Shown: in pieces, positions 1-64,000 of the stretch | How the letters are laid out: each line of letters begins with the position of its first letter | How positions within the stretch are numbered: the stretch's first letter is position 1 | The notes under the pieces: model-generated | What the model saw: the letters and a program-made list of their open reading frames with translations, nothing else | Databases searched by the model: none | What the model was told of the DNA's origin: nothing | Made by a program: the position numbers and the translations under genes | From: Anaeromyxobacteraceae bacterium | GTDB lineage: Bacteria > Myxococcota > Myxococcia > Myxococcales > Anaeromyxobacteraceae | DNA length: 64,000 nucleotides | NCBI GenBank assembly: GCA_047602405.1 | Contig: JASGHJ010000001.1 | Location: forward strand, 1,024,001-1,088,000 | Direction: 5' to 3'

Positions 1-107
1 ATGAGCGGCTGGCTCGCGACCGGCTCGCCGGTCTGGATGTAGTCCTGGACGAGCGCGCGGAGGATCTCGCGTTCGCGTCGGTCGAGCTCGCCGGTGGGGG
101 ATGGCAT
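1..107 (-). CDS. hrcA: Heat-inducible transcription repressor HrcA, 5' end only (runs off window)
   Basis: Manual translation [35 protein letters not shown] matches the HrcA N-terminal wHTH motif (L..R...IL..IV..YI.TGEPV.S). Confidence 0.85.
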
Positions 108-128
108 GACGCTACCCGTCCCGCGGCT

Positions 129-863
129 TCACTCGCCGCCGGCCCTCGACGCGTCACGCTGGGCGAGGGCGAGGTGCCGCTCCGCCGCCGTCGTGAGCGA
201 CGCGAAGCGGCCGGCCTGGAGCGTGCGCCACAGCGGCGCGGCCTTCGCGCGATCGCCGGACGCCTCGGCCACGAGCGCGTCGAGGTGGGTGCGCTCCTCG
301 GGGTTCACGTAGGCGAAGGCGATGCGGGCGAGGCCGTCGGCGTCGAGCCGCAGCGCCTCCTTCACGAGCCCGCGCGCCGCGAGGATGTCGCCCCGGGCGT
401 CGGCGAGGAGCGCGAGCGCGTACCAGGGCTCGGGCCGCGTCGGATCGAGGCCGCGCGCCGTCTCGAGCGTCGCCTGCGCGGCGGAGACGAAGCCGTCGGA
501 GGCGTGGAGCTGGCCGAGGTTCACGAGCGCGGCCTGCTGCTCGCGCGCGTCGCCGCCCGACACCACCTCGTCGAGCAGGCGCCGGGCCGCCTGGCCGTGC
601 CCCTCGAGCGCGTATGCGACCGCGAGGTCGTTGAGCGCCCAGAGCCGGCCCGGGTCCTGCGCGAGCGCCGCCTCGTACGCGGTGCGCGCCCCGCCGAGGT
701 CGCCGGCCCGCAGGCGCTCGGCCCCCTGCCCGCCCGGGGCGACGAGGAGCGCGAGGAGCGGGGAGGCGTCGTCCGGCACGCGCACGTCGGCAGCGCCGCC
801 GCAGGCCGCGAGGGCGGCGAGGAGCGCGAGCGAGGCGAGGCGGTGGGTGCGGGAGACGCGCAT
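129..863 (-). CDS. TPR-repeat lipoprotein
   Basis: Signal peptide with lipobox LAAC; TPR-like helices (ALNDLAVAY, ALVNLGQLH, PWYALALL); start set at ATG 863. Confidence 0.7.
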   Translation of the reverse strand: MRVSRTHRLASLALLAALAACGGAADVRVPDDASPLLALLVAPGGQGAERLRAGDLGGARTAYEAALAQDPGRLWALNDLAVAYALEGHGQAARRLLDEVVSGGDAREQQAALVNLGQLHASDGFVSAAQATLETARGLDPTRPEPWYALALLADARGDILAARGLVKEALRLDADGLARIAFAYVNPEERTHLDALVAEASGDRAKAAPLWRTLQAGRFASLTTAAERHLALAQRDASRAGGE

Positions 864-1014
864 GTTCGTGCTGCCTGGCAGCAACCGACCGAGTGTAGCC
901 ACCCCCCCTCGGTGGATCAAGGAACCCCGCGCCCGGACGGGGGGAATCGGCCCGAGAAGTTCCGGCGCGCGAAGCGCCCGTTCTGACTAATATCCCGCGC
1001 CCTCGCCCCGCGCC

Positions 1015-4779
<3,765 letters not shown>

Positions 4780-4908
4780 TCCTGGCGCATTTCCGTGCTC
4801 TTTTCCCTGTCCCACGGGTACGCCAGCGCCCCCGCGGTCGGAACAAGACCGCCCGGTCGTGCGTTCGCTCACCGCCTGGTTCACCACCCCAGTAAGGAGC
4901 TTCTCGAC

Positions 4909-5928
4909 ATGCGCCGTCTCCTCGCTTTCGGCCTCTGCGCCCTGGCCATCACCGCCTGCGGCGGCTCCGGCAAGAAGTCCGGCACCGGCCCCGTCATCGC
5001 GAAGGGCAAGGGCTTCACCATCACCGCGGACGAGTTCAAGGCCCGCCTCGACGAGCAGTCGCCCTTCATGCGCGCCCGGTACAACAACCTGGAGCGCAAG
5101 AAGGAGTTCCTCGACAACCTCGTCCGCTTCGAGGTGCTCGCCGCCGAGGCGCGCCGCATGAAGCTCGACCAGGATCCGGACGTGCAGAGCACGCTCCAGA
5201 AGATCATGGTCCAGAAGCTCGTCCAGACGAAGTTCCAGGACCCGAAGGACGGCGCGTCGCCGGTCGCCGACGCCGACGCGCAGAAGTACTACGACGAGCA
5301 CAAGGCGGAGTACCAGCGCCCGAAGCGCATCCGCGCCGCGGCGGTGACCTTCGCCTCCGACGCCGGCAGCGCGAAGCGCAAGGCGGACGTCGCGGCCGCG
5401 AAGAAGGCGCTCGCGAAGCTGAAGGTCGAGGAGAAGAAGAGCCCGCTCGCCTTCAACCAGCTCGTCACCGAGTTCTCCGAGGACGCGGCCACCAAGGCCT
5501 CCGGCGGCGACCTCGGCTTCAAGACCCAGGACGAGCTCGCGGCCGCGTTCACGCCCGACGTCGCGGCGAAGGTCGCGGCGCTCGCGGCCGGCCAGACCAC
5601 CGACGTCGTCGAGACGCCGAAGGGCGTCTACATCCTGAAGCTCCTCGGCACGCAGGAGGAGCTCAACCGGTCCTTCGAGCAGGTGAAGCAGCAGATCGTC
5701 AACAAGCTCGCCCGCGAGAAGCGCACGAAGGAGTTCGACGAGTTCGTGAAGAAGCTCCGCGACGAGGCGGGCATCTCGGTCGACGACAAGGCGCTCGACG
5801 CCGTCCAGGTCGCCGCGGCGCCCGAGGGCGGGATGCCCCCGGGGATGCCCGGCATGCCCTCCGGCATGGCGCCGCACGGCGCTCCTCCGCCGGCTCCGGC
5901 CCCGGCCCCCGCGCCGGTCACGAAGTAG
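4909..5928 (+). CDS. Parvulin/PpiC-type peptidylprolyl isomerase lipoprotein
   Basis: AAGGAG RBS, lipobox ITAC, SED..TKASGGDLG rotamase motif. Confidence 0.85.
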   Translation: MRRLLAFGLCALAITACGGSGKKSGTGPVIAKGKGFTITADEFKARLDEQSPFMRARYNNLERKKEFLDNLVRFEVLAAEARRMKLDQDPDVQSTLQKIMVQKLVQTKFQDPKDGASPVADADAQKYYDEHKAEYQRPKRIRAAAVTFASDAGSAKRKADVAAAKKALAKLKVEEKKSPLAFNQLVTEFSEDAATKASGGDLGFKTQDELAAAFTPDVAAKVAALAAGQTTDVVETPKGVYILKLLGTQEELNRSFEQVKQQIVNKLAREKRTKEFDEFVKKLRDEAGISVDDKALDAVQVAAAPEGGMPPGMPGMPSGMAPHGAPPPAPAPAPAPVTK

Positions 5929-5938
5929 CGAAGGCCCG

Positions 5939-6880
5939 GTGAGGATCGGCGTCTCGATCGTGGTGGCGGCCCTCGGGCTCGCCGCCTGCGGACGGTGCGG
6001 CGCGAGCCGGCCGGCCGCGCCCGCCGCCCCGCCGCCCGTCGCGGTGGTGAACGGCGAGCCGATCCTCCCCGACGCGCTCGCCCGCGAGCTCTCCGAGACG
6101 CGGGCGGGCGAGGCGCAGGGGCCGCTCGAGCCCGTCAAGCGCCGCATCCTCGACGACCTCGTGGCGCGCGCGCTCCTCCTCCAGGAGGCGCGCGCGCGCT
6201 CCATCGTCGTCGGCCAGGACCTCGTCGAGCGCGAGTTCCTCCGCGTCCGCGCCGAGTACCCCGGCACGCACTTCGACGACCTCCTCGCCGAGAAGCGCCT
6301 CTCCCAGGCGGACCTGAAGGCGCGCCTCAAGGACCAGCTCACCATGGAGCGCCTCCTCGAGCAGGAGGTGTTCCAGGCCGTGCAGGTGTCCGACCAGGAG
6401 GTCGAGCGCTGGTACGGCGAGCACGCCGCCGAGTTCGACGTCGCCGAGCAGGTGAAGGTCTCGCAGATCGTGGTGGCGTCCCGCGACGAGGCGCTGCAGA
6501 TCCGGGACCGGCTGCGGAAGAACCCGCAGACCTTCGCCGAGGTGGCGAAGAAGTCGTCCATCGCCCCCGAGGCGAGGAACGGCGGCGACCTCGGCTTCAT
6601 CGCGAAGGGCGGGGGCTTCCCCGAGGTGTTCGACGTGACTTTCCAGATGGCGCCGAACGTCATCTCCGACGTGACGCCCTCTCCCTACGGCTTCCACCTG
6701 TTCAAGGTGACCGAGCGCCGCCCGGCCGGGCGCCGCACCCTCGAGCAGGCGAAGCCCGAGATCAAAGAGAAGCTCCTCCGGCAGAAGCGCCTCGCGGCGC
6801 AGGAGGAGTACCTCGCCGCCCTCCGCAAGCGCGCCAAGGTCGAGATCGACGAGAAGGCGCTCGCCTCGGTGACCCCGTGA
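5939..6880 (+). CDS. SurA-N/parvulin peptidylprolyl isomerase
   Basis: VAVVNGEPI, SIAPEARNGGDLGF, SPYGFHLFKV. Confidence 0.85.
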   Translation: MRIGVSIVVAALGLAACGRCGASRPAAPAAPPPVAVVNGEPILPDALARELSETRAGEAQGPLEPVKRRILDDLVARALLLQEARARSIVVGQDLVEREFLRVRAEYPGTHFDDLLAEKRLSQADLKARLKDQLTMERLLEQEVFQAVQVSDQEVERWYGEHAAEFDVAEQVKVSQIVVASRDEALQIRDRLRKNPQTFAEVAKKSSIAPEARNGGDLGFIAKGGGFPEVFDVTFQMAPNVISDVTPSPYGFHLFKVTERRPAGRRTLEQAKPEIKEKLLRQKRLAAQEEYLAALRKRAKVEIDEKALASVTP

Positions 6881-7908
6881 ACCTCATCCTCGCCCTCGTC
6901 CCCGCCCTCCTCCTCGCCGCCGACCCCGCCCCGGCGCCCGCCGCGGCCGCCCAGGAGGGCGAGGTCGTCGACCGCGTCGCCGCCGTCGTGAACGGCGACG
7001 TCGTGATGCTCTCCGAGCTCGCCGACATCGCCGGCTCGGAGTGGGTCCGCGTCCAGGCCATGCCGGACGGCCCGGAGAAGCAGAAGGACCGCGCCGAGAT
7101 GCTGAAGAAGGTCTTCGCCCAGGTGCTCGAGCAGAAGCTGCTCGCCCAGTCGGCGGCGAAGGACGGCATCGAGATCACCGACAAGCAGGTCGACGCGTCC
7201 ATCGAGGACGTGAAGACCCGCAACCGCCTCGACCAGGCCCAGCTCGAGGCCGCCCTCGCCGCGCAGGGCCTGGACCTCGCCACCTACCGCGCCAACACGA
7301 AGCGCGACCTCGAGGCGCTCTACGCGCTGCAGGAGAAGGTCCGCAACCGCGTGAAGATCGGCGACACGGACCTGCAGAACTACTACCAGACGCACGAGGC
7401 GGACTTCCGCGGCGAGCCGGAGGTGAAGCTCCGGCACATCTTCCTGCCGCTCCCGGAGGGCGCGCCGGCCGCCGAGGAGAAGAAGGTCCGCGCCGAGGCC
7501 GACCGCATCAAGGCTCGCCTGCTGGCCGGCGCCGACTTCGTGGCCGAGGCGAAGAAGTCCTCGAAGGGCCCGTCCGCCGGCGACGGCGGCGACCTCGGCT
7601 GGGTCCGCAAGGGCACCATCGAGAAGGTCGACGAGCTCGTCGTCGGCATGGAGCCGGGTCAGATGACCGACTGGGTCCGCGTCGGCCCCGGCATCCACCT
7701 CTTCAAGGTCGAGGAGAAGCGCCTCGCGGGCGCGAAGACCTTCGAGGAGGCGAAGGAGGAGATCCGGCAGCGGCTGTACGAGGGGCAGATGCAGGGCCTC
7801 CGCCAGCAGGTCGTCGGCGAGCTGAAGCGCGACGCCGTCATCGAGACGAAGATCCCCGAGCTCGCCGACGAGGCGAGCGGGACGAAGTTCTCGTCCAAGC
7901 TGAAGTAG
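6877..7908 (+). CDS. surA: SurA-like periplasmic chaperone/PPIase
   Basis: VVDRVAAVVNGDV SurA N-terminus, LRHIFL and GGDLGW; GTGA overlap with upstream stop; precedes pdxA. Confidence 0.75.
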   Translation: MNLILALVPALLLAADPAPAPAAAAQEGEVVDRVAAVVNGDVVMLSELADIAGSEWVRVQAMPDGPEKQKDRAEMLKKVFAQVLEQKLLAQSAAKDGIEITDKQVDASIEDVKTRNRLDQAQLEAALAAQGLDLATYRANTKRDLEALYALQEKVRNRVKIGDTDLQNYYQTHEADFRGEPEVKLRHIFLPLPEGAPAAEEKKVRAEADRIKARLLAGADFVAEAKKSSKGPSAGDGGDLGWVRKGTIEKVDELVVGMEPGQMTDWVRVGPGIHLFKVEEKRLAGAKTFEEAKEEIRQRLYEGQMQGLRQQVVGELKRDAVIETKIPELADEASGTKFSSKLK

Positions 7909-8033
7909 GGCCGCCGGCGGTGGCGCCGGGCGCGCGGACCGCAGTCCTTCGGGGCGCGGCCGACTGCCCGCTCGACGCGGGCCTGCACCCGCAGTAGAAG
8001 GTCCGGGTTCGTTCGCCGCCGCGAGAGGACCCC

Positions 8034-8555
8034 ATGCGCACGCCCGCAGCGCTGTTCGCCGCCGCAACCCTCCTGGCCGCGGGCCCCGCCGCGGCCGGGG
8101 AACCTCCCTTCGAGCACGACTGGCGCTCGGAGAACGGCGGCGCCGACCGCATCAGCCGGCAGCAGGCGCTCCCGCCGTACGGCCACGGCGAGCCGGCGGC
8201 CGTCATGTCCGTGCGCCTGATGAAGCTCCCCCCGGAGCACGCGCCCCTCGCGGAGCTCGTCGCGAAGCAGCTCGCGCCTGGCCCCGCGACCACGCTCGCC
8301 GATCCCGGTCCCATCCCGACGAAGACCGAGACCATCGCCGGGCACGAGGTGACCTTCGCCCGCTACCGGATCACCGCGCTCCGGGGCCAATCGTTCGAGG
8401 TGCCACGCCTCTCGGTCCATGCGTTCACCATCGACGACGGAGACCTGGTGTTCATGAACCTCCTCGTGGCCGTACCGAAGCTCGACGAGGTCGCCGCGGC
8501 CGACCACCGGAAGTTCGTGGAGTGGATCCTCGGCGGGGGGCTGTCCGGGAAGTGA
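8034..8555 (+). CDS. Hypothetical secreted protein
   Basis: GAGG RBS, signal peptide, coding-like codon usage. Confidence 0.6.
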   Translation: MRTPAALFAAATLLAAGPAAAGEPPFEHDWRSENGGADRISRQQALPPYGHGEPAAVMSVRLMKLPPEHAPLAELVAKQLAPGPATTLADPGPIPTKTETIAGHEVTFARYRITALRGQSFEVPRLSVHAFTIDDGDLVFMNLLVAVPKLDEVAAADHRKFVEWILGGGLSGK

Positions 8556-8589
8556 CGCCGCGGCCGGCCCTGCGGATAAGATCCCGCGC

Positions 8590-9654
8590 ATGTCCCTCCC
8601 CCGCGTCGCGATCAGCCTCGGCGATCCCTCCGGCATCGGCGCGGAGGTGACGGCCGCGGCGCTCGCGCGCGTGCGCGGCGAGTGCACGCCGGTGGTCTAC
8701 GGCGATCTGGGCCTCTTCCGGCGCTGGTTCGCGGAGCTCACGGTGCCGGTGCTCGCGCGCGGCGCGGCACCCGGGCGCTCGGGCGGGCTCGTGCCGGTGA
8801 CCGAGCTCGCCGCGAAGGACGCCCGGCCCGGGAAGCCGACGCGCGCAGGGGCCGGGGCGCAGGTCGCCTACCTCGAGCGCGCGTTCGACGCGGTGACGCG
8901 TGGCGAGGCCGACGCGCTCGTGACCGCACCGGTGTCGAAGGCGCAGGTCGCGCGGGTCCTGCCCGGATTCGTCGGGCACACCGAGTGGCTGGAGGCGCGG
9001 GCTCCCTCGGCTCCGCGTCCCTCGTCTCCGGGCTCGCTGCGCGAGCCCTACGCTCGGGACGAACGGAGGCCCCGATCGGTGATGATGCTCGCCGGCGAGC
9101 GCCTGCGGATCGCGCTCGTCACGAACCACGTCGCGCTCGCGCGGCTGCCCCGGCTGCTCACCCCGGCGCGGATCGCAGGGACGATCGGCATCACCTTCCG
9201 CGCGCTGCGCGACGACTTCGGGATCCGGAGGCCGCGGCTCGCGCTCGCCGCGTTCAACCCGCACGCGGGCGAGGAGGGCACCTTCGGCGACGAGGAGGCC
9301 CGCGTGCTCGCGCCTGCGCTCGCGCTCGCGAGGAAGGCGGGCACGCCGGCGGCGGGGCCGTTCCCGGCCGACTCGGTCTTCTTCCGCGCCGCGCTCGGCG
9401 AGTTCGATGCGGTGGTCGCGCTCTACCACGACCAGGGGCTCATCCCGGTGAAGCTCCTCGACGCGGTCGGCGGCGACCCCGCGGTGAACGTGACGCTCGG
9501 GCTGCCCTTCGTGCGCACGAGCCCGGACCACGGCGTCGCCTACGGCCTCGCCGGCAAGGGCGAGGCCTCGGCCGACTCGATGGTCGCGGCGATCCGGCTC
9601 GCGATCCGGATGGCCGAGGTCAGGGCGGCGCGAGCGCGCGCGGCCAGACGCTGA
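8590..9654 (+). CDS. pdxA: 4-hydroxythreonine-4-phosphate dehydrogenase, carrying an in-frame repeat insertion
   Basis: GDPSGIGAE, GHTE, NPHAGE, YHDQGLIPVK, RTSPDHG motifs. Confidence 0.93.
   Translation: MSLPRVAISLGDPSGIGAEVTAAALARVRGECTPVVYGDLGLFRRWFAELTVPVLARGAAPGRSGGLVPVTELAAKDARPGKPTRAGAGAQVAYLERAFDAVTRGEADALVTAPVSKAQVARVLPGFVGHTEWLEARAPSAPRPSSPGSLREPYARDERRPRSVMMLAGERLRIALVTNHVALARLPRLLTPARIAGTIGITFRALRDDFGIRRPRLALAAFNPHAGEEGTFGDEEARVLAPALALARKAGTPAAGPFPADSVFFRAALGEFDAVVALYHDQGLIPVKLLDAVGGDPAVNVTLGLPFVRTSPDHGVAYGLAGKGEASADSMVAAIRLAIRMAEVRAARARAARR
9011..9068 (+). repeat. Palindromic REP-like repeat family A, copy inside pdxA
   Basis: cgtccctcgtctccg-[ggctcgc hairpin gcgagcc]-ctacgctcgggacgaacgg. 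Confidence 0.85.
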
Positions 9655-11233
9655 AGCGACAGTCGAGGTTGCCCGCCGGAAGCGGGATCTCGAGCCCCCG
9701 CGAGAACTGCACGACCGTGCCGTCGAGCCCGAGCGCGGGGAAGCCGGTGCCCACCGCGCCGGTCTGCGGATTGGCGCACCCGCCCTGGGCCGGCAGCTCG
9801 AGCGTCGCGCAGACCCCGCCACCCGGATCCACGATGTCGATCCGCGGGCGCCGGCTCTCCGCGGCGCAGGCGGAGCGGATGGCGAGCGCCACGCCGCCCT
9901 TGCCGGCGCGGACGAGCCGCTCCCCCGCGCGTGCGAGGAGCCAGGGCGGGGCGGCCGCCGCGCCGGTCGGGACCGCGGGGTGGAACCGTCTCAGCCACGT
10001 CCCGTCCGCCGTCCCATCCCCGCTCGGCAGGGCGCGCAGCGCGAGCGAGCCGTCGGGCAGCGCCACGAGCTCGCTCGAGGCCGGGAGCGCGTCGGCGGCG
10101 CGGAAGACCGGGCCGAGCGGAGCGCCATCGGTGCCGAACCAGCGGCCTGCGACGCCGCCCCCGTTGCACGCGGCGACGCCCGCCCACAGCACGAGCGTCT
10201 CGCCGGACGGGGCGAGCCCGGCCACCTCCGGGCCGATGGCCCTCACGAGGTCCGACTCGCGGCCGGCCCGGTCCCAGGTGCCGGTCGCGTCGGTGGGCAG
10301 CGAGAGGACGCGGAAGGGCGGGGTCCGGACCGCGCCGTCGGGGCCGAGGACCGCGCTCCAGAGCTCGCCCGCGCCGTCGGTCGCGAGTCCACTCACGGTC
10401 ACGGCGAGGCTGCCCATCCCGTCCGCGCCGACGCTCCCGGGCGCGCCGTAGTAGGCAGGCCAGAACCAGCTCCCCCAGCGGATGGGCCAGGGGATCGCGA
10501 GCGGCGCCTCGTTGCCCGCCTCGTCGACGCGCAGCACGGTCGGCAGGTCCCCCGCGAGCTGGAAGCCGCGCACGCCCGGGAAGAGCGGCTGCGTGCCGCT
10601 GGTCTCCCCGAGCTGGCGCCCCGAGAGGTCGAGGGTGCGGATCGTGCCGCGCATGTACCCGCCACCGCCGAGGAACTCGACCACCTGCCAGGCGGCGACG
10701 CCGGTGGCGTCCACCTGCACCGTGCCGCAGGGGAGGCGGCAGCCGAGCCCGGCGCCGCAGCGGTAGATGGTGGACACCTCCGCGGGCGTTCCGAGCGTCG
10801 GCTTCCAGCCGCCGCAGTCGCCCGGGCCTGGCTGCGATACGAGCGCGGCTGCGGGTGCGCAGCTCGCCGGGGTGACGGCTGGAACGCCGGGGCCCATCGG
10901 GATCGGGGCCGGGGGCGGCGGAGCGGGGATCGGATCCGGGGGCGGGGGCGGGGGCGGATTGGGAGACGGAGGCGGAGACGGTGTCGGAGGCGGCGTCGGA
11001 GTTGGAGTGGGTGTCGGAGTTGGAGCTGGAGTTGGAGTTGGAGAGGGTGACGGAGCGGGAGTCGGTGTCGGCGTCGGCGTCGGATCCTGCGGCGGGGTCG
11101 GCGTCGGCGTGGGGCTCGGGCTCGGCGTCGGCTGCGGCGACGGCTCGCTCGGACCCTTGCCCGGTCCGCGGCCGCCGCCTCCCCCGCACGCAAGCGTGAG
11201 GCACACCGCAACGAGCAGCGCCTTCCCGGCCAT
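9620..11233 (-). CDS. Hypothetical lipoprotein with long Pro/Thr linker
   Basis: MAGKALLVAVCLTLAC lipobox, (PT)n and poly-Pro tract, then a globular Cys-containing region. Confidence 0.65.
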   Translation of the reverse strand: MAGKALLVAVCLTLACGGGGGRGPGKGPSEPSPQPTPSPSPTPTPTPPQDPTPTPTPTPAPSPSPTPTPAPTPTPTPTPTPPPTPSPPPSPNPPPPPPPDPIPAPPPPAPIPMGPGVPAVTPASCAPAAALVSQPGPGDCGGWKPTLGTPAEVSTIYRCGAGLGCRLPCGTVQVDATGVAAWQVVEFLGGGGYMRGTIRTLDLSGRQLGETSGTQPLFPGVRGFQLAGDLPTVLRVDEAGNEAPLAIPWPIRWGSWFWPAYYGAPGSVGADGMGSLAVTVSGLATDGAGELWSAVLGPDGAVRTPPFRVLSLPTDATGTWDRAGRESDLVRAIGPEVAGLAPSGETLVLWAGVAACNGGGVAGRWFGTDGAPLGPVFRAADALPASSELVALPDGSLALRALPSGDGTADGTWLRRFHPAVPTGAAAAPPWLLARAGERLVRAGKGGVALAIRSACAAESRRPRIDIVDPGGGVCATLELPAQGGCANPQTGAVGTGFPALGLDGTVVQFSRGLEIPLPAGNLDCRFSVWPRALAPP

Positions 11234-11288
11234 GCACCGAAGGTGAGGGGCGGGCGGCCCATCGGCAACAGCGACGGGAGGCGTGGGA

Positions 11289-11462
11289 TCAGCGCGCCCG
11301 AGCCGACCCGTGCTTCGGGCGCGGCGCGACCTGCAGGAAGCGGGGCTTTCGCACCTCGGCGGGCGCGGCGAGCGTGAAGCTGTCGCCGTCGAGCACGCGC
11401 ACGGGGCGCTCGTCGCGCGCCTCGCCCGACGGACGAACGGTCCAGGCCTCCTGCTCCTGCAT
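11289..11462 (-). CDS. Possible small hypothetical protein
   Basis: 57-aa ORF MQEQEAWTVRPSGE... filling the gap between ychF and the lipoprotein gene. Confidence 0.3.
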   Translation of the reverse strand: MQEQEAWTVRPSGEARDERPVRVLDGDSFTLAAPAEVRKPRFLQVAPRPKHGSARAR

Positions 11463-11554
11463 GGACGGAGCGTACGCACCGGGTCGCCAGCGCGCCACGC
11501 CCTGGCGGGTCGACGACCCGCTCCTCGCGGGGCGGGATGACCCTGCGGCGGGCC

Positions 11555-12667
11555 CTACACGTTGAAGCGGAAGTGCATCACGTCGCCATCCTTGACGACG
11601 TATTCCTTCCCTTCCATCCGGAGCTTGCCCGCGGTCCGGGCGGCGGCCTCGCTGCCGAGGGTGACGAGGTCGTCGTACGCCATGACCTCCGCCTTGATGA
11701 AGCCCTTCTCGAAGTCGGAGTGGATGACGCCCGCGGCGCCGGGGGCGAGGGTGCCCGCCTTGATGGTCCAGGCCCGGCACTCGTCCTCGCCGACCGTGAA
11801 GTAGGTCAGGAGCCCGAGCAGCCGGTAACCGGCGTGCACGAGCCGGTCGAGCCCCGGCTCCTCCAGCCCGAGCGACGCGAGGTACTCGCCCCGCTCCTCG
11901 GGCGCGAGCGCCACGAGCTCCGACTCGACCTTGCCGGAGATGGCGACCCACTGCGCGCCCTCCGCCTCGGCGAGCGCCTTCACCGCGGCGACGTGCGGGT
12001 CGGTGGCGGCCTGGCCGAGCTGCCCCTCGTCGACGTTCGCGATGTAGAGCACCGGCTTCGAGGTCAGGAGGAAGAGATCCGAGACGAGCGCCTTGTCCTC
12101 GTCGGTGAGCTTCTGCCCGCGCACCGGCGTGCCCGCCTCGAGGCCCGCCTTCACCTTGTCGAGCGCGCCGAGCTCGGCCTTCGCCTGCTCGCCCTGCTTG
12201 CCGGCGGCCTTCGTGTTCTTGAGCGTGCGCTCGCGCCGCTTCTCGATCGAGTCGAGGTCCTTCAGCATGAGCTCGGTCTCGACGACGTCGCGGTCGCCGC
12301 GCGGATCGACCTTCCCGGCCACGTGCACGACGTCCGGGTCGGCGAAGCAGCGCAGCACGTGGGCGATCGCGTCCACCTGGCGGATGTTGCCGAGGAACTG
12401 GTTGCCGAGCCCCTCGCCCTTCGAGGCGCCGGCGACGAGCCCGGCGATGTCGACGAACTCGAGCGCGGTGGGGGTCGTCTTCTTCGGCTTGAACATCGAC
12501 GTCAGCTTCTCGAGGCGGCGGTCCGGCACCGGGACGATGCCGACGTTCGGCTCGATCGTGCAGAACGGGTAGTTCGCCGCGGCCGCCTGGGCGGCGCCGA
12601 GGAGCGCGTTGAAGAGGGTGGACTTCCCGACGTTGGGGAGCCCGACGATGCCGATGGAGAGACCCAT
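11555..12667 (-). CDS. ychF: Redox-regulated ATPase YchF
   Basis: GIVGLPNVGKSTLFNAL, NYPFCTIEPN, DIAGLV, GEGLGNQFL, HFRFNV. Confidence 0.97.
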   Translation of the reverse strand: MGLSIGIVGLPNVGKSTLFNALLGAAQAAAANYPFCTIEPNVGIVPVPDRRLEKLTSMFKPKKTTPTALEFVDIAGLVAGASKGEGLGNQFLGNIRQVDAIAHVLRCFADPDVVHVAGKVDPRGDRDVVETELMLKDLDSIEKRRERTLKNTKAAGKQGEQAKAELGALDKVKAGLEAGTPVRGQKLTDEDKALVSDLFLLTSKPVLYIANVDEGQLGQAATDPHVAAVKALAEAEGAQWVAISGKVESELVALAPEERGEYLASLGLEEPGLDRLVHAGYRLLGLLTYFTVGEDECRAWTIKAGTLAPGAAGVIHSDFEKGFIKAEVMAYDDLVTLGSEAAARTAGKLRMEGKEYVVKDGDVMHFRFNV

Positions 12668-12747
12668 TTCGATGCCTGCCTTCTACCGCTGAAAACAAGG
12701 CTCCGGGGGCCGCGGGCCGCCGGAGCCGGACTGAAGATGTGACGCCC

Positions 12748-12815
12748 GCTGCCAGGGGGTGGGGCCCCGGCGAGCCGCCTCGCCGGGGCGGGGGCGCGCC
12801 GAGCGCCCCCGCAAA
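12748..12815 (+). repeat. Palindromic repeat family B, copy 1
   Basis: ggggtggggcccc-[hairpin]-ggggcgggggcgcgccgagcgcccccgc; similar to 28257-28311 and 60061-60131 (reverse). Confidence 0.7.
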
Positions 12816-12823
12816 CACAGCCC

Positions 12824-13384
12824 TTACGCCGCGCGGTCGGACGGGAGCTGCGCGATGTACTCCTCGACGAGGTGGCGCTGGGCCTTCTCGTCCAGGCTGC
12901 TCTTCACGAGCTTGCCGGCGGCCGCGATGGCGAGGTCCGCGACCTGCGCGCGGAGCTCGGCCTTCGCCTTCTGGATCTCCTCGGTCACCTGGCGGCGGGC
13001 GGCGGCGACGAGCTCGTCGGCCTCCTTCTTCGCCTTCTCGGTGAGCTCGACGCGGAGCTTCTCGACCTCCTGCTGGTTGCGCTTCGCGAGCTCGGCCGCC
13101 TCGCGCTGCGCCTTCTGGAGCGACTCCTTCTGCTCGGCCATGAGGCGCTCGGCCTCGGCGCGCTCCTTCTTCGCGGCCTCGATCGCCTCGCGGATCGTCC
13201 GCTCGCGGTCGGCCAGCATCTTCACGATGGGGCCCCAGGCGAACTTCCCGAGGACGAAGATGAGGACGAGGAAGGTGATCGCCGTCCAGAGCGTCAGGCC
13301 GGGGTTGAGGTCGGTGATGCCGCCTGCGGCGAGGACCGAGCTTCCGGTGGAGGCGGCGCTGCCGGCGAAGGCCATGGGGGTCAT
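12824..13384 (-). CDS. atpF: ATP synthase Fo subunit b
   Basis: TM helix then KFAWGPIVKMLADRE, coiled coil, DLAIAAAGKLV. Confidence 0.92.
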   Translation of the reverse strand: MTPMAFAGSAASTGSSVLAAGGITDLNPGLTLWTAITFLVLIFVLGKFAWGPIVKMLADRERTIREAIEAAKKERAEAERLMAEQKESLQKAQREAAELAKRNQQEVEKLRVELTEKAKKEADELVAAARRQVTEEIQKAKAELRAQVADLAIAAAGKLVKSSLDEKAQRHLVEEYIAQLPSDRAA

Positions 13385-13455
13385 GCGAGCTCCGTCGAGA
13401 AGAGGAACGACGGCTGCCCGGGGCCCCTAGGAGCCCCGGGCGGCCGGTGAGGGCG

Positions 13456-13683
13456 CTACTTGATGGCGAGGAGGAGGCAGACGACGATCGCGAAGAGCGT
13501 CGCGCCTTCGATGAGGGCGGCGGCGATGATCATCGACGTGCGGATGTCGCCGAGGGCGGTCGGCTGGCGGGCGGAGCCCTCCATCGCGGCGGCGGCGAGC
13601 TTGCCGATGCCCATGCCGGCGCCGACGACGGCGAGACCGGCGCCCAGGCCGGCAGAGAGGTACGCGAGAGCGACGGGAGCCAT
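13456..13683 (-). CDS. atpE: ATP synthase Fo subunit c
   Basis: Gly-rich helix, ARQP loop, ALIEG carboxylate; AAGGAG RBS. Confidence 0.95.
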   Translation of the reverse strand: MAPVALAYLSAGLGAGLAVVGAGMGIGKLAAAAMEGSARQPTALGDIRTSMIIAAALIEGATLFAIVVCLLLAIK

Positions 13684-13802
13684 GGTGTTTCTCCTTCGGT
13701 GCTGCTCAGCGCGGGATTGGCCGGGCCGCGTTTCCCGGGGCGCGACTGCGCTCGACGACCCACGGCCGGGAACCTTCCCGGCCGCGTGAACTGCGACGAC
13801 GA

Positions 13803-14981
13803 CTACGCGTGCTGCGAACCCATGCCCGGCGCGGCGTGGCCCTCGTGGCCGTGGCCCTCGCCGTGCTCCTCGTCGTGGCCGTGGTGCACGAGGCCGGACC
13901 CGATGAAGAGCGCCGAGAGCATGGCGAAGATGTACGCCTGCACGAAGGCCACGAAGAGCTCGAGCATGAAGATGCCGAGCGCCATCGGGACCGACGCGAC
14001 CGCGACGAACTGCGACTTGAGCGCGAAGATCAGGCCGAGGAGGGCCAGGATGACGAAGTGGCCCGCGACCATGTTCGCGAAGAGACGGACGGTGAGGGCG
14101 AAGGGCTTCGTGAACAGGCCCAGGAACTCGACCGGGATCATGATCGGCCAGAGCCAGGCGAGGCTCTTCGGGACGCCGCCGGTCATGTGGGCGAGGAAGC
14201 CGCCGATGCCCATCGCCCGGATCGCCGCCCACTGGGTGATGACGAACGTGAAGAGCGCGAGCGCGACCGTGACCGAGAGGTTGGCGGTGGCGGTGGCGGC
14301 GAACGGCACGAGGCCGAGCAGGTTCATGAACAGGATGAAGAAGAACGCGGTCACGAGGTACGGCGTGAACCGATCCGCGTCCTTCTCGCCGATGTTCTTC
14401 ACCGCGATGTCGTTGCGGACGAAGGAGACCAGCACCTCGACGAAGTTGTAGACGCCGCGCGGGACGAGGGAGCGCTTGCGCGTGGCGGTGAAGGCGATCA
14501 CGAGCAGGATGGCGCTCGCGAGCCACATCATGATGACGTGCTTCGTCGGCGTCATGTCGAGGGTGCCGAACACGAGCGGGCCGGAGACGGCCTTGCCGGT
14601 CTCGGCGTCGCGGACGGTGCCGAACACGTGGTCGAGCTCGAGCTCGCAGTTCCAGGCGAAGCCGTGCTCGGGGCCGTTCGGGCCCTCGGTCTCGCAGACG
14701 CCGGGGTACTCCATCACGCGGCCATCGGAGACGTGGTGCATCATCACGCCGCCGAGGCTCTCGTCGTGCTTGCCGCCGTGGTGCGCCGCGGCCGCGCCGT
14801 GCTCGCCGGCGGCGGCGGCGCCGTGCTCCTCGTGGCCGGGGGCGGTGGGCGCGCCGTGCTCCGCCTCGACCGGCGCGAGCGTGCCCTGGGCGGCGGGGGC
14901 GTGTTCGGCGGGGGCCGTGGCAGGCTCGGCGTGCTGGCCGAGGGCGAGGACGAGCGCGAGGGTCGCGAGCGTGGAGGTCAT
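13803..14981 (-). CDS. atpB: ATP synthase Fo subunit a with extended His-rich N-terminus
   Basis: [32 protein letters not shown]. Confidence 0.93.
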
Positions 14982-15340
14982 GCGGCTCCCGTTCCGTGGC
15001 GGAGCGAGTGGACGTGGGCGGCCTCGAGGGCCGCGAAGACGAAGAACGGCACGAAGAACGCGACGACGAAGGCGATGACGCTCTCGCCGCGGGTGGCGAC
15101 GAGCACCGTCCCGAGGGCGACGAGCACGAGGCGGACGAGGAAGCCGACCGTCATGATCGCGAGGGCGACCTGCATGGGCTTGCGGGCTCCGGCGGTCTTC
15201 CCGATGGCGAGCATCGAGGCGAGGCCGGTCACGCCCGCGATGCCGGCGCCGACGAGCGCGCCCTTCGCGTGCTGGCCGGAGACCGCGGCGACGCCGACGA
15301 ACAGGAGCGCGAGCGCGGCGGTGGCGAGCGTCCACTTCAC
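14978..15340 (-). CDS. atpI: ATP synthase protein I-like membrane protein
   Basis: Four hydrophobic helices directly upstream of atpB. Confidence 0.6.
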
Positions 15341-15642
15341 CGACGGTCACCATCCTGCTTCCCGACGGGCGCGGACTTCTCGGCCTTGTTCATGCCGAGG
15401 ACCACCCGGAAGAAGCTGATGAACCCGCCGATCATCCCGACGACCGCTCCCACGATGAAGAACCAGGGGGTCCGGTTGCCGACCTTCCGGTCGAGCCAGT
15501 ACCCCGCACCCGCGAACACACCCACCGAGGCGACGAGGCTCCAGGAGGCGCTGATGTACGGCGCGGCCTTCTGGTAGCCGGAGGCCAGGCTCGAGAGCCC
15601 CTCCTCCTCGTTCCGGCGATCCTGCCCGTCCGGACCGGCCAA
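15337..15642 (-). CDS. AtpZ/AtpI family protein
   Basis: [19 protein letters not shown] motif; TTG start. Confidence 0.8.
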
Positions 15643-15742
15643 CGACGCCCCTTTCGATGCCCTCGACCCGCCCGCGCGATGACTCCGATGCCGCTCAGCG
15701 GTTGTTGAAATTGCCTGTGTTTTCGCGCGGGAAGGGCGGTTT

Positions 15743-15771
15743 CATCTAGCACGCGGGGACGAATCGGTCAA
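15743..15771 (-). promoter_or_regulatory. Putative sigma70 promoter of Fo operon
   Basis: TTGACC-N17-TAGATG with TG extended -10 on minus strand. Confidence 0.5.
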
Positions 15772-15916
15772 CGCGATCCCGCCCTCGCCGGGGCCTGACT
15801 CCGGCGGTGACGGACAGGCCCCGGGAGCCGGTGCCGGACACGCCCCGGGTGCGCGGCGGCCGTGTGGGCCAACCGCCCGAAAGGTGGAGGCATTTCGTCG
15901 CGGCGGGGAGCCGGGA

Positions 15917-16339
15917 TCAGGGCGGGGGCGCGGTCGGACCGGGCGGATCGGTCGCGAGGAGCCAGCCGCCGTAGAGCCCGGCGCCGCCGGCGAACGCCCA
16001 GGCGCCGTAGGCCGCGAACACGTCGAGGCCCCTGCCCGCCGGATCCTGCTGTCGCCGCGAGTCGACCATCGCGAGGCCTCCGAGGAGCGCGAGCCCGCCC
16101 GCGACGAGGAGCGCGCTCTTCCCCCGGAGCTGCCGCTGCTCCCGGGTCTCCCGTGGCGGACCGGCCGCCTGCGCCGCCGCCTGCCGGAGCGCCGCCTCTC
16201 GGAGGCGCCGGTCCTGCTCGCTGAGAGGCCGGAGCGCAGGCTTCGCCTCCAGGTCGGCGGCGGGAGCCTTCACCTTGGGTGCCTCTGCCGGCTCGCCCGC
16301 GAGCGTGAGCGCGATCAGCGCGGGGACGAGGACCGTCAT
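15917..16339 (-). CDS. Hypothetical membrane protein
   Basis: Signal-like N-terminus and two C-terminal hydrophobic segments. Confidence 0.5.
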   Translation of the reverse strand: MTVLVPALIALTLAGEPAEAPKVKAPAADLEAKPALRPLSEQDRRLREAALRQAAAQAAGPPRETREQRQLRGKSALLVAGGLALLGGLAMVDSRRQQDPAGRGLDVFAAYGAWAFAGGAGLYGGWLLATDPPGPTAPPP

Positions 16340-16385
16340 GGGGAGTGGATGCTCCGGGCCCCCCGCCGTGTGACACGACCGCACT

Positions 16386-16408
16386 CGCCCCTCGACAGGC
16401 TCGGGGCG
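16386..16408 (+). repeat. Short variant of repeat family A
   Basis: cgcccctcgacaggctcggggcg: same arms as family A without the internal hairpin. Confidence 0.5.
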
Positions 16409-16432
16409 ACCGGACTTCCGCAGAGGGCGCCG

Positions 16433-17578
16433 CTACTTCCCGGCGAGCGCCGCGAGCAGCCGGTCCACGTCGGCCGGGCCGTTGTAGACGTGCGGCGAGA
16501 CGCGGATCCGGTCGCCGCGCAGGGACGTCACGACCTTCGCGGCGTCGAGGCGCTTCCATGCGTCACGGGTCGCCTCGGGGGTCGCGGCGCGGACCGTGAC
16601 GACGTGGCTGCGGCCCTTCGAATCCACCGGCCCGGCGGGCTCGAAGCCGGACGGGAGGCCCGCGAGGAGCCGTTCGCCGAGCGCGCGCGCGTGCGCCTGC
16701 ACGGCCGCCGGCGAGATCTCGAGCAGCATCCTCAGCGACTCGGCGAGCGGCATCAGGTTGAAGAACGAGGCGGTCTCGTGCGCGTCGTAGCGGCGCGCGC
16801 CGGGGTGCAGCTCGACGGCCTCGGGGAGGTGGTTGAAGTCCTCCGAGCCGCGCACCGCCCACCAGTTGATGTCGCCGACCGCGAGCCGGTCGAGCACCGA
16901 CGGCGCGAAGAGACCGACCGCCGTGCCGTACGGGCCGAGCAGGAACTTGTAGGCGGCGGCCGCGTAGACGTCGACGCCGAGCGCGGCGAAGTCGACGGGC
17001 ATGGCGCCCGCGGCCTGGCTCCCGTCCATGACCACCAGCGCGCCGACCTTCCGCGCGGCCTCGACGACCGGCGCGGGGTCGATGCGCCCGCCGTGGAGGT
17101 ACGAGACCTGCGCGAAGGCGACGACGCGCGTGCGCGGACCGACCTCGGCGGCGAGCCGCTCGCCGGAGACGGCGCCGGTCGGGTGGTCCGGGTCGACGGT
17201 GCGGACCCGCACGCCGCGGCGCGCGAGCCAGCGCCACGGGAGGTCGTTCGCCGGGAACTCGTGCCGGGGCAGGAGCACCTCGTCGCCCTCGCCGAGCCCG
17301 AGGCCGCGCGAGACCGCGTTCACGACCGCGCCGGCGCCGGTCAGGAGCGCGACCGACTCCTCGCGCGCGCCGAGGAGCCGCGCGAAGAGCGTGCGCACCT
17401 CGGCCACGATCCCGACGTACGTCGCGCTCGTGATCCGCCACGGGCGCTCCTTGAGCGCGAGGGCCTCCTTGCCCGCGCGCGCGGCGGCGAGCGGGATGGG
17501 GCCCTGGCTCGCGGCGTCGAGGTAGGTCGTGCCCTCGAACGGCGCGAAGCGATCGGCCCAGCCGGCGGTGCCCGGCAT
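16433..17578 (-). CDS. Class V PLP-dependent aminotransferase (cysteine desulfurase/isopenicillin epimerase-like)
   Basis: YLDAASQG, DGSQAAG, AAYKFLLGPYG (PLP Lys), RIRVSPHVYN. Confidence 0.85.
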   Translation of the reverse strand: MPGTAGWADRFAPFEGTTYLDAASQGPIPLAAARAGKEALALKERPWRITSATYVGIVAEVRTLFARLLGAREESVALLTGAGAVVNAVSRGLGLGEGDEVLLPRHEFPANDLPWRWLARRGVRVRTVDPDHPTGAVSGERLAAEVGPRTRVVAFAQVSYLHGGRIDPAPVVEAARKVGALVVMDGSQAAGAMPVDFAALGVDVYAAAAYKFLLGPYGTAVGLFAPSVLDRLAVGDINWWAVRGSEDFNHLPEAVELHPGARRYDAHETASFFNLMPLAESLRMLLEISPAAVQAHARALGERLLAGLPSGFEPAGPVDSKGRSHVVTVRAATPEATRDAWKRLDAAKVVTSLRGDRIRVSPHVYNGPADVDRLLAALAGK

Positions 17579-17584
17579 CGGCGG

Positions 17585-18874
17585 CTAGACCTTCGCCGCC
17601 TCGGCGAAGGCGGCCTCCGCGGCCGCGATCGTCTTCTCGACGTCGTCGGTCGTGTGGGCGGTCGAGAGGAACGCCGCCTCGAACTGCGACGGCGGGAAGT
17701 AGACGCCGCGCTCGAGGAGCCCGTGGTGGAAGGCCGCGAAGCGCTTCGTGGAGGCCGCGCGCGCGGAGGCGGCGTCGAACACCGGCTTGTCCGAGAAGAA
17801 CACGGTCAGCATCGAGCCGACCCGGTTCACCTGCACCGGGACCTTCGCCTTCGCGGCGCCGGCGGCGAGCCCCTCGGCGAGGCGCGCGCTGCGCTCCTCG
17901 AGCGAGGCGTAGGCGGCGGGGGTCATGAGCTTCAAGGACGCCCAGCCCGCGGCCATCGCCATCGGGTTCCCCGACAGCGTGCCCGCCTGGTAGACCGGGC
18001 CCGCCGGCGCGACGACGTTCATCACGTCGGCGCGGCCGCCGAAGGCGCCGACCGGGAGGCCCGCGCCGATGACCTTGCCGAAGGTCACGAGGTCCGGCTT
18101 CACGCCGTAGAGGCCGCAGGCGCCGCCCGCGGAGACGCGGAAGCCGGTCATCACCTCGTCGATGATGAGGAGCGCGCCGTGCTTGCGGCAGGTGTCGAGC
18201 AGGCCCTGCAGGTACCCGGTCTTCGGCACGAGGACGCCCATGTTGCCGACGATCGGCTCCACGATGACGCACGCGATCTTCGAGCCGTGGGCCGCGAAGA
18301 GCTTCTCGACCGCGGGGAGGTCGTTGTAGGGCAGGGTGAGGGTGTGCTTCGCGACGTCGGCCGGCACGCCCGGCGAGTCGGGGAGGCCGAGCGTCTCGAC
18401 GCCGGAGCCCGCCTTCACGAGGAGCGGATCGCCCGCCCCGTGGTAGCAGCCGTCGAACTTCACGATGTCGTCGCGGCCGGTGAAGCCGCGGGCGACGCGG
18501 ATCGCGGCGGTGGTCGCCTCGGTGCCGGACGAGGTGAAGCGCATGCGCTCGACCCAGGGCATCCGCTCCTGGACGAGCTCGGCGAGCTGGATCTCGCGCG
18601 GCGAGGGAGCGCCGTAGGAGGAGCCGTCCTTCATCGCCTCCTGCACCTCCCGCATCACCTCGGGGTGGCAGTGGCCGACGATCATCGGCCCCCACGAGAG
18701 CACGTAGTCGACGTAGTCGTTCCCGTCGACGTCGATCATGTGCGAGCCGCGCCCGCGGGCGATGAAGCGGGGCGTGCCGCCCACGCCGCGGAATGCGCGG
18801 ACGGGGCTGTTCACGCCGCCGGGGAAGAGGGTGTTCGCCTTCGCGAACAGCTTCTCGCTGAGCTCGGTCTTCAC
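17585..18874 (-). CDS. hemL: Glutamate-1-semialdehyde 2,1-aminomutase
   Basis: PGGVNSPVRAF, SGTEAT, DEVMTGFR, FGKVIG, YQAGTLSGNP. Confidence 0.97.
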   Translation of the reverse strand: MKTELSEKLFAKANTLFPGGVNSPVRAFRGVGGTPRFIARGRGSHMIDVDGNDYVDYVLSWGPMIVGHCHPEVMREVQEAMKDGSSYGAPSPREIQLAELVQERMPWVERMRFTSSGTEATTAAIRVARGFTGRDDIVKFDGCYHGAGDPLLVKAGSGVETLGLPDSPGVPADVAKHTLTLPYNDLPAVEKLFAAHGSKIACVIVEPIVGNMGVLVPKTGYLQGLLDTCRKHGALLIIDEVMTGFRVSAGGACGLYGVKPDLVTFGKVIGAGLPVGAFGGRADVMNVVAPAGPVYQAGTLSGNPMAMAAGWASLKLMTPAAYASLEERSARLAEGLAAGAAKAKVPVQVNRVGSMLTVFFSDKPVFDAASARAASTKRFAAFHHGLLERGVYFPPSQFEAAFLSTAHTTDDVEKTIAAAEAAFAEAAKV

Positions 18875-19728
18875 GGGGTCTCCCTGGGGTTGGGCTTGTG
18901 CTTCGAGTGGTCGAAGGCGGTGGCCTTGTCGCCCGGCAGGGCGGGGGCCATCTTCTCGCGGCGCTCGCGGACGGCGTCGATGGCCGTGCGGATCGCCTCG
19001 GGGTTCGGGTGCTGGGGCAGGGCGAGCGCGTAGAGCTCGAGGGCCCGGTCGAACCGGTTCGCCTGCGCGTGGATGTGGGCCTGGCCCTCGAGCGCGCGCG
19101 CGGCGGTCTCGGGGCGGGGGTGGCTGTCGACGAGGGCCTGGAACGCGCGCATCGCCTCGTCGTCGCGCTTCTCGAGCGACCAGGCCTGCGCGGTGAGGAG
19201 CTGCCCCTCCTCCGCGAGCGGGTCCATCGGCCACCGGTCACGCAGCACGCGGGCCTCGACCCGCGCCTGCTCGTAGTTCTTGAGCTCGAGGTAGCACTTC
19301 GCGACCTCGAGCTGGTACCGCGGCGCCTCCGGCGCGCCCGAGCTCGCCACCTCCGCGTACTGCGCGATGGCGGCGAGGTCGTCGCGGAAGCGCTCCCGGT
19401 AGATGTCGCCGACCACGACGCGCGCGTCGCGGGCCTCCTTCGTGCCGGGCGCGATCGAGACGATCCGCCGGTAGTAGGAGATCGCGCCGACGTAGTCGCC
19501 GAGCTCGAGGTAGGAGACGTCGCCCGCGAAGCGCAGCGCCTTGAGCCGCACCGCCTGGTCGGCCGCGCCGAGCGGCGCCTCGCCGAGCTGGGCGAGGATC
19601 TCCTTGTACGCCTGGAGCGCGCCCCGGGCGTCGCCGGCGACGCGCTTCGCGTTCGCGGCCTCCAGCTTGCTCGCCACCCCGCTGCACGCGGCCAGGGCGG
19701 CGGCCAGTATCAGTCCCGTCACGCGCAT
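18871..19728 (-). CDS. TPR lipoprotein (BamD/YfiO-like architecture)
   Basis: Lipobox LAAC, repeated TPR helices. Confidence 0.7.
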   Translation of the reverse strand: MRVTGLILAAALAACSGVASKLEAANAKRVAGDARGALQAYKEILAQLGEAPLGAADQAVRLKALRFAGDVSYLELGDYVGAISYYRRIVSIAPGTKEARDARVVVGDIYRERFRDDLAAIAQYAEVASSGAPEAPRYQLEVAKCYLELKNYEQARVEARVLRDRWPMDPLAEEGQLLTAQAWSLEKRDDEAMRAFQALVDSHPRPETAARALEGQAHIHAQANRFDRALELYALALPQHPNPEAIRTAIDAVRERREKMAPALPGDKATAFDHSKHKPNPRETP

Positions 19729-19742
19729 CTTGGATCCGCCCA

Positions 19743-19784
19743 CCCCGAGCGTAGCCCCGCCGGAGGCGGGGCGGAGTCGAGGGG
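19743..19784 (-). repeat. Repeat family A copy downstream of gyrA
   Basis: Reverse complement reads cccctcgactccg-[ccccgcc hairpin ggcgggg]-ctacgctcgggg. Confidence 0.8.
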
Positions 19785-19792
19785 CCAGGACC

Positions 19793-22519
<2,727 letters not shown>

Positions 22520-22711
22520 GGGCGGGGTCGCTCGTCGAGGGCCTGAAGCGGTGCGTTGGAACGGGCCGGAGCGACTGGGTTTTCTACCAGAAACCCCCTG
22601 TTCCTTCAAGGGGATGAGCCCATATGACGAGCCGCCCCGTGTTCACACACGGTGCGGCTCGGCGCTGCGAAATCGCTGGGGTTCAGGGGCCTCGGATGGC
22701 CCCCGTTCGGG

Positions 22712-23110
22712 CTACCCGCCGCCGACGCGCATCCGGGCGGTGGCGCGCTTCACGCGGGCCGCCTCCTCCCGGTAGGCCTCGTCCTGCTCGGTCATCTTGA
22801 GCAGGCGGTTCTGGGCGTCCTCGAAGGCGCGCTTCGCGCGGTCGACGTCGATGTCGGCCGCCGCCTCGGCGGTGTCGGCGAGGACGATGACGCGGTTGTC
22901 GGCGACCTGGAAGAAGCCGCCGCCGATCGCGTAGCGGTGCTCCCGCCCGCCCTCGACGTAGACCAGCATCCCGGCCTCGAGCGCGGTCATGAACGGCTCG
23001 TGGTTGAGCCGTACGCCGAAGCCGCCGCCGGCGCCCGGCGCGCGCACCTCGTCGCACGTGACCGAGAGGACGCGGCGCTCCGGCGTGACGATGTCGAGTG
23101 TGAGGGCCAT
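22712..23110 (-). CDS. atpC: ATP synthase F1 epsilon
   Basis: LDIVTPER, GFGVRLNHEP, GGFFQV. Confidence 0.93.
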   Translation of the reverse strand: MALTLDIVTPERRVLSVTCDEVRAPGAGGGFGVRLNHEPFMTALEAGMLVYVEGGREHRYAIGGGFFQVADNRVIVLADTAEAAADIDVDRAKRAFEDAQNRLLKMTEQDEAYREEAARVKRATARMRVGGG

Positions 23111-23131
23111 GGTGCTCTCCCGGTCGACGGA

Positions 23132-24595
<1,464 letters not shown>

Positions 24596-24636
24596 TTAAG
24601 TTCCCTGAAGAGACGTGTTCCCGAAAGGCAAGAAGG

Positions 24637-25509
24637 CTACTTGAGCGCCTCGGCGCCGCCGACGATCTCCATGAGCTCCTTCGTCACGGCGGCCTGGCGG
24701 GCCCGGTTGTACTGAAGCGTGAGCAGGCCGATCATCTCCTCGGCGTTCTTCGTCGCGCTCTCCATCGCGCTCATGCGCGCGCCGTGCTCGGACGCGGCCG
24801 ACTCGAGGAGCGCGCGCCACACCTGCATCGCGATGTGGCGCGGGAGCAGGTCGGCGAGCAGCTGCTCGCGGGAGGGCTCGTACTTGAAGTCGATGTCCGC
24901 CTGGCCCGGCGCGGGCGGCGGCGTCTCGATCGGCAGGAGCTGGACCACCACCGGCTTCTGGGCGATCGCGCTCTTGAACTCGTTGTAGCAGAGGAAGACC
25001 GCGTCCACCTCGCCGGCGAGCCAGCGCTCGGAGTACTCCCGCGCGAGCTCCTCGGCCTTCTGGTACGCGAGGCCGGCGTGCACGCCGAGGTAGTCCTTGC
25101 GGACCGCGATGCGGCGGGCGCGGAAGTAGTCGCGGCCCTTGCGGCCGATGGTGGCGAGCTCGATCTTCGAGAAGCGCTCGCCGTTCTCCACCAGGAACCG
25201 CTGCGTGCGCCGGGCGATGTTGGAGTTGAAGCCGCCGGCGAGGCCACGGTCGGAGGTGATGACCACCACCTCGGCCGTCTTCTGCTCGCGCGCCCGGAGC
25301 AGCGGGTGCGCCGCCTGCTCCTCGCCCGCCGCCCGCGCGGCGACGCGCGAGAGGGTCTGGTCGAGGAGCTGGGCGTACGGCCTGGTCTTGAGGATGGCGT
25401 CCTGCGCGCGGCGGAGCTTCGCCGCGGCCACCATCTTCATGGCCTTCGTGATCTGGCGCGTCGACTTGACCGAGCCGATCCGGTTGCGGATGTCGCGAAG
25501 CGATGCCAT
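24637..25509 (-). CDS. atpG: ATP synthase F1 gamma
   Basis: [33 protein letters not shown]. Confidence 0.97.
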
Positions 25510-25522
25510 CCGTGCTCCCTCG

Positions 25523-27053
25523 CTACGCGGCCTGGAAGATGCCGCGGAACTCCTTCAGCGCGGCGTCGAGCTGCTTGCGGATGCCGTCGTCGAGCGCCTT
25601 CTTCTCCGCGATTGTCTTCGCGACCTCCGGGTGGCGGCCGTCGAGGAACTCCATGAGCTCCTTCATGTACCGGCCGACCTGGTTCGTCGGGACGTTGCGG
25701 ATCCAGCCCGTGCCGTTCTCGTCCTTCTGCGTGGCGGCGTAGATCTCGGATGACCTGCTTCTCGACCGGCATCGGGCTGTACTGGCCCTGCTTCAGGAGC
25801 TCGACGAGGCGCTCGCCGCGGGCGAGCGTGTCCTGGGTGGACTTGTCGAGGTCGGAGCCGAACTGGGCGAACGCGGCGAGCTCGCGGTACTGGGCGAGCT
25901 CGAGCTTCAGGGAGCCCGCGACCTGCTTCATCGCCTTGATCTGCGCGGAGCCGCCGACGCGGGACACCGAGATGCCGACGTTGATGGCCGGCCGGACGCC
26001 CTGGAAGAAGAGGTTCGACTCGAGGAAGATCTGGCCGTCGGTGATCGAGATGACGTTCGTCGGGATGTAGGCCGACACGTCACCGGCCTGCGTCTCGATG
26101 ATGGGGAGCGCGGTGAGCGACCCGCCACCCTCCTTGTCGGAGAGCTTCGCGGCGCGCTCGAGCAGGCGGCTGTGGAGGTAGAAGACGTCGCCCGGGTACG
26201 CCTCGCGGCCCGGCGGGCGGCGGAGGAGCAGGGAGAGCTGGCGGTACGCGACGGCCTGCTTCGAGAGGTCGTCGTACACGATGAGCGCGTGGCGGCCGGT
26301 GTCGCGGAAGTACTCGGCCATCGTCACGCCGGTGTACGGCGCGAGGTACTGCATCGGGGCCGGGTCGGACGCGTTCGCCGCGATGACCGTCGTGTACTCC
26401 ATCGCGCCGTACTGGCTGAGCTTGTCGACGACGCGGGCGACCGTGGACTGCTTCTGGCCGATGGCGACGTAGAAGCAGTGGAGGTTCTGCCCCTTGTTGT
26501 TGATGATCGTGTCGATCGCGACGGCGGTCTTGCCGGTCTGGCGGTCGCCGAGGATGAGCTCGCGCTGGCCGCGGCCGATCGGCACGAGGGCGTCGACGGC
26601 CTTCAGGCCGGTCTGCATCGGCTCGTGCACCGACTTGCGCTTCACGATGCCGGGGGCCTTGAGCTCGATCTTGCGGGTCTGCTTCGCGTTGATCGGGCCG
26701 CGGCCGTCGATCGGGTTGCCGAGGCCGTCCACCACGCGGCCGAGCAGCTCCTCGCCGACCGGCACCTCGGCGATCTTGCCGGTGCGCTTGACGGGGTCGC
26801 CCTCGCGGATGTGCTCGTACTCGCCCATGATCGCGGCGCCGACGTTGTCCTCCTCGAGGTTGAGGACGAGGCCGCGCACGCCGCCCGGGAACTCGAGCAG
26901 CTCGCCGGCGGCGGCGCCGGAGAGGCCGTAGATGCGCGCGACGCCGTCCGCCTGGCTCAGCACGGAGCCGGTCTCGGCGACGTCCACCTTCTTGCCGTAG
27001 TCCTTGATCTGCTCGCGGATGATGCGGCTGATCTCGTCGGCGCGGATTTCCAT
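25523..27053 (-). CDS. atpA: ATP synthase F1 alpha (one extra base near 25749, probable sequencing error)
   Basis: [22 protein letters not shown]; span is 3n+1 and the C-terminus (IYAATQK...FRGIFQAA) continues in another frame. Confidence 0.93.
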
Positions 27054-27134
27054 CGGGCTGTTCTCCGGTGAGGCGGTGCGGGGTTGTTCTGTCGGCTTCG
27101 GCCGCTGCCGCGGCCTCCGCCCGGGAGCGTTCGG

Positions 27135-27674
27135 CTACTGCTTGAGCTCGCGGCGCAGGGCCTCGAGCTGGGACTTGATGGAGCCGTCGAAGACGAGCGA
27201 GCCGACGCGGGCGACGACGCCGCCCAGGAGCCCGGGGTCCACGGCGCGCTCGACGATGACCTGGTTCTTCGTGGCCCTCGAGAGCTTCTCGGCGAGCGCC
27301 TTCTCCGCGGCGGCGTCGAGCGGGACCGCGCTCGTGACCTGCGCGCGGATGCGGCCGAGCTTCGTGTCGGCGAGCTCGCGGAAGGTGCGGACGATGTCGC
27401 CGAGCGCGGCGAGGCGGTTCCGGTCGCCGAGGAGGAAGAGGAGGCTCGTCGGCTCCGCGTCGAGCTTCATCGCCCTCGCGAGGCCCGACACGATCTCCTT
27501 GCGCTGCTCGCGCGAGTAGACCGGGTTGGAGAGGACGTCCTCGAGGTCGGGAGAACCGTCGATGGCCGCCTGGAGCGCCACGAGGGCGTCCGACCAGGCC
27601 TCGACGCGGTTCTGTTCGACCGCCAGGCCGAACAGCGCCCGGGCGTACCGGCGAGCAATGGAACCGGAGGTCAT
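27135..27674 (-). CDS. atpH: ATP synthase F1 delta
   Basis: IARRYARALF, VTSAVPL, LLGGVVARVG..FDGSIKSQL. Confidence 0.94.
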   Translation of the reverse strand: MTSGSIARRYARALFGLAVEQNRVEAWSDALVALQAAIDGSPDLEDVLSNPVYSREQRKEIVSGLARAMKLDAEPTSLLFLLGDRNRLAALGDIVRTFRELADTKLGRIRAQVTSAVPLDAAAEKALAEKLSRATKNQVIVERAVDPGLLGGVVARVGSLVFDGSIKSQLEALRRELKQ

Positions 27675-27814
27675 AGGGGGCTTGCGAGGTATCACGCCCC
27701 GAAGGGTGCGTCAAGGTGATTCACCCCGGGATTCGCGGGCTTGGACCTGATTTGACAGTCGTCCCCCCCGCCTTACGTTCGCCTCGCAACAAGGTCCCGA
27801 AAGGAGAGAAAGAA

Positions 27815-28252
27815 ATGGCGATTCTGACCTGGCGTGAGCCGTTCCGCGATCTGGCGCGGCTCCAGGACGAGATGATGCGGGCGTTCGACGATCGCGGCTA
27901 CAGCGCGAGCGGTGAGTCCGTGGGCTGGACCCCGGCCGCCGACATCTACGAGGACTCGGAGGGCGTGTCCCTGCGCTTCGACCTCGCCGGCGTCGACCCG
28001 AAGGACGTCGACATCCGCTTCGAGAACGGCGTCCTCACCTTGAAGGGCGAGCGCAAGCTCGAGAAGGCCGATCAGCGGCAGAACTACCACCGCGTGGAGC
28101 TGGCGTACGGGACGTTCACCCGCTCGTTCTCGCTCCCCGGCACCGTCGACCCGGACAAGATCCGCGCCGAGGCCAAGAACGGCGTCCTGAACGTCTTCGT
28201 GCCGAAGCGCGCCGAGGCGAAGCCCCGCAGCATCCAGGTGAAGGTCAGCTGA
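27815..28252 (+). CDS. Hsp20/alpha-crystallin small heat-shock protein
   Basis: PAADIYE, ENGVLTLKGER, YGTFTRSFSLP, NGVL; AAGGAG RBS; upstream TTGACA-N16-TACGTT at 27752-27779. Confidence 0.93.
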   Translation: MAILTWREPFRDLARLQDEMMRAFDDRGYSASGESVGWTPAADIYEDSEGVSLRFDLAGVDPKDVDIRFENGVLTLKGERKLEKADQRQNYHRVELAYGTFTRSFSLPGTVDPDKIRAEAKNGVLNVFVPKRAEAKPRSIQVKVS

Positions 28253-28256
28253 GCTT

Positions 28257-28311
28257 CCGGGGGCTGGCGCCCCCGCCCCGACCCGCGAAGCGGGATCGGG
28301 GCCCCACCCCA
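28257..28311 (-). repeat. Palindromic repeat family B, copy 2
   Basis: Reverse complement reads ggggtggggcccc-[hairpin]-ggggcgggggcgccagcccccgg. Confidence 0.7.
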
Positions 28312-28333
28312 GGAAAGGGCCCGGCTTGAGGGT

Positions 28334-28385
28334 CCACAAACGCCACGGGCGGCCCAGGACGGGCCGCCCGTGTGCCTTTTGTGGG
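28334..28385. terminator. Probable bidirectional intrinsic terminator between hsp20 and bactofilin
   Basis: 12-bp stem cacgggcggccc/gggccgcccgtg with short T runs on both strands. Confidence 0.55.
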
Positions 28386-28432
28386 CGTTCACCTAACGTG
28401 AACGCCTTCGCTCCGATGGGGCGAAGAACCGA

Positions 28433-28478
28433 CCGTCCCGAGCGTAGGCCCGCGCAGCGGGCCGGAGACGAGGGACGG
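28433..28478 (-). repeat. Repeat family A copy downstream of bactofilin
   Basis: Reverse complement reads ccgtccctcgtctccggcccgctgcgcgggcctacgctcgggacgg. Confidence 0.85.
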
Positions 28479-28494
28479 ACGAGGACCGCGCGGA

Positions 28495-28911
28495 CTACTT
28501 GACGGCCTGCACCGGCGCCGGGCTCGTGCTCGGCGCGGCGCCCTTCGCGTCCGCCATCTTGCACTGACCCTCGAACATGACGCCCTTCTCGATCATGAGC
28601 GAGGGCGCCTCGATGTTGCCGCGCACGCGCGCGGGGTGGTGCAGCTCGATGCCCGTCTTCGCGCGGACGTTCCCGTTGATCTCGCCGTGCACGATGATCG
28701 TGCCGCACTGGATCTCGGCCTGGATCTTCGCGCCCTCGCCGACGACGAGCACGTCGTTCGTGACGATGGTGCCGGTGAACTTCCCGTCGATGCGGACGGT
28801 CCCCTCGAAGGTGAGCTTGCCCTCGAACTCGGAGCCGCGGCCGAGGAGCGCGTTGAGCTCGCCGGTCGGGGTGGGGATGGAAGAGAGCTCCTCGCGCTTC
28901 AGCATGGCCAT
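28495..28911 (-). CDS. Bactofilin (polymer-forming cytoskeletal protein), BacM-like
   Basis: LLGRGSEFEGKL...VRIDGKFTG beta-helix repeats; adjacent to parB as for Myxococcus bacM. Confidence 0.9.
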   Translation of the reverse strand: MAMLKREELSSIPTPTGELNALLGRGSEFEGKLTFEGTVRIDGKFTGTIVTNDVLVVGEGAKIQAEIQCGTIIVHGEINGNVRAKTGIELHHPARVRGNIEAPSLMIEKGVMFEGQCKMADAKGAAPSTSPAPVQAVK

Positions 28912-29111
28912 GGTTCCGTTCGCTCCTGTTCGTTGCGGCTTTGCTCGGGCGTCCCCGGTGCGGGAGAGCATTCTGTCCCGAGGACCGGGTCCAAGGCGAG
29001 ATCCCCGCCGCGGCCACTCCGGAAGGACGTCCTGCTCCACATGTGGGTGCAGCTGCCCCGCGGTGCGTCCTCGCGGGCGCCCGTCGCGACCGCCGCGCGG
29101 GACCGTACTGA

Positions 29112-29978
29112 CTACGCCCCGATCTTCGCGAGTATTCCGTCGAGCTCGTCGAGGGAGGTGTACTCGACCTCGAGCCGGCCGGCGGTGGCCGACTTCTGCA
29201 CGATCTTGCACCGCGCGCCGAGGCGGCGCGACAGGCGGCGGGTGAGGTCCTTCACCGCGGCGGACGGGGCGTCGGGCGCCTTCTTCCTCCCCTTCATGGC
29301 GCGCAGGCGGACGAGCGCCTCGGTCGCCCGCACGCTCAGCCCCTCGCGCACGGCCCGCGCCGCGAGCTTCCTCATCTCCTCGGCCGACTCGAGGCCGAGG
29401 ATTGCGCGCGCGTGGCCCATGTCGAGCTGGCCACCCTTCACGAGGTCGCGCACCTCGTTCGGGAGCTTGAGGAGCCGCAGCGCGTTCGCGACGGTGGAGC
29501 GGTCCTTGCCCACGCGCTTCGCGATGTCGTCCTGGGTCTGCCCGTCTCGCGAGAGGACCTCGTAGGCCTCGGCCTCCTCGATGGGGTTGAGGTCGGCGCG
29601 CTGCAGGTTCTCGACGAGCGCGAGCTCGAACGCCTGCCGGTCGGAGGCCTCGCGCACGACCGCGGGGAGCTCCTGCAGCCCGGCCCGCTGCGCGGCCCGC
29701 CAGCGCCGCTCGCCGGCGACGATGCGGTACTTCGCGCCGTGGCGGCGGACCAGGATCGGCTCGACCACGCCGTGCTCGCGGATCGACGCGGCGAGCTCCT
29801 CGAGCTTCGCCTCCTCGAACTGCTTGCGCGGCTGGGCGGCGCTCCGCTCGATCGCGTCGATCGGGAGCGTGAGCAGCGTGCGCCCGGCGATGGGGGTGAC
29901 GACGGCGCCGGGCGGCGGCGCGTTGGAGAGGAGCGCGGCCATGCCGCGCCCGAGGGCGGGGCGCTTCGTGGTGCTCAC
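29112..29978 (-). CDS. parB: Chromosome partitioning protein ParB
   Basis: ALGRGMAALL, QPRK, AGERRWRAA, ENLQRADLNPIEEA, HTH GKDRSTVAN. Confidence 0.96.
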   Translation of the reverse strand: MSTTKRPALGRGMAALLSNAPPPGAVVTPIAGRTLLTLPIDAIERSAAQPRKQFEEAKLEELAASIREHGVVEPILVRRHGAKYRIVAGERRWRAAQRAGLQELPAVVREASDRQAFELALVENLQRADLNPIEEAEAYEVLSRDGQTQDDIAKRVGKDRSTVANALRLLKLPNEVRDLVKGGQLDMGHARAILGLESAEEMRKLAARAVREGLSVRATEALVRLRAMKGRKKAPDAPSAAVKDLTRRLSRRLGARCKIVQKSATAGRLEVEYTSLDELDGILAKIGA

Positions 29979-30745
29979 GCGAGGCCTCCGGCGCGCTGGG
30001 TCACCTCGCGCGCGAGCTCGAGGTAGCTCTGGCAGCCCTTCGACGCCACGTCGTAGAGCAGGATGGGCTTGCCGTGCGAGGGCGCCTCGGAGAGGCGCAC
30101 GTTGCGCGGGATGACGGTGTCGAAGACCTGGTCGGCGAAGGTCTTGCGGATCTCGTCGGCGACCTGGTTCGCGAGGTTGTTGGGCGAGAACATCGTCAGC
30201 ACGATCCCGTCGACGACGAGCTCCGGGTTCGCGCTGGCGCGGACGAGCTCGATGGTCTTGAGGACGTCGGCGAGCCCCTCGAGCGCGTAGTACTCGCACT
30301 GCAGCGGGATCATCGCGCCGCGCGCGGCGACGAGGCCGTTCACGGTGAGGAGGCCCAGCGACGGCGGGCAGTCGATGATGACGTACTCGTACTCGCCCGC
30401 GAGCTGGTCGACCGCGTGCTTGAGCCGGTACTCGCGCCCCTCCACCTCGGCGAGCTCGAGCTCGGCGCCGACGAGGTGCTTCGAGGCGGGCACGAGGTCG
30501 AGGAACTTGAGCTCGGTCTTCCGCACCGCCTCGCGCAGCGGCATGCCGTCGAGCAGCACCTCGTAGATGGACTTGTCGGAGTCGTCGCGCCGGATGCCGA
30601 GCGCGCTGCCCGCGTTGCCCTGCGGGTCGACGTCGATGAGGAGCGTCCGGCGCTCCGCCGCGGCGAGCGACGCCGCGAGGTTCACGGCGGTGGTGGTCTT
30701 GCCGACCCCGCCCTTCTGGTTCGCGATCGTGAGGATCCGGCTCAT
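29975..30745 (-). CDS. parA: Chromosome partitioning ATPase ParA/Soj
   Basis: NQKGGVGKTTT, DPQGNA, IDCPPSLG, IPRNVRLSEAPSHG. Confidence 0.96.
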   Translation of the reverse strand: MSRILTIANQKGGVGKTTTAVNLAASLAAAERRTLLIDVDPQGNAGSALGIRRDDSDKSIYEVLLDGMPLREAVRKTELKFLDLVPASKHLVGAELELAEVEGREYRLKHAVDQLAGEYEYVIIDCPPSLGLLTVNGLVAARGAMIPLQCEYYALEGLADVLKTIELVRASANPELVVDGIVLTMFSPNNLANQVADEIRKTFADQVFDTVIPRNVRLSEAPSHGKPILLYDVASKGCQSYLELAREVTQRAGGLA

Positions 30746-30925
30746 CGACCCGGCGTCCACGAGCTTCGCCCCTGCCCTCTTCTTCACGTGTCGACCCCTT
30801 CCCTCACCCCGCGCCCCGGGAACGGTCCCCGGGGGCGCCGCGCGGCCGGTGGGACCGCGGGCGACGCATCCTCGCGGATCACCCTGACACCCGGGAAGGC
30901 CCCCGGGGCCCCCGGACCGGGGGGA

Positions 30926-30941
30926 TGTTCCACGTGGAACA
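30926..30941. promoter_or_regulatory. parS site
   Basis: TGTTCCACGTGGAACA perfect palindrome. Confidence 0.92.
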
Positions 30942-31187
30942 GGCGGGGCTTCCGGAGCTTTCCTTCCGCGGCCCCCCGGGTGCCGGACACACGAGGGGGT
31001 CACACGGCGAGCCCCCGCGGCATGGGTCGACAGGAAGCTCCCGTCCGCCGCGGCCCTCGTCGCCCTGACCGCCGCGCTCGCCCCCGGCCTGGCCCTCGCC
31101 GGCGGGACGACGACCGGGCCGGGCCCTACGCCTCCGTCTCCCTGACGTTTCGGGGCGCCCGAGCGTGACGCCCCGAGGCGTCCCGGG

Positions 31188-31203
31188 CGCTCCACGTGGA
31201 ACG
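31188..31203. promoter_or_regulatory. parS site (variant)
   Basis: CGCTCCACGTGGAACG. Confidence 0.7.
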
Positions 31204-31267
31204 TGTCCGGAGGGCGGGACGGTGGGAGCGCTCCCTGGCCCGGTGGCTGGGCCCCTGCCGGAGTCGA

Positions 31268-31283
31268 GGTTCCACGTGGAACG
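31268..31283. promoter_or_regulatory. parS site
   Basis: GGTTCCACGTGGAACG. Confidence 0.85.
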
Positions 31284-31477
31284 CCGGGTCACGCCGGGGC
31301 CCCTCGCGGGCCTCCCGACCTGCGGTGCTCCTCCGCCCCTGCTGCCCTCGTCGCCCGGGCCCTCGCGCTCACGCCGCGGGCCGCCTGCGGCGACGGGCAA
31401 GCGCCCGGGTTCCACGCCTCGGGCACCCCGTCCGCGGGATCGCGTGCCGGGGTCGGTCGGGGGCTCGTCTCCTGCGG

Positions 31478-31493
31478 TGTTCCACGTGAAACC
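31478..31493. promoter_or_regulatory. parS site
   Basis: TGTTCCACGTGAAACC. Confidence 0.88.
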
Positions 31494-31553
31494 CCCGCAC
31501 CGAGACCCGTGTGACCGTCACCCCGGGCTGCCACTGCGCACCCGGGACCTGCC

Positions 31554-32348
31554 TCAGTTCGCCAGATCCGTGCTCGAGAACAGCGGCACGAGCGCGCCGT
31601 CCCTCCACTCGTGAAGCGTGACCCGGATCCCTCCGGCGTCGCAGCCCCCGGTGTTCGCCTGGACCAGCAGCCGGGCACCGAGGCGGTAGGCGTCCAGCAC
31701 CGTGGTGCAGAGCTGGAACGGGCCCACGATCCGCGCGCCGTCGACGACCACCACGGGCCCCTCCTGCACCACGCCCTCCGACCGCGACCTGAGCTGGACG
31801 TACATGGGGCCGCGGCCTCCGAAGGTGAAGACCTCGGCCGGCGCGCGGTCGGGGACCCGGGCCGCGTTGTTCGGGTCGGAGCGGATGACCTCCCGAGCCG
31901 CCTCCGACGTCGCGGCGCGCGCCGCGACGTCGCTCCGCTCCGGCTCCTCGACCGGGACCCGCGGGATGGGCTCGACCGCCTGCCGGGTCCCGACGAGGGC
32001 GAGGGTCGCCTGCCCGCAGGCCTCGGCGCCCTCGAGCAGCGTGGCGGGGATCGCCTCGCCGCGGGCGAGCCAGGCGCGCAGCTCCGCCTGCGTCTCCGGG
32101 CCGTCGCCACCGTGCACGAAGATGGCCGGCACCGAGGTCCGCGGGCGGCAGCCCGGGGCCTCCGTGAGGACGCGCACCGGGAGCCCGCGCGCGAAACGCC
32201 CGACGAGGCACCGCTGGTGCTTGCCGGGCCCGACGGTGCACCAGCTCGCCACGGCCACCGTCGGCGCGGGCGACCCCGCCCGGGAGGGCGCGGCACAGGT
32301 CACGCCCGCGAGGAAGGCGAGGCTCGGGGCGAGGTGCCGGACACGCAT
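31554..32348 (-). CDS. Hypothetical secreted protein
   Basis: Signal peptide MRVRHLAPSLAFLAGV, several Cys. Confidence 0.55.
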   Translation of the reverse strand: MRVRHLAPSLAFLAGVTCAAPSRAGSPAPTVAVASWCTVGPGKHQRCLVGRFARGLPVRVLTEAPGCRPRTSVPAIFVHGGDGPETQAELRAWLARGEAIPATLLEGAEACGQATLALVGTRQAVEPIPRVPVEEPERSDVAARAATSEAAREVIRSDPNNAARVPDRAPAEVFTFGGRGPMYVQLRSRSEGVVQEGPVVVVDGARIVGPFQLCTTVLDAYRLGARLLVQANTGGCDAGGIRVTLHEWRDGALVPLFSSTDLAN

Positions 32349-32397
32349 GGTGTCGAGGATACGCGGCCGTGTGACCCGGTCGACAGGTGCGAAGGGC

Positions 32398-32441
32398 CGC
32401 CCCTCGGCTTCGGGCCGCTTCGCGGCCCTACGCTCGGGGCG
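32398..32441 (+). repeat. Repeat family A copy
   Basis: cgcccctcggcttcgggccgcttcgcggccctacgctcggggcg. Confidence 0.85.
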
Positions 32442-32476
32442 CACGGAGGAACGGAGGGAACCGAGGGAACCGCCCC

Positions 32477-32492
32477 CGTTCCACGTGGAACG
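32477..32492. promoter_or_regulatory. parS site
   Basis: CGTTCCACGTGGAACG. Confidence 0.9.
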
Positions 32493-33464
32493 TCAGCGCG
32501 CCCCGCCGCGGACCCGCATCCAGCTCTCGAAGAACGCGCGCGGCCCGGCCTTCACGAGCTTCACGACGGTCGCCCGGCCCTCGACGCGCTCGATGTGCCG
32601 CGCCGCCCGCGCGCCGAGGCGGGCGAAGAGCCGCTCCTCGTGAAGCCCGCGCAGCAGCTCCTTCGTGGCGGCGTCCGCGAGGCCGCCGCGCTCCGCCCGC
32701 CTCGCGAGCTCGGCGTGGACCTCGAGGTACCGCGCCTCCAGCCGCCGCATGGCCGCGTCGTCGGAGAGCGCCCGGTAGTCCTCGTCGTCGAGCGCCTTCT
32801 CGCGCTCGCGGAGGCCGAGCGCGGTCCAGGTCGCGAGCCCCTCGAGCGCGAGGTGGAACTCGGCCTCGGCGAGGAGGTCCGCCGCGGTGCCGCGCGCCTC
32901 GAGGGGCCGCGGCGGGTTGTAGGCGAGGAACACGACCTCGTGGCACTCCGCCAGCGCCACGTACCGGAGCGCGCCGGGGTGCGCCTCGAGCCAGGGGTGC
33001 CCGGCGTCGACGCTCGCGTCGCCGGGCGAGGCGGTGCCGACGAGGGTGTCGCTGAAGATCAGGTGCAGGTGGATCTCGACGTCGGCGTCCCTCGGCACCG
33101 CGGCCCGGAGCGCGTCCCGCCAGACGAGGTCGCGGCGGAGCGGGCCCTCGAACTCGTCGAGCACCTTGCGCGCCTCGGGGAGCCGCGCCGCGAGGACCTC
33201 CCGCGGCGTGACGAGCCGGAGCGCGAGCTCGCGGGTCGAGCCGCGCGGCACGTCGGCGCGCTCGGCGAACCGCGCGTGCGTGAGGAGGTGCGTGAGCGCC
33301 GGCGTCGCGGCGAGGGCCTGCAGCTTGGCCGGGTCTCCGGTCTCGACGTATGCGATCGCGTACCTCGCCGCGGAGGCGTCCAGCCGCACCGACGGGCCCG
33401 GGTGCACGGCCACGGGCCGGGCGGCGAGCGCGAAGGAGAGCAGGAGCGCGGCGGCGAGGGGCAT
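32493..33464 (-). CDS. Hypothetical secreted protein, degenerate zincin-like
   Basis: Signal peptide; CHEVVF and LEGLATW segments. Confidence 0.6.
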   Translation of the reverse strand: MPLAAALLLSFALAARPVAVHPGPSVRLDASAARYAIAYVETGDPAKLQALAATPALTHLLTHARFAERADVPRGSTRELALRLVTPREVLAARLPEARKVLDEFEGPLRRDLVWRDALRAAVPRDADVEIHLHLIFSDTLVGTASPGDASVDAGHPWLEAHPGALRYVALAECHEVVFLAYNPPRPLEARGTAADLLAEAEFHLALEGLATWTALGLREREKALDDEDYRALSDDAAMRRLEARYLEVHAELARRAERGGLADAATKELLRGLHEERLFARLGARAARHIERVEGRATVVKLVKAGPRAFFESWMRVRGGAR

Positions 33465-33501
33465 CGGACCTTCCTCCGGAAGGAGAGCCTAGCCTCGCCG
33501 A

Positions 33502-33517
33502 TGTTCCACGTGAAACT
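33502..33517. promoter_or_regulatory. parS site
   Basis: TGTTCCACGTGAAACT. Confidence 0.88.
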
Positions 33518-33542
33518 TTCCCTCGCCTCCGCGGCCGCGCCG

Positions 33543-34229
33543 CTAGGCTCGGGTCGGGGCGGGAGGCGTCCCGGCGGCCTCCCCGGCCGCCCGGAACGTC
33601 GCGATCGCCCGCGCCGCGCCCGACCTCGGCAGCGTGAAGCGCTCGAGCCGCTCGAGCGAGAGCCCGGCGCCCTGGCCGAGCGCCGCGAGCGCGGCCTCGT
33701 CGGCCTCGCGCCCGAGCATCGCGAGCACCCGCCCACCGGGCAGCACGTAGCGGGCGGCGAGCGGGAGCCACGCGGCCGGCTCGGCGAACGCGCGCGACAC
33801 CACCGCCTCGCAGCGCGGGAGCCGCTCGCGCTCCGGCGCCCCCTCCGCGCGGGTCGCGACCGCCCGCACGGCGAGCCCGAGCTCCGCGGCGACCGCCTTC
33901 ACGAACGCGACCTTCTTCGCGACCGAGTCGACGCAGGTGACCTCGAGGTCCGGCCGCGCGCAGGCGAGCGCCGCGCCCGGCAGCCCCGCGCCGGCGCCGA
34001 CGTCGAGCAGCGTGCGCGCCCCCGCGACGGCGCCGAGCGCGAGCAAGGAGTCGACGAGGTGCTTCTCGGCGACCTCGGCCGGCGCGGTGATGGCGGTGAG
34101 GTTGACCTTCCGGTTCCAGGCGAGGAGCCGGTCGGCGTAGCGTTCCAGCTTCTCCTGGGCGGCGGCGTCGACGGGCAGCCCGAAGTGCGCGAGGCCGTCC
34201 CGGAGCGCGTCCTTGAACGCGGCGTCCAC
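33543..34229 (-). CDS. rsmG: 16S rRNA m7G527 methyltransferase
   Basis: [33 protein letters not shown]. Confidence 0.95.
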
Positions 34230-34232
34230 GGC

Positions 34233-34559
34233 TCAGGCCTCGTCGTCGTCGTCGGAGGCGGCGTCGACGGAGCCCGCCGCGTCGTCGCCGCCGGCCCCGC
34301 CCCGCGCCTCGCCGCTCGGCGCGGTGCCCGGCCGCCGCGGCGCGGGCTGGGTGCCCTTGCGGCCGATGGCGCGCTCGACCTCCTCGCGGTGCGCCGCGAG
34401 GAAGGCGGCGACCTCGGCGTCGGTCAGCTCGAGGTCGCGCAGCACGCCGTCGTACACGAACTTGAAGCCCGCCTCGTACTGCTTCTCCTGCAGCTCGAAG
34501 GAGCGCCGGAGCACCGCCGCCGAGAACAGCCGCTCGTCGCGCGTCTTCGGGCGGGCCAT
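34233..34559 (-). CDS. Hypothetical protein
   Basis: 108-aa ORF tightly packed between jag and rsmG. Confidence 0.7.
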   Translation of the reverse strand: MARPKTRDERLFSAAVLRRSFELQEKQYEAGFKFVYDGVLRDLELTDAEVAAFLAAHREEVERAIGRKGTQPAPRRPGTAPSGEARGGAGGDDAAGSVDAASDDDDEA

Positions 34560-34562
34560 CGG

Positions 34563-35072
34563 CTACGCCCCCGGCTTGGGCTCGGGGACGATGAGGAGCT
34601 GGCGGAAGAGCCCCTCGCCCTCGCTGCGCGTCGAGACGCCCTCGACGCCCACGAGCGCCATGTGGATTTGGCGCCGCTCGCGCGCCGAGATCGGCGCGAG
34701 CGCGAGCACCTTGCCGGTGCGGCGCGCGGTGGCGGCGAGCCGCTCCGCCATCGCCTTCACCGCGGGGTCGGTCTCGTCGGCGAAGCCGCCCACATCGAGG
34801 TTCACCCACTTGCGCCCCTCGGTGCGCGGGTTCACGACGCGGTTCACGAGCACCTGCACCGCCTCGACGAGCGCGCCGCCGAGCTCGAGCGCGTTGCCCG
34901 CGTTCGGCGAGAGCGAGAGGCCGATCGCCTCGGGCGTCTCCTTCACGGCGACGGCGACGTCGCCGCCCATCCGCCGGAGGAGCTCCTCGGTGAACGCCTT
35001 CGCGCGCGCCACCTTCTCGGGCGCCTCGCGCGGCGGGGGCGGGGCGTTCTCGCGGTCGTCGCGGCCGTTCAT
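34563..35072 (-). CDS. jag: Jag/EloR-like R3H RNA-binding protein
   Basis: ARERRQIH R3H motif, TRSEGEG; follows yidC. Confidence 0.8.
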   Translation of the reverse strand: MNGRDDRENAPPPPREAPEKVARAKAFTEELLRRMGGDVAVAVKETPEAIGLSLSPNAGNALELGGALVEAVQVLVNRVVNPRTEGRKWVNLDVGGFADETDPAVKAMAERLAATARRTGKVLALAPISARERRQIHMALVGVEGVSTRSEGEGLFRQLLIVPEPKPGA

Positions 35073-35077
35073 GGTCG

Positions 35078-36733
35078 TCACCCCTTCGCCGGCGCGGTGG
35101 GGGCCGGCATGGCGCGCATCATGATCTGCTGCTGCGCGATGGAGAGCACGTTGTTGACGAAGATGTAGAGCGTGAGGCCGCCCGGCACCGCCAGCATCAT
35201 GAACGTGAAGAAGCCGGGCATGAAGTACAGCATCATCTTCGCCTGGGCCGGGTCGCCCGGCTGCGGCGAGATCTTCTGCATCACGAACTGCGAGATGCCC
35301 ATCGCGATGGGGAAGACGTAGTACGGGTCCTTGCGGGTGAGGTCCGCCATCCAGAGGAACGGCTCGGCGTAGAGCTCGACCGAGGTCTGCAGGGTCGCGT
35401 AGAGCGCGAACCAGATCGGCATCTGCAGGAGGAGCGGGAGGCAGCCGGAGAACGGGTTCACCTTGTTCTGCCGGTAGAGCTCCATCATCGCGACGTTCAT
35501 CTTCTCCTTGTCGTCGCCGTGCTTCGCCTTGAGCGCCTCGACCTGCGGCTGCAGCGCCTTCATCGCGTTCATCGACTTGATCTGCGCGATGGTGAGCGGG
35601 AACAGCAGCACCTTCACGAGCACCGTGAGGAGGATGATCGCGACGCCCCAGTTGTGCGTGAGCCCCTCGAACCAGCGGAGCACGTAGAGCAGCACGCGGG
35701 CGAAGAGCGCGAAGGGCCGGGCCGCCCAGCCGTAGTCGAGGGCGGTCGAGAACTCGCGGCCGTAGCCGCGGAGCGTATCGAGCTCCTTCGGGCCCGTGTA
35801 CACCTTCAGTGAACTCGTCAGCGCTCCACCCTGGGCCGGCAGGCGCACCGCGGTGAGGCCGGCGCCCTTGACCGGGCCGTCGGCGAAGGCGCACTGGCCG
35901 GCCGCCGGCTCGGGGATCAGGGCGGAGACGAAGTAGCCCTGGTCCATGCCGGCCCACTGGACGACGCCCGGCTCGGTGGCCGCGCCCTTGCCGAGGTCGA
36001 AGCGGTGGGTCTCCTCGCCCGCCCGGCAGATGGGGCGCACGAACTCGACCGGCGGGCCGGCGAGGAAGCCGCGCGAGCCGGTCTCCGGCGGGAAGTAGCC
36101 GGGGTAGAGGACGACGATCCCGGCGTTGTCGGCGGCCGGGCCGGAGGCCTGGAGCTCGAGCGCGAGCTCGTGGGGCCTGCCGGTCAGGCGGATTGTCTTC
36201 TTGATCGTGGCCTGGCCGGTCTTGCCCTCGAAGGTGATCGAGGTCGCGTCCTTCGCGACGACGCGCATCGCGGCGAGCGTGGACGGGTCCTTCGCGCCGT
36301 CGGCGGCGCCGCCCCACTCCGGCGTCGCGACGGTGGCGAGCGGGTACGGCTGGCCCTCGGCGATGCGCACGAGGTCGATGGGCAGCTTCGCGCCCTTCGC
36401 GTCCTCGCGCGTGAACTTGTGCCCCTGCAGCACGACGTGCTTCACCGCGCCGCCGTGCGACGAGACCGTCACCTCGAAGTCGGCGCCCCGGAGGACGTGG
36501 AGCTCCTCCGGCGCGTCGGGCACGGCCTCGAGCTGCGGGACCGGCGCCGTGCCGGGCGGCGGCGCGGTGGGCGCGCCCGCGGGGCCGGTGGGCGCCGCGG
36601 GGGCCGGCGCGCTCGCGGTCTCGGCGGGCTTCCTCGGCGGGGGCTTCGGCTGCGGGAACAGCACCTGCCAGCCGAGCAGGATGGCCATCGAGACGACGGT
36701 GAACAGGATCAGGCGGCGGGTGTCGCTGGACAC
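35078..36733 (-). CDS. yidC: Membrane protein insertase
   Basis: YTGPK, DYGW, NWGVAIILLT, GCLPLLLQMPIWFALY. Confidence 0.96.
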   Translation of the reverse strand: MSSDTRRLILFTVVSMAILLGWQVLFPQPKPPPRKPAETASAPAPAAPTGPAGAPTAPPPGTAPVPQLEAVPDAPEELHVLRGADFEVTVSSHGGAVKHVVLQGHKFTREDAKGAKLPIDLVRIAEGQPYPLATVATPEWGGAADGAKDPSTLAAMRVVAKDATSITFEGKTGQATIKKTIRLTGRPHELALELQASGPAADNAGIVVLYPGYFPPETGSRGFLAGPPVEFVRPICRAGEETHRFDLGKGAATEPGVVQWAGMDQGYFVSALIPEPAAGQCAFADGPVKGAGLTAVRLPAQGGALTSSLKVYTGPKELDTLRGYGREFSTALDYGWAARPFALFARVLLYVLRWFEGLTHNWGVAIILLTVLVKVLLFPLTIAQIKSMNAMKALQPQVEALKAKHGDDKEKMNVAMMELYRQNKVNPFSGCLPLLLQMPIWFALYATLQTSVELYAEPFLWMADLTRKDPYYVFPIAMGISQFVMQKISPQPGDPAQAKMMLYFMPGFFTFMMLAVPGGLTLYIFVNNVLSIAQQQIMMRAMPAPTAPAKG

Positions 36734-36763
36734 GTGAGGACCTCTCTCTTCGAAGCGAGCGCT

Positions 36764-36976
36764 TCAGGGCACCGGATCGATGCCGCCGGGGTGGAAGGGG
36801 TGGCAGCGCGCGAGGCGCCGCACGGTGAGCCAGGAGCCGCGCAGCGCGCCGTGCTTCTCGAGCGCGCCGAGGGCGTAGGCCGAGCAGGTGGGGTGGAACC
36901 TGCAGGCCGGGGGGAGGAGCGGCGACACGAGCCGCCGGTACAGCTTCACCAGGAGTAGAAGGAGCCCCCGGATCAC
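36764..36976 (-). CDS. yidD: Membrane protein insertion efficiency factor
   Basis: [24 protein letters not shown]. Confidence 0.95.
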
Positions 36977-37353
36977 GCGCGCGCGCCTCCGGAGGGGCCG
37001 CCGGACGGGGCGGGGCCGGGGAGCTCTCCGAGCCGGGCGCGGGCCGCCGCGAGGGCGCGGCGGATGCCGTCGAGTCCTGCCTCGGGGGCGGTGCTCCGGG
37101 CGATCACGACCAGATCGACCGGCGGCCAGTCGGCGCGGGTCGCGCGATAGGCCTCGCGCACCCAGCGCTTCACCCGGTTGCGCACCACCGCGTTGCCGAT
37201 CTTGGACGACACCGTGATCCCGATCCGCGGGACGCGCCCGCCGGCCGGGAGGGCGATCACGACGACGTCACCGGCGTGGAGCCGCGTTCCGCGCTGCTGG
37301 ACCCGCAGGAACTCACGGCGGCGACGCAGCCTCGCCGCCTTCGGCAGGTTCAC
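36973..37353 (-). CDS. rnpA: Ribonuclease P protein component
   Basis: [21 protein letters not shown]. Confidence 0.93.
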
Positions 37354-37361
37354 TCGTGGTT

Positions 37362-37511
37362 CTACTTCTTCGGCGCGCGCGGCGCGAGCTTCTTGCGCCC
37401 CTTGGCGCGACGACGCTGGAGGACGTTGCGGCCGCCCGGGGTCTTCATCCGCTTGCGGAACCCGTGGGTGCGGTTCAGGCGGCGCTTCTTCGGCTGGTAA
37501 GTACGCTTCAT
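37362..37511 (-). CDS. rpmH: 50S ribosomal protein L34
   Basis: Manual translation [42 protein letters not shown]. Confidence 0.97.
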
Positions 37512-37839
37512 GGCGGGGCAAACTCCTCGATCGACGCCGGTGTGTCAAGGTTCGCGCGCGATCGGAGGGCGCGATCGCGGATCACGCGGCGGCCGGTCCC
37601 CCGATCGTCACATGGGGCGTTCGCAAAACCGCCGTCGTTTCGCGAAGGCTCGCGATCGCGAAACCTCTCGCTTGAACTCGCCACGGATCCTTCGCTAACT
37701 TGCGCCTCCACGCGACAGCACCTCGCCTGACTCCTCGCCGTCCGGCCGTACACGCGCACCACCCTCAGCCTCACCGCCGACAGCAACTCCGCGGCGGACG
37801 TCACCTTTTTCTCGTCGTGGTCATCGGGCCCCCGGAAAC

Positions 37840-39243
37840 ATGGACCGACCTTCGGCAACCGCGCTCGACTCCGCCTCCATGGACGACCTCTGGGATCGCA
37901 TCGACGCGTACCTCCGCACGCGGCTGCGCCCGGATCTGTACGACCGCTGGTTCGCCCCGCTCCGGCCGCTCGCCCTGGGCGAGGGCCGGCTCGAGATCGC
38001 GGCCCCCGATCGGTTCCACCGCGACTTCGTCGAGGACAACTACCGCGCGTTCTTCGAGGAGTTCCTGCCGAACCTCCTCGGGAAGGCCCTCCCGGTCGCC
38101 TTCGTGGTCGACACCACCGCGACCCGTCCGGCGCCCGCCGCCGAGCCCGCCCTCACGCCCGCGCCGCGCCCTGCGGCGTCGGCCCCGACCGTGACCTCCG
38201 GTGCCGACGCCGGCGAGCCGCGCGACGTCCGGCCGAACCCGCGGTACACGTTCGACACCTTCGTCGTCGGCGACTCGAACCAGTTCGCGTTCCACGCCGC
38301 GCGCGCCGTCGCCGACAACCCGGGCCACGTCTGGAACCCGCTTTTCCTCCACGGCGACTCCGGCCTCGGCAAGACCCACCTGCTCCACGCGCTCGCCCAC
38401 GGCATCCTCGACAAGCGGCCGAACGGCCGCGTCGCCATCGTCTCCTCCGAGCGCTACACGAACGACTTCGTCGCGGCGCTCTCCCGCGGCGGCATGGACG
38501 AGTTCCGCCGGAAGTACCGCGAGTGCTCGGCGCTCCTCGTCGACGACGTGCAGTTCCTCGCCGGCAAGGACAAGACCGCCGAGGAGTTCTTCCACACCTT
38601 CAACGAGCTGCACGAGCACCACGTGCAGATCGTCCTCAGCTCCGACCGCTCGCCGAAGGAGCTGAAGGGCCTGGACGCCCGGCTCTGCTCCCGCTTCGAG
38701 TGGGGCATGCGGGTCCAGATCGAGGCCCCGGAGTTCGAGACCCGCGCCGCGATCCTCAAGAAGAAGGCCGACGTCGAGCGGATCGCCTTGCCCGACGAGG
38801 TCACGCAGCTCCTCGCCACGCACATCCGCTCCAACGTGCGCGAGCTCGAGGGGGCGCTGATGCGCCTCGCCGCGTTCGCCTCGCTGAAGGGGGAGCCGAT
38901 CACCATCGCGCTCGCCCGCGACGTCCTCGGCGACCAGATCCCGCCGGAGGGGTACCGGCCGCCCATCGAGCGCATCCAGGAGGCCGTGGCGGCCCACTAC
39001 GGCCTCACGGTGGCGAAGCTGACCTCCTCGAACCGGGAGCAGAAGGTCGCCCTCCCGCGGCAGGTGGCGATGTACCTCTGCCGCGAGCTCGCGCAGGAGA
39101 AGCTCCAGCTCATCGCCGAGAAGTTCAACAAGAAGGACCACACCACCGTCATCTCCGCCGTCGAGCGCGTGAAGTCGCTCATGGAGACCGACGAGGCGGT
39201 GAGAACCGCCGTCCGGACGCTGACCTCCGCGCTCGTCCCCTGA
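37840..39243 (+). CDS. dnaA: Chromosomal replication initiator DnaA (start may be 37879)
   Basis: NPRYTFDTFVVG, GDSGLGKTHL, DDVQFL, NVRELEGAL, DHTTV. Confidence 0.97.
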   Translation: MDRPSATALDSASMDDLWDRIDAYLRTRLRPDLYDRWFAPLRPLALGEGRLEIAAPDRFHRDFVEDNYRAFFEEFLPNLLGKALPVAFVVDTTATRPAPAAEPALTPAPRPAASAPTVTSGADAGEPRDVRPNPRYTFDTFVVGDSNQFAFHAARAVADNPGHVWNPLFLHGDSGLGKTHLLHALAHGILDKRPNGRVAIVSSERYTNDFVAALSRGGMDEFRRKYRECSALLVDDVQFLAGKDKTAEEFFHTFNELHEHHVQIVLSSDRSPKELKGLDARLCSRFEWGMRVQIEAPEFETRAAILKKKADVERIALPDEVTQLLATHIRSNVRELEGALMRLAAFASLKGEPITIALARDVLGDQIPPEGYRPPIERIQEAVAAHYGLTVAKLTSSNREQKVALPRQVAMYLCRELAQEKLQLIAEKFNKKDHTTVISAVERVKSLMETDEAVRTAVRTLTSALVP

Positions 39244-39633
39244 CGGCCTCACCATGACCTCGGGTGTGCCCGGCCGGGCCCGGCCGAGGGCCGCCGTACG
39301 TCCCGAGCCTCCCCGCCGCGAGGCGATGGCGGCGCCGACCGGCGGTCCGCCCCGCGCCCAGGGTTCGGCCCTCCGGTTGCAGAGGGACCCCAGGCCTTCC
39401 GTCGCCTTTCGACCGATGTGGACAACATGTGGATGGAGCCCGGGTAACGCTGGGGACGCCGTGCGGACGCGTGTTGACAGGTTTTCCAGCAGCGGGATAC
39501 ACAAACTCGACCCCCTCCCAACCCCACGGATCACCCGCTCGAAAACGCGAGTCGATCCAGGGAGTCAGGTCGGTTGTCCACAGGGGCCTTCCCCCTGCTT
39601 CTACGACGAGCTTCTAGATAAGAGGATCCTCAC
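39244..39633. other. Probable oriC with DnaA boxes
   Basis: dnaA-dnaN intergenic region; TGTGGACAA 39417-39425, TGTGGATGG 39428-39436, TTGTCCACA 39574-39582; gene orientation diverges around this locus. Confidence 0.7.
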
Positions 39634-40768
39634 ATGGAACTGAAGATCGGCATCGCGGAGCTCTCCAAGGCGCTGGGCCGGTCTCAGGGGATCGTGGAAA
39701 AGAAGAGGCACGATGCCGATCCTCTCGCACGTGCTCCTCGAGGCGAAGAAGGGCGGCGGCCTGGTGGTATCGGCGACCGACCTCGACATCGCCGTCTCGT
39801 CCGAGCACGCCTGCGAGGTCGTGAAGGAGGGCGCCGTCGCGGTGTCGGCCCGGCACCTCTACGACATCGTCCGCGCGCTGCCCGAGGCCGAGGTCACGCT
39901 GCGCCGCGCGCAGAACAACTACCTCGAGGTGAAGAGCGGGCCGTCCGAGTTCAAGATCGTCGGCCTGCCCGCCGAGGACTTCCCGACCCTGCCGCGCTTC
40001 GAGAAGGTCCCGTTCACCGACGTCCAGGCCGGCACGCTGCTCGAGATGATCGAGCGGACCTTCATGGCGGTCTCGAACGACGAGACCCGGTACAACCTGA
40101 ACGGCGTCTACTTCGAGCCGTCGGCCGAGGCGCTGCGCCTCGTCGCGACCGACGGGCACCGCCTGTCGATGTCCGAGAAGCCGCTCCAGGGCGGCTTCGG
40201 CCTGAAGCGCGGCGTGATCCTCCCGAAGAAGGGGCTCGCCGAGCTCCGGAAGCTCCTCTCCGAGGTCGCCGAGGCCGGCGCCGAGGAGGGCGCGGGCGAC
40301 ACGAAGCTCGGCTTCGTCGAGAACAGCGCGATCCTGCGCCGGCCGGGCGTCGTCCTCTCGATGCGGCTCATCGAGGGGCTCTTCCCGGACTACAAGCAGG
40401 TGATCCCGAAGACCGGCGACAAGGTCGTCTCGGTCGGCCGCGACCGCCTGCTCGAGACGCTCCGCCGCATCTCGATCCTGTCGACCGACAAGGCCCACGC
40501 GGTGAAGCTCGAGCTCGCGAAGGGCCACCTGCGCGTCACCTCGCAGAACCCGGACCTCGGCGAGGCGAAGGAGGAGGTCCCGGTCGAGTACGACGGGGAG
40601 GCGCTGAAGATCGGCTTCAACGCGCGCTACATCCTCGACGTGCTCGCGGTGCTGCGCTCGAAGGACGTGAAGCTCGAGCTCGCCGACGACCTCTCGCCCG
40701 GCGTCGTGAAGGGCGGCGACGAGGTCGACCAGGGCTTCACGGCCGTCGTGATGCCGATGCGCATCTGA
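39634..40768 (+). CDS. dnaN: DNA polymerase III beta clamp (one extra base near 39705, probable sequencing error)
   Basis: MELKI...QGIVEKK then TMPILS in another frame; ATDL, VATDGHRL, FPDY, VVMPMRI; span is 3n+1. Confidence 0.94.
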
Positions 40769-40784
40769 TCGCGGGGCCGTCTCG

Positions 40785-41900
40785 TTGCGGCTCCTCGGGC
40801 TCGCCCTCACGGACTTCCGGAACCTCGCGGCAGTGGCGCTCGAGCCGTCGCCGCGGGCGACCGTGCTCGTCGGCCAGAACGGCCAGGGGAAGACGAACCT
40901 CCTCGAGGCGATCTTCCTCCTCACGACGCTGAAGCCGCTGCGGGCGTCGCGCCTCGCCGAGCTCGTCCGGCACGGGCAACCCGGCGCGGCGGTGACCGGC
41001 GACTTCGAGGGGCCGGGCGGCGTGCGCGAGGTCGCGGTGCGGATCCAGGAGGGCGTCCGCACGGCGCTCCTGGACGGCAAGCCGCAGGAGCGGCTCGACA
41101 CGTACTTCGAGGGGCTCGCGGCGGTCGCGTTCACGCCGGACGACCTCTTGCTCGTGAAGGCGGGGCCGGACGGGCGGCGGCGGTTCGTCGACCGCGCCGC
41201 GTTCAACCGCTGGCCGGCGGTGCTCGCCGAGGCGCGCGAGTACGTGCGGGCGCTCCGCGCGCGGAACGCGGCGCTCCGGGCCGAGGGGCCGTCGGCCGAC
41301 GAGGTGGAGGCGAGCTTCCGCGCGCCGCTCGTGCGGGCGGGCGCCCGGCTGCTGCGCCGCCGGAGAGAGCTCGTGCAGGAGCTCTCTCCGCGCCTCAGGG
41401 AGGCGTTCGCGCGGATCTCCGGCGAGGGCGCGCCCGACGCACACCTCACGTACCGCACGGCGGGCGGGGTGCGGGTCGGCGGTGGGACCGAGGAGGAGCT
41501 CGCCGCCGGGCTCGCCGAGGCGCTCGCCTCCCGGCTGGAGCGCGACCGGCAGCGCGGGTTCACGAGCGTCGGGCCGCACGCGGATGACCTCGTGCTCGCG
41601 CTCGGCGGCCACGGCGCCCGCGGGTTCGGGAGCCAGGGCCAGCAGCGCGCGCTCGTGCTCGCGCTCAAGATCGCCGAGATCGAGAACCTGCGCGCGCAGA
41701 ACGGCCGGCCGCCGCTGCTCCTCCTCGACGACGTCTCCTCCGAGCTCGACCCTGCGAAGAACCGGTTCCTGCTCGACTACCTGCGCGCGCTGCCCGGACA
41801 GGCCTTCCTGACGACCACCGATCGCCGCCTGCTCGAGCCCGCCGCCGGCCCCGACACCGCCTTCTTCCAGGTCGTGTCCGGCACCGTTTTACCCCTCTGA
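40785..41900 (+). CDS. recF: DNA replication/repair protein RecF
   Basis: FRNL, GQNGQGKTNLLEA, GPHADDL, GSQGQQR, LLDDVSSELD. Confidence 0.96.
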   Translation: MRLLGLALTDFRNLAAVALEPSPRATVLVGQNGQGKTNLLEAIFLLTTLKPLRASRLAELVRHGQPGAAVTGDFEGPGGVREVAVRIQEGVRTALLDGKPQERLDTYFEGLAAVAFTPDDLLLVKAGPDGRRRFVDRAAFNRWPAVLAEAREYVRALRARNAALRAEGPSADEVEASFRAPLVRAGARLLRRRRELVQELSPRLREAFARISGEGAPDAHLTYRTAGGVRVGGGTEEELAAGLAEALASRLERDRQRGFTSVGPHADDLVLALGGHGARGFGSQGQQRALVLALKIAEIENLRAQNGRPPLLLLDDVSSELDPAKNRFLLDYLRALPGQAFLTTTDRRLLEPAAGPDTAFFQVVSGTVLPL

Positions 41901-44531
<2,631 letters not shown>

Positions 44532-44542
44532 GAGGAGCCCAC

Positions 44543-45538
44543 ATGCCTCGCGCCGCGATCGCCGCCCTCGGGACGTACGTGCCGGACCGCGTCGTCACGA
44601 ACGAGGAGCTCACCCGCTACATGGAGACGTCCGACGCCTGGATCCAGGAGCGGACGGGCATCAAGGAGCGGCGCTGGGTGCCGGAGGGCGTCGGCAACAG
44701 CGACATGGCCCTCGAGGCCACGAACCGGGCGCTCGCGAAGGCCGGCTGGAAGGCCACCGACGTCGAGGCGATCATCTACGCCACGCTGTCGACCGACCAC
44801 ATGTTCCCGGGCGACGGGTGCTTCCTCAACGCGAAGCTCGGCATCCCCGGCGTCCCGGCGCTCGACATCCGCAACCAGTGCTCGGGCTTCGTCTACGGGC
44901 TCTCCATCGCCGACGCCTGGATCCGGGCCGGCGTCTACCGGAAGGTCCTCCTCGTCGGCTCCGAGATCCACTCGACCGGCATCGACGTGACGACGCGCGG
45001 CCGCGACGTCGCGGTGATCTTCGGGGACGGCGCGGGCGCCGCGCTCCTCGAGGCGACCGACGACCCGGACCGCGGCGTGCTCTCGGTGGAGCTCCACGCC
45101 GACGGCCGCGGCGCGAAGGACCTGTGGACCGACGCGCCGGGCAGCCGGTACCACCCGCGGGTGCAGGTCGCGCAGATCGAGAGCGGCGCGATCTTCCCGC
45201 ACATGGAGGGGCAGAAGGTCTTCAAGAACGCCATCGTGAGGATGCCCGAGGTCGTCCGCTCGGTCCTCTCGAAGCACGGCCTCACGCCCGCCGACCTGAA
45301 GCTGCTCGTGCCCCACCAGGCGAACCTCCGGATCGCCCAGATGGTCCAGCGCTCGCTCGAGCTGCCGGACGAGAAGGTCTGGAACAACATCCAGAAGTAC
45401 GGCAACACGACCGCCGCCTCCATCCCGCTGGCCCTCGAGGAGGGCGTCGCCGAGCGGGGCGTGAAGCGGGGCGACCTCGTGGCCCTGGCCGCGTTCGGGG
45501 CGGGTTTCACTTGGGCCGGGGCCCTGCTACGCTGGTAG
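44543..45538 (+). CDS. fabH: 3-oxoacyl-ACP synthase III family protein
   Basis: WIQERTGI, NQCSGF (Cys), FGDGAGA, PHQAN, GNTTAASIP. Confidence 0.85.
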   Translation: MPRAAIAALGTYVPDRVVTNEELTRYMETSDAWIQERTGIKERRWVPEGVGNSDMALEATNRALAKAGWKATDVEAIIYATLSTDHMFPGDGCFLNAKLGIPGVPALDIRNQCSGFVYGLSIADAWIRAGVYRKVLLVGSEIHSTGIDVTTRGRDVAVIFGDGAGAALLEATDDPDRGVLSVELHADGRGAKDLWTDAPGSRYHPRVQVAQIESGAIFPHMEGQKVFKNAIVRMPEVVRSVLSKHGLTPADLKLLVPHQANLRIAQMVQRSLELPDEKVWNNIQKYGNTTAASIPLALEEGVAERGVKRGDLVALAAFGAGFTWAGALLRW

Positions 45539-45589
45539 AGCAACCCGGGTCCCCCTTCGAGCAGGAACGTCCGTGCCACGGAACGGTTC

Positions 45590-45663
45590 TGAGGCGTCGT
45601 CCAACGGCAGGACTGCGGACTTTGGATCCGCGTATGAAGGTTCGAATCCTTCCGCCTCAGCCA
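45590..45663 (+). tRNA. tRNA-Gln(TTG)
   Basis: Acceptor stem TGAGGCG/CGCCTCA, anticodon arm GCGGA-CT-TTG-GA-TCCGC, GGTTCGAATCC, encoded CCA. Confidence 0.96.
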
Positions 45664-45743
45664 GCACCGCTGGTGACAACGCCGCCAGCGCCCCGGGCGC
45701 CGGCGCCACGAAGCCCGCCAACCTTCGCGCGGAGCTGAAGCCC

Positions 45744-46280
45744 TTGCCCCGTCCGGCGCTCATCATCCTCGTCGGCCTGGGGCAGGTGGCCCCCCGCACG
45801 CTCCACGACGCGGCGCACGGCCTCAAGGACGTGCTCGGGATCCCCTCGAAGCTCGGGCCCGGCCTGGACCGGCCGAAGTACGCCTTCAACGAGAGCCGTG
45901 GCCAGTACCACGCGACCTCGATCCTCCGCCGGCTCTCGCAGCTCGGCTCGGGCTCGAACCACGCGCCGGTCATCGGCATCTCCGACGTCGACCTCTTCCT
46001 GCCCGACGCGCCGTACGTCATCGGCGACGCCGACCGTGACGCGTCCGCCGCGCTCTTCTCGCTGTTCCGGCTCTCGCACGGCGACCCCGAGGTCGTGCGC
46101 AAGCGCGCCCAGGTCGAGACCGTCCACGCGGCGGGTCACCTGCTCGGCCTGTCGCACTGCCCGGACGCGCGCTGCGCGATGTTCCTCTCGCGCGACGCCG
46201 CCGACTCCGACCGCAAGGGCCCCGGGCTGTGCGGGGCCTGCCGCGCCGCGATCGGCCTCGAGCACCCACCGCGGCCATGA
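45744..46280 (+). CDS. Archaemetzincin-like protein lacking the catalytic Glu
   Basis: YAFNESRGQY, DVDLF, HAAGHLLGLSHC..RCAM, C-terminal CxxC; TTG start after GGAG is inferred. Confidence 0.8.
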   Translation: MPRPALIILVGLGQVAPRTLHDAAHGLKDVLGIPSKLGPGLDRPKYAFNESRGQYHATSILRRLSQLGSGSNHAPVIGISDVDLFLPDAPYVIGDADRDASAALFSLFRLSHGDPEVVRKRAQVETVHAAGHLLGLSHCPDARCAMFLSRDAADSDRKGPGLCGACRAAIGLEHPPRP

Positions 46281-47095
46281 TCGCGCTCTGCCAGCGCGCG
46301 GCCGGCTCCTGCGGCGCGTGCTGCGGCCTCTACAACGCGCACGACCTCTCCCGCGACCGGCTCCGGGCGGAGCTCCGGCGGAGGACCGCGCGCGTCGCCG
46401 CCGCGCCGCGCACGCTCGAGGGCTTCCGGGCGGCCGCGGCCGACCTCGCGCCGGGCCTGCCCGAGCCGCTCTTCCCGTCGGTGCGGGTGTGCGCGCTGCT
46501 CGGGTTCCTCGATGCGGCGGAGACCCGCGTGGGCTGCCTCGCGCACCCGCTCTCGACGCGCGCGGCCGGCGACGCTCGAGGCCCAGATCTCCGTGACGCC
46601 GGCGTCTACGACGCCGGCATCTGCGAGTCGTTCCTCTGCCCGAGCCACTCCTGGCTCAACGAGGAGGAGGCCACGCTCGTCGAGCTCGCGGCCGGCGACT
46701 TTCACCTCTACGGCCTCGTCGTCACCGACGTGCCGTTCTTCAGGGCCTGCCTCGCCGGCGTCGCCGCGCGGGCGGGCGAGGCGGTCCGCGCGCGGCACCT
46801 CGCGCACGCGCCGTTCGCGGCGGCGCTCCGGCGCCTCCTCGCGCTGAAGGAGGAGCTCGCCCCCGGCTCCGACGGCCTCTTCGGCGCGTTCGAGCCCGCG
46901 CCGGACGGTGGCGAGGCGCCCCGGCACATCGACTACGAGGCCCTGGGCCGCCCTGCGTCGCCGTACGACGAGATCCTGCTCTGCGCCGGCGCGGATCCCC
47001 GGAGCGGCAACGACCTCGACGCGCTCGAGGCCGAGGTCGTGCGCCGGCTGGACGGGGCGGTGCGGGCGTTTCCCGCGCCCCCCGCCCGTCCTTAA
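46277..47095 (+). CDS. Cys-rich hypothetical protein (possible Zn/Fe-S binding)
   Basis: SCGACCGLYN, VCALLG, GCLAHP, ICESFLCPSH; ATGA overlap with upstream gene. Confidence 0.75.
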   Translation: MIALCQRAAGSCGACCGLYNAHDLSRDRLRAELRRRTARVAAAPRTLEGFRAAAADLAPGLPEPLFPSVRVCALLGFLDAAETRVGCLAHPLSTRAAGDARGPDLRDAGVYDAGICESFLCPSHSWLNEEEATLVELAAGDFHLYGLVVTDVPFFRACLAGVAARAGEAVRARHLAHAPFAAALRRLLALKEELAPGSDGLFGAFEPAPDGGEAPRHIDYEALGRPASPYDEILLCAGADPRSGNDLDALEAEVVRRLDGAVRAFPAPPARP

Positions 47096-47107
47096 CGTTG
47101 GGATGAG

Positions 47108-48073
47108 ATGGGGCTCATCCGTCGGCTCGTGGACGAGCCGGGCGCGGACTCGCCCGTGGAGTACGCCCGGAGGGTGGGCGCCCTCGCGGTCCTGTACCCG
47201 CTCGTCACCCTGGGGGCGCTCGCGGGCGAGCTCCTGCTGGGCCTCCGCGTCCGCCTGCTCGTGACGCTCGCGCAGCGCTCCAACGTCGAGACGCTCACCC
47301 TCGCCTTCTTCGCGGTCTTCTTCGCCTACGTAGGGGTGCTCGCGGGCCGGGGCGCGCCGGGCGCACTCCGCGTGCTGGCCTGGCGTGCGCTCGCCCGGCT
47401 CCATGGGCGGGAGGCGACCGAGCGTGCGCGGCACCGCGCCCTCCGCCCGGCCTGCGGGGAGGGGCCGTTCGTGGCGCTCAACGTGGTGCTCGAGCGGCCG
47501 GGGCGCCCGGGCGCGCCGTTCTCCCTGCCGGTGGAGGACGCCGCCGGCCGCATCGGCCACCTCGAGGTGGACGGCGCCTGCGTCCGCGACCGGCCGGAGC
47601 GGCAGGACGGCTCGACCAACCTGCTCGCGTTCTTCGCGCGGCAGGTCTCGTCGCTCGCGCCCGCCCCCGGCGGCCGCGGGGTGGACGTGGTCGCCTGGGG
47701 GACCCTCGACGACGACCAGACCCGCGCCTACCTCGCGCAGGTGGACTTCGCGCGAAACCTCGGCGCCGCCCTGGGCCACGAGGGGCTCTGGCCGCGGGTC
47801 GTGCTCGACGACGCGCAGGTGGCGGAGCTCGGGCGCCGGATCGCCGCGATCTGTCCGGCGCTCCGCGAGGAGGCCCAGCTGCCGCACTGGGAGTACGAGG
47901 CGGAGCACAAGCTGCCCATCGTGCCGGAGCCGCTCGGGCTCGCGAGCCTCGGCCGCACCGAGCGGCGCGCCGACCCGCTGCCTGCGCTCGCCGCGCTCAC
48001 CTGGGCGGTCTTCACCGCGCTCGGGATCCTGGTGGCGGTGACGGTCGCCCCGCCCTGGGTGCCGGGGAAGTGA
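47108..48073 (+). CDS. Hypothetical membrane protein
   Basis: Three hydrophobic segments. Confidence 0.65.
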   Translation: MGLIRRLVDEPGADSPVEYARRVGALAVLYPLVTLGALAGELLLGLRVRLLVTLAQRSNVETLTLAFFAVFFAYVGVLAGRGAPGALRVLAWRALARLHGREATERARHRALRPACGEGPFVALNVVLERPGRPGAPFSLPVEDAAGRIGHLEVDGACVRDRPERQDGSTNLLAFFARQVSSLAPAPGGRGVDVVAWGTLDDDQTRAYLAQVDFARNLGAALGHEGLWPRVVLDDAQVAELGRRIAAICPALREEAQLPHWEYEAEHKLPIVPEPLGLASLGRTERRADPLPALAALTWAVFTALGILVAVTVAPPWVPGK

Positions 48074-48411
48074 CCGTGGCTCGGCGCGCGCTCCTGCCGC
48101 TCCTCTGCGGCCTCCTCCTCGCCGCCCTCTACGCGCGCGGCTGCGCCGGCCCGAGGCCCGAGCTCGTGTTCGTCGCGCTCTCGCCGGCGCCGGACGGCGG
48201 CGCCGTCCCCACCGCGCGGGTGCGGAACCGCGGAGGCACGGGGGAGGTCGAGGTGCGCTTCCGGCTCCGCGAGGTGGTGGGCGCTCGCGTCGTCGCGGCC
48301 GAGGCGAACGGGGAGGTCGAGGCGGGCGAGACCGTCGAGCTCCGGGCCGCCGAGCGGGCTCCGCCGGGGCGCTGGACGGTCAGCGCCGAGGTGGAGTACC
48401 CGCCGGAGTGA
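48070..48411 (+). CDS. Hypothetical membrane-anchored protein
   Basis: GTGA coupling, N-terminal hydrophobic helix, beta-rich remainder. Confidence 0.6.
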   Translation: MTVARRALLPLLCGLLLAALYARGCAGPRPELVFVALSPAPDGGAVPTARVRNRGGTGEVEVRFRLREVVGARVVAAEANGEVEAGETVELRAAERAPPGRWTVSAEVEYPPE

Positions 48412-48423
48412 GCGGCGGCCGGG

Positions 48424-48452
48424 TTGATTCCTGATATCCAGTTGGATATAAG
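48424..48452 (+). promoter_or_regulatory. TA operon promoter with overlapping operator palindrome
   Basis: TTGATT-N17-TATAAG; ATATCCA-GT-TGGATAT at 48434-48449. Confidence 0.7.
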
Positions 48453-48460
48453 CCCACCTC

Positions 48461-48775
48461 GTGTTCGAGGTGCGCTTCTACTCGACCGAAGCGGCCCGGT
48501 CGCAGCCGACCGACTTCCTCGGTTCGTTGCCTGCCCGTGATCGGGCGCAGGTCGTGGCGGACATCGCAGCGCTCCGGGATCACGGACTGCAGGCGCCGAT
48601 CTCCATGAAGCCGATCAAGGGGCGCCAGAACCGGGGCATGTTCGAGATTCGAACGGGAGGATTCCGCACGCTCTTCTGCCAGCGCAGCGGGGTGGTCTGG
48701 ATCCTCCACATCTGTCGCAAGCAGGATCAGGACGCGGGCATCGAGGCGGCCAGCGCAAGGATGAAGAGGCTCTGA
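48461..48775 (+). CDS. Type II TA toxin, RelE/HigB (Gp49-like)
   Basis: 104 aa, MKPIKG, GMFEIR..GFR, WILHICRK; toxin-first order. Confidence 0.8.
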   Translation: MFEVRFYSTEAARSQPTDFLGSLPARDRAQVVADIAALRDHGLQAPISMKPIKGRQNRGMFEIRTGGFRTLFCQRSGVVWILHICRKQDQDAGIEAASARMKRL

Positions 48776-48776
48776 G

Positions 48777-49184
48777 ATGAGGAAGACGACAAGGCCGGCG
48801 AAGCGAACGCCGAAGGCGAAGCGCCCGGGCGGGGTGGGGCTGGACGCGTACCTCGGTCAGCAGCTCGAGGATCCCGGCTTCCGTCACGCGTACGAGCAGC
48901 GGCGGCTCGTTCACGAGGTGGCCATCGTGGTCCGCAGCATGCGTGAGCAGGCCGGGCTCACCCAGGCGCAGCTCGCGAAGCTGGTGGGCGTCAGCCAGCC
49001 GATGATCGCCCGCATGGAGCGCGGCCTCGATCAGCGGACGCCGCGCTGGGAGACGTTGCGGAAGATCGGCCGGGCGCTCGGAAAGCAGCTGAAGCTCTCG
49101 TTCGTCGATGCGGACGGAGACGAGGCGCTCGTGGAGGTGGACGGGATGCCGGTGCGCCGTGCCGAGGCTTCGCAGCGAACCTAG
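48777..49184 (+). CDS. XRE-family HTH antitoxin (HigA-like)
   Basis: REQAGLTQAQLAKLVGVSQPMIARMERG. Confidence 0.85.
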   Translation: MRKTTRPAKRTPKAKRPGGVGLDAYLGQQLEDPGFRHAYEQRRLVHEVAIVVRSMREQAGLTQAQLAKLVGVSQPMIARMERGLDQRTPRWETLRKIGRALGKQLKLSFVDADGDEALVEVDGMPVRRAEASQRT

Positions 49185-49434
49185 AGCGCGAGGCGTCCCT
49201 TCAGGGACATCACCGGTGATGTCCCCGCGGGGTTGCGGTCCTCGTGGAGTCGATGGCGTCGCTCGAGCTCCGTCCGTCCGGAGACGACGGCCGGAAGCGA
49301 GGGCCCTGCGCGTCACGGCCTGGAGGCGCGCCCTGGCGGCGTGGGCGGTCTCGGTCCTGTTCGTGCTCGCGGGCCTGTGGGCTTTCGGGGAGCGGTTCCG
49401 GTCTTGAGCCCGGGATTCGTTCCAGGATCGGGTG

Positions 49435-49471
49435 CGTCCCTCGTCTTCGGGCCGCTGCGCGGCCCTACGCT
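49435..49471 (+). repeat. Repeat family A copy, left part (interrupted by IS110; right part 51026-51039)
   Basis: cgtccctcgtcttcgggccgctgcgcggccctacgCT | IS | CTcgggacgaacgg. Confidence 0.88.
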
Positions 49472-49488
49472 GCTTCGAAATGCCGGGG

Positions 49489-50743
49489 TTAGGAGGTGAC
49501 CGCCTCGGGTGTCTGTGAGGTGACGGTCACGCTATAGCCGAGGCGCTCAAGGCGGCGAACGAGGTTCTTGGCGACGCGCTTTTCGTCGACCCGGTCGAGG
49601 TAGGTGTCCCCGAGGTCCTCGTACGGCACGTGTTTCGTGAGGATTCTCATAGGCAGCGTTGAGGATCTTGTGGGCGATGGCGAAGGTGGCTCGCTTGTGT
49701 CCTCGGCGGGCCTTGAGGCGGAAGTACTTGTCTCGCAGGTAGGTCTTCTTGGTGCGGATGGCTGCGCCGGCAGCCTCGACCAGGGTCGACCGGAGGTGAA
49801 CGTTCCCCTTCCGCGAACGCCCGGAGCGCCGCTTCCCGGCCGATTCGTCGTTCCCGGGGCAGACGCCAGCCCAACTCGCCAGGTGGCGCGGGCCGCCGAA
49901 GACGGACATGTCGGGGCCGATCTCAGCGAGAAGTGACGCGCTGGTCTGGACCTTCACGCCCGGGATCGTCGAAAGCAGCTTGACCTGCTCGCGATAGGGC
50001 TCGAGTCGGCGCTCGATCTCCCTCTCTAGCGTGTCGACGTCGCGGTCAGCAGCGTCGAGCCGGTCGAGCTGTAGCCGCAACATGTACCGGTGGTGATCGC
50101 GGAGCCGGCCGTCGAGGGCGGCCTCGAGCTCGGGGATCTTCTTACGTAGGAGCCCTTCGGCGAGCTTCGCGAGGTTGCGCGGGTCGGATTCGCCATCGGC
50201 CATCGCTCGCAGCATCGCCATGCCAGACTTGCCAAAGACATCCGAGGCAACGCTTGCGAGCTTCACGTTCGCGGTCTCGAGGACCTTCTGTAGTCGATTG
50301 CGCTCGGACGTCCGGGCCTGGACGACCGAGCGTCGGTACCGAACGAGGTCCCGTAGGTCGCGAAGGTAGAGCGGCGGCACGTAGCTCTTGCGGATCAGCC
50401 CCATCCTCACGAGTCGGGCGATCCACTCCGAGTCCTTCACGTCCGTCTTGCGGCCTGGGACGTTCTTCATGTGCTGCGCGTTGCCAACGACGAGCTCGAG
50501 CTCGCCCGCCGACTCCAGCACCGCGTAAACGGGCTTCCAGTAGACGCCCGTGCTCTCCATGGCCACGTGCGTGACGTGCTCCTCGCGCAGCCACTCCACG
50601 AGCGCCAGCAAGTCGCGCGTGAACGTCGAGAACTCCCTCACGCACTTGCGCAGCCTGGAGCCCTCTCCCAGCAGCACGCAGGCCGTCACTTGCTCCTTGT
50701 GAACGTCGAGTCCACAGACCCGATCGACAACGATTCCTTCCAT
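49489..50743 (-). CDS. IS110 DEDD recombinase/transposase (one extra base at ~49644)
   Basis: GLDVHK, MESTG, RKTDVKD (D-E-D-D), C-terminal CPGNDESAG; GGAGG RBS; tail ILTKHVPYEDLG...LERLGYSV in a shifted frame. Confidence 0.93.
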
Positions 50744-50779
50744 GACCACCTCCGGGGAAGGAGGCGGTCGCTGCGCCGC

Positions 50780-50995
50780 GGGGTAGCTTCTAGGACACTG
50801 CTTCACGCCCTTCCCAGGCATGCATCTGCCCAGGTACGGCACACCGTGGTACCCATTCGCAGCGCGGGCCGGTCTCGGGGACGGGGTTCCTGGCAGGACC
50901 GCCGAACGTAGCAACGGCCTTCTGAGCGACCACCTCCGAGGTCGATCGCTACACCGGGACCGCCCGCGCGCTCAACCAACGGCAGGCATTTCATG
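50780..50995 (-). ncRNA. Candidate IS110 bridge RNA (ends approximate)
   Basis: Non-coding end upstream of the recombinase with nested stems whose internal loops match target and donor sites (see findings). Confidence 0.65.
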
Positions 50996-51074
50996 CCCCC
51001 CGGTGGACGTGTCCGTCCATGAGGTCTCGGGACGAACGGGAGTTGACCTTCCCCGTTCGCCCCGACCGCAGCCC

Positions 51075-51596
51075 TCACGCCATCGCGTGGCCGTGCCCGT
51101 GACCACCGTGCCCGCCGTGCATCCCGCGGCGATGGCCGCACCGGCCGCGGCGCCCGGGGCCCTCGGCGACCATCGCGGCGAGCTCGGTGCGCTGCGCGGG
51201 GTCGAGCGACGCGTGCACGCGGGCGATCGAGCCGGCGAGCCGGGTGCGGAGCGCGGACAGCTTCGCGAGCGGGCCCTCGAGCGCGGCGGAGACGGCGGCC
51301 TCGTCGAGCGCGGGCTCGGCGAGGAGCTTCGCGAGGGAAGCCCGCACGCCGGCGGCCTCGCCGCGCAGCTCCTGGGCGTCGAAGAAGAGCGCGTCGAGCT
51401 CGGCCTTCAGGATGCGCTCCTGCTCGGGCTTCGCGCCGAGGCGGCGGAAGAGCCAGACCATGCGTGCGCGGGGGCCGTGCACGCCGCCCCGGCGGGCGAA
51501 GCGGTGGAAGGCGGCGCGGAAGACGAGGCGGCGCAGCGCGCCGAGGACGAAGAGGGCGGCGATCGCGCCGAGGAAACCGGACCAGAACGGGGACAT
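51075..51596 (-). CDS. Spy/CpxP/heavy-metal-sensor-like helical protein with His-rich tail
   Basis: LGAKPEQ and LDPAQR (LTxxQ-like) motifs; GGAGG RBS. Confidence 0.7.
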   Translation of the reverse strand: MSPFWSGFLGAIAALFVLGALRRLVFRAAFHRFARRGGVHGPRARMVWLFRRLGAKPEQERILKAELDALFFDAQELRGEAAGVRASLAKLLAEPALDEAAVSAALEGPLAKLSALRTRLAGSIARVHASLDPAQRTELAAMVAEGPGRRGRCGHRRGMHGGHGGHGHGHAMA

Positions 51597-51701
51597 CGTT
51601 GCTGCCTCCTTGGCAGTCGTTGGACGGTGCCAAGGTAGGGGCCGCCCTTTGCTCGAGGGTTTCGTGAAGGTGAAGAACCGTGAAGGGTAGAATCCCGAGC
51701 G

Positions 51702-52652
51702 ATGACGCCCGCTCTCGTTGCCCTCGTCCTCGCCGCCGCGCCCGCTGCGCCGCCCGACGAGGTGATCCTCCTCGGCCTGCGCCAGAACCGCGGGCTCCTC
51801 ACGACCTGGGTGGTCGACGCGCGCGGCGCCTCCTGCGCCGGCTCCGGCCTCGCCGTGCCCAGGAAGGACGGCTTCTGGCGCCTCGACCTCGTGGAGCGGA
51901 AAGAGGGCGGCTTCATCGAGGCCGTCGTTCGCACCCGCGCCGGCGCCGCGAAGCCGCGGAAGCTCGGCCCGCCCGGCGAGCCGACCTGCTCCGGCTCGAA
52001 GCACGAGAACGTCCTCTTCGTCGGGCCCGACCACGTCTCGGTCGAGCGGCTCGACGAGGGCTACTGCGAGGGCGCGGCGCACCCCTGGGCCGCGCGCACG
52101 CTCCGCACCTTCCGGCTGGACGACCGGGAGCACGACCTCGACGTCCGCGCGGTCTTCGATCCGGCGGCGGGGCCGCTCCTCGCCCAGGCGTCCCGGAAGG
52201 CCCGCGCCGCGATGCGCGACCGCGAGCGCGCGGAGTGCCTCGTCGAGGAGGGCCTGCCGCAGAGCTTCGGGCTCGTCCGGCGGGAGGGCGCGTGGATCGT
52301 CCGCGCCGCGCTCGACCACGGCAACGAGTCCTGCCGGGGCAACGTCGAGTACTACTCGGTCGACCTGCCGGAGGTCCCGGTGCGGCTCACCGGCTCGCCG
52401 GCGTCGGCGCGGCCCTGGGCTGCCTGGGCGGCGGAGCAGCCCGGCCTCCTCGACGTCGTCGACACCGGGCGGCTCGCCGTGCTCGTCCGCAGCGACGGCT
52501 TCGAGGTGCTCGCGGGCGGGAAGCGCGTCGCGAAGGTCCCGCACCCGGGCGCGTCGCTCGTGATGGTGCAGTGGGCGAAGGGCAAGGCCGCGGCGCGCTG
52601 GCGGACCGAGGCGAAGCGGCTCCTCGACGGGCCGCTCGCGGTGCAGCGGTAG
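51702..52652 (+). CDS. Hypothetical secreted protein
   Basis: Signal peptide, YCEGAAHP motif. Confidence 0.6.
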   Translation: MTPALVALVLAAAPAAPPDEVILLGLRQNRGLLTTWVVDARGASCAGSGLAVPRKDGFWRLDLVERKEGGFIEAVVRTRAGAAKPRKLGPPGEPTCSGSKHENVLFVGPDHVSVERLDEGYCEGAAHPWAARTLRTFRLDDREHDLDVRAVFDPAAGPLLAQASRKARAAMRDRERAECLVEEGLPQSFGLVRREGAWIVRAALDHGNESCRGNVEYYSVDLPEVPVRLTGSPASARPWAAWAAEQPGLLDVVDTGRLAVLVRSDGFEVLAGGKRVAKVPHPGASLVMVQWAKGKAAARWRTEAKRLLDGPLAVQR

Positions 52653-52683
52653 CGCGCACCGCGCCGCGCGTGGGTCCTCGAGG

Positions 52684-53346
52684 TCAGGGCGGCGCCGCCG
52701 GCACCGGCGAGCCGGCCGCGCGCCACTCGGCGCGGCGCCGGTCCTGCTCGGCCTTGCGCGCGAGCGCGTCCTCGAGGCCGCGCGGCAGCTCCGCGAGGCG
52801 CGCGGCGTTGAGCTCGATCGCGAGCAGCAGCAGGCCGCGGTCCTGGTCGGGCAGGTCCGCGCCGCCCGCGTCGAGCGCCGCCTGCGCGAACCGGACCGCG
52901 TCCTCGTGCTCCTTCCGCCGCTCGGCGAAGTAGGTCCGCACCTCCTCCTCGGTGCCGGTGCCGGACAGGACCTTGCCGTAGAGCACGTTCACCGCCTTCG
53001 CGCGCTCGGCGCGGGCCTTCGCGACCTCCGGGTCCGACGTCGGCGCGCCGGTCTCCCAGTAGAGGTTCCCCGGCGTGACCTCGCGGAGCTGGGCGAGGTC
53101 GAGCGGGTACGGCCGCAGGGGCTCGCGCGGAACGGTCGCTGACCCCGCGCCGGGGTCGGGAGAAGGGGGCTGCGCGGCCGCGGGCACGGCGGGAGCGGCC
53201 GCGGGGACGAGGGAAGGGGCGGTGCCGGAGGGCGGGAGGCCCCGCGGCGGGGCGTCCTCACGCTGCGTGACGGGGCGCGTCGTGAGCCACGCGACCCCGG
53301 CGAGCGCCGTGGCGAGGACGAGGACGGCGAGGGCGGCACGACGCAT
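52684..53346 (-). CDS. Hypothetical membrane-anchored protein
   Basis: N-terminal TM helix, Pro linker, helical domain. Confidence 0.6.
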
Positions 53347-53486
53347 CGCGGTGGGCTCCAGGCCGCCTGGGTTTCCTCTTGGGTCGCCTCCTCACGGAGC
53401 GTGGAGGGCGTCCGCGCGGACCCTTAGGCGGTGTGCTTCCCATGGCCGGTTCCCCGACCGGCCGCACCTCCCGGAGGGATGCTCCC

Positions 53487-54803
53487 ATGCGACGGCTCCT
53501 GCTCGTCTCCCTGGCCACGCTCGTCCTCACGCTCCCGCCGTCGGCGCGGGCGCAGACGCTCACCGACCTCCTCGTCAACGTGCTCGTGGACGGAGGCAAC
53601 AGCTGGACGTGGGAGAAGGTCGCGCTCCCCGGCGCGGTGTGTGGCAACGGCTCGCAGTACAAGTTCTTCGTCCACGCGACCGGCTCGCCGAACGTGCTGT
53701 TCTACTTCCAGGGCGGCGGCGCGTGCTGGGACTACGACACCTGCAGCGGCCGCGCCGGGGTCCTCGGCGCCGCGAACCCGAACGGCATCCCTGACGACTT
53801 CATGTCGTCGTTCACGGCGAAGTACGTGTCACCGATCGTGAACGGCGCCGACCCGGGGCTCGCGGGCGTGCGCCCAAAGACCTCGCTCGTCACGGCCGGC
53901 TGGAACGTCGTGTTCATGCCGTACTGCACGGGCGACGTGCACGTGGGCAACAGCACCGTGACCTACGTCGACCCGACCGGCGCCGAGCCGCCGCTCCCCT
54001 GGCACCACGCGGGCTTCACGAACACGATGGCCGCGCTCGACTGGACCCACGCGCGCTTCCCGGCCATCCAGAAGCTCCTCGTCTCCGGCTACAGCGCGGG
54101 CGGCACGGCGACCGCGGCGGGCTACTACTTCGTGCGCACGAAGCTCGCGCCGCAGAAGTCCTACTACCTCGACGACTCCGGCCCGATCTTCCCGGCGCCG
54201 ACGTCGGCCTACAACTCGCGGAAGCTCCACGACACCATCCGCGCCTCGTGGGCGCTCGACTCGGTCTTCGCGCTCCTGCCTCCGAGCTTCGACCGGAGCG
54301 ACTTCGGCTCCATCAACCGCATGGTGGCCCTCTCGTTCCCGAACGACCGGATCGCGTACACGGGCTACACGCGCGACTACAACTACTCGCGCTTCAGCTA
54401 CGAGCGGTTCCTCACGCCCAACGACGAGGCCTCCATCCACGCGTACTGGCTCACCGACCAGACCAACCTCGTGAACCAGCTGAAGGCCTACCCGAACACG
54501 AGCTACTTCGTCCCGTACCACCGGCCCATCAACGCCTCGCACTGCGACACCATCATCACGTTCATCGGCAGCCACGCGTGCCAGCAGATGCTCAAGAAGA
54601 AGTACTTCTGGGAGTACCTCGAGTGGCCCTGGGGCCAGACGTACAAGTGCTACAGCGAGTTCGTGCCGATGGAGACGTTCCTCACCCGCTTCGTCGGCCA
54701 GGACGCGCAGGTGCGGATCGTCGAACCCCCGAACTGGTACAACAACGAGGATCCCGGGATGAAGATCGTCGCGCCGCTCATCAACTCGGCGATCGGGAAC
54801 TGA
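53487..54803 (+). CDS. Secreted pectin-acetylesterase-family hydrolase
   Basis: [29 protein letters not shown] nucleophile elbow. Confidence 0.85.
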
Positions 54804-54865
54804 CCCGCCGGCGCGCGGCGGAGGGCTCGCGGGGCCCGCGGTTCGCCGCGTGGCCCTTCGCCGCC

Positions 54866-55792
54866 TCAGCGGAGCGCCCGCCGCGCCACCTCGCGGATCG
54901 CGTCCGCGATGGGCACCGGGGCCTCCTCCTGCAGGTAGTGCCCGGCCGGCACCGTGATCACCGGCGCCCGCGGCAGGAGCTCCTGGTTGCGCCGGAGCGC
55001 GCGGGCGAGGATCGGATCCAGGTCGGCCCACACGATCGCCGCCGGCCCCGCGTACGCGCCCGTGAACGCCTCCACCGCGCGGAGCCCCTCGAGCGACGGG
55101 TGCGCCCCGCCGGTCGGCACCATCCGCGCGAGCGCGAGCGGCGCCGTGCGGTCGGCACGGGCGCGGAGCGGCCAGGTGTAGGCGTACGCGACGTCGCCGG
55201 CGATCGAGTCCGGGTCGGCCTGCGTGCGCTGCAGGAGGTTCTGCGGGAAGCCGAGCCAGTGGAACGCGAGCTCGGCCACCCCGGGCAGGTTCGCGAAGCG
55301 GTGGAACGCGGTCGGCCGGTGCCCGTCGCGCGGCGGGCGCAGCACCGTGTTCGTCAGGACGAGCCCGGCGAGCCGGTCCGCGAGCCCGGACATCGCGAGC
55401 ACGCCGATCGGCCCGCCCCAGTCGTGGACGGCGAGCACCACGGGCGCGCTCCCGAGCGACCGCACGAGGCCGCGCAGCACCGCCGCGTGGCGCTCGAGCG
55501 TGTGCCAGGCAGGGTCGCGCGGCTTCTCGGAGAGCCCGAGCCCGGGGAGGTCCGGCATCACGACGCGCAGGCCCGTGCCGGTGAGCGCGCCCGCGACCTT
55601 CCGCCAGAGGAAGCCCCAGGTCGGGTTCCCGTGCACGAGGAGCGCGACGGGCGCGGTCGCGCTGCCCGCCGCGCCCGCCTCCATCACGTGGAGCCGGAGC
55701 CCCTCGACCTCGACCACCCGCCGCTCGAACGCGCCGAGGTGCCGCGCGAGGCGCGCGGGCAGCTCGGGCGCGGGCGGGTGCGCGTCGCTCAC
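54866..55792 (-). CDS. Haloalkane-dehalogenase-like alpha/beta hydrolase
   Basis: HGNPTW, PDLPGLGLS, VHDWGG, AGHYLQE. Confidence 0.85.
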   Translation of the reverse strand: MSDAHPPAPELPARLARHLGAFERRVVEVEGLRLHVMEAGAAGSATAPVALLVHGNPTWGFLWRKVAGALTGTGLRVVMPDLPGLGLSEKPRDPAWHTLERHAAVLRGLVRSLGSAPVVLAVHDWGGPIGVLAMSGLADRLAGLVLTNTVLRPPRDGHRPTAFHRFANLPGVAELAFHWLGFPQNLLQRTQADPDSIAGDVAYAYTWPLRARADRTAPLALARMVPTGGAHPSLEGLRAVEAFTGAYAGPAAIVWADLDPILARALRRNQELLPRAPVITVPAGHYLQEEAPVPIADAIREVARRALR

Positions 55793-57786
55793 GCGGCGGG
55801 ATCCGCCTTCTGACCCTCCGCGGCCGGCGCGTCCGCGGCCGCCTTCCTCGGCAGCCCGAGCGCGACGATCTCGGCGACGTCCATCACCTTCAGCCGGCCC
55901 TCGCGGCCGGTCTCGTTGATGCCGTCCTTCACCATGGTCAGGCAGAACGGGCAGCCGGTCGCGACGACGCCGCCCGCGGCGCCGAGCGTCTCGTCGGCCT
56001 CGCGCACGCGCTCCTGGTTGATGCGCGTGCCGAGCTTCTCCTCGAGCCACATCCGCCCGCCGCCCGCGCCGCAGCAGAAGCCCTGGCGGCCGTTGCGGGG
56101 CATCTCCTTCACGTCCACGCCCGCCGCGGCGAGCGCCGCGCGCGGGGCGCGGGTCTCGCCGTTCCACCGGCCCAGGTAGCAGGGGTCGTGGAAGGTGACC
56201 TCGCCGAGCCCCTCCGCCTTGCCGGCGGGGAGCTTCCCGTCGGCGACGAGCCGCGCGATGAGCTGCGTGTGGTGGACGATCTCGAACTTCCCGCCGAACT
56301 GCGGGAACTCGTTGCCGATGGTGTTGAGGCAGTGCGGGCACTGCACGAGGATCTTCTTCACCCCGTAGCCGTTCAGGGTCTCGACGTTCGCGGCGGCCTG
56401 CATCTGGAACAGGTACTCGTTGCCGAGCCGGCGCGCGGCGTCGCCGGTGCAGGTCTCCTCCTCGCCGAGGATCGCGAACGAGACCTTCGCCTCGCGGAGG
56501 ATCTGCACGATCGCGCGGGAGACCTTCTTCTGCCGGTCGTCGAACGCGCCCGCGCAGCCGACGAAGAACAGCCACTCGAACGGCTCGCCGGAGGAGGCGC
56601 GCGGCACGTCGAGGTCGGCGCACCACTCGGCGCGCTTGTTGGAGCCGATGCCCCAGGGGTTGCCCTGCGTCTCGAGCGCCTTGAACATGCGCGCGGCCTC
56701 GTCCGGGAAGACCGAGTCGACCTGCACCGCCTGCCGTCGCATGTCGACGAGGCGGGGCACGTTCTCGATGAGCACCGGGCAGGCCGTCTCGCACCAGCCG
56801 CAGGTCGTGCAGGCCCAGAAGGTCTCCGGCGGGACGACCTCCGAGATCGGCGGGAGCTTCGCGAGGGCGGCCTCCTTCGCGGCGGCGTCCGGCGCCCTCG
56901 CGAGCGCCACCAGATCAGGGCCGATCTTCTGGATGTGGTGCCGGATGGCCCGGTTCACCTCCTTGTGCGAGAGCGGCTTCCCGGTCACGTAGGTCGGGCA
57001 GTGGGTCTGGCAGCGGCCGCACTCGGTGCAGCTGTAGGTGTCCCAGGCCTCCTTCCAGGAGAGGTCCTTCACCGTCGCGGTGCCGTAGCTCGCGTCCTCG
57101 CTCTCGAGGTCGAGCTTGCGGAGCGCGCCGGCGGGCGGGAGCCGCGCGAAGAAGACGTTCGGGAGCGAGGTGATGATGTGGAAGTGCTTCCCGTACGGGA
57201 GCACGTTCAGGAAGGCGAGGATGATCGCGAGGTGGAGGAGGAGCGAGGCGAGCGCGAGGCCGTACCCGCCCTCGCCCGCGCGCAGCCCCGCCTCGTAGGT
57301 GAGCTCGGTCACCATGAGGCCGGCGATCATGAAGAGGATGACGACGCCCTCGGTCGAGAGCGTGAGCCGGTCCGGCTTCGTGACGAGCCGGCGCCACAGG
57401 AAGCCGAGCACGCCCGCGAGCGCGCCGATCACCACGACGTCCTTCACGAACGCGTACACCCGGCCGATCGCCTGGTCCTCGCCGAGGAGCGGCAGGTGGA
57501 ACCCGGGGCCGGCGAAGCCGACGCCGAAGAGCGTGATGGTGCGGAGCGCGAGCACCATGAACGCGGCGAACACGAGGACGTGCAGGAAGCCCGGCCCGGC
57601 CTCCTCGGGGTCGACGAGCCGCTGCTGCCCGAGGCCGAACCGCGCCACGAGCCCGGCGCGCTCGCCGGCGCGGGAGAGCCGGTCGTCGGCCCGGAACGCG
57701 CGGAGCGGCATGAGCCGCCGCGACATGGTCCAGCCGAAGAAGCCCAGTCCGACGAGGAGCATCACCGCGGTGACGAGGGGGGCCAT
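55789..57786 (-). CDS. Membrane Fe-S oxidoreductase with CCG domains (FadF/HdrD-like)
   Basis: TM region, CTECGRC...CP, CTTCGWC...CP, HDPCYLGR, CCGAGGG. Confidence 0.88.
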   Translation of the reverse strand: MAPLVTAVMLLVGLGFFGWTMSRRLMPLRAFRADDRLSRAGERAGLVARFGLGQQRLVDPEEAGPGFLHVLVFAAFMVLALRTITLFGVGFAGPGFHLPLLGEDQAIGRVYAFVKDVVVIGALAGVLGFLWRRLVTKPDRLTLSTEGVVILFMIAGLMVTELTYEAGLRAGEGGYGLALASLLLHLAIILAFLNVLPYGKHFHIITSLPNVFFARLPPAGALRKLDLESEDASYGTATVKDLSWKEAWDTYSCTECGRCQTHCPTYVTGKPLSHKEVNRAIRHHIQKIGPDLVALARAPDAAAKEAALAKLPPISEVVPPETFWACTTCGWCETACPVLIENVPRLVDMRRQAVQVDSVFPDEAARMFKALETQGNPWGIGSNKRAEWCADLDVPRASSGEPFEWLFFVGCAGAFDDRQKKVSRAIVQILREAKVSFAILGEEETCTGDAARRLGNEYLFQMQAAANVETLNGYGVKKILVQCPHCLNTIGNEFPQFGGKFEIVHHTQLIARLVADGKLPAGKAEGLGEVTFHDPCYLGRWNGETRAPRAALAAAGVDVKEMPRNGRQGFCCGAGGGRMWLEEKLGTRINQERVREADETLGAAGGVVATGCPFCLTMVKDGINETGREGRLKVMDVAEIVALGLPRKAAADAPAAEGQKADPAA

Positions 57787-57884
57787 GACGCGGCAAGCTA
57801 CCACCGCGGGTCGCGGCGGCAAGCGCGAAGGCAGGTCCCTGATCGGAAAAGAGAAACGGCCGCGCGCCGCCCAGCGGACGAGGA

Positions 57885-57917
57885 GAGGGCCGCCCCGGTT
57901 CGACCGGAGCGGCCCTC
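57885..57917. terminator. GC-rich hairpin, possible terminator
   Basis: agggccgccccggt tcg accggagcggccct stem; on the minus strand it is followed later by tttctcttttc. Confidence 0.4.
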
Positions 57918-57945
57918 GAGCCTTCGTCCGACTCCCGGCAGCCGG

Positions 57946-59244
57946 TCAGTTCACGCGGCGGCGGAAGCTGGGCGAGCCGTTGCTGGCGTCATCCTTCTTC
58001 TTGTCGTCCTTCTTCTCTTCCTTCTTCTCCGGCGGCCGCGCGGGCGGCGGGGCCGGAGCCGGCGCGGGCGCCGGGGCGGGCTGCGCGCGGGGCCGGTCGT
58101 TCTCGACGGGTGCGCCGCGCGGGATGCCGGGGTTGCGGGTCGGCGGGCTCACGCCGCCGGACCACGGGCGGTCGGGCCGGCCGGGCCCGGGCCCTGGGGC
58201 CGGAGCCTCGACGCCGCCGCCACGGTTGCCGTTCCCGGGATTCCCGCGGCCGGGGTTACCGTTGCCGGGGTTGCCCGGGTTGCCGGGCGGCGGGAAGCCG
58301 GGAGGGGGAGCGGGCTGGGGCGCGGGCTGCTGGCCGGGCGGGGTGCCGCCCTGGCCCGGGGGCAGGTTGCCGTGGCCGAGGGCGTCGTCGCCGCGGCCGG
58401 GGAAGCCGGGCCGGTTGCGGCCGGGCGGGAAGGGCTGGCTCGGATCCGCGGGCGGGCCGGGCTGCGGCGTGGGCTGCGGGGCCGGCTGGGGGTTCGTGCC
58501 CGGGTAAGGCGCGGGCGTCGGGCGCTCGCGGCCGGGCATGGGCGGAGGGTACGGCTGCGGCGCAGGCTGCGGATACGGCTGCGGGCTGGGCGCCGGCCGG
58601 GGCTCGCGCTCACGCGGATCGTACGGGCGCGGCGCGGGGGCCGGCGTCGGGTTGGGGCGCGGCGGCGGCGGGCGCACCGGCGTGGGCGCGGGGCGCGCGT
58701 CGTGCGGCGGGCGCGCGGGCCGCCACGGGGCCGGGGCCGGCCAGTAGTTCACCGGCGGTGGACGGTTGTGGCGCCACGGGCCGACGTACACCCAGCCCTC
58801 GCCGCGGCGCCAGACGAAGTCGGCGCCCGAGCGCGGCGCGTAGTCGTGGTAGTGCGGGCCGGAGAGGAAGCACCAGCCGCCGCCGGGCAGCGGGTGACCG
58901 GCGGTGTACGTGAACTGGTACGGGCCGGCGTAGGAGTAGTAGCCGCGGTCGAGCGTGTACCAGTCGAAGTTGTCCGGGTAGTAGTCGTGCCAGTGGGCGC
59001 CCTCGAGGAAGCACCAGCCGCCGCCGACCTCCTCCGGGATCCAGTGCTGGCCGTAGTACCAGACCTGCAGCGGCTGGGGCTGCGCCACCGGCGGCGGGAC
59101 GGGCTGCGGGTAGCTCTGCGGATACGTCTGGGGCGCGTAGGTCGGCTCGGGCGGCGGGATGTACGTGCTGCGGCTGCGCGTCTCGTAGACGTAGCAGCCC
59201 GTGCCGAACGCGAGCGCGAGGGTCAGCGTGAGGATGCGCTTCAT
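57946..59244 (-). CDS. Pro-rich lipoprotein with duplicated Cys/His motif
   Basis: MKRILTLTLALAFGTGC lipobox; two GGGWCFLxGxHxHDY repeats; long P/G/N-rich tail. Confidence 0.75.
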   Translation of the reverse strand: MKRILTLTLALAFGTGCYVYETRSRSTYIPPPEPTYAPQTYPQSYPQPVPPPVAQPQPLQVWYYGQHWIPEEVGGGWCFLEGAHWHDYYPDNFDWYTLDRGYYSYAGPYQFTYTAGHPLPGGGWCFLSGPHYHDYAPRSGADFVWRRGEGWVYVGPWRHNRPPPVNYWPAPAPWRPARPPHDARPAPTPVRPPPPRPNPTPAPAPRPYDPREREPRPAPSPQPYPQPAPQPYPPPMPGRERPTPAPYPGTNPQPAPQPTPQPGPPADPSQPFPPGRNRPGFPGRGDDALGHGNLPPGQGGTPPGQQPAPQPAPPPGFPPPGNPGNPGNGNPGRGNPGNGNRGGGVEAPAPGPGPGRPDRPWSGGVSPPTRNPGIPRGAPVENDRPRAQPAPAPAPAPAPPPARPPEKKEEKKDDKKKDDASNGSPSFRRRVN

Positions 59245-59412
59245 CGGAGGATTCCTCCCAGGGATCCGACGTGCAGGGGTGGCGCGTGATTCACGCACCT
59301 GGGAGGCGATCCTAGCAGCGCCCGTGCCACGGCCCAAACCCGCGTCCGCACGGACGTCCCGACGCACACGGGCGTGCCGCCCGCGCACGCCTGGGGCACG
59401 CCGCGGACTGCC

Positions 59413-59937
59413 TCAGTGGAGGGTGCGCTCGGGTGGGAGGGACGGCGCGCGCGCGAGCCACCGCTGCAGGATCTCGGCGTACTCGTCGGCGGAGCGGGTG
59501 CCGGACACGAGCCACGCCTCGCCGATCACGAGCGCGGGCGCCGCGCCGATGCCGCGGCAGCGCGCCGTGCGCCAGGTGGCGAGCACCGCCCGCTCGGTCG
59601 AGGGGCGGCCGAGCGCCTCGGTGAACCGGGCGCGGTCGAGGCCGGCGAGCTCCGCGAGCTCCACGAGCACCTCGGCGCTGGCCGTCTCGAGCCCGCGCTC
59701 GAGGGTCGCCTCCCTGAGCACCCGGCGGAGCGCGGCCTCGCGCGCCGGTCCCTGCTCGCGCGCGGCGGCGAGCGCGGCGAGCACGCGCACCGACCCCGGG
59801 GCGAGCGGGAACGGAGCGTGGCGCAGCGCGACCTCGACGCCGAGGGCGTCGGCGGCCGCGGCGATGCGCGCCTCGGCGAGGGCGCACCAGGGCGAGAGAG
59901 GATCCTCGTAGAGGACGACGTCGACGGTGGCGGGCAC
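59413..59937 (-). CDS. DsbA/FrnE-like thioredoxin-fold protein
   Basis: YEDPLSPWC, GIGAAPALVI. Confidence 0.7.
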   Translation of the reverse strand: MPATVDVVLYEDPLSPWCALAEARIAAAADALGVEVALRHAPFPLAPGSVRVLAALAAAREQGPAREAALRRVLREATLERGLETASAEVLVELAELAGLDRARFTEALGRPSTERAVLATWRTARCRGIGAAPALVIGEAWLVSGTRSADEYAEILQRWLARAPSLPPERTLH

Positions 59938-60060
59938 GGGTCACCTCGCTGCGCGGGAACTTCGCGCGGGCGGCTCGAACGGGTCCGAACCTAGCGTGTC
60001 GGCCCGCGCTCGCGCGAGGGACGACCCGCCTCGCGCCCGCTTGCCCGGACGAGTCTCCAT

Positions 60061-60131
60061 TTCGCGGGGCGCTCGGCGCGCCCCGCCCCGCCGACCCTGA
60101 GCGGGTCGTCGGGGACCCCACCGCGGCAGCC
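60061..60131 (-). repeat. Palindromic repeat family B, copy 3
   Basis: Reverse complement reads gctgccgcggtggggtcccc-[hairpin]-ggggcggggcgcgccgagcgccccgcgaa. Confidence 0.7.
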
Positions 60132-60151
60132 GGGCCAACCCCCCGTGGCAC

Positions 60152-61135
60152 CTACCCGATCCGCCCGTGGATGGCGTCCGCGAGCCGCGCGTGGCCGAAC
60201 TCCAGCGCGTGCTCCACGTACGCGCGCGCGATGTCGAGCCCGGTGGCGCTCTCGAGCCCCTCGAAGCCGGGCGACGAGTTCACCTCCATGATCTTCGGCC
60301 CGCTGCGCGCCTCCAGCATGTCGACGCCGGCGACCTCGAGCCCCATCACCCGCGTCGCCTTCACCGCCGCCTCGGCGAACTCGCGCTCGAGCGTCACCGC
60401 CTCGGCGACGCCGCCGCGGTGGATGTTGGAGCGGAACTCGCCGGAGCGGGCGGTGCGGCGCATGGCGGCGACCACGCGATCGCCCACCACGAACGCGCGC
60501 ACGTCCTTGCCCCGCGACTCGGCGACGAGCTCCTGGATCAGGATCTCCTGGCCGAGCGTCCAGAGCGTGTCGAGCATCGAGCGGAGCTCCGGCTCGCTGG
60601 TCGCGATCATCACGCCGACCCCCTGCGTGCCCTGGATGAGCTTCACGATGCACGGGAGCCCGCCGACCTGCTCGAGCGCGGTCGGCACCTCCTCGCGGTA
60701 GCGGCACATCACGGTGCGCGGGATCGGGATGCCGAAGCGCGAGAGGAGCTGCAGCGCACGCAGCTTGTCGCGCGAGCGGGCGATGGGGATGGAGGCGGCG
60801 AGGACCGGCACGCCCATCATGTCGAACTGGTTCACGACCGCGAGGCCGTAGCCGGTGATCGAGGCGCCGATGCGCGGGACGACGACGTGGACCGCCTGCG
60901 GGAGCACGTCGGCGCCGCGGTAGAGGATGGCCGGCCGGTCGGGCCCGAGGACCATGTTGCAGCGCAGGGTGTCGAGCACCTGCGGGCGGTGGCCGAGGGC
61001 CTTCGTCGCCTCCACGAGCCGCCGGGTCGAGTAGAGCTTCGGGTTCCGGGAGAGGATGAGGACGCCGAGGCGGCCGCCCGGGGGGACCGGTCGCCTCGCG
61101 AGCCTGGCCTTGCGCTTCTTCCTGGGGGGAGCCAC
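60152..61135 (-). CDS. rimK: RimK-family ATP-grasp ligase
   Basis: ILSRNPKLYSTRRL, PRIGASIT, SRDKLR, GTQGVGV, FRSNIHRGG, EVNSSPG; start approximate. Confidence 0.88.
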   Translation of the reverse strand: MAPPRKKRKARLARRPVPPGGRLGVLILSRNPKLYSTRRLVEATKALGHRPQVLDTLRCNMVLGPDRPAILYRGADVLPQAVHVVVPRIGASITGYGLAVVNQFDMMGVPVLAASIPIARSRDKLRALQLLSRFGIPIPRTVMCRYREEVPTALEQVGGLPCIVKLIQGTQGVGVMIATSEPELRSMLDTLWTLGQEILIQELVAESRGKDVRAFVVGDRVVAAMRRTARSGEFRSNIHRGGVAEAVTLEREFAEAAVKATRVMGLEVAGVDMLEARSGPKIMEVNSSPGFEGLESATGLDIARAYVEHALEFGHARLADAIHGRIG

Positions 61136-61177
61136 CGGACGCACCACGTTAGCGGTGGGGCGGTGTGGGGGCAACTC

Positions 61178-61264
61178 GGCAAGTCCCCGGCTTCGGTGCT
61201 GACGCACCTCAAGGCGCCGAGGGCAAGCCCCCGGCTTCGGTGCCGGCGCACCTCGGGGCAAGCC
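61178..61264 (+). repeat. Two tandem ~38-bp direct repeats (period 44), related to family A
   Basis: ggcaagYccccggcttcggtgcYgRcgcacctcRRggc at 61178 and 61222. Confidence 0.75.
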
Positions 61265-61309
61265 AGGAAGGAGCGCGGCGCCCGCTCCTCTGCCATGATT
61301 GGAGCCGAA

Positions 61310-61690
61310 ATGCCGCGGTCGATCCTCATCGTCGAGGACGAGGAGAACGTCTCCGAGCTCCTCGCCTTCGCGTTTCGCCGCGCGGGGTACGAGCCCATCG
61401 TGCTCCGCGACGGCCGCGCCGCCGTCGAGCACGTGCTCTCGAGCGAGCCCGCCTCGGCGGTGCTCCTCGACGTCATGCTGCCCTGCCGCGACGGCTACGC
61501 CGTGGCCGAGGTCATCCGCGGCGACGAGCGCTGGGGCGCGGTGCCGGTGGTGATGCTCTCGGCGCGCGCCGGCGAGGCCGACGTGATGCGCGCCCGCGCC
61601 GTCGGCGCCGACGAGTACGTGGCGAAGCCCTTCAGCCCGCGCTCGCTCGTCGAGTGCGTGCAGGGGCACGTGGACAAGGGCCGGGGATGA
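61310..61690 (+). CDS. Single-domain response regulator
   Basis: ILIVEDE, LLDVMLP, MLSA, KPF. Confidence 0.9.
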   Translation: MPRSILIVEDEENVSELLAFAFRRAGYEPIVLRDGRAAVEHVLSSEPASAVLLDVMLPCRDGYAVAEVIRGDERWGAVPVVMLSARAGEADVMRARAVGADEYVAKPFSPRSLVECVQGHVDKGRG

Positions 61691-62466
61691 GCCGAACGCT
61701 GCCGGGGCTGCTCGTGGTCGCGGCGTGCGGCGCCGTGGCCGGGCTGGCCGCGCCCGGCCGCGCGGCCGCCGGCGAGGTCGAGCTCTCCCACGCCGAGGAC
61801 GTCCTCACGGACGGCCAGCCGGGCTGGCGCGAGACGGCGCTGCGGGTCGACTGGACCGCGCGCGACCGCCCCGGCCTCGCCGCGCAGGCGAGCCGGGTCG
61901 AGCGCTTCGATCGGGTCGACGCCGCGTTCTCGGCGGCCGCCTCCGCGCCGCTCGGGGAGCGCTGGGTCCTCGCGGTCGAGGGCGGCGGGAGCGCGACGCA
62001 CCACGTGCTGCCGGCCCTCACCGCCGGCGCCCGGGCCCAGTGGGCCCCCGGCGGCGGCCTGGTCGCCGTGGCGGCCGGGCGGTTCTCCCGGTTCCGGGCC
62101 GTGTCCGGCACCACCGACGTCGCCCTGGGTTCGCTCGGGATCGAGCGTTATCTCGGGACCTTCCGCGTGTCCGGCACCGGGTTCGCGGCGACCGTGTCCG
62201 GCACCTGGGGCCTCTCCGGCGCGCTCGCCGCGGACGTGTACTTCCGCGAGCGGGACCGGGCCGGGCTGGTCCTCTCCGCGGGCCGCGAGCTCGAGAGCCT
62301 CGGCGGCGGCCGGGTGCTCGTGACCGGCGTGCGCGCAGTCGCTCTCGCCGGCAGGAGCGCGCTCGGGCGGAGCCCCTGGTCGGTGAGCTGGGGCGCCGGG
62401 GTCCAGCGCCAGGGCAGGTTGTACACGCGGACGGGGGGCCACCTTGGCCTGGTTCGCGAGTTCTGA
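61687..62466 (+). CDS. YaiO-like outer-membrane beta-barrel
   Basis: Signal peptide, amphipathic strands, ERFD motif, C-terminal Phe. Confidence 0.65.
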   Translation: MSRTLPGLLVVAACGAVAGLAAPGRAAAGEVELSHAEDVLTDGQPGWRETALRVDWTARDRPGLAAQASRVERFDRVDAAFSAAASAPLGERWVLAVEGGGSATHHVLPALTAGARAQWAPGGGLVAVAAGRFSRFRAVSGTTDVALGSLGIERYLGTFRVSGTGFAATVSGTWGLSGALAADVYFRERDRAGLVLSAGRELESLGGGRVLVTGVRAVALAGRSALGRSPWSVSWGAGVQRQGRLYTRTGGHLGLVREF

Positions 62467-63496
62467 TCCGTTCGTCGTCGTCGCCTGGGGCGCGGCGCTC
62501 GCGACGTTCTCGCTCTCCGCCGCGCTGACGGTGCAGGTGCTCCGCGTGCGCCGCGCGACCGCACGGCGCGAGGTCCGGCGCGACGCCTTCCTCGCGGCAT
62601 GGCGGCCGCGGCTCTTCGAGGCGGCGATGGGCGGGAACCCGCCGGCGCCGCCGGTGGAGCCGCCGGACCTCGACGCGTTCATCGCGCTCTGGAACGACGT
62701 CATGGACGCGCTCGACGTGGAGTCGCGCGCCGCGCTGGGCCGCGTCGCCGAGGGCGCCGGGGCCGACGCGGAGGCCCGCCGCCGCCTCGTGCGCGGCCGC
62801 CCGGTCGAGCAGGTGCAGGCGCTCCGGCTGCTCGGCCACCTCGGGCGGCCCGACGACTTCGACGCCGTCCACGCGCACCTCGACGACCCGCGCGCCTACC
62901 TCTCGCTCACCGCGGCGCGGGCGCTCGTGCGGATCGACCCGGCCCGCGCCCCCGCCGCGGTCGTCCCGCGCATCGCGCGCCGGCAGGACTGGCCGGCCTC
63001 GCTGCTCGTCACCGCGCTCTCGAGCGCGGCCCCCGCCGCGGTCGGGCGCGAGCTCGAGCGGGCCTGCGCCGGCGCGCCCGCGGAGCAGCTCGTGCGCCTC
63101 CTGCCCCTCGTCGAGGTCGTGGAGCGGGACGTGGCGGAGGAGATCCTCTTCTCGGTGCTCGCGCCGGACGCGGACCCGGAGGTCATCGCCTCGGTGCTGC
63201 GCCACGCCCGCACGCCCGGCCTCGTCGGGCTCGCGCGCGAGGGGTGCCTCCACCCGTCCTGGGCCGTGCGCACGCAGGCCGCCTCCGCGCTCGGCCGCAT
63301 CGGCACCCCGCCCGACCGCGACCGCCTGCTCGCGCTGCTCCGCGACGGGCAGTGGTGGGTCCGGTACCGCGCCGCCCAGGCGCTCTGCACCGGGCGCTTC
63401 GGCCCCCCGGCGTCGCACGCCGCCGACGTCGTGAAGCTCGCCGACCGCTACGCGGCCGACATCTTCGCCCACGTGCTCGCGGAGGGCCGCGCCTGA
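62444..63496 (+). CDS. Membrane-anchored HEAT-repeat protein
   Basis: N-terminal TM; WAVRTQAASALGRIG, WWVRYRAAQAL. Confidence 0.8.
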   Translation: MAWFASSDPFVVVAWGAALATFSLSAALTVQVLRVRRATARREVRRDAFLAAWRPRLFEAAMGGNPPAPPVEPPDLDAFIALWNDVMDALDVESRAALGRVAEGAGADAEARRRLVRGRPVEQVQALRLLGHLGRPDDFDAVHAHLDDPRAYLSLTAARALVRIDPARAPAAVVPRIARRQDWPASLLVTALSSAAPAAVGRELERACAGAPAEQLVRLLPLVEVVERDVAEEILFSVLAPDADPEVIASVLRHARTPGLVGLAREGCLHPSWAVRTQAASALGRIGTPPDRDRLLALLRDGQWWVRYRAAQALCTGRFGPPASHAADVVKLADRYAADIFAHVLAEGRA

Positions 63497-64000
63497 CCCC
63501 GGGCGGCGCCATCGGCGTCCTGGAGGCGCTCTTCCTCGCCTACTTCGCGGGGGTGAACCTGCTCTACCTCGCGCTCACGCTCATCGCGGCGCGGGTCATC
63601 GAGCGCGATCTCGGCGCGAGCGTGTCCTGGGACCGCAAGGACCTCTCCGCGCTCGTGCCGCCGGTGACGCTGCTCGTGCCCGCGTACAACGAGGGCGCCA
63701 CCATCGCCGAGTCGGTGCGCTCGATGCTCCAGCTCGAGTACCCGTCCTTCGAGATCCTGGTCATCAACGACGGCTCGAAGGACGACACGCTGGAGGTGCT
63801 GCGGCGCGAGTTCGAGCTCGTGCCGTTCCCCGAGGCCTACCGGGTCGCAATCCCGACGAAGCCGGTCCGCACCGTGTACCGGTCGCTCCGCCACCCGAGC
63901 CTGCGGGTCATCGACAAGGAGAACGGCGGGAAGGCCGACGCGCTCAACGCCGGCATCAACGCCGCCCGCTCGCCGCTCTTCTGCGCCGTGGACGCCGACT
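63493..64000 (+). CDS. GT2 glycosyltransferase (partial, runs off window)
   Basis: Manual translation: LLVPAYNE, INDGSKD, KENGGKADALNAG, CAVDAD; apparent CTG start. Confidence 0.88.
   Translation, partial: MTPGGAIGVLEALFLAYFAGVNLLYLALTLIAARVIERDLGASVSWDRKDLSALVPPVTLLVPAYNEGATIAESVRSMLQLEYPSFEILVINDGSKDDTLEVLRREFELVPFPEAYRVAIPTKPVRTVYRSLRHPSLRVIDKENGGKADALNAGINAARSPLFCAVDAD

What the first reader, a model, noticed from the sequence alone, without database searches (positions are those of the whole stretch)
49462..51039. IS110 inserted precisely at a CT core within a dispersed palindromic repeat
Removing 49472-51025 plus one CT restores GCCCTACG-CT-CGGGACGAACGG, which is identical over 22 bp to the uninterrupted copy at 9045-9066. 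This gives exact ends, the core and the predicted circle junction (CCATGAGGT-CT-GCTTCGAA). It parallels IS621 targeting enterobacterial REPs but with a different repeat family. Four other copies in this window (9011, 19743, 28433, 32398) carry an intact CTACGCTCGGG site.
Basis: partly seen in the sequence, partly recalled or inferred. Interest (0 to 1): 0.72.

Follow-up and report, generated by a model that had tools for sequence, protein, structure and literature searches.

The report
Jumping gene aimed at hairpin repeats
All four copies of this jumping gene (an IS110) sit at the same two bases inside a hairpin repeat present about 190 times in the genome, likely steered by a built-in guide RNA that is predicted to read its DNA sites on the opposite strand, relative to the gene, from the well-studied IS621.

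Summary
Confirmed. A 1,554-bp IS110 (49472-51025) lies between two CT cores inside a dispersed hairpin repeat. All 4 genomic copies use the same site. A close relative has the intact empty repeat at 2 of the 4 orthologous loci. The 11-mer target occurs 176 times against 4.6 expected.

The left end folds into a bridge-RNA-like target loop. Across 49 dereplicated relatives, three guides and one handshake pair covary with each element's own flanks. The geometry is IS621's, flipped relative to the transposase gene: the core reads AG in gene sense and the top-strand guide comes first, although the RNA lies upstream. The fourth guide was not found.

The repeat's densest cluster surrounds a small GIY-YIG gene. 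Repeat forms flank 14 of 14 close homologues and 0 of 16 paralogues, an Ssn/NTS-like layout.

All four transposase genes share one late frameshift, so activity is uncertain.

IS110 targeting of REP-like repeats is known (IS621, ISPpu10, Nf1). The flipped polarity was not found in the texts read. The scan noted Ssn-type repeats in other genomes, but not this IS.

The parts
49435..49469 (+). Left part of the target repeat: conserved arm, variable perfect hairpin (49450-49464), CTACG (49465-49469)
49470..49471 (+). CT core, left copy (reads AG in transposase sense)
49472..49488 (-). Short right end of the IS; its last bases match the donor guide; 8-bp subterminal inverted repeat arm at 49477-49484
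49489..50743 (-). IS110 transposase gene (DEDD_Tnp_IS110 + Transposase_20; D13, E63, D101, D104, S301 present). +1 frameshift at 49644-49645: the reading ends at 49547 (398 aa), while close relatives have about 417 aa
50744..51025 (-). 282-bp non-coding left end holding the predicted bridge RNA; second arm of the subterminal repeat at 50985-50992
50867..50919 (-). Predicted target-binding loop: base stem, first guide 50911-50905, apical stem 50904-50882, second guide 50880-50874, handshake pair 50873-50872
50769..50864 (-). Predicted donor-binding multiloop; donor guide 50805-50798 matches the element's right end plus core; partner guide not identified
51026..51039 (+). CT core (right copy, 51026-51027) and right arm of the target repeat
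51051..51065 (-). Remnant of a second, inverted repeat copy; relative G010 has a full inverted pair here
9014..9066 (+). Uninterrupted repeat copy
19736..19784 (-). Uninterrupted repeat copy
28429..28475 (-). Uninterrupted repeat copy
32400..32446 (+). Uninterrupted repeat copy

Best explanation
This is an IS110 element of the long-transposase subgroup that sits, in all four genomic copies, at one CT inside an abundant hairpin repeat, and it likely gets there because an RNA predicted in its left end base-pairs with 12 bases of the repeat. Shown: the ends, the core, the four sites, empty orthologous sites, and covariation of three guides and one handshake pair with each relative's own flanks. 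Inferred from IS621 work: the element leaves as a circle joined at the core; the transposase-RNA complex pairs one loop with the target and one with the circle junction and swaps strands at the core. The guide map is IS621's (first guide, apical stem, second guide, core, handshake) only when the DNA is read on the strand opposite the gene, so the element lands in the reverse orientation relative to its CT core. Aiming at a mostly intergenic, roughly 190-copy repeat likely gives it many harmless landing sites. The repeat itself likely belongs to a small GIY-YIG nuclease gene, as in Ssn/NTS.
For: 4 of 4 copies share ends and flanks. G010 has the intact repeat with one CT at 2 of 4 orthologous loci. 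A 91%-identical soil contig runs through the end at 51025 and 14 bases into the same flank. Among 49 dereplicated relatives: first guide against the reverse complement of the right flank 2.77/5 versus null 1.82+-0.16 (n=35); second guide against the left flank 4.5/6 versus 2.51+-0.15 (n=44); donor guide against the right end 4.37/5 versus 1.61+-0.19 (n=35); 0 of 5000 permutations reach any of these. The two IS621-order controls are at null. The 2 nt after the second guide equal the first 2 nt of the left end in 34 of 37 and 36 of 37 (null 17.5, 16.1), as handshake guides do (PMC11208158 passages). Target-loop stems pair in 45-49 of 49 at seven of eight positions, with compensatory changes in the base stem. 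Two plasmid elements outside the test set show the same second guide, handshake and donor guide. L125, the only other fetched locus in the same transposase clade (SH-aLRT 99, quick tree), sits at the equivalent CT of a related repeat in Acidobacteriota with changed guides. The model of an intact relative matches IS621 (Z 24.6, rmsd 3.0, 297 aligned).
Against: No RNA, circle or transposition was observed. The fourth guide gave no signal (best other z 3.6, within scan noise), and the donor-loop handshake is weak (16 and 15 of 35; 157 and 76 of 3000 permutations reach these). The first guide covaries least well and was not confirmed in the two plasmid elements. One base-stem position pairs in only 29 of 49, and the hairpin around the donor guide is not conserved as standard pairs. 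The whole left end folds only modestly better than shuffles (z -1.86). Guide columns were chosen after viewing the alignment. Right ends were found with a motif that mis-called some elements (for example L092 and L239), and these were kept in the counts. All four transposase genes are frameshifted and no intact copy is in the assembly. No sigma-70-like promoter lies in the linear element; the junction was not scanned.
Confidence: 0.85

Rival explanations
1. Sequence plus structure: the guide RNA is needed, but the hairpin just before the CT is also read, as reported for ISPpu10.
For: All 4 occupied sites carry a hairpin of different sequence. 91% of 193 repeats have a perfect stem of 4 bp or more, against 3% after shuffling. 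All 4 sites have the RCGAACGG right-flank class, found in 46 of 193 repeats (P about 0.003, post hoc), which hints at recognition beyond the 12 guided bases. ISPpu10 precedent: bioRxiv 10.64898/2026.03.19.712850, sections 7-8.
Against: 190 of 225 sites within one mismatch of the guides already lie in the repeat, so 4 of 4 is expected about half the time without any hairpin effect. Here the guided bases lie outside the stem, whereas in ISPpu10 the stem includes the left target.
Confidence: 0.3
2. The four copies are dead relics: the insertions were guided as described, but the shared frameshift inactivated the enzyme and the copies were spread by an intact element now lost or unassembled.
For: The frameshift at residue 368 removes about 14 residues shared with the IS621 fold and a further predicted helix (381-400). 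The 13 relatives aligned keep this region in frame. No other close transposase is in the assembly.
Against: All catalytic residues remain. The copies are about 99% identical and lie at four sites, which is simplest if the shifted form still moved. The site shows two alleles (3 and 1 copies), which could be an assembly artefact, although GATC and GANTC counts are at expectation genome-wide.
Confidence: 0.35
3. The site choice is made by the protein or by repeat-binding host factors, and the RNA matches are incidental.
For: Short subterminal inverted repeats (5-9 bp in 31 of 35, covarying) suggest that the protein reads the element ends; one donor guide is missing.
Against: The guides change with the flanks across distant relatives and the controls are null.
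Confidence: 0.05
4. The pattern is an assembly artefact: repeats collapsed or mis-joined onto IS ends.
For: No reads of this strain could be laid.
Against: Each copy has its own hairpin and outer flanks. The flanks are syntenic with empty sites in G010. An independent soil contig and L125 show the same junction type.
Confidence: 0.02

Closest known systems
IS621 / ISCro4 bridge recombinases (PMC11208160: passages, section 12, two supplement parts; PMC11208158: passages)
   Same: DEDD + Tnp fold (Z 24.6), long upstream non-coding end, 2-nt CT core, REP-like target, target loop with two guides and a handshake pair in the same order when read on the CT strand.
   Different: About 417 aa against 326, 28% identity. 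The CT strand is antisense to the gene here, so the end of the right end is matched by a same-sense guide at the 3' side of the donor loop. Multiloop donor part, one donor guide undetected, asymmetric 8-bp subterminal repeat, different repeat family.
IS1111-group seekRNA elements (PMC11187229: passages and section 6)
   Same: [quoted passage not shown]
   Different: The non-coding region is upstream, not downstream. The transposase is 410-417 aa, not 330-350. The inverted repeat is short and 33 nt inside the left end.
ISPpu10 of Pseudomonas putida (bioRxiv 10.64898/2026.03.19.712850: abstract, sections 7-8)
   Same: IS110 at a CT in an intergenic REP with a hairpin on the 5' side.
   Different: There the left target is part of the stem; here the guided bases begin at the foot of a sequence-variable hairpin. 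A hairpin role is untested here.
Neisseria Nf1 prophage IS110 integrase at dRS3 (PMC7058167: passages)
   Same: An IS110 enzyme inserts at a CT in a repeat of the family that flanks a small GIY-YIG gene (dRS3/NTS, PMC11893778).
   Different: A phage rather than a stand-alone IS; different repeat sequence. The enzymes were not compared.
Ssn nucleases with NTS/SRM repeats; CGTC-tagged REPs (PMC11893778: sections 6, 10, passages, Supp. Data 4 rows; PMC3733652: passages)
   Same: A single-domain GIY-YIG gene of about 100 aa flanked by the repeat; CGTC tag, hairpin and short tail; the published SRM pattern fits 22 of 193 copies.
   Different: Extra conserved outer arms and a free-sequence inner hairpin; 171 of 193 copies are missed by the pattern. 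The four Anaeromyxobacter rows in that paper show no SRM enrichment (0.44-0.78-fold) and no strict cd10448 hit. The protein's solved relatives are UPF0213.

Membership tests
IS110 family | DEDD RuvC domain plus Tnp domain with catalytic serine | tested here: met
   PF01548 and PF02371; NF033542 293.6 bits, cut-off 140; D13, E63, D101, D104, S301
IS110 family | Insertion at a short core without long terminal inverted repeats | tested here: met
   2-nt core at 4 of 4 copies; single CT at empty orthologous sites
IS110 family | Non-coding end encodes guides for target and donor | tested here: met
   Three guides and one handshake pair covary; fourth guide not found
IS110 family | RNA is made, binds the enzyme, and circles form | not testable with these tools
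   No reads of this strain
IS110 group, IS621/ISEc21 type | Long non-coding region upstream of the gene | tested here: met
   282 bp upstream; 17 bp downstream of the in-frame stop
IS110 group, IS621/ISEc21 type | Bottom-strand match precedes top-strand match, with top strand = gene sense | tested here: not met
   Reverse order supported, IS621-order controls at null; published rule in PMC11187229
IS1111 group | Non-coding region downstream; 330-350 aa enzyme; 7-17 bp subterminal repeats near both ends | tested here: not met
   Upstream region, about 417 aa, 8-bp repeat 33 nt inside the left end
IS1111 group | Top-strand complement first | tested here: met
GTAG REP / RAYT system (target repeat) | GTAG next to a hairpin; intergenic, often between convergent genes | tested here: met
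   GTAG abuts the hairpin on the - strand. By crude ORF calls, 165 of 193 lie outside genes, 68 convergent against 13 divergent
GTAG REP / RAYT system (target repeat) | RAYT gene flanked by the repeat | tested here: not met
   0 of 6 weak Y1_Tnp loci carry the repeat within the fetched 3.2 kb
Ssn / SRM system (target repeat) | Small single-domain GIY-YIG gene flanked by the repeat | tested here: met
   8 copies around L206/L208; 10 of 14 close homologues with the long form and the other 4 with a short form; 0 of 16 paralogues
Ssn / SRM system (target repeat) | Matches the published SRM pattern | tested here: inconclusive
   22 of 193 copies match, over the CGTC-hairpin-tail part
Ssn / SRM system (target repeat) | Protein belongs to cd10448 and cuts the repeat as single-stranded DNA | not testable with these tools
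   No CDD search or SsnA sequence at hand; PDB hits are UPF0213; atlas gives only GIY-YIG

The most novel reading that the evidence does not exclude
A large, widespread IS110 subfamily uses a third bridge-RNA layout that breaks the published IS110/IS1111 rule: upstream RNA, AG core in gene sense, flipped strand polarity, and a donor recognised by one guide plus an asymmetric protein-read inverted repeat. One clade of it has specialised, across phyla, on a hairpin repeat family tied to a UPF0213-like GIY-YIG nuclease outside the described Ssn family.
Probability: 0.35. Interest if true: 0.7.

Novelty: new variant of a known kind. Interest (0 to 1): 0.5.

Why it matters
Bridge recombinases are being engineered as editors, and the design rules I read come from IS621-like and IS1111-like enzymes. 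A subfamily with thousands of related proteins (7,991 of 8,000 scored candidates at E below 1e-60; the layout was checked in 49) and a mirrored guide map needs different design rules, and pipelines that assume the IS621 order would misread it. The mapped guides make reprogramming directly testable. The target also links three layers of selfish DNA: a GIY-YIG gene, its dispersed hairpin repeat and an IS that parasitises the repeat. The variable hairpin is a natural test set for the claimed structural gate of ISPpu10.

Tried and rejected
RAYT as owner of the repeat: 6 weak Y1_Tnp hits, none with the repeat nearby. An earlier scan note places a TIRYT-like gene in this genome with a different repeat; not checked here.

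Rfam: four matches, all far below gathering score.

Reads: one DNA run listed, no RNA holder listed. It does not cover the frameshift. A closer look at that contig's left end could not be obtained, so its guide bases are unknown.

Close relatives in the genus: none above 46% identity among 40 relatives. 9 of 400 phylum genomes have 46-58% relatives of P0002. Flanks of the closest proteins (P0002-P0030) could not be fetched.

IS621-order guide assignment: null. Fourth guide scan: nothing.

Programmed frameshifting: close relatives are in frame and no slippery run is visible. A genome-wide GATC error: counts at expectation.

Promoter scan of the linear element: none.

The careful tree did not finish; only the quick tree was used.

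Literature: ten full-text searches. 'bridge RNA + IS110 + AG core' gave 0 papers. 'Anaeromyxobacter + IS110 + repeat' gave 2 unrelated listings. Figures were not visible. Durrant Extended Data Fig. 10c (ISAar29, ISHne5), five of its seven supplements, Fig. S12 of bioRxiv 10.64898/2026.10.21.760802, other bioRxiv supplements and ISfinder were not seen and may already show this polarity or name this element. Files 13-14 of the Ssn paper were not searched.

Full report
Observation. The element spans 49472-51025 (1,554 bp) with CT on both sides. Removing it and one CT restores a 22-mer identical to 9045-9066. The window is G000:C1:1024001-1088000 of a 6.16-Mb, 74% GC genome in 2 contigs. I infer an Anaeromyxobacter-like myxobacterium; no call names it. 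The genome holds four full copies, about 99% identical, one with a 9-bp internal duplication, and 4 of 4 lie between CTACG-CT and CT-CGGG. In relative G010 (88-94% identical DNA around these loci), none of the four searches matched the IS part of the query. At 2 of 4 orthologous loci G010 has the intact repeat with one CT. At the third it lacks the repeat as well, and at the fourth the left flank is not orthologous. A soil contig 91% identical to the IS runs through 51025 and 14 bases into the same flank before diverging.

The target repeat. The exact 11-mer occurs 176 times against 4.6 expected. A broader pattern finds 193 repeats with two fixed arms around a hairpin of 116 different sequences. 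91% have a perfect stem of 4 bp or more (3% when shuffled), and the outer arms covary (T-A 123, C-G 60 of 193). By crude ORF calls, 165 of 193 lie outside genes, 68 between convergent and 13 between divergent genes. The strict pattern occurs in 18 of 37 genus genomes, from 1 to 159 copies, with the reversed control at 0. One strand reads CGTC-hairpin, the other GTAG-hairpin, the two tags of PMC3733652 (passages), which says CGTC repeats lack a dedicated transposase. No Y1_Tnp locus carries the repeat (0 of 6). The densest cluster, 8 copies, surrounds a 102-aa stand-alone GIY-YIG gene. All 14 close homologues in the genus are flanked: 10 by the long form and 4 by a short form. None of the 16 paralogue loci is; three loose hits there are not family members. 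Only 14 of the 15 close matches came with a locus. A random 3.3-kb window of G000 holds a copy 9% of the time. This is the Ssn/NTS layout (PMC11893778, lead from earlier scan notes). The published SRM pattern fits only 22 of 193 copies, that paper's four Anaeromyxobacter rows show no enrichment and no strict cd10448 hit, and the protein's solved relatives are UPF0213. It works like Ssn/NTS in layout; membership is open.

The element. The transposase is IS110 by Pfam and NCBIfam and keeps the catalytic residues. The model of the 93%-identical P0002 (pLDDT 80.7) matches IS621 over residues 7-380. Its length places it in the long subgroup described in PMC11187229 section 6. All four genes carry one extra base at 49644-49645, in two alleles, which replaces the last 49 or so residues. 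Whether this is real, and whether it stops activity, is undecided.

Guide RNA. The 282-bp left end folds into a stem, an internal loop and an apical stem, followed by a multiloop. From 176 fetched loci I kept those with at least 45% identity, at least 230 nt upstream and an exact anchor motif (61, counting this genome's element once), dropped one misaligned locus (L201) and dereplicated at 85% to 49. 35 had a callable right end, 44 had enough left flank, and 37 had an accepted left start. The first guide tracks the reverse complement of the right flank, the second tracks the left flank, and the donor guide tracks the element's right end. Each exceeds all 5000 permutations, and both IS621-order controls sit at null. 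An unbiased column scan found that the 2 nt after the second guide copy the first 2 nt of the left end (34 and 36 of 37). That is the handshake geometry of PMC11208158 and of the IS621 guide map (supplement 7 of PMC11208160), read on the CT strand. For this element the guides cover CTACG, the core (one G-U pair) and CGGGG; three copies match fully and the window copy has one distal mismatch. Two plasmid elements fetched afterwards fit the second guide, handshake and donor guide, but not clearly the first guide. Multi-copy relatives whose ends are fixed by copy comparison also end in AG in gene sense (G083, L088/L089/L092). The second guide ends in AG in 40 and AA in 9 of 49. No fourth guide was found. 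A 5-9 bp inverted repeat joins a site about 33 nt inside the left end to one 5 nt inside the right end in 31 of 35, and covaries beyond its 4 fixed anchor bases (5.26 against 4.12). Relatedness can inflate such tests, but shuffling among kin raises the null rather than the signal.

Mechanism. Shown: a site-specific IS110 whose left end carries guides matched to its target and its own end. Inferred from IS621: excision to a circle, expression of the RNA, and strand exchange at the core with handshake pairing. The CT strand is antisense to the gene, so in gene sense the top-strand guide comes first. PMC11187229 assigns that order to IS1111 elements with a downstream RNA and the reverse to IS110 elements with an upstream RNA; this subfamily mixes the two. 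That paper notes exceptions in RNA position and possible further families, and PMC11208160 and bioRxiv 10.64898/2026.10.21.760802 report diverse structures in figures I could not see. Most relatives do not sit in this repeat. L125, the only other fetched locus in this clade, does, in another phylum and with altered guides. A hairpin requirement cannot be judged, because 190 of 225 near-matches to the guides already lie in the repeat.

Comparison and verdict. IS110 insertion at CT in REP-like repeats is established for IS621, ISPpu10 and, for a GIY-YIG-linked repeat, the Nf1 phage enzyme at dRS3. The finding is real and of a known kind. What may be new is the flipped guide polarity of the subfamily, the single detectable donor guide, and the repeat-GIY-YIG class it targets. 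Other papers seen as passages only: bioRxiv 10.1101/2025.10.25.684509, 10.1101/2025.05.14.653916, 10.64898/2026.08.14.744561; none of those passages describes the flip. New variant of a known kind; interest 0.5.

Noticed in passing
L206:1417-1725 (-), G000:C1 about 1892790-1893097: Stand-alone 102-aa GIY-YIG gene with an inverted repeat copy behind its stop and a six-copy array of 82-bp period before its start; the same layout recurs across the genus.
   Followed up: yes
L011-L014 (G000:C2 near 481085, 981128, 1994974, 2508892): A second IS110-family element in 4 copies with 13-bp or longer subterminal inverted repeats (IS1111-like), each between long related repeats that look like cassette recombination sites; the attC reading is recalled, not tested.
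   Followed up: partly
window 47076-49430: Block absent at this place in relative G010; holds a Gp49-like/HTH toxin-antitoxin-type pair at 48461-49184 and ends at the repeat that holds the IS.
   Followed up: partly
G000:C1 near 1256500 against G010:C3 near 192100: The repeat itself is present in G000 and absent at the orthologous place in G010, and other nearby copies differ too, so the repeat is gained or lost between close relatives.
   Followed up: partly
G000:C2:3676058-3676999: Tandem array of six or seven repeat copies with a period of about 157 bp; no neighbouring gene examined.
   Followed up: no
L286-L288 (Variovorax plasmid NZ_CP138516.1), L060, L182: Relatives of this IS form head-to-tail tandems; in the plasmid three copies are separated by short identical spacers.
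   Followed up: no
G000:C2:3206833-3208395: This IS copy has an in-frame 9-bp duplication in the transposase gene.
   Followed up: no
window 49627-49655 and the same part of the other copies: 3 of the 8 single-base differences among the four copies cluster within 30 bp around the frameshift, a hint of local consensus error or gene conversion.
   Followed up: partly

Follow-up and report, generated by a model that had tools for sequence, protein, structure and literature searches.

A very likely functional bridge RNA of mirrored polarity in the left non-coding end of an IS110 element from an Anaeromyxobacteraceae bacterium

The window considered here is a 64,000-nucleotide stretch of an Anaeromyxobacteraceae genome (GCA_047602405.1, contig JASGHJ010000001.1, positions 1,024,001 to 1,088,000), and coordinates refer to its first letter as position 1. 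An IS110 element of 1554 bp occupies 49472..51025 on the minus strand. It is bounded by the core dinucleotide CT of the plus strand at 49470..49471 (right end) and 51026..51027 (left end; AG on the coding strand), and it interrupts a host repeat, the left part of which, with a variable stem-loop, lies at 49436..49469 (+) and the right part at 51028..51042 (+). This repeat spans about 50 nt, its internal stem-loop varies freely between conserved arms, and it recurs at 9048, 19754, 28447 and 32428 of the window and genome-wide. The host genome holds four copies of the element (1554, 1554, 1554 and 1563 bp; 98.8-100% identical), each flanked by CT dinucleotides inside the repeat. Their differences, eight single positions and one 9-nt duplication, all fall inside the gene; the non-coding end is identical, and both junctions are common, in all four. 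The empty site, CTACG-CT-CGGG, occurs 176 times, against about 10.5 occurrences expected from its two halves. Because four filled and 176 empty sites can be compared, the core is fixed without recourse to RNA, and insertion is seen to occur at a short core with no further duplication. In 36 same-genus genomes searched there is no match at E 1e-60 or better, and a 49-57% homologue is present in 3 of 100 relatives searched; this scarcity suggests that the element was acquired recently.

Several neighbours deserve mention. A gene with the Pfam domain Metal_resist (51078-51599), which shares the strand of the recombinase, stops 50 nt short of the left end, and a Gp49/RelE-like gene followed by an HTH gene (48461-49184), probably a toxin-antitoxin pair, lies 250 nt from the element. 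Elsewhere in the genome (G000:C2, near 481957, 982000, 1994102 and 2509764), four copies of a second IS110-family element, 26% identical, combine a short left end with a longer right one, a layout like that of IS1111; their left flanks share a motif ending in ACCG.

The recombinase gene as assembled (49547..50743, minus strand) encodes 398 aa from an ATG at 50743. Its product carries PF01548 and PF02371, scores 294 bits against NF033542 (cut-off 140), and aligns D13, E63, D101, D104 and S301 with the catalytic residues of IS621, which gives it the DEDD RuvC-like and serine Tnp domains of the IS110 family. Upstream, the frame stays open as far as a TTG at 50914, and the region is also overlapped by long GC-rich shadow frames, but homologues begin at the ATG, and the first-pass annotation was right to see no convincing ORF there. 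At 49643-49645 a surplus base throws the conserved C-terminal tail out of frame; this tail, which a homologue model predicts to be a helix, goes on in another frame to about 49489 and is lost in all four copies. Three copies have A as the surplus base and one has T, and homologous frames imply GATC at this point. In a comparison with 20 stretches of the same-genus genome G007, covering 103 aligned frames and 110,922 bases, there were 16 clusters with a net change of frame; five are the same GATC-to-GAATC change, and five more lie beside CTCTTC/GAAGAG. These recurrent surpluses disfavour an inherited frameshift. By this comparison, the frameshift is quite likely an assembly error, and the recombinase is probably intact at about 412 aa. 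The surplus bases would be errors at methylated motifs, and given their recurrence against orthologues, frameshifts across the host assembly are to be distrusted.

For comparative tests, 167 homologous loci were gathered, mostly at 40-68% identity, the element's own copies aside. Their records are titled Actinomycetota, Myxococcota, Thermoanaerobaculia, Bacillota and others; the family is not specific to myxobacteria. An N-terminal match was present in 158 of the 167 loci; 148 had 230 nt or more of upstream sequence, and grouping these at 90% identity gave 89 clusters. Four loci were then left out, L011, L005 and L044 because their upstream regions could not be aligned and L077 because it lacks a core at the anchor. 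This gave 144 loci in 85 clusters, in which the element under study is represented by L088. Right junctions were set independently of the RNA, by the pattern TTTC or TTCC followed after 5 nt by AG or AA (72 clusters). For left junctions the guide itself served for fitting, inside an interval set by a GAAA motif; they were tested against the guides of other elements and checked on five multi-copy groups, where the left boundary falls at the same AG. Overall, covariation tests used 57-72 homologue clusters against shuffled pairings, together with sister pairs. Most elements supply a single insertion each, and therefore off-target sites dilute the signal. Two peculiarities of the set were observed. 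A subclade (L113, L090-L099, L118, L126) has the core AA instead of AG, with both 3' guides altered to suit. Among L090, L097, L098, L109, L062 and L042 there are tandem right ends, homologues joined end to end and homologues abutting the right end of another element, arrangements consistent with circle junctions or with donor-like (half-match) insertion.

The left non-coding end is predicted to encode a mature RNA of about 178 nt (50760..50937, minus strand) that folds into a three-way junction. The consensus of 31 closer homologues, to which six pairs from the element's own fold were added, joins a closing helix, a target arm and a donor arm, with one internal loop in each arm, the architecture of a structured bridge RNA. 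The closing helix is formed by a 5' strand (50925..50937, minus strand) pairing with 50772-50760, and the first 10 nt of this strand repeat the ribosome-binding region at 50753-50744. The target-binding loop (50867..50919, minus strand) has an outer stem (50919-50915 with 50871-50867) and an inner stem (50904-50899 with 50886-50882), and the donor-binding loop arm occupies 50773..50865 (minus strand). The two internal loops that had been drawn by eye, target loop first, thus hold in the consensus. The separate 5' hairpin drawn at 50925-50950 does not: its pairing probability is 0.04 in both folds that contain it, and its bases join the long-range helix with 50772-50760, which reaches a probability of 0.99 in the fold of 50938-50760. 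Folding the 282-nt region 50744-51025 alone, as had been proposed, improves on shuffled sequences only weakly (z -1.86, 8/200). In the 31-sequence alignment, 88.8% of cells are paired against 79.8% after shuffling, and 23 of 38 pairs change on both sides, including 11 of 12 in the closing helix. Structure covariation is 0.352 against at most 0.124 with slid partners, a comparison favourably biased because the structure was derived from the same sequences. The three Rfam matches all have E above 1 and fall well short of the gathering scores. In the host genome, a profile from which this element was left out detects its four copies and nothing else, and neither this profile nor end queries detect stand-alone RNA copies, miniature elements or stand-alone ends.

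The strongest evidence for guide function comes from each loop's 3' side. GAAGCAG (50804-50798), located where the first-pass annotation had read it, belongs to the right donor guide with core (50805-50798), which is followed by two handshake bases (50797-50796; feature 50796..50805, minus strand). This 3' guide of the donor loop reads the right end, matching its last five bases and the core. Compared with right ends defined without the RNA, it matches 4.43 of 5 positions against 1.87 after shuffling (72 clusters, 30 distinct guides, 0/2000). In 34 sister pairs, 34 of 45 differing positions are concordant and one is discordant; the signal is present in both subclades, and this is the best-covarying segment of all. 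The right target guide with core (50881-50874, containing CCCCGAG at 50880-50874) and its handshake bases (50873-50872; feature 50872..50881, minus strand) also covary strongly. This segment matches four to five flank bases, the core and, through the handshake, the first two left-end bases, which is the place occupied by the handshake bases of IS621 in the available text of PMC11208158. Its best match with handshake is 7.47/9 against 5.07 (maximum 5.39 in 300 shuffles) over 70 clusters, of which 13 scored below 7 and were excluded from later left-end tests. In 28 sister pairs, with junctions fitted to the guide, 39 of 61 changes are concordant in the guide and 13 of 16 in its handshake bases. 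The handshake bases after each 3' guide had been missed in the first reading. Those of the donor loop give a mixed result, with 0.72 against 0.51 overall (1/2000), 304/2000 in the larger subclade, and 1 versus 1 of 42 in sister pairs.

A target deduced solely from the guides finds 35 sites in the host genome at 13/15 or better, 28 of them within the repeat, and 8 of 60 shuffled guides yield just as many. The CGGGG form of the repeat, which fits the right target guide better, is the site of three of the four copies and of 62 of the 176 empty sites; the copy at 49472-51025 sits in the CGGGA form, four copies being too few to test a bias, and here the guide mismatches two of six non-core positions. 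The proposal that the target guides spell the host repeat is supported by covariation.

The 5' guides behave differently from each other. The left target guide (50905..50913, minus strand; CUACGUU at 50911-50905, again as first read) pairs with the flank past the right end, on its coding strand, and covaries modestly, at 2.61/7 against 1.75 (69 clusters, 0/2000), in only one, the expected one, of seven registers. The signal is seen within both subclades and is weak in sister pairs (17 versus 7 of 159 positions). This element matches at five to six of seven positions plus a wobble, and the family mean is 2.6/7, against 8-9 nt in IS621. The right flanks of multi-copy homologues differ widely. 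The left donor guide position (50841..50849, minus strand) shows no covariation save at most at two bases next to the core: its match is 2.19 of 7 against 2.02 (154/2000 shuffles), the subclades give 311/2000 and 1150/2000, and sister pairs give one concordant and two discordant among 82 differing positions. Allowing wobble pairs gives 5/2000, a value driven by the two core-adjacent bases. GGUGU does lie at 50845-50841, yet the donor role given to it lacks covariation, and its last U forms a U-G pair in 31 of 31 consensus sequences. The warning that such short guides could match by chance was apt for this segment; the other three matches exceed chance across homologues, and the covariation check that had been suggested bears them out, modestly so for the left target guide. 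Nothing like the 8-9 nt left donor guide of IS621, paired with the donor, was found here.

The arrangement of guides is mirrored relative to IS621. The RNA lies upstream of the gene, yet the guide order is that of IS1111 elements and the CT strand is antisense to the recombinase; in the IS621 type, 5' guides pair with the bottom strand in gene orientation and the CT core lies on the coding strand. The IS621 polarity on the coding strand was tried and rejected, its sister-pair controls being flat (5 versus 2, 1 versus 1, 5 versus 5, 1 versus 0). The left-end box (50985..51025, minus strand) comprises 6-7 nt, a hairpin at about 51019-51004 and an inner inverted-repeat arm at 50992-50985, 33 nt from the core; the outer arm of this sub-terminal repeat (49477..49484, minus strand) lies 5 nt from the core at the right end. 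Family-wide, the inverted repeat is 6 bp long (8 bp here), and its two variable positions covary (0.88 and 0.96 against 0.44 and 0.55, 51 clusters). On the right it is separated from the core by 5 nt, on the left by 30-40 nt. A hairpin lies in between in most of the cases inspected, although hairpin energy has z below -1.5 in only 18 of 59 (median -0.95). In homologue left flanks, 21 of 59 clusters carry a TTC that stops 4-6 nt outside the core, compared with 0-2 for other distances. This motif mirrors the TTTC of the donor, and part of the enrichment may stem from nested insertions. The target-side flank shows no family-wide folding excess (-3.93 versus -3.86 kcal/mol).

The same region has features of a translational leader. 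An alternative 10-bp hairpin (50744..50769, minus strand), exclusive with the closing helix, would cover the ribosome-binding site, and in long transcripts this site is predicted to be covered, with a probability of 0.99-1.0, by the strand that closes the mature RNA. Unpaired values below 0.3 were obtained for the site in 14 of 19 and in 26 of 35 homologues, counts that carry no shuffled control. An upstream segment (50960..50968, minus strand, limits approximate) can pair with the 3' strand of the target-loop stem in an alternative fold; 79% of cells pair in this helix, with covariation of 0.165 against 0.112. A general opening of the right target guide on trimming finds no support across homologues (8 more open and 3 less of 19; 6 more and 10 less of 35). 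A scan of the linear locus found no sigma-70-like promoter, and read-through from the Metal_resist gene could transcribe the RNA. As modelled by folding, it is plausible that the RNA is processed from a leader.

Taken together, the comparisons indicate that the left non-coding end very probably encodes a bridge RNA of about 178 nt that would guide the IS110 recombinase into the host repeat, in mirror orientation to IS621 and mainly through its two 3' guides. Sequence comparison shows that the element moves between AG/CT cores, that the target loop's 3' guide agrees with the flank, the core and the first two left-end bases, that the donor loop's 3' guide agrees with the right end and core, and that the left target guide agrees in part with the other flank. 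By analogy with IS621, two recombinase dimers would bind the loops, the CT strand, here the template strand of the gene, would be cut and exchanged, the handshake bases would favour exchange, and a circle joined at the core would be the intermediate. More tentatively, in the absence of a programmable left donor guide, recognition of the left end probably falls to the handshake bases and to protein contacts with the hairpin and the displaced inverted repeat. Equally tentatively, a longer leader that keeps the ribosome-binding site covered is the probable precursor from which the RNA is cut.

Other explanations of the left donor position and of the region as a whole have to be weighed against this one. 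The RNA might be a standard four-guide bridge RNA, only mirrored, whose left donor guide works in a missed register or by discontinuous pairing of the kind known in the IS621 donor loop, as the available text of PMC11208160 describes. This element and L089 do show matches of 7/9 and 8/9 to a site immediately beyond the left-end hairpin, and in the close subclade positions 6-7 of the left donor guide follow the left end (0.95 versus 0.67, 22/2000). The search for such a guide in nine fixed registers, anywhere up to the inverted repeat (best-match tests, 90/500 and 435/500), and in scans anchored on the core or the inverted repeat found none and gave no diagonal signal, and identical guide segments accompany different left ends in L088/L089 and in L095/L097, which makes a hidden fourth guide unlikely. 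It is considerably less likely still that the region is mainly a translational-control leader of the recombinase mRNA, with a shorter, seekRNA-like target-loop RNA as the working guide and a donor loop of little importance. Folding with a covered ribosome-binding site agrees with such a role, the ISPpu9 leader inhibits translation (PMC12288879, available text), and target-loop-only RNAs are, in the accessible reports, dominant for CazIS110-1 and sufficient for ISEc21. A purely regulatory leader, however, would not explain why the best covariation is that of the right donor guide, and the leader and guide roles are compatible. That the matches are chance or relics and the protein alone picks the site is hardly credible: the guides are only 5-7 nt long in DNA of 74% GC, and the TTC motif enriched in flanks lies outside the guide-paired zone, but the permutation and sister-pair tests contradict chance, with guide and site changing together.

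Judged from comparative sequence data, the preferred reading therefore remains a bridge RNA that is real, very likely functional and of a known class, with a layout that differs from that of IS621 in polarity, scaffold and donor recognition; the first-pass observation and interpretation hold in part. A broader proposal is speculative and rather doubtful in its full extent. The widespread branch of IS110 proteins of about 412 aa might be a natural 'one-strand' bridge system in which only the guides for the exchanged strand (right target, right donor and handshake) are programmable. Protein reading of the hairpin and displaced inverted repeat would replace the left donor guide, a protein-read TTC/GAA would flank donor and target like a PAM, the template strand would be moved by copy-out and top-strand paste-in, and a folding switch would couple guide maturation to recombinase translation. 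Selection mostly on one-strand guides fits the copy-out and half-match models as far as these are set out in the available texts (10.1101/2025.10.25.684509, 10.64898/2026.08.31.748434) and makes them testable in a distant branch. The short effective guides predict a specificity below that of IS621 and, consequently, modest applied value as a tool.

Among studied elements, ISPpu9 of Pseudomonas putida KT2440, for which circles joined at AG have been shown, is the closest by anatomy, the protein relationship being judged from list order and motifs compared by eye. In the available text of PMC12288879, both ends of ISPpu9 carry AG in gene orientation, its left box measures 43 bp and includes a palindrome, its right box measures 16 bp, and it has a REP target with a palindrome beyond the right end and a structured leader; the element described here shares these traits, with AG ends, a left box of about 43 bp containing a palindrome and a short right box. 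In contrast, ISPpu9 encodes 442 aa and has the Asr9/Ssr9 small RNAs and a MITE. That text gives ends and no guides; the present analysis provides a guide map for the AG-core branch of IS110. Of the named sequences found, ISArsp3 is the closest, with 45% identity across 99% of the query. It has RNA motifs upstream, AG cores, a TTTTC lying 5 nt from the core on the right and the matches of both 3' guides in common with the element, and differs in its guides and target. The cluster of ISAzo28, ISGka2 and ISCla1 (ISfinder names) was considered alongside it, the likeness of ISAzo28 and ISGka2 being by eye only. A literature search found nothing on an AG core of IS110 bridge recombinases and, in the available texts, no description of mirrored polarity with an absent left donor guide, although the Evo-PIN preprint, which in its available text presents 86 bridge RNA models over 32,190 loci, may cover this branch, and its models or published supplements may show the layout. 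In ISPpu10, a stem-loop 5' of the guide-matched target is a second determinant (bioRxiv 10.64898/2026.03.19.712850, available text); the variable stem-loop of the host repeat lies on the same side here, without a family-wide folding excess.

With IS621 and ISCro4, as far as the available texts of PMC11208160 and PMC11208158 extend, the element shares DEDD and serine domains, an upstream RNA of about 175 nt with the target loop followed by the donor loop, a CT core, a 5-nt right donor arm beside an inverted-repeat arm, handshake bases and a REP target. The initial assignment to the IS621 type was correct in the order of the loops and failed in polarity, in the 5' hairpin, replaced here by a closing helix, and in branch, which is the AG-core branch of ISPpu9 and ISArsp3. 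In IS621 (PMC11208160, available text), the 5' guides are the long ones (8-9 nt), they pair with the bottom strand, as also described for ISEc21, and the CT strand is coding; here CT is antisense, the 3' guides dominate, and the left donor guide is without covariation. The protein is about 412 aa against about 326 for IS621, and a homologue model at about 21% identity matches it in fold and catalytic residues. IS1111 elements such as ISEc11, ISKpn4 and ISPa11 have the reversed guide order, usually with a downstream RNA, repeats of 7-17 bp and proteins of 330-350 aa (PMC11187229, available text). The element here shares their order, with the complement of the top strand before the match to the bottom strand. 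However, its long non-coding region is the 282-nt left end, with fewer than 20 nt beyond the intact-frame stop at the right end, and its repeats of 6 bp family-wide (8 bp here) lie 5 nt from one core and 30-40 nt from the other. Upstream RNA position and IS1111-like guide order are thus independent, contrary to a simple two-family rule, and the locus represents a variant of a known and largely described system rather than a new one.
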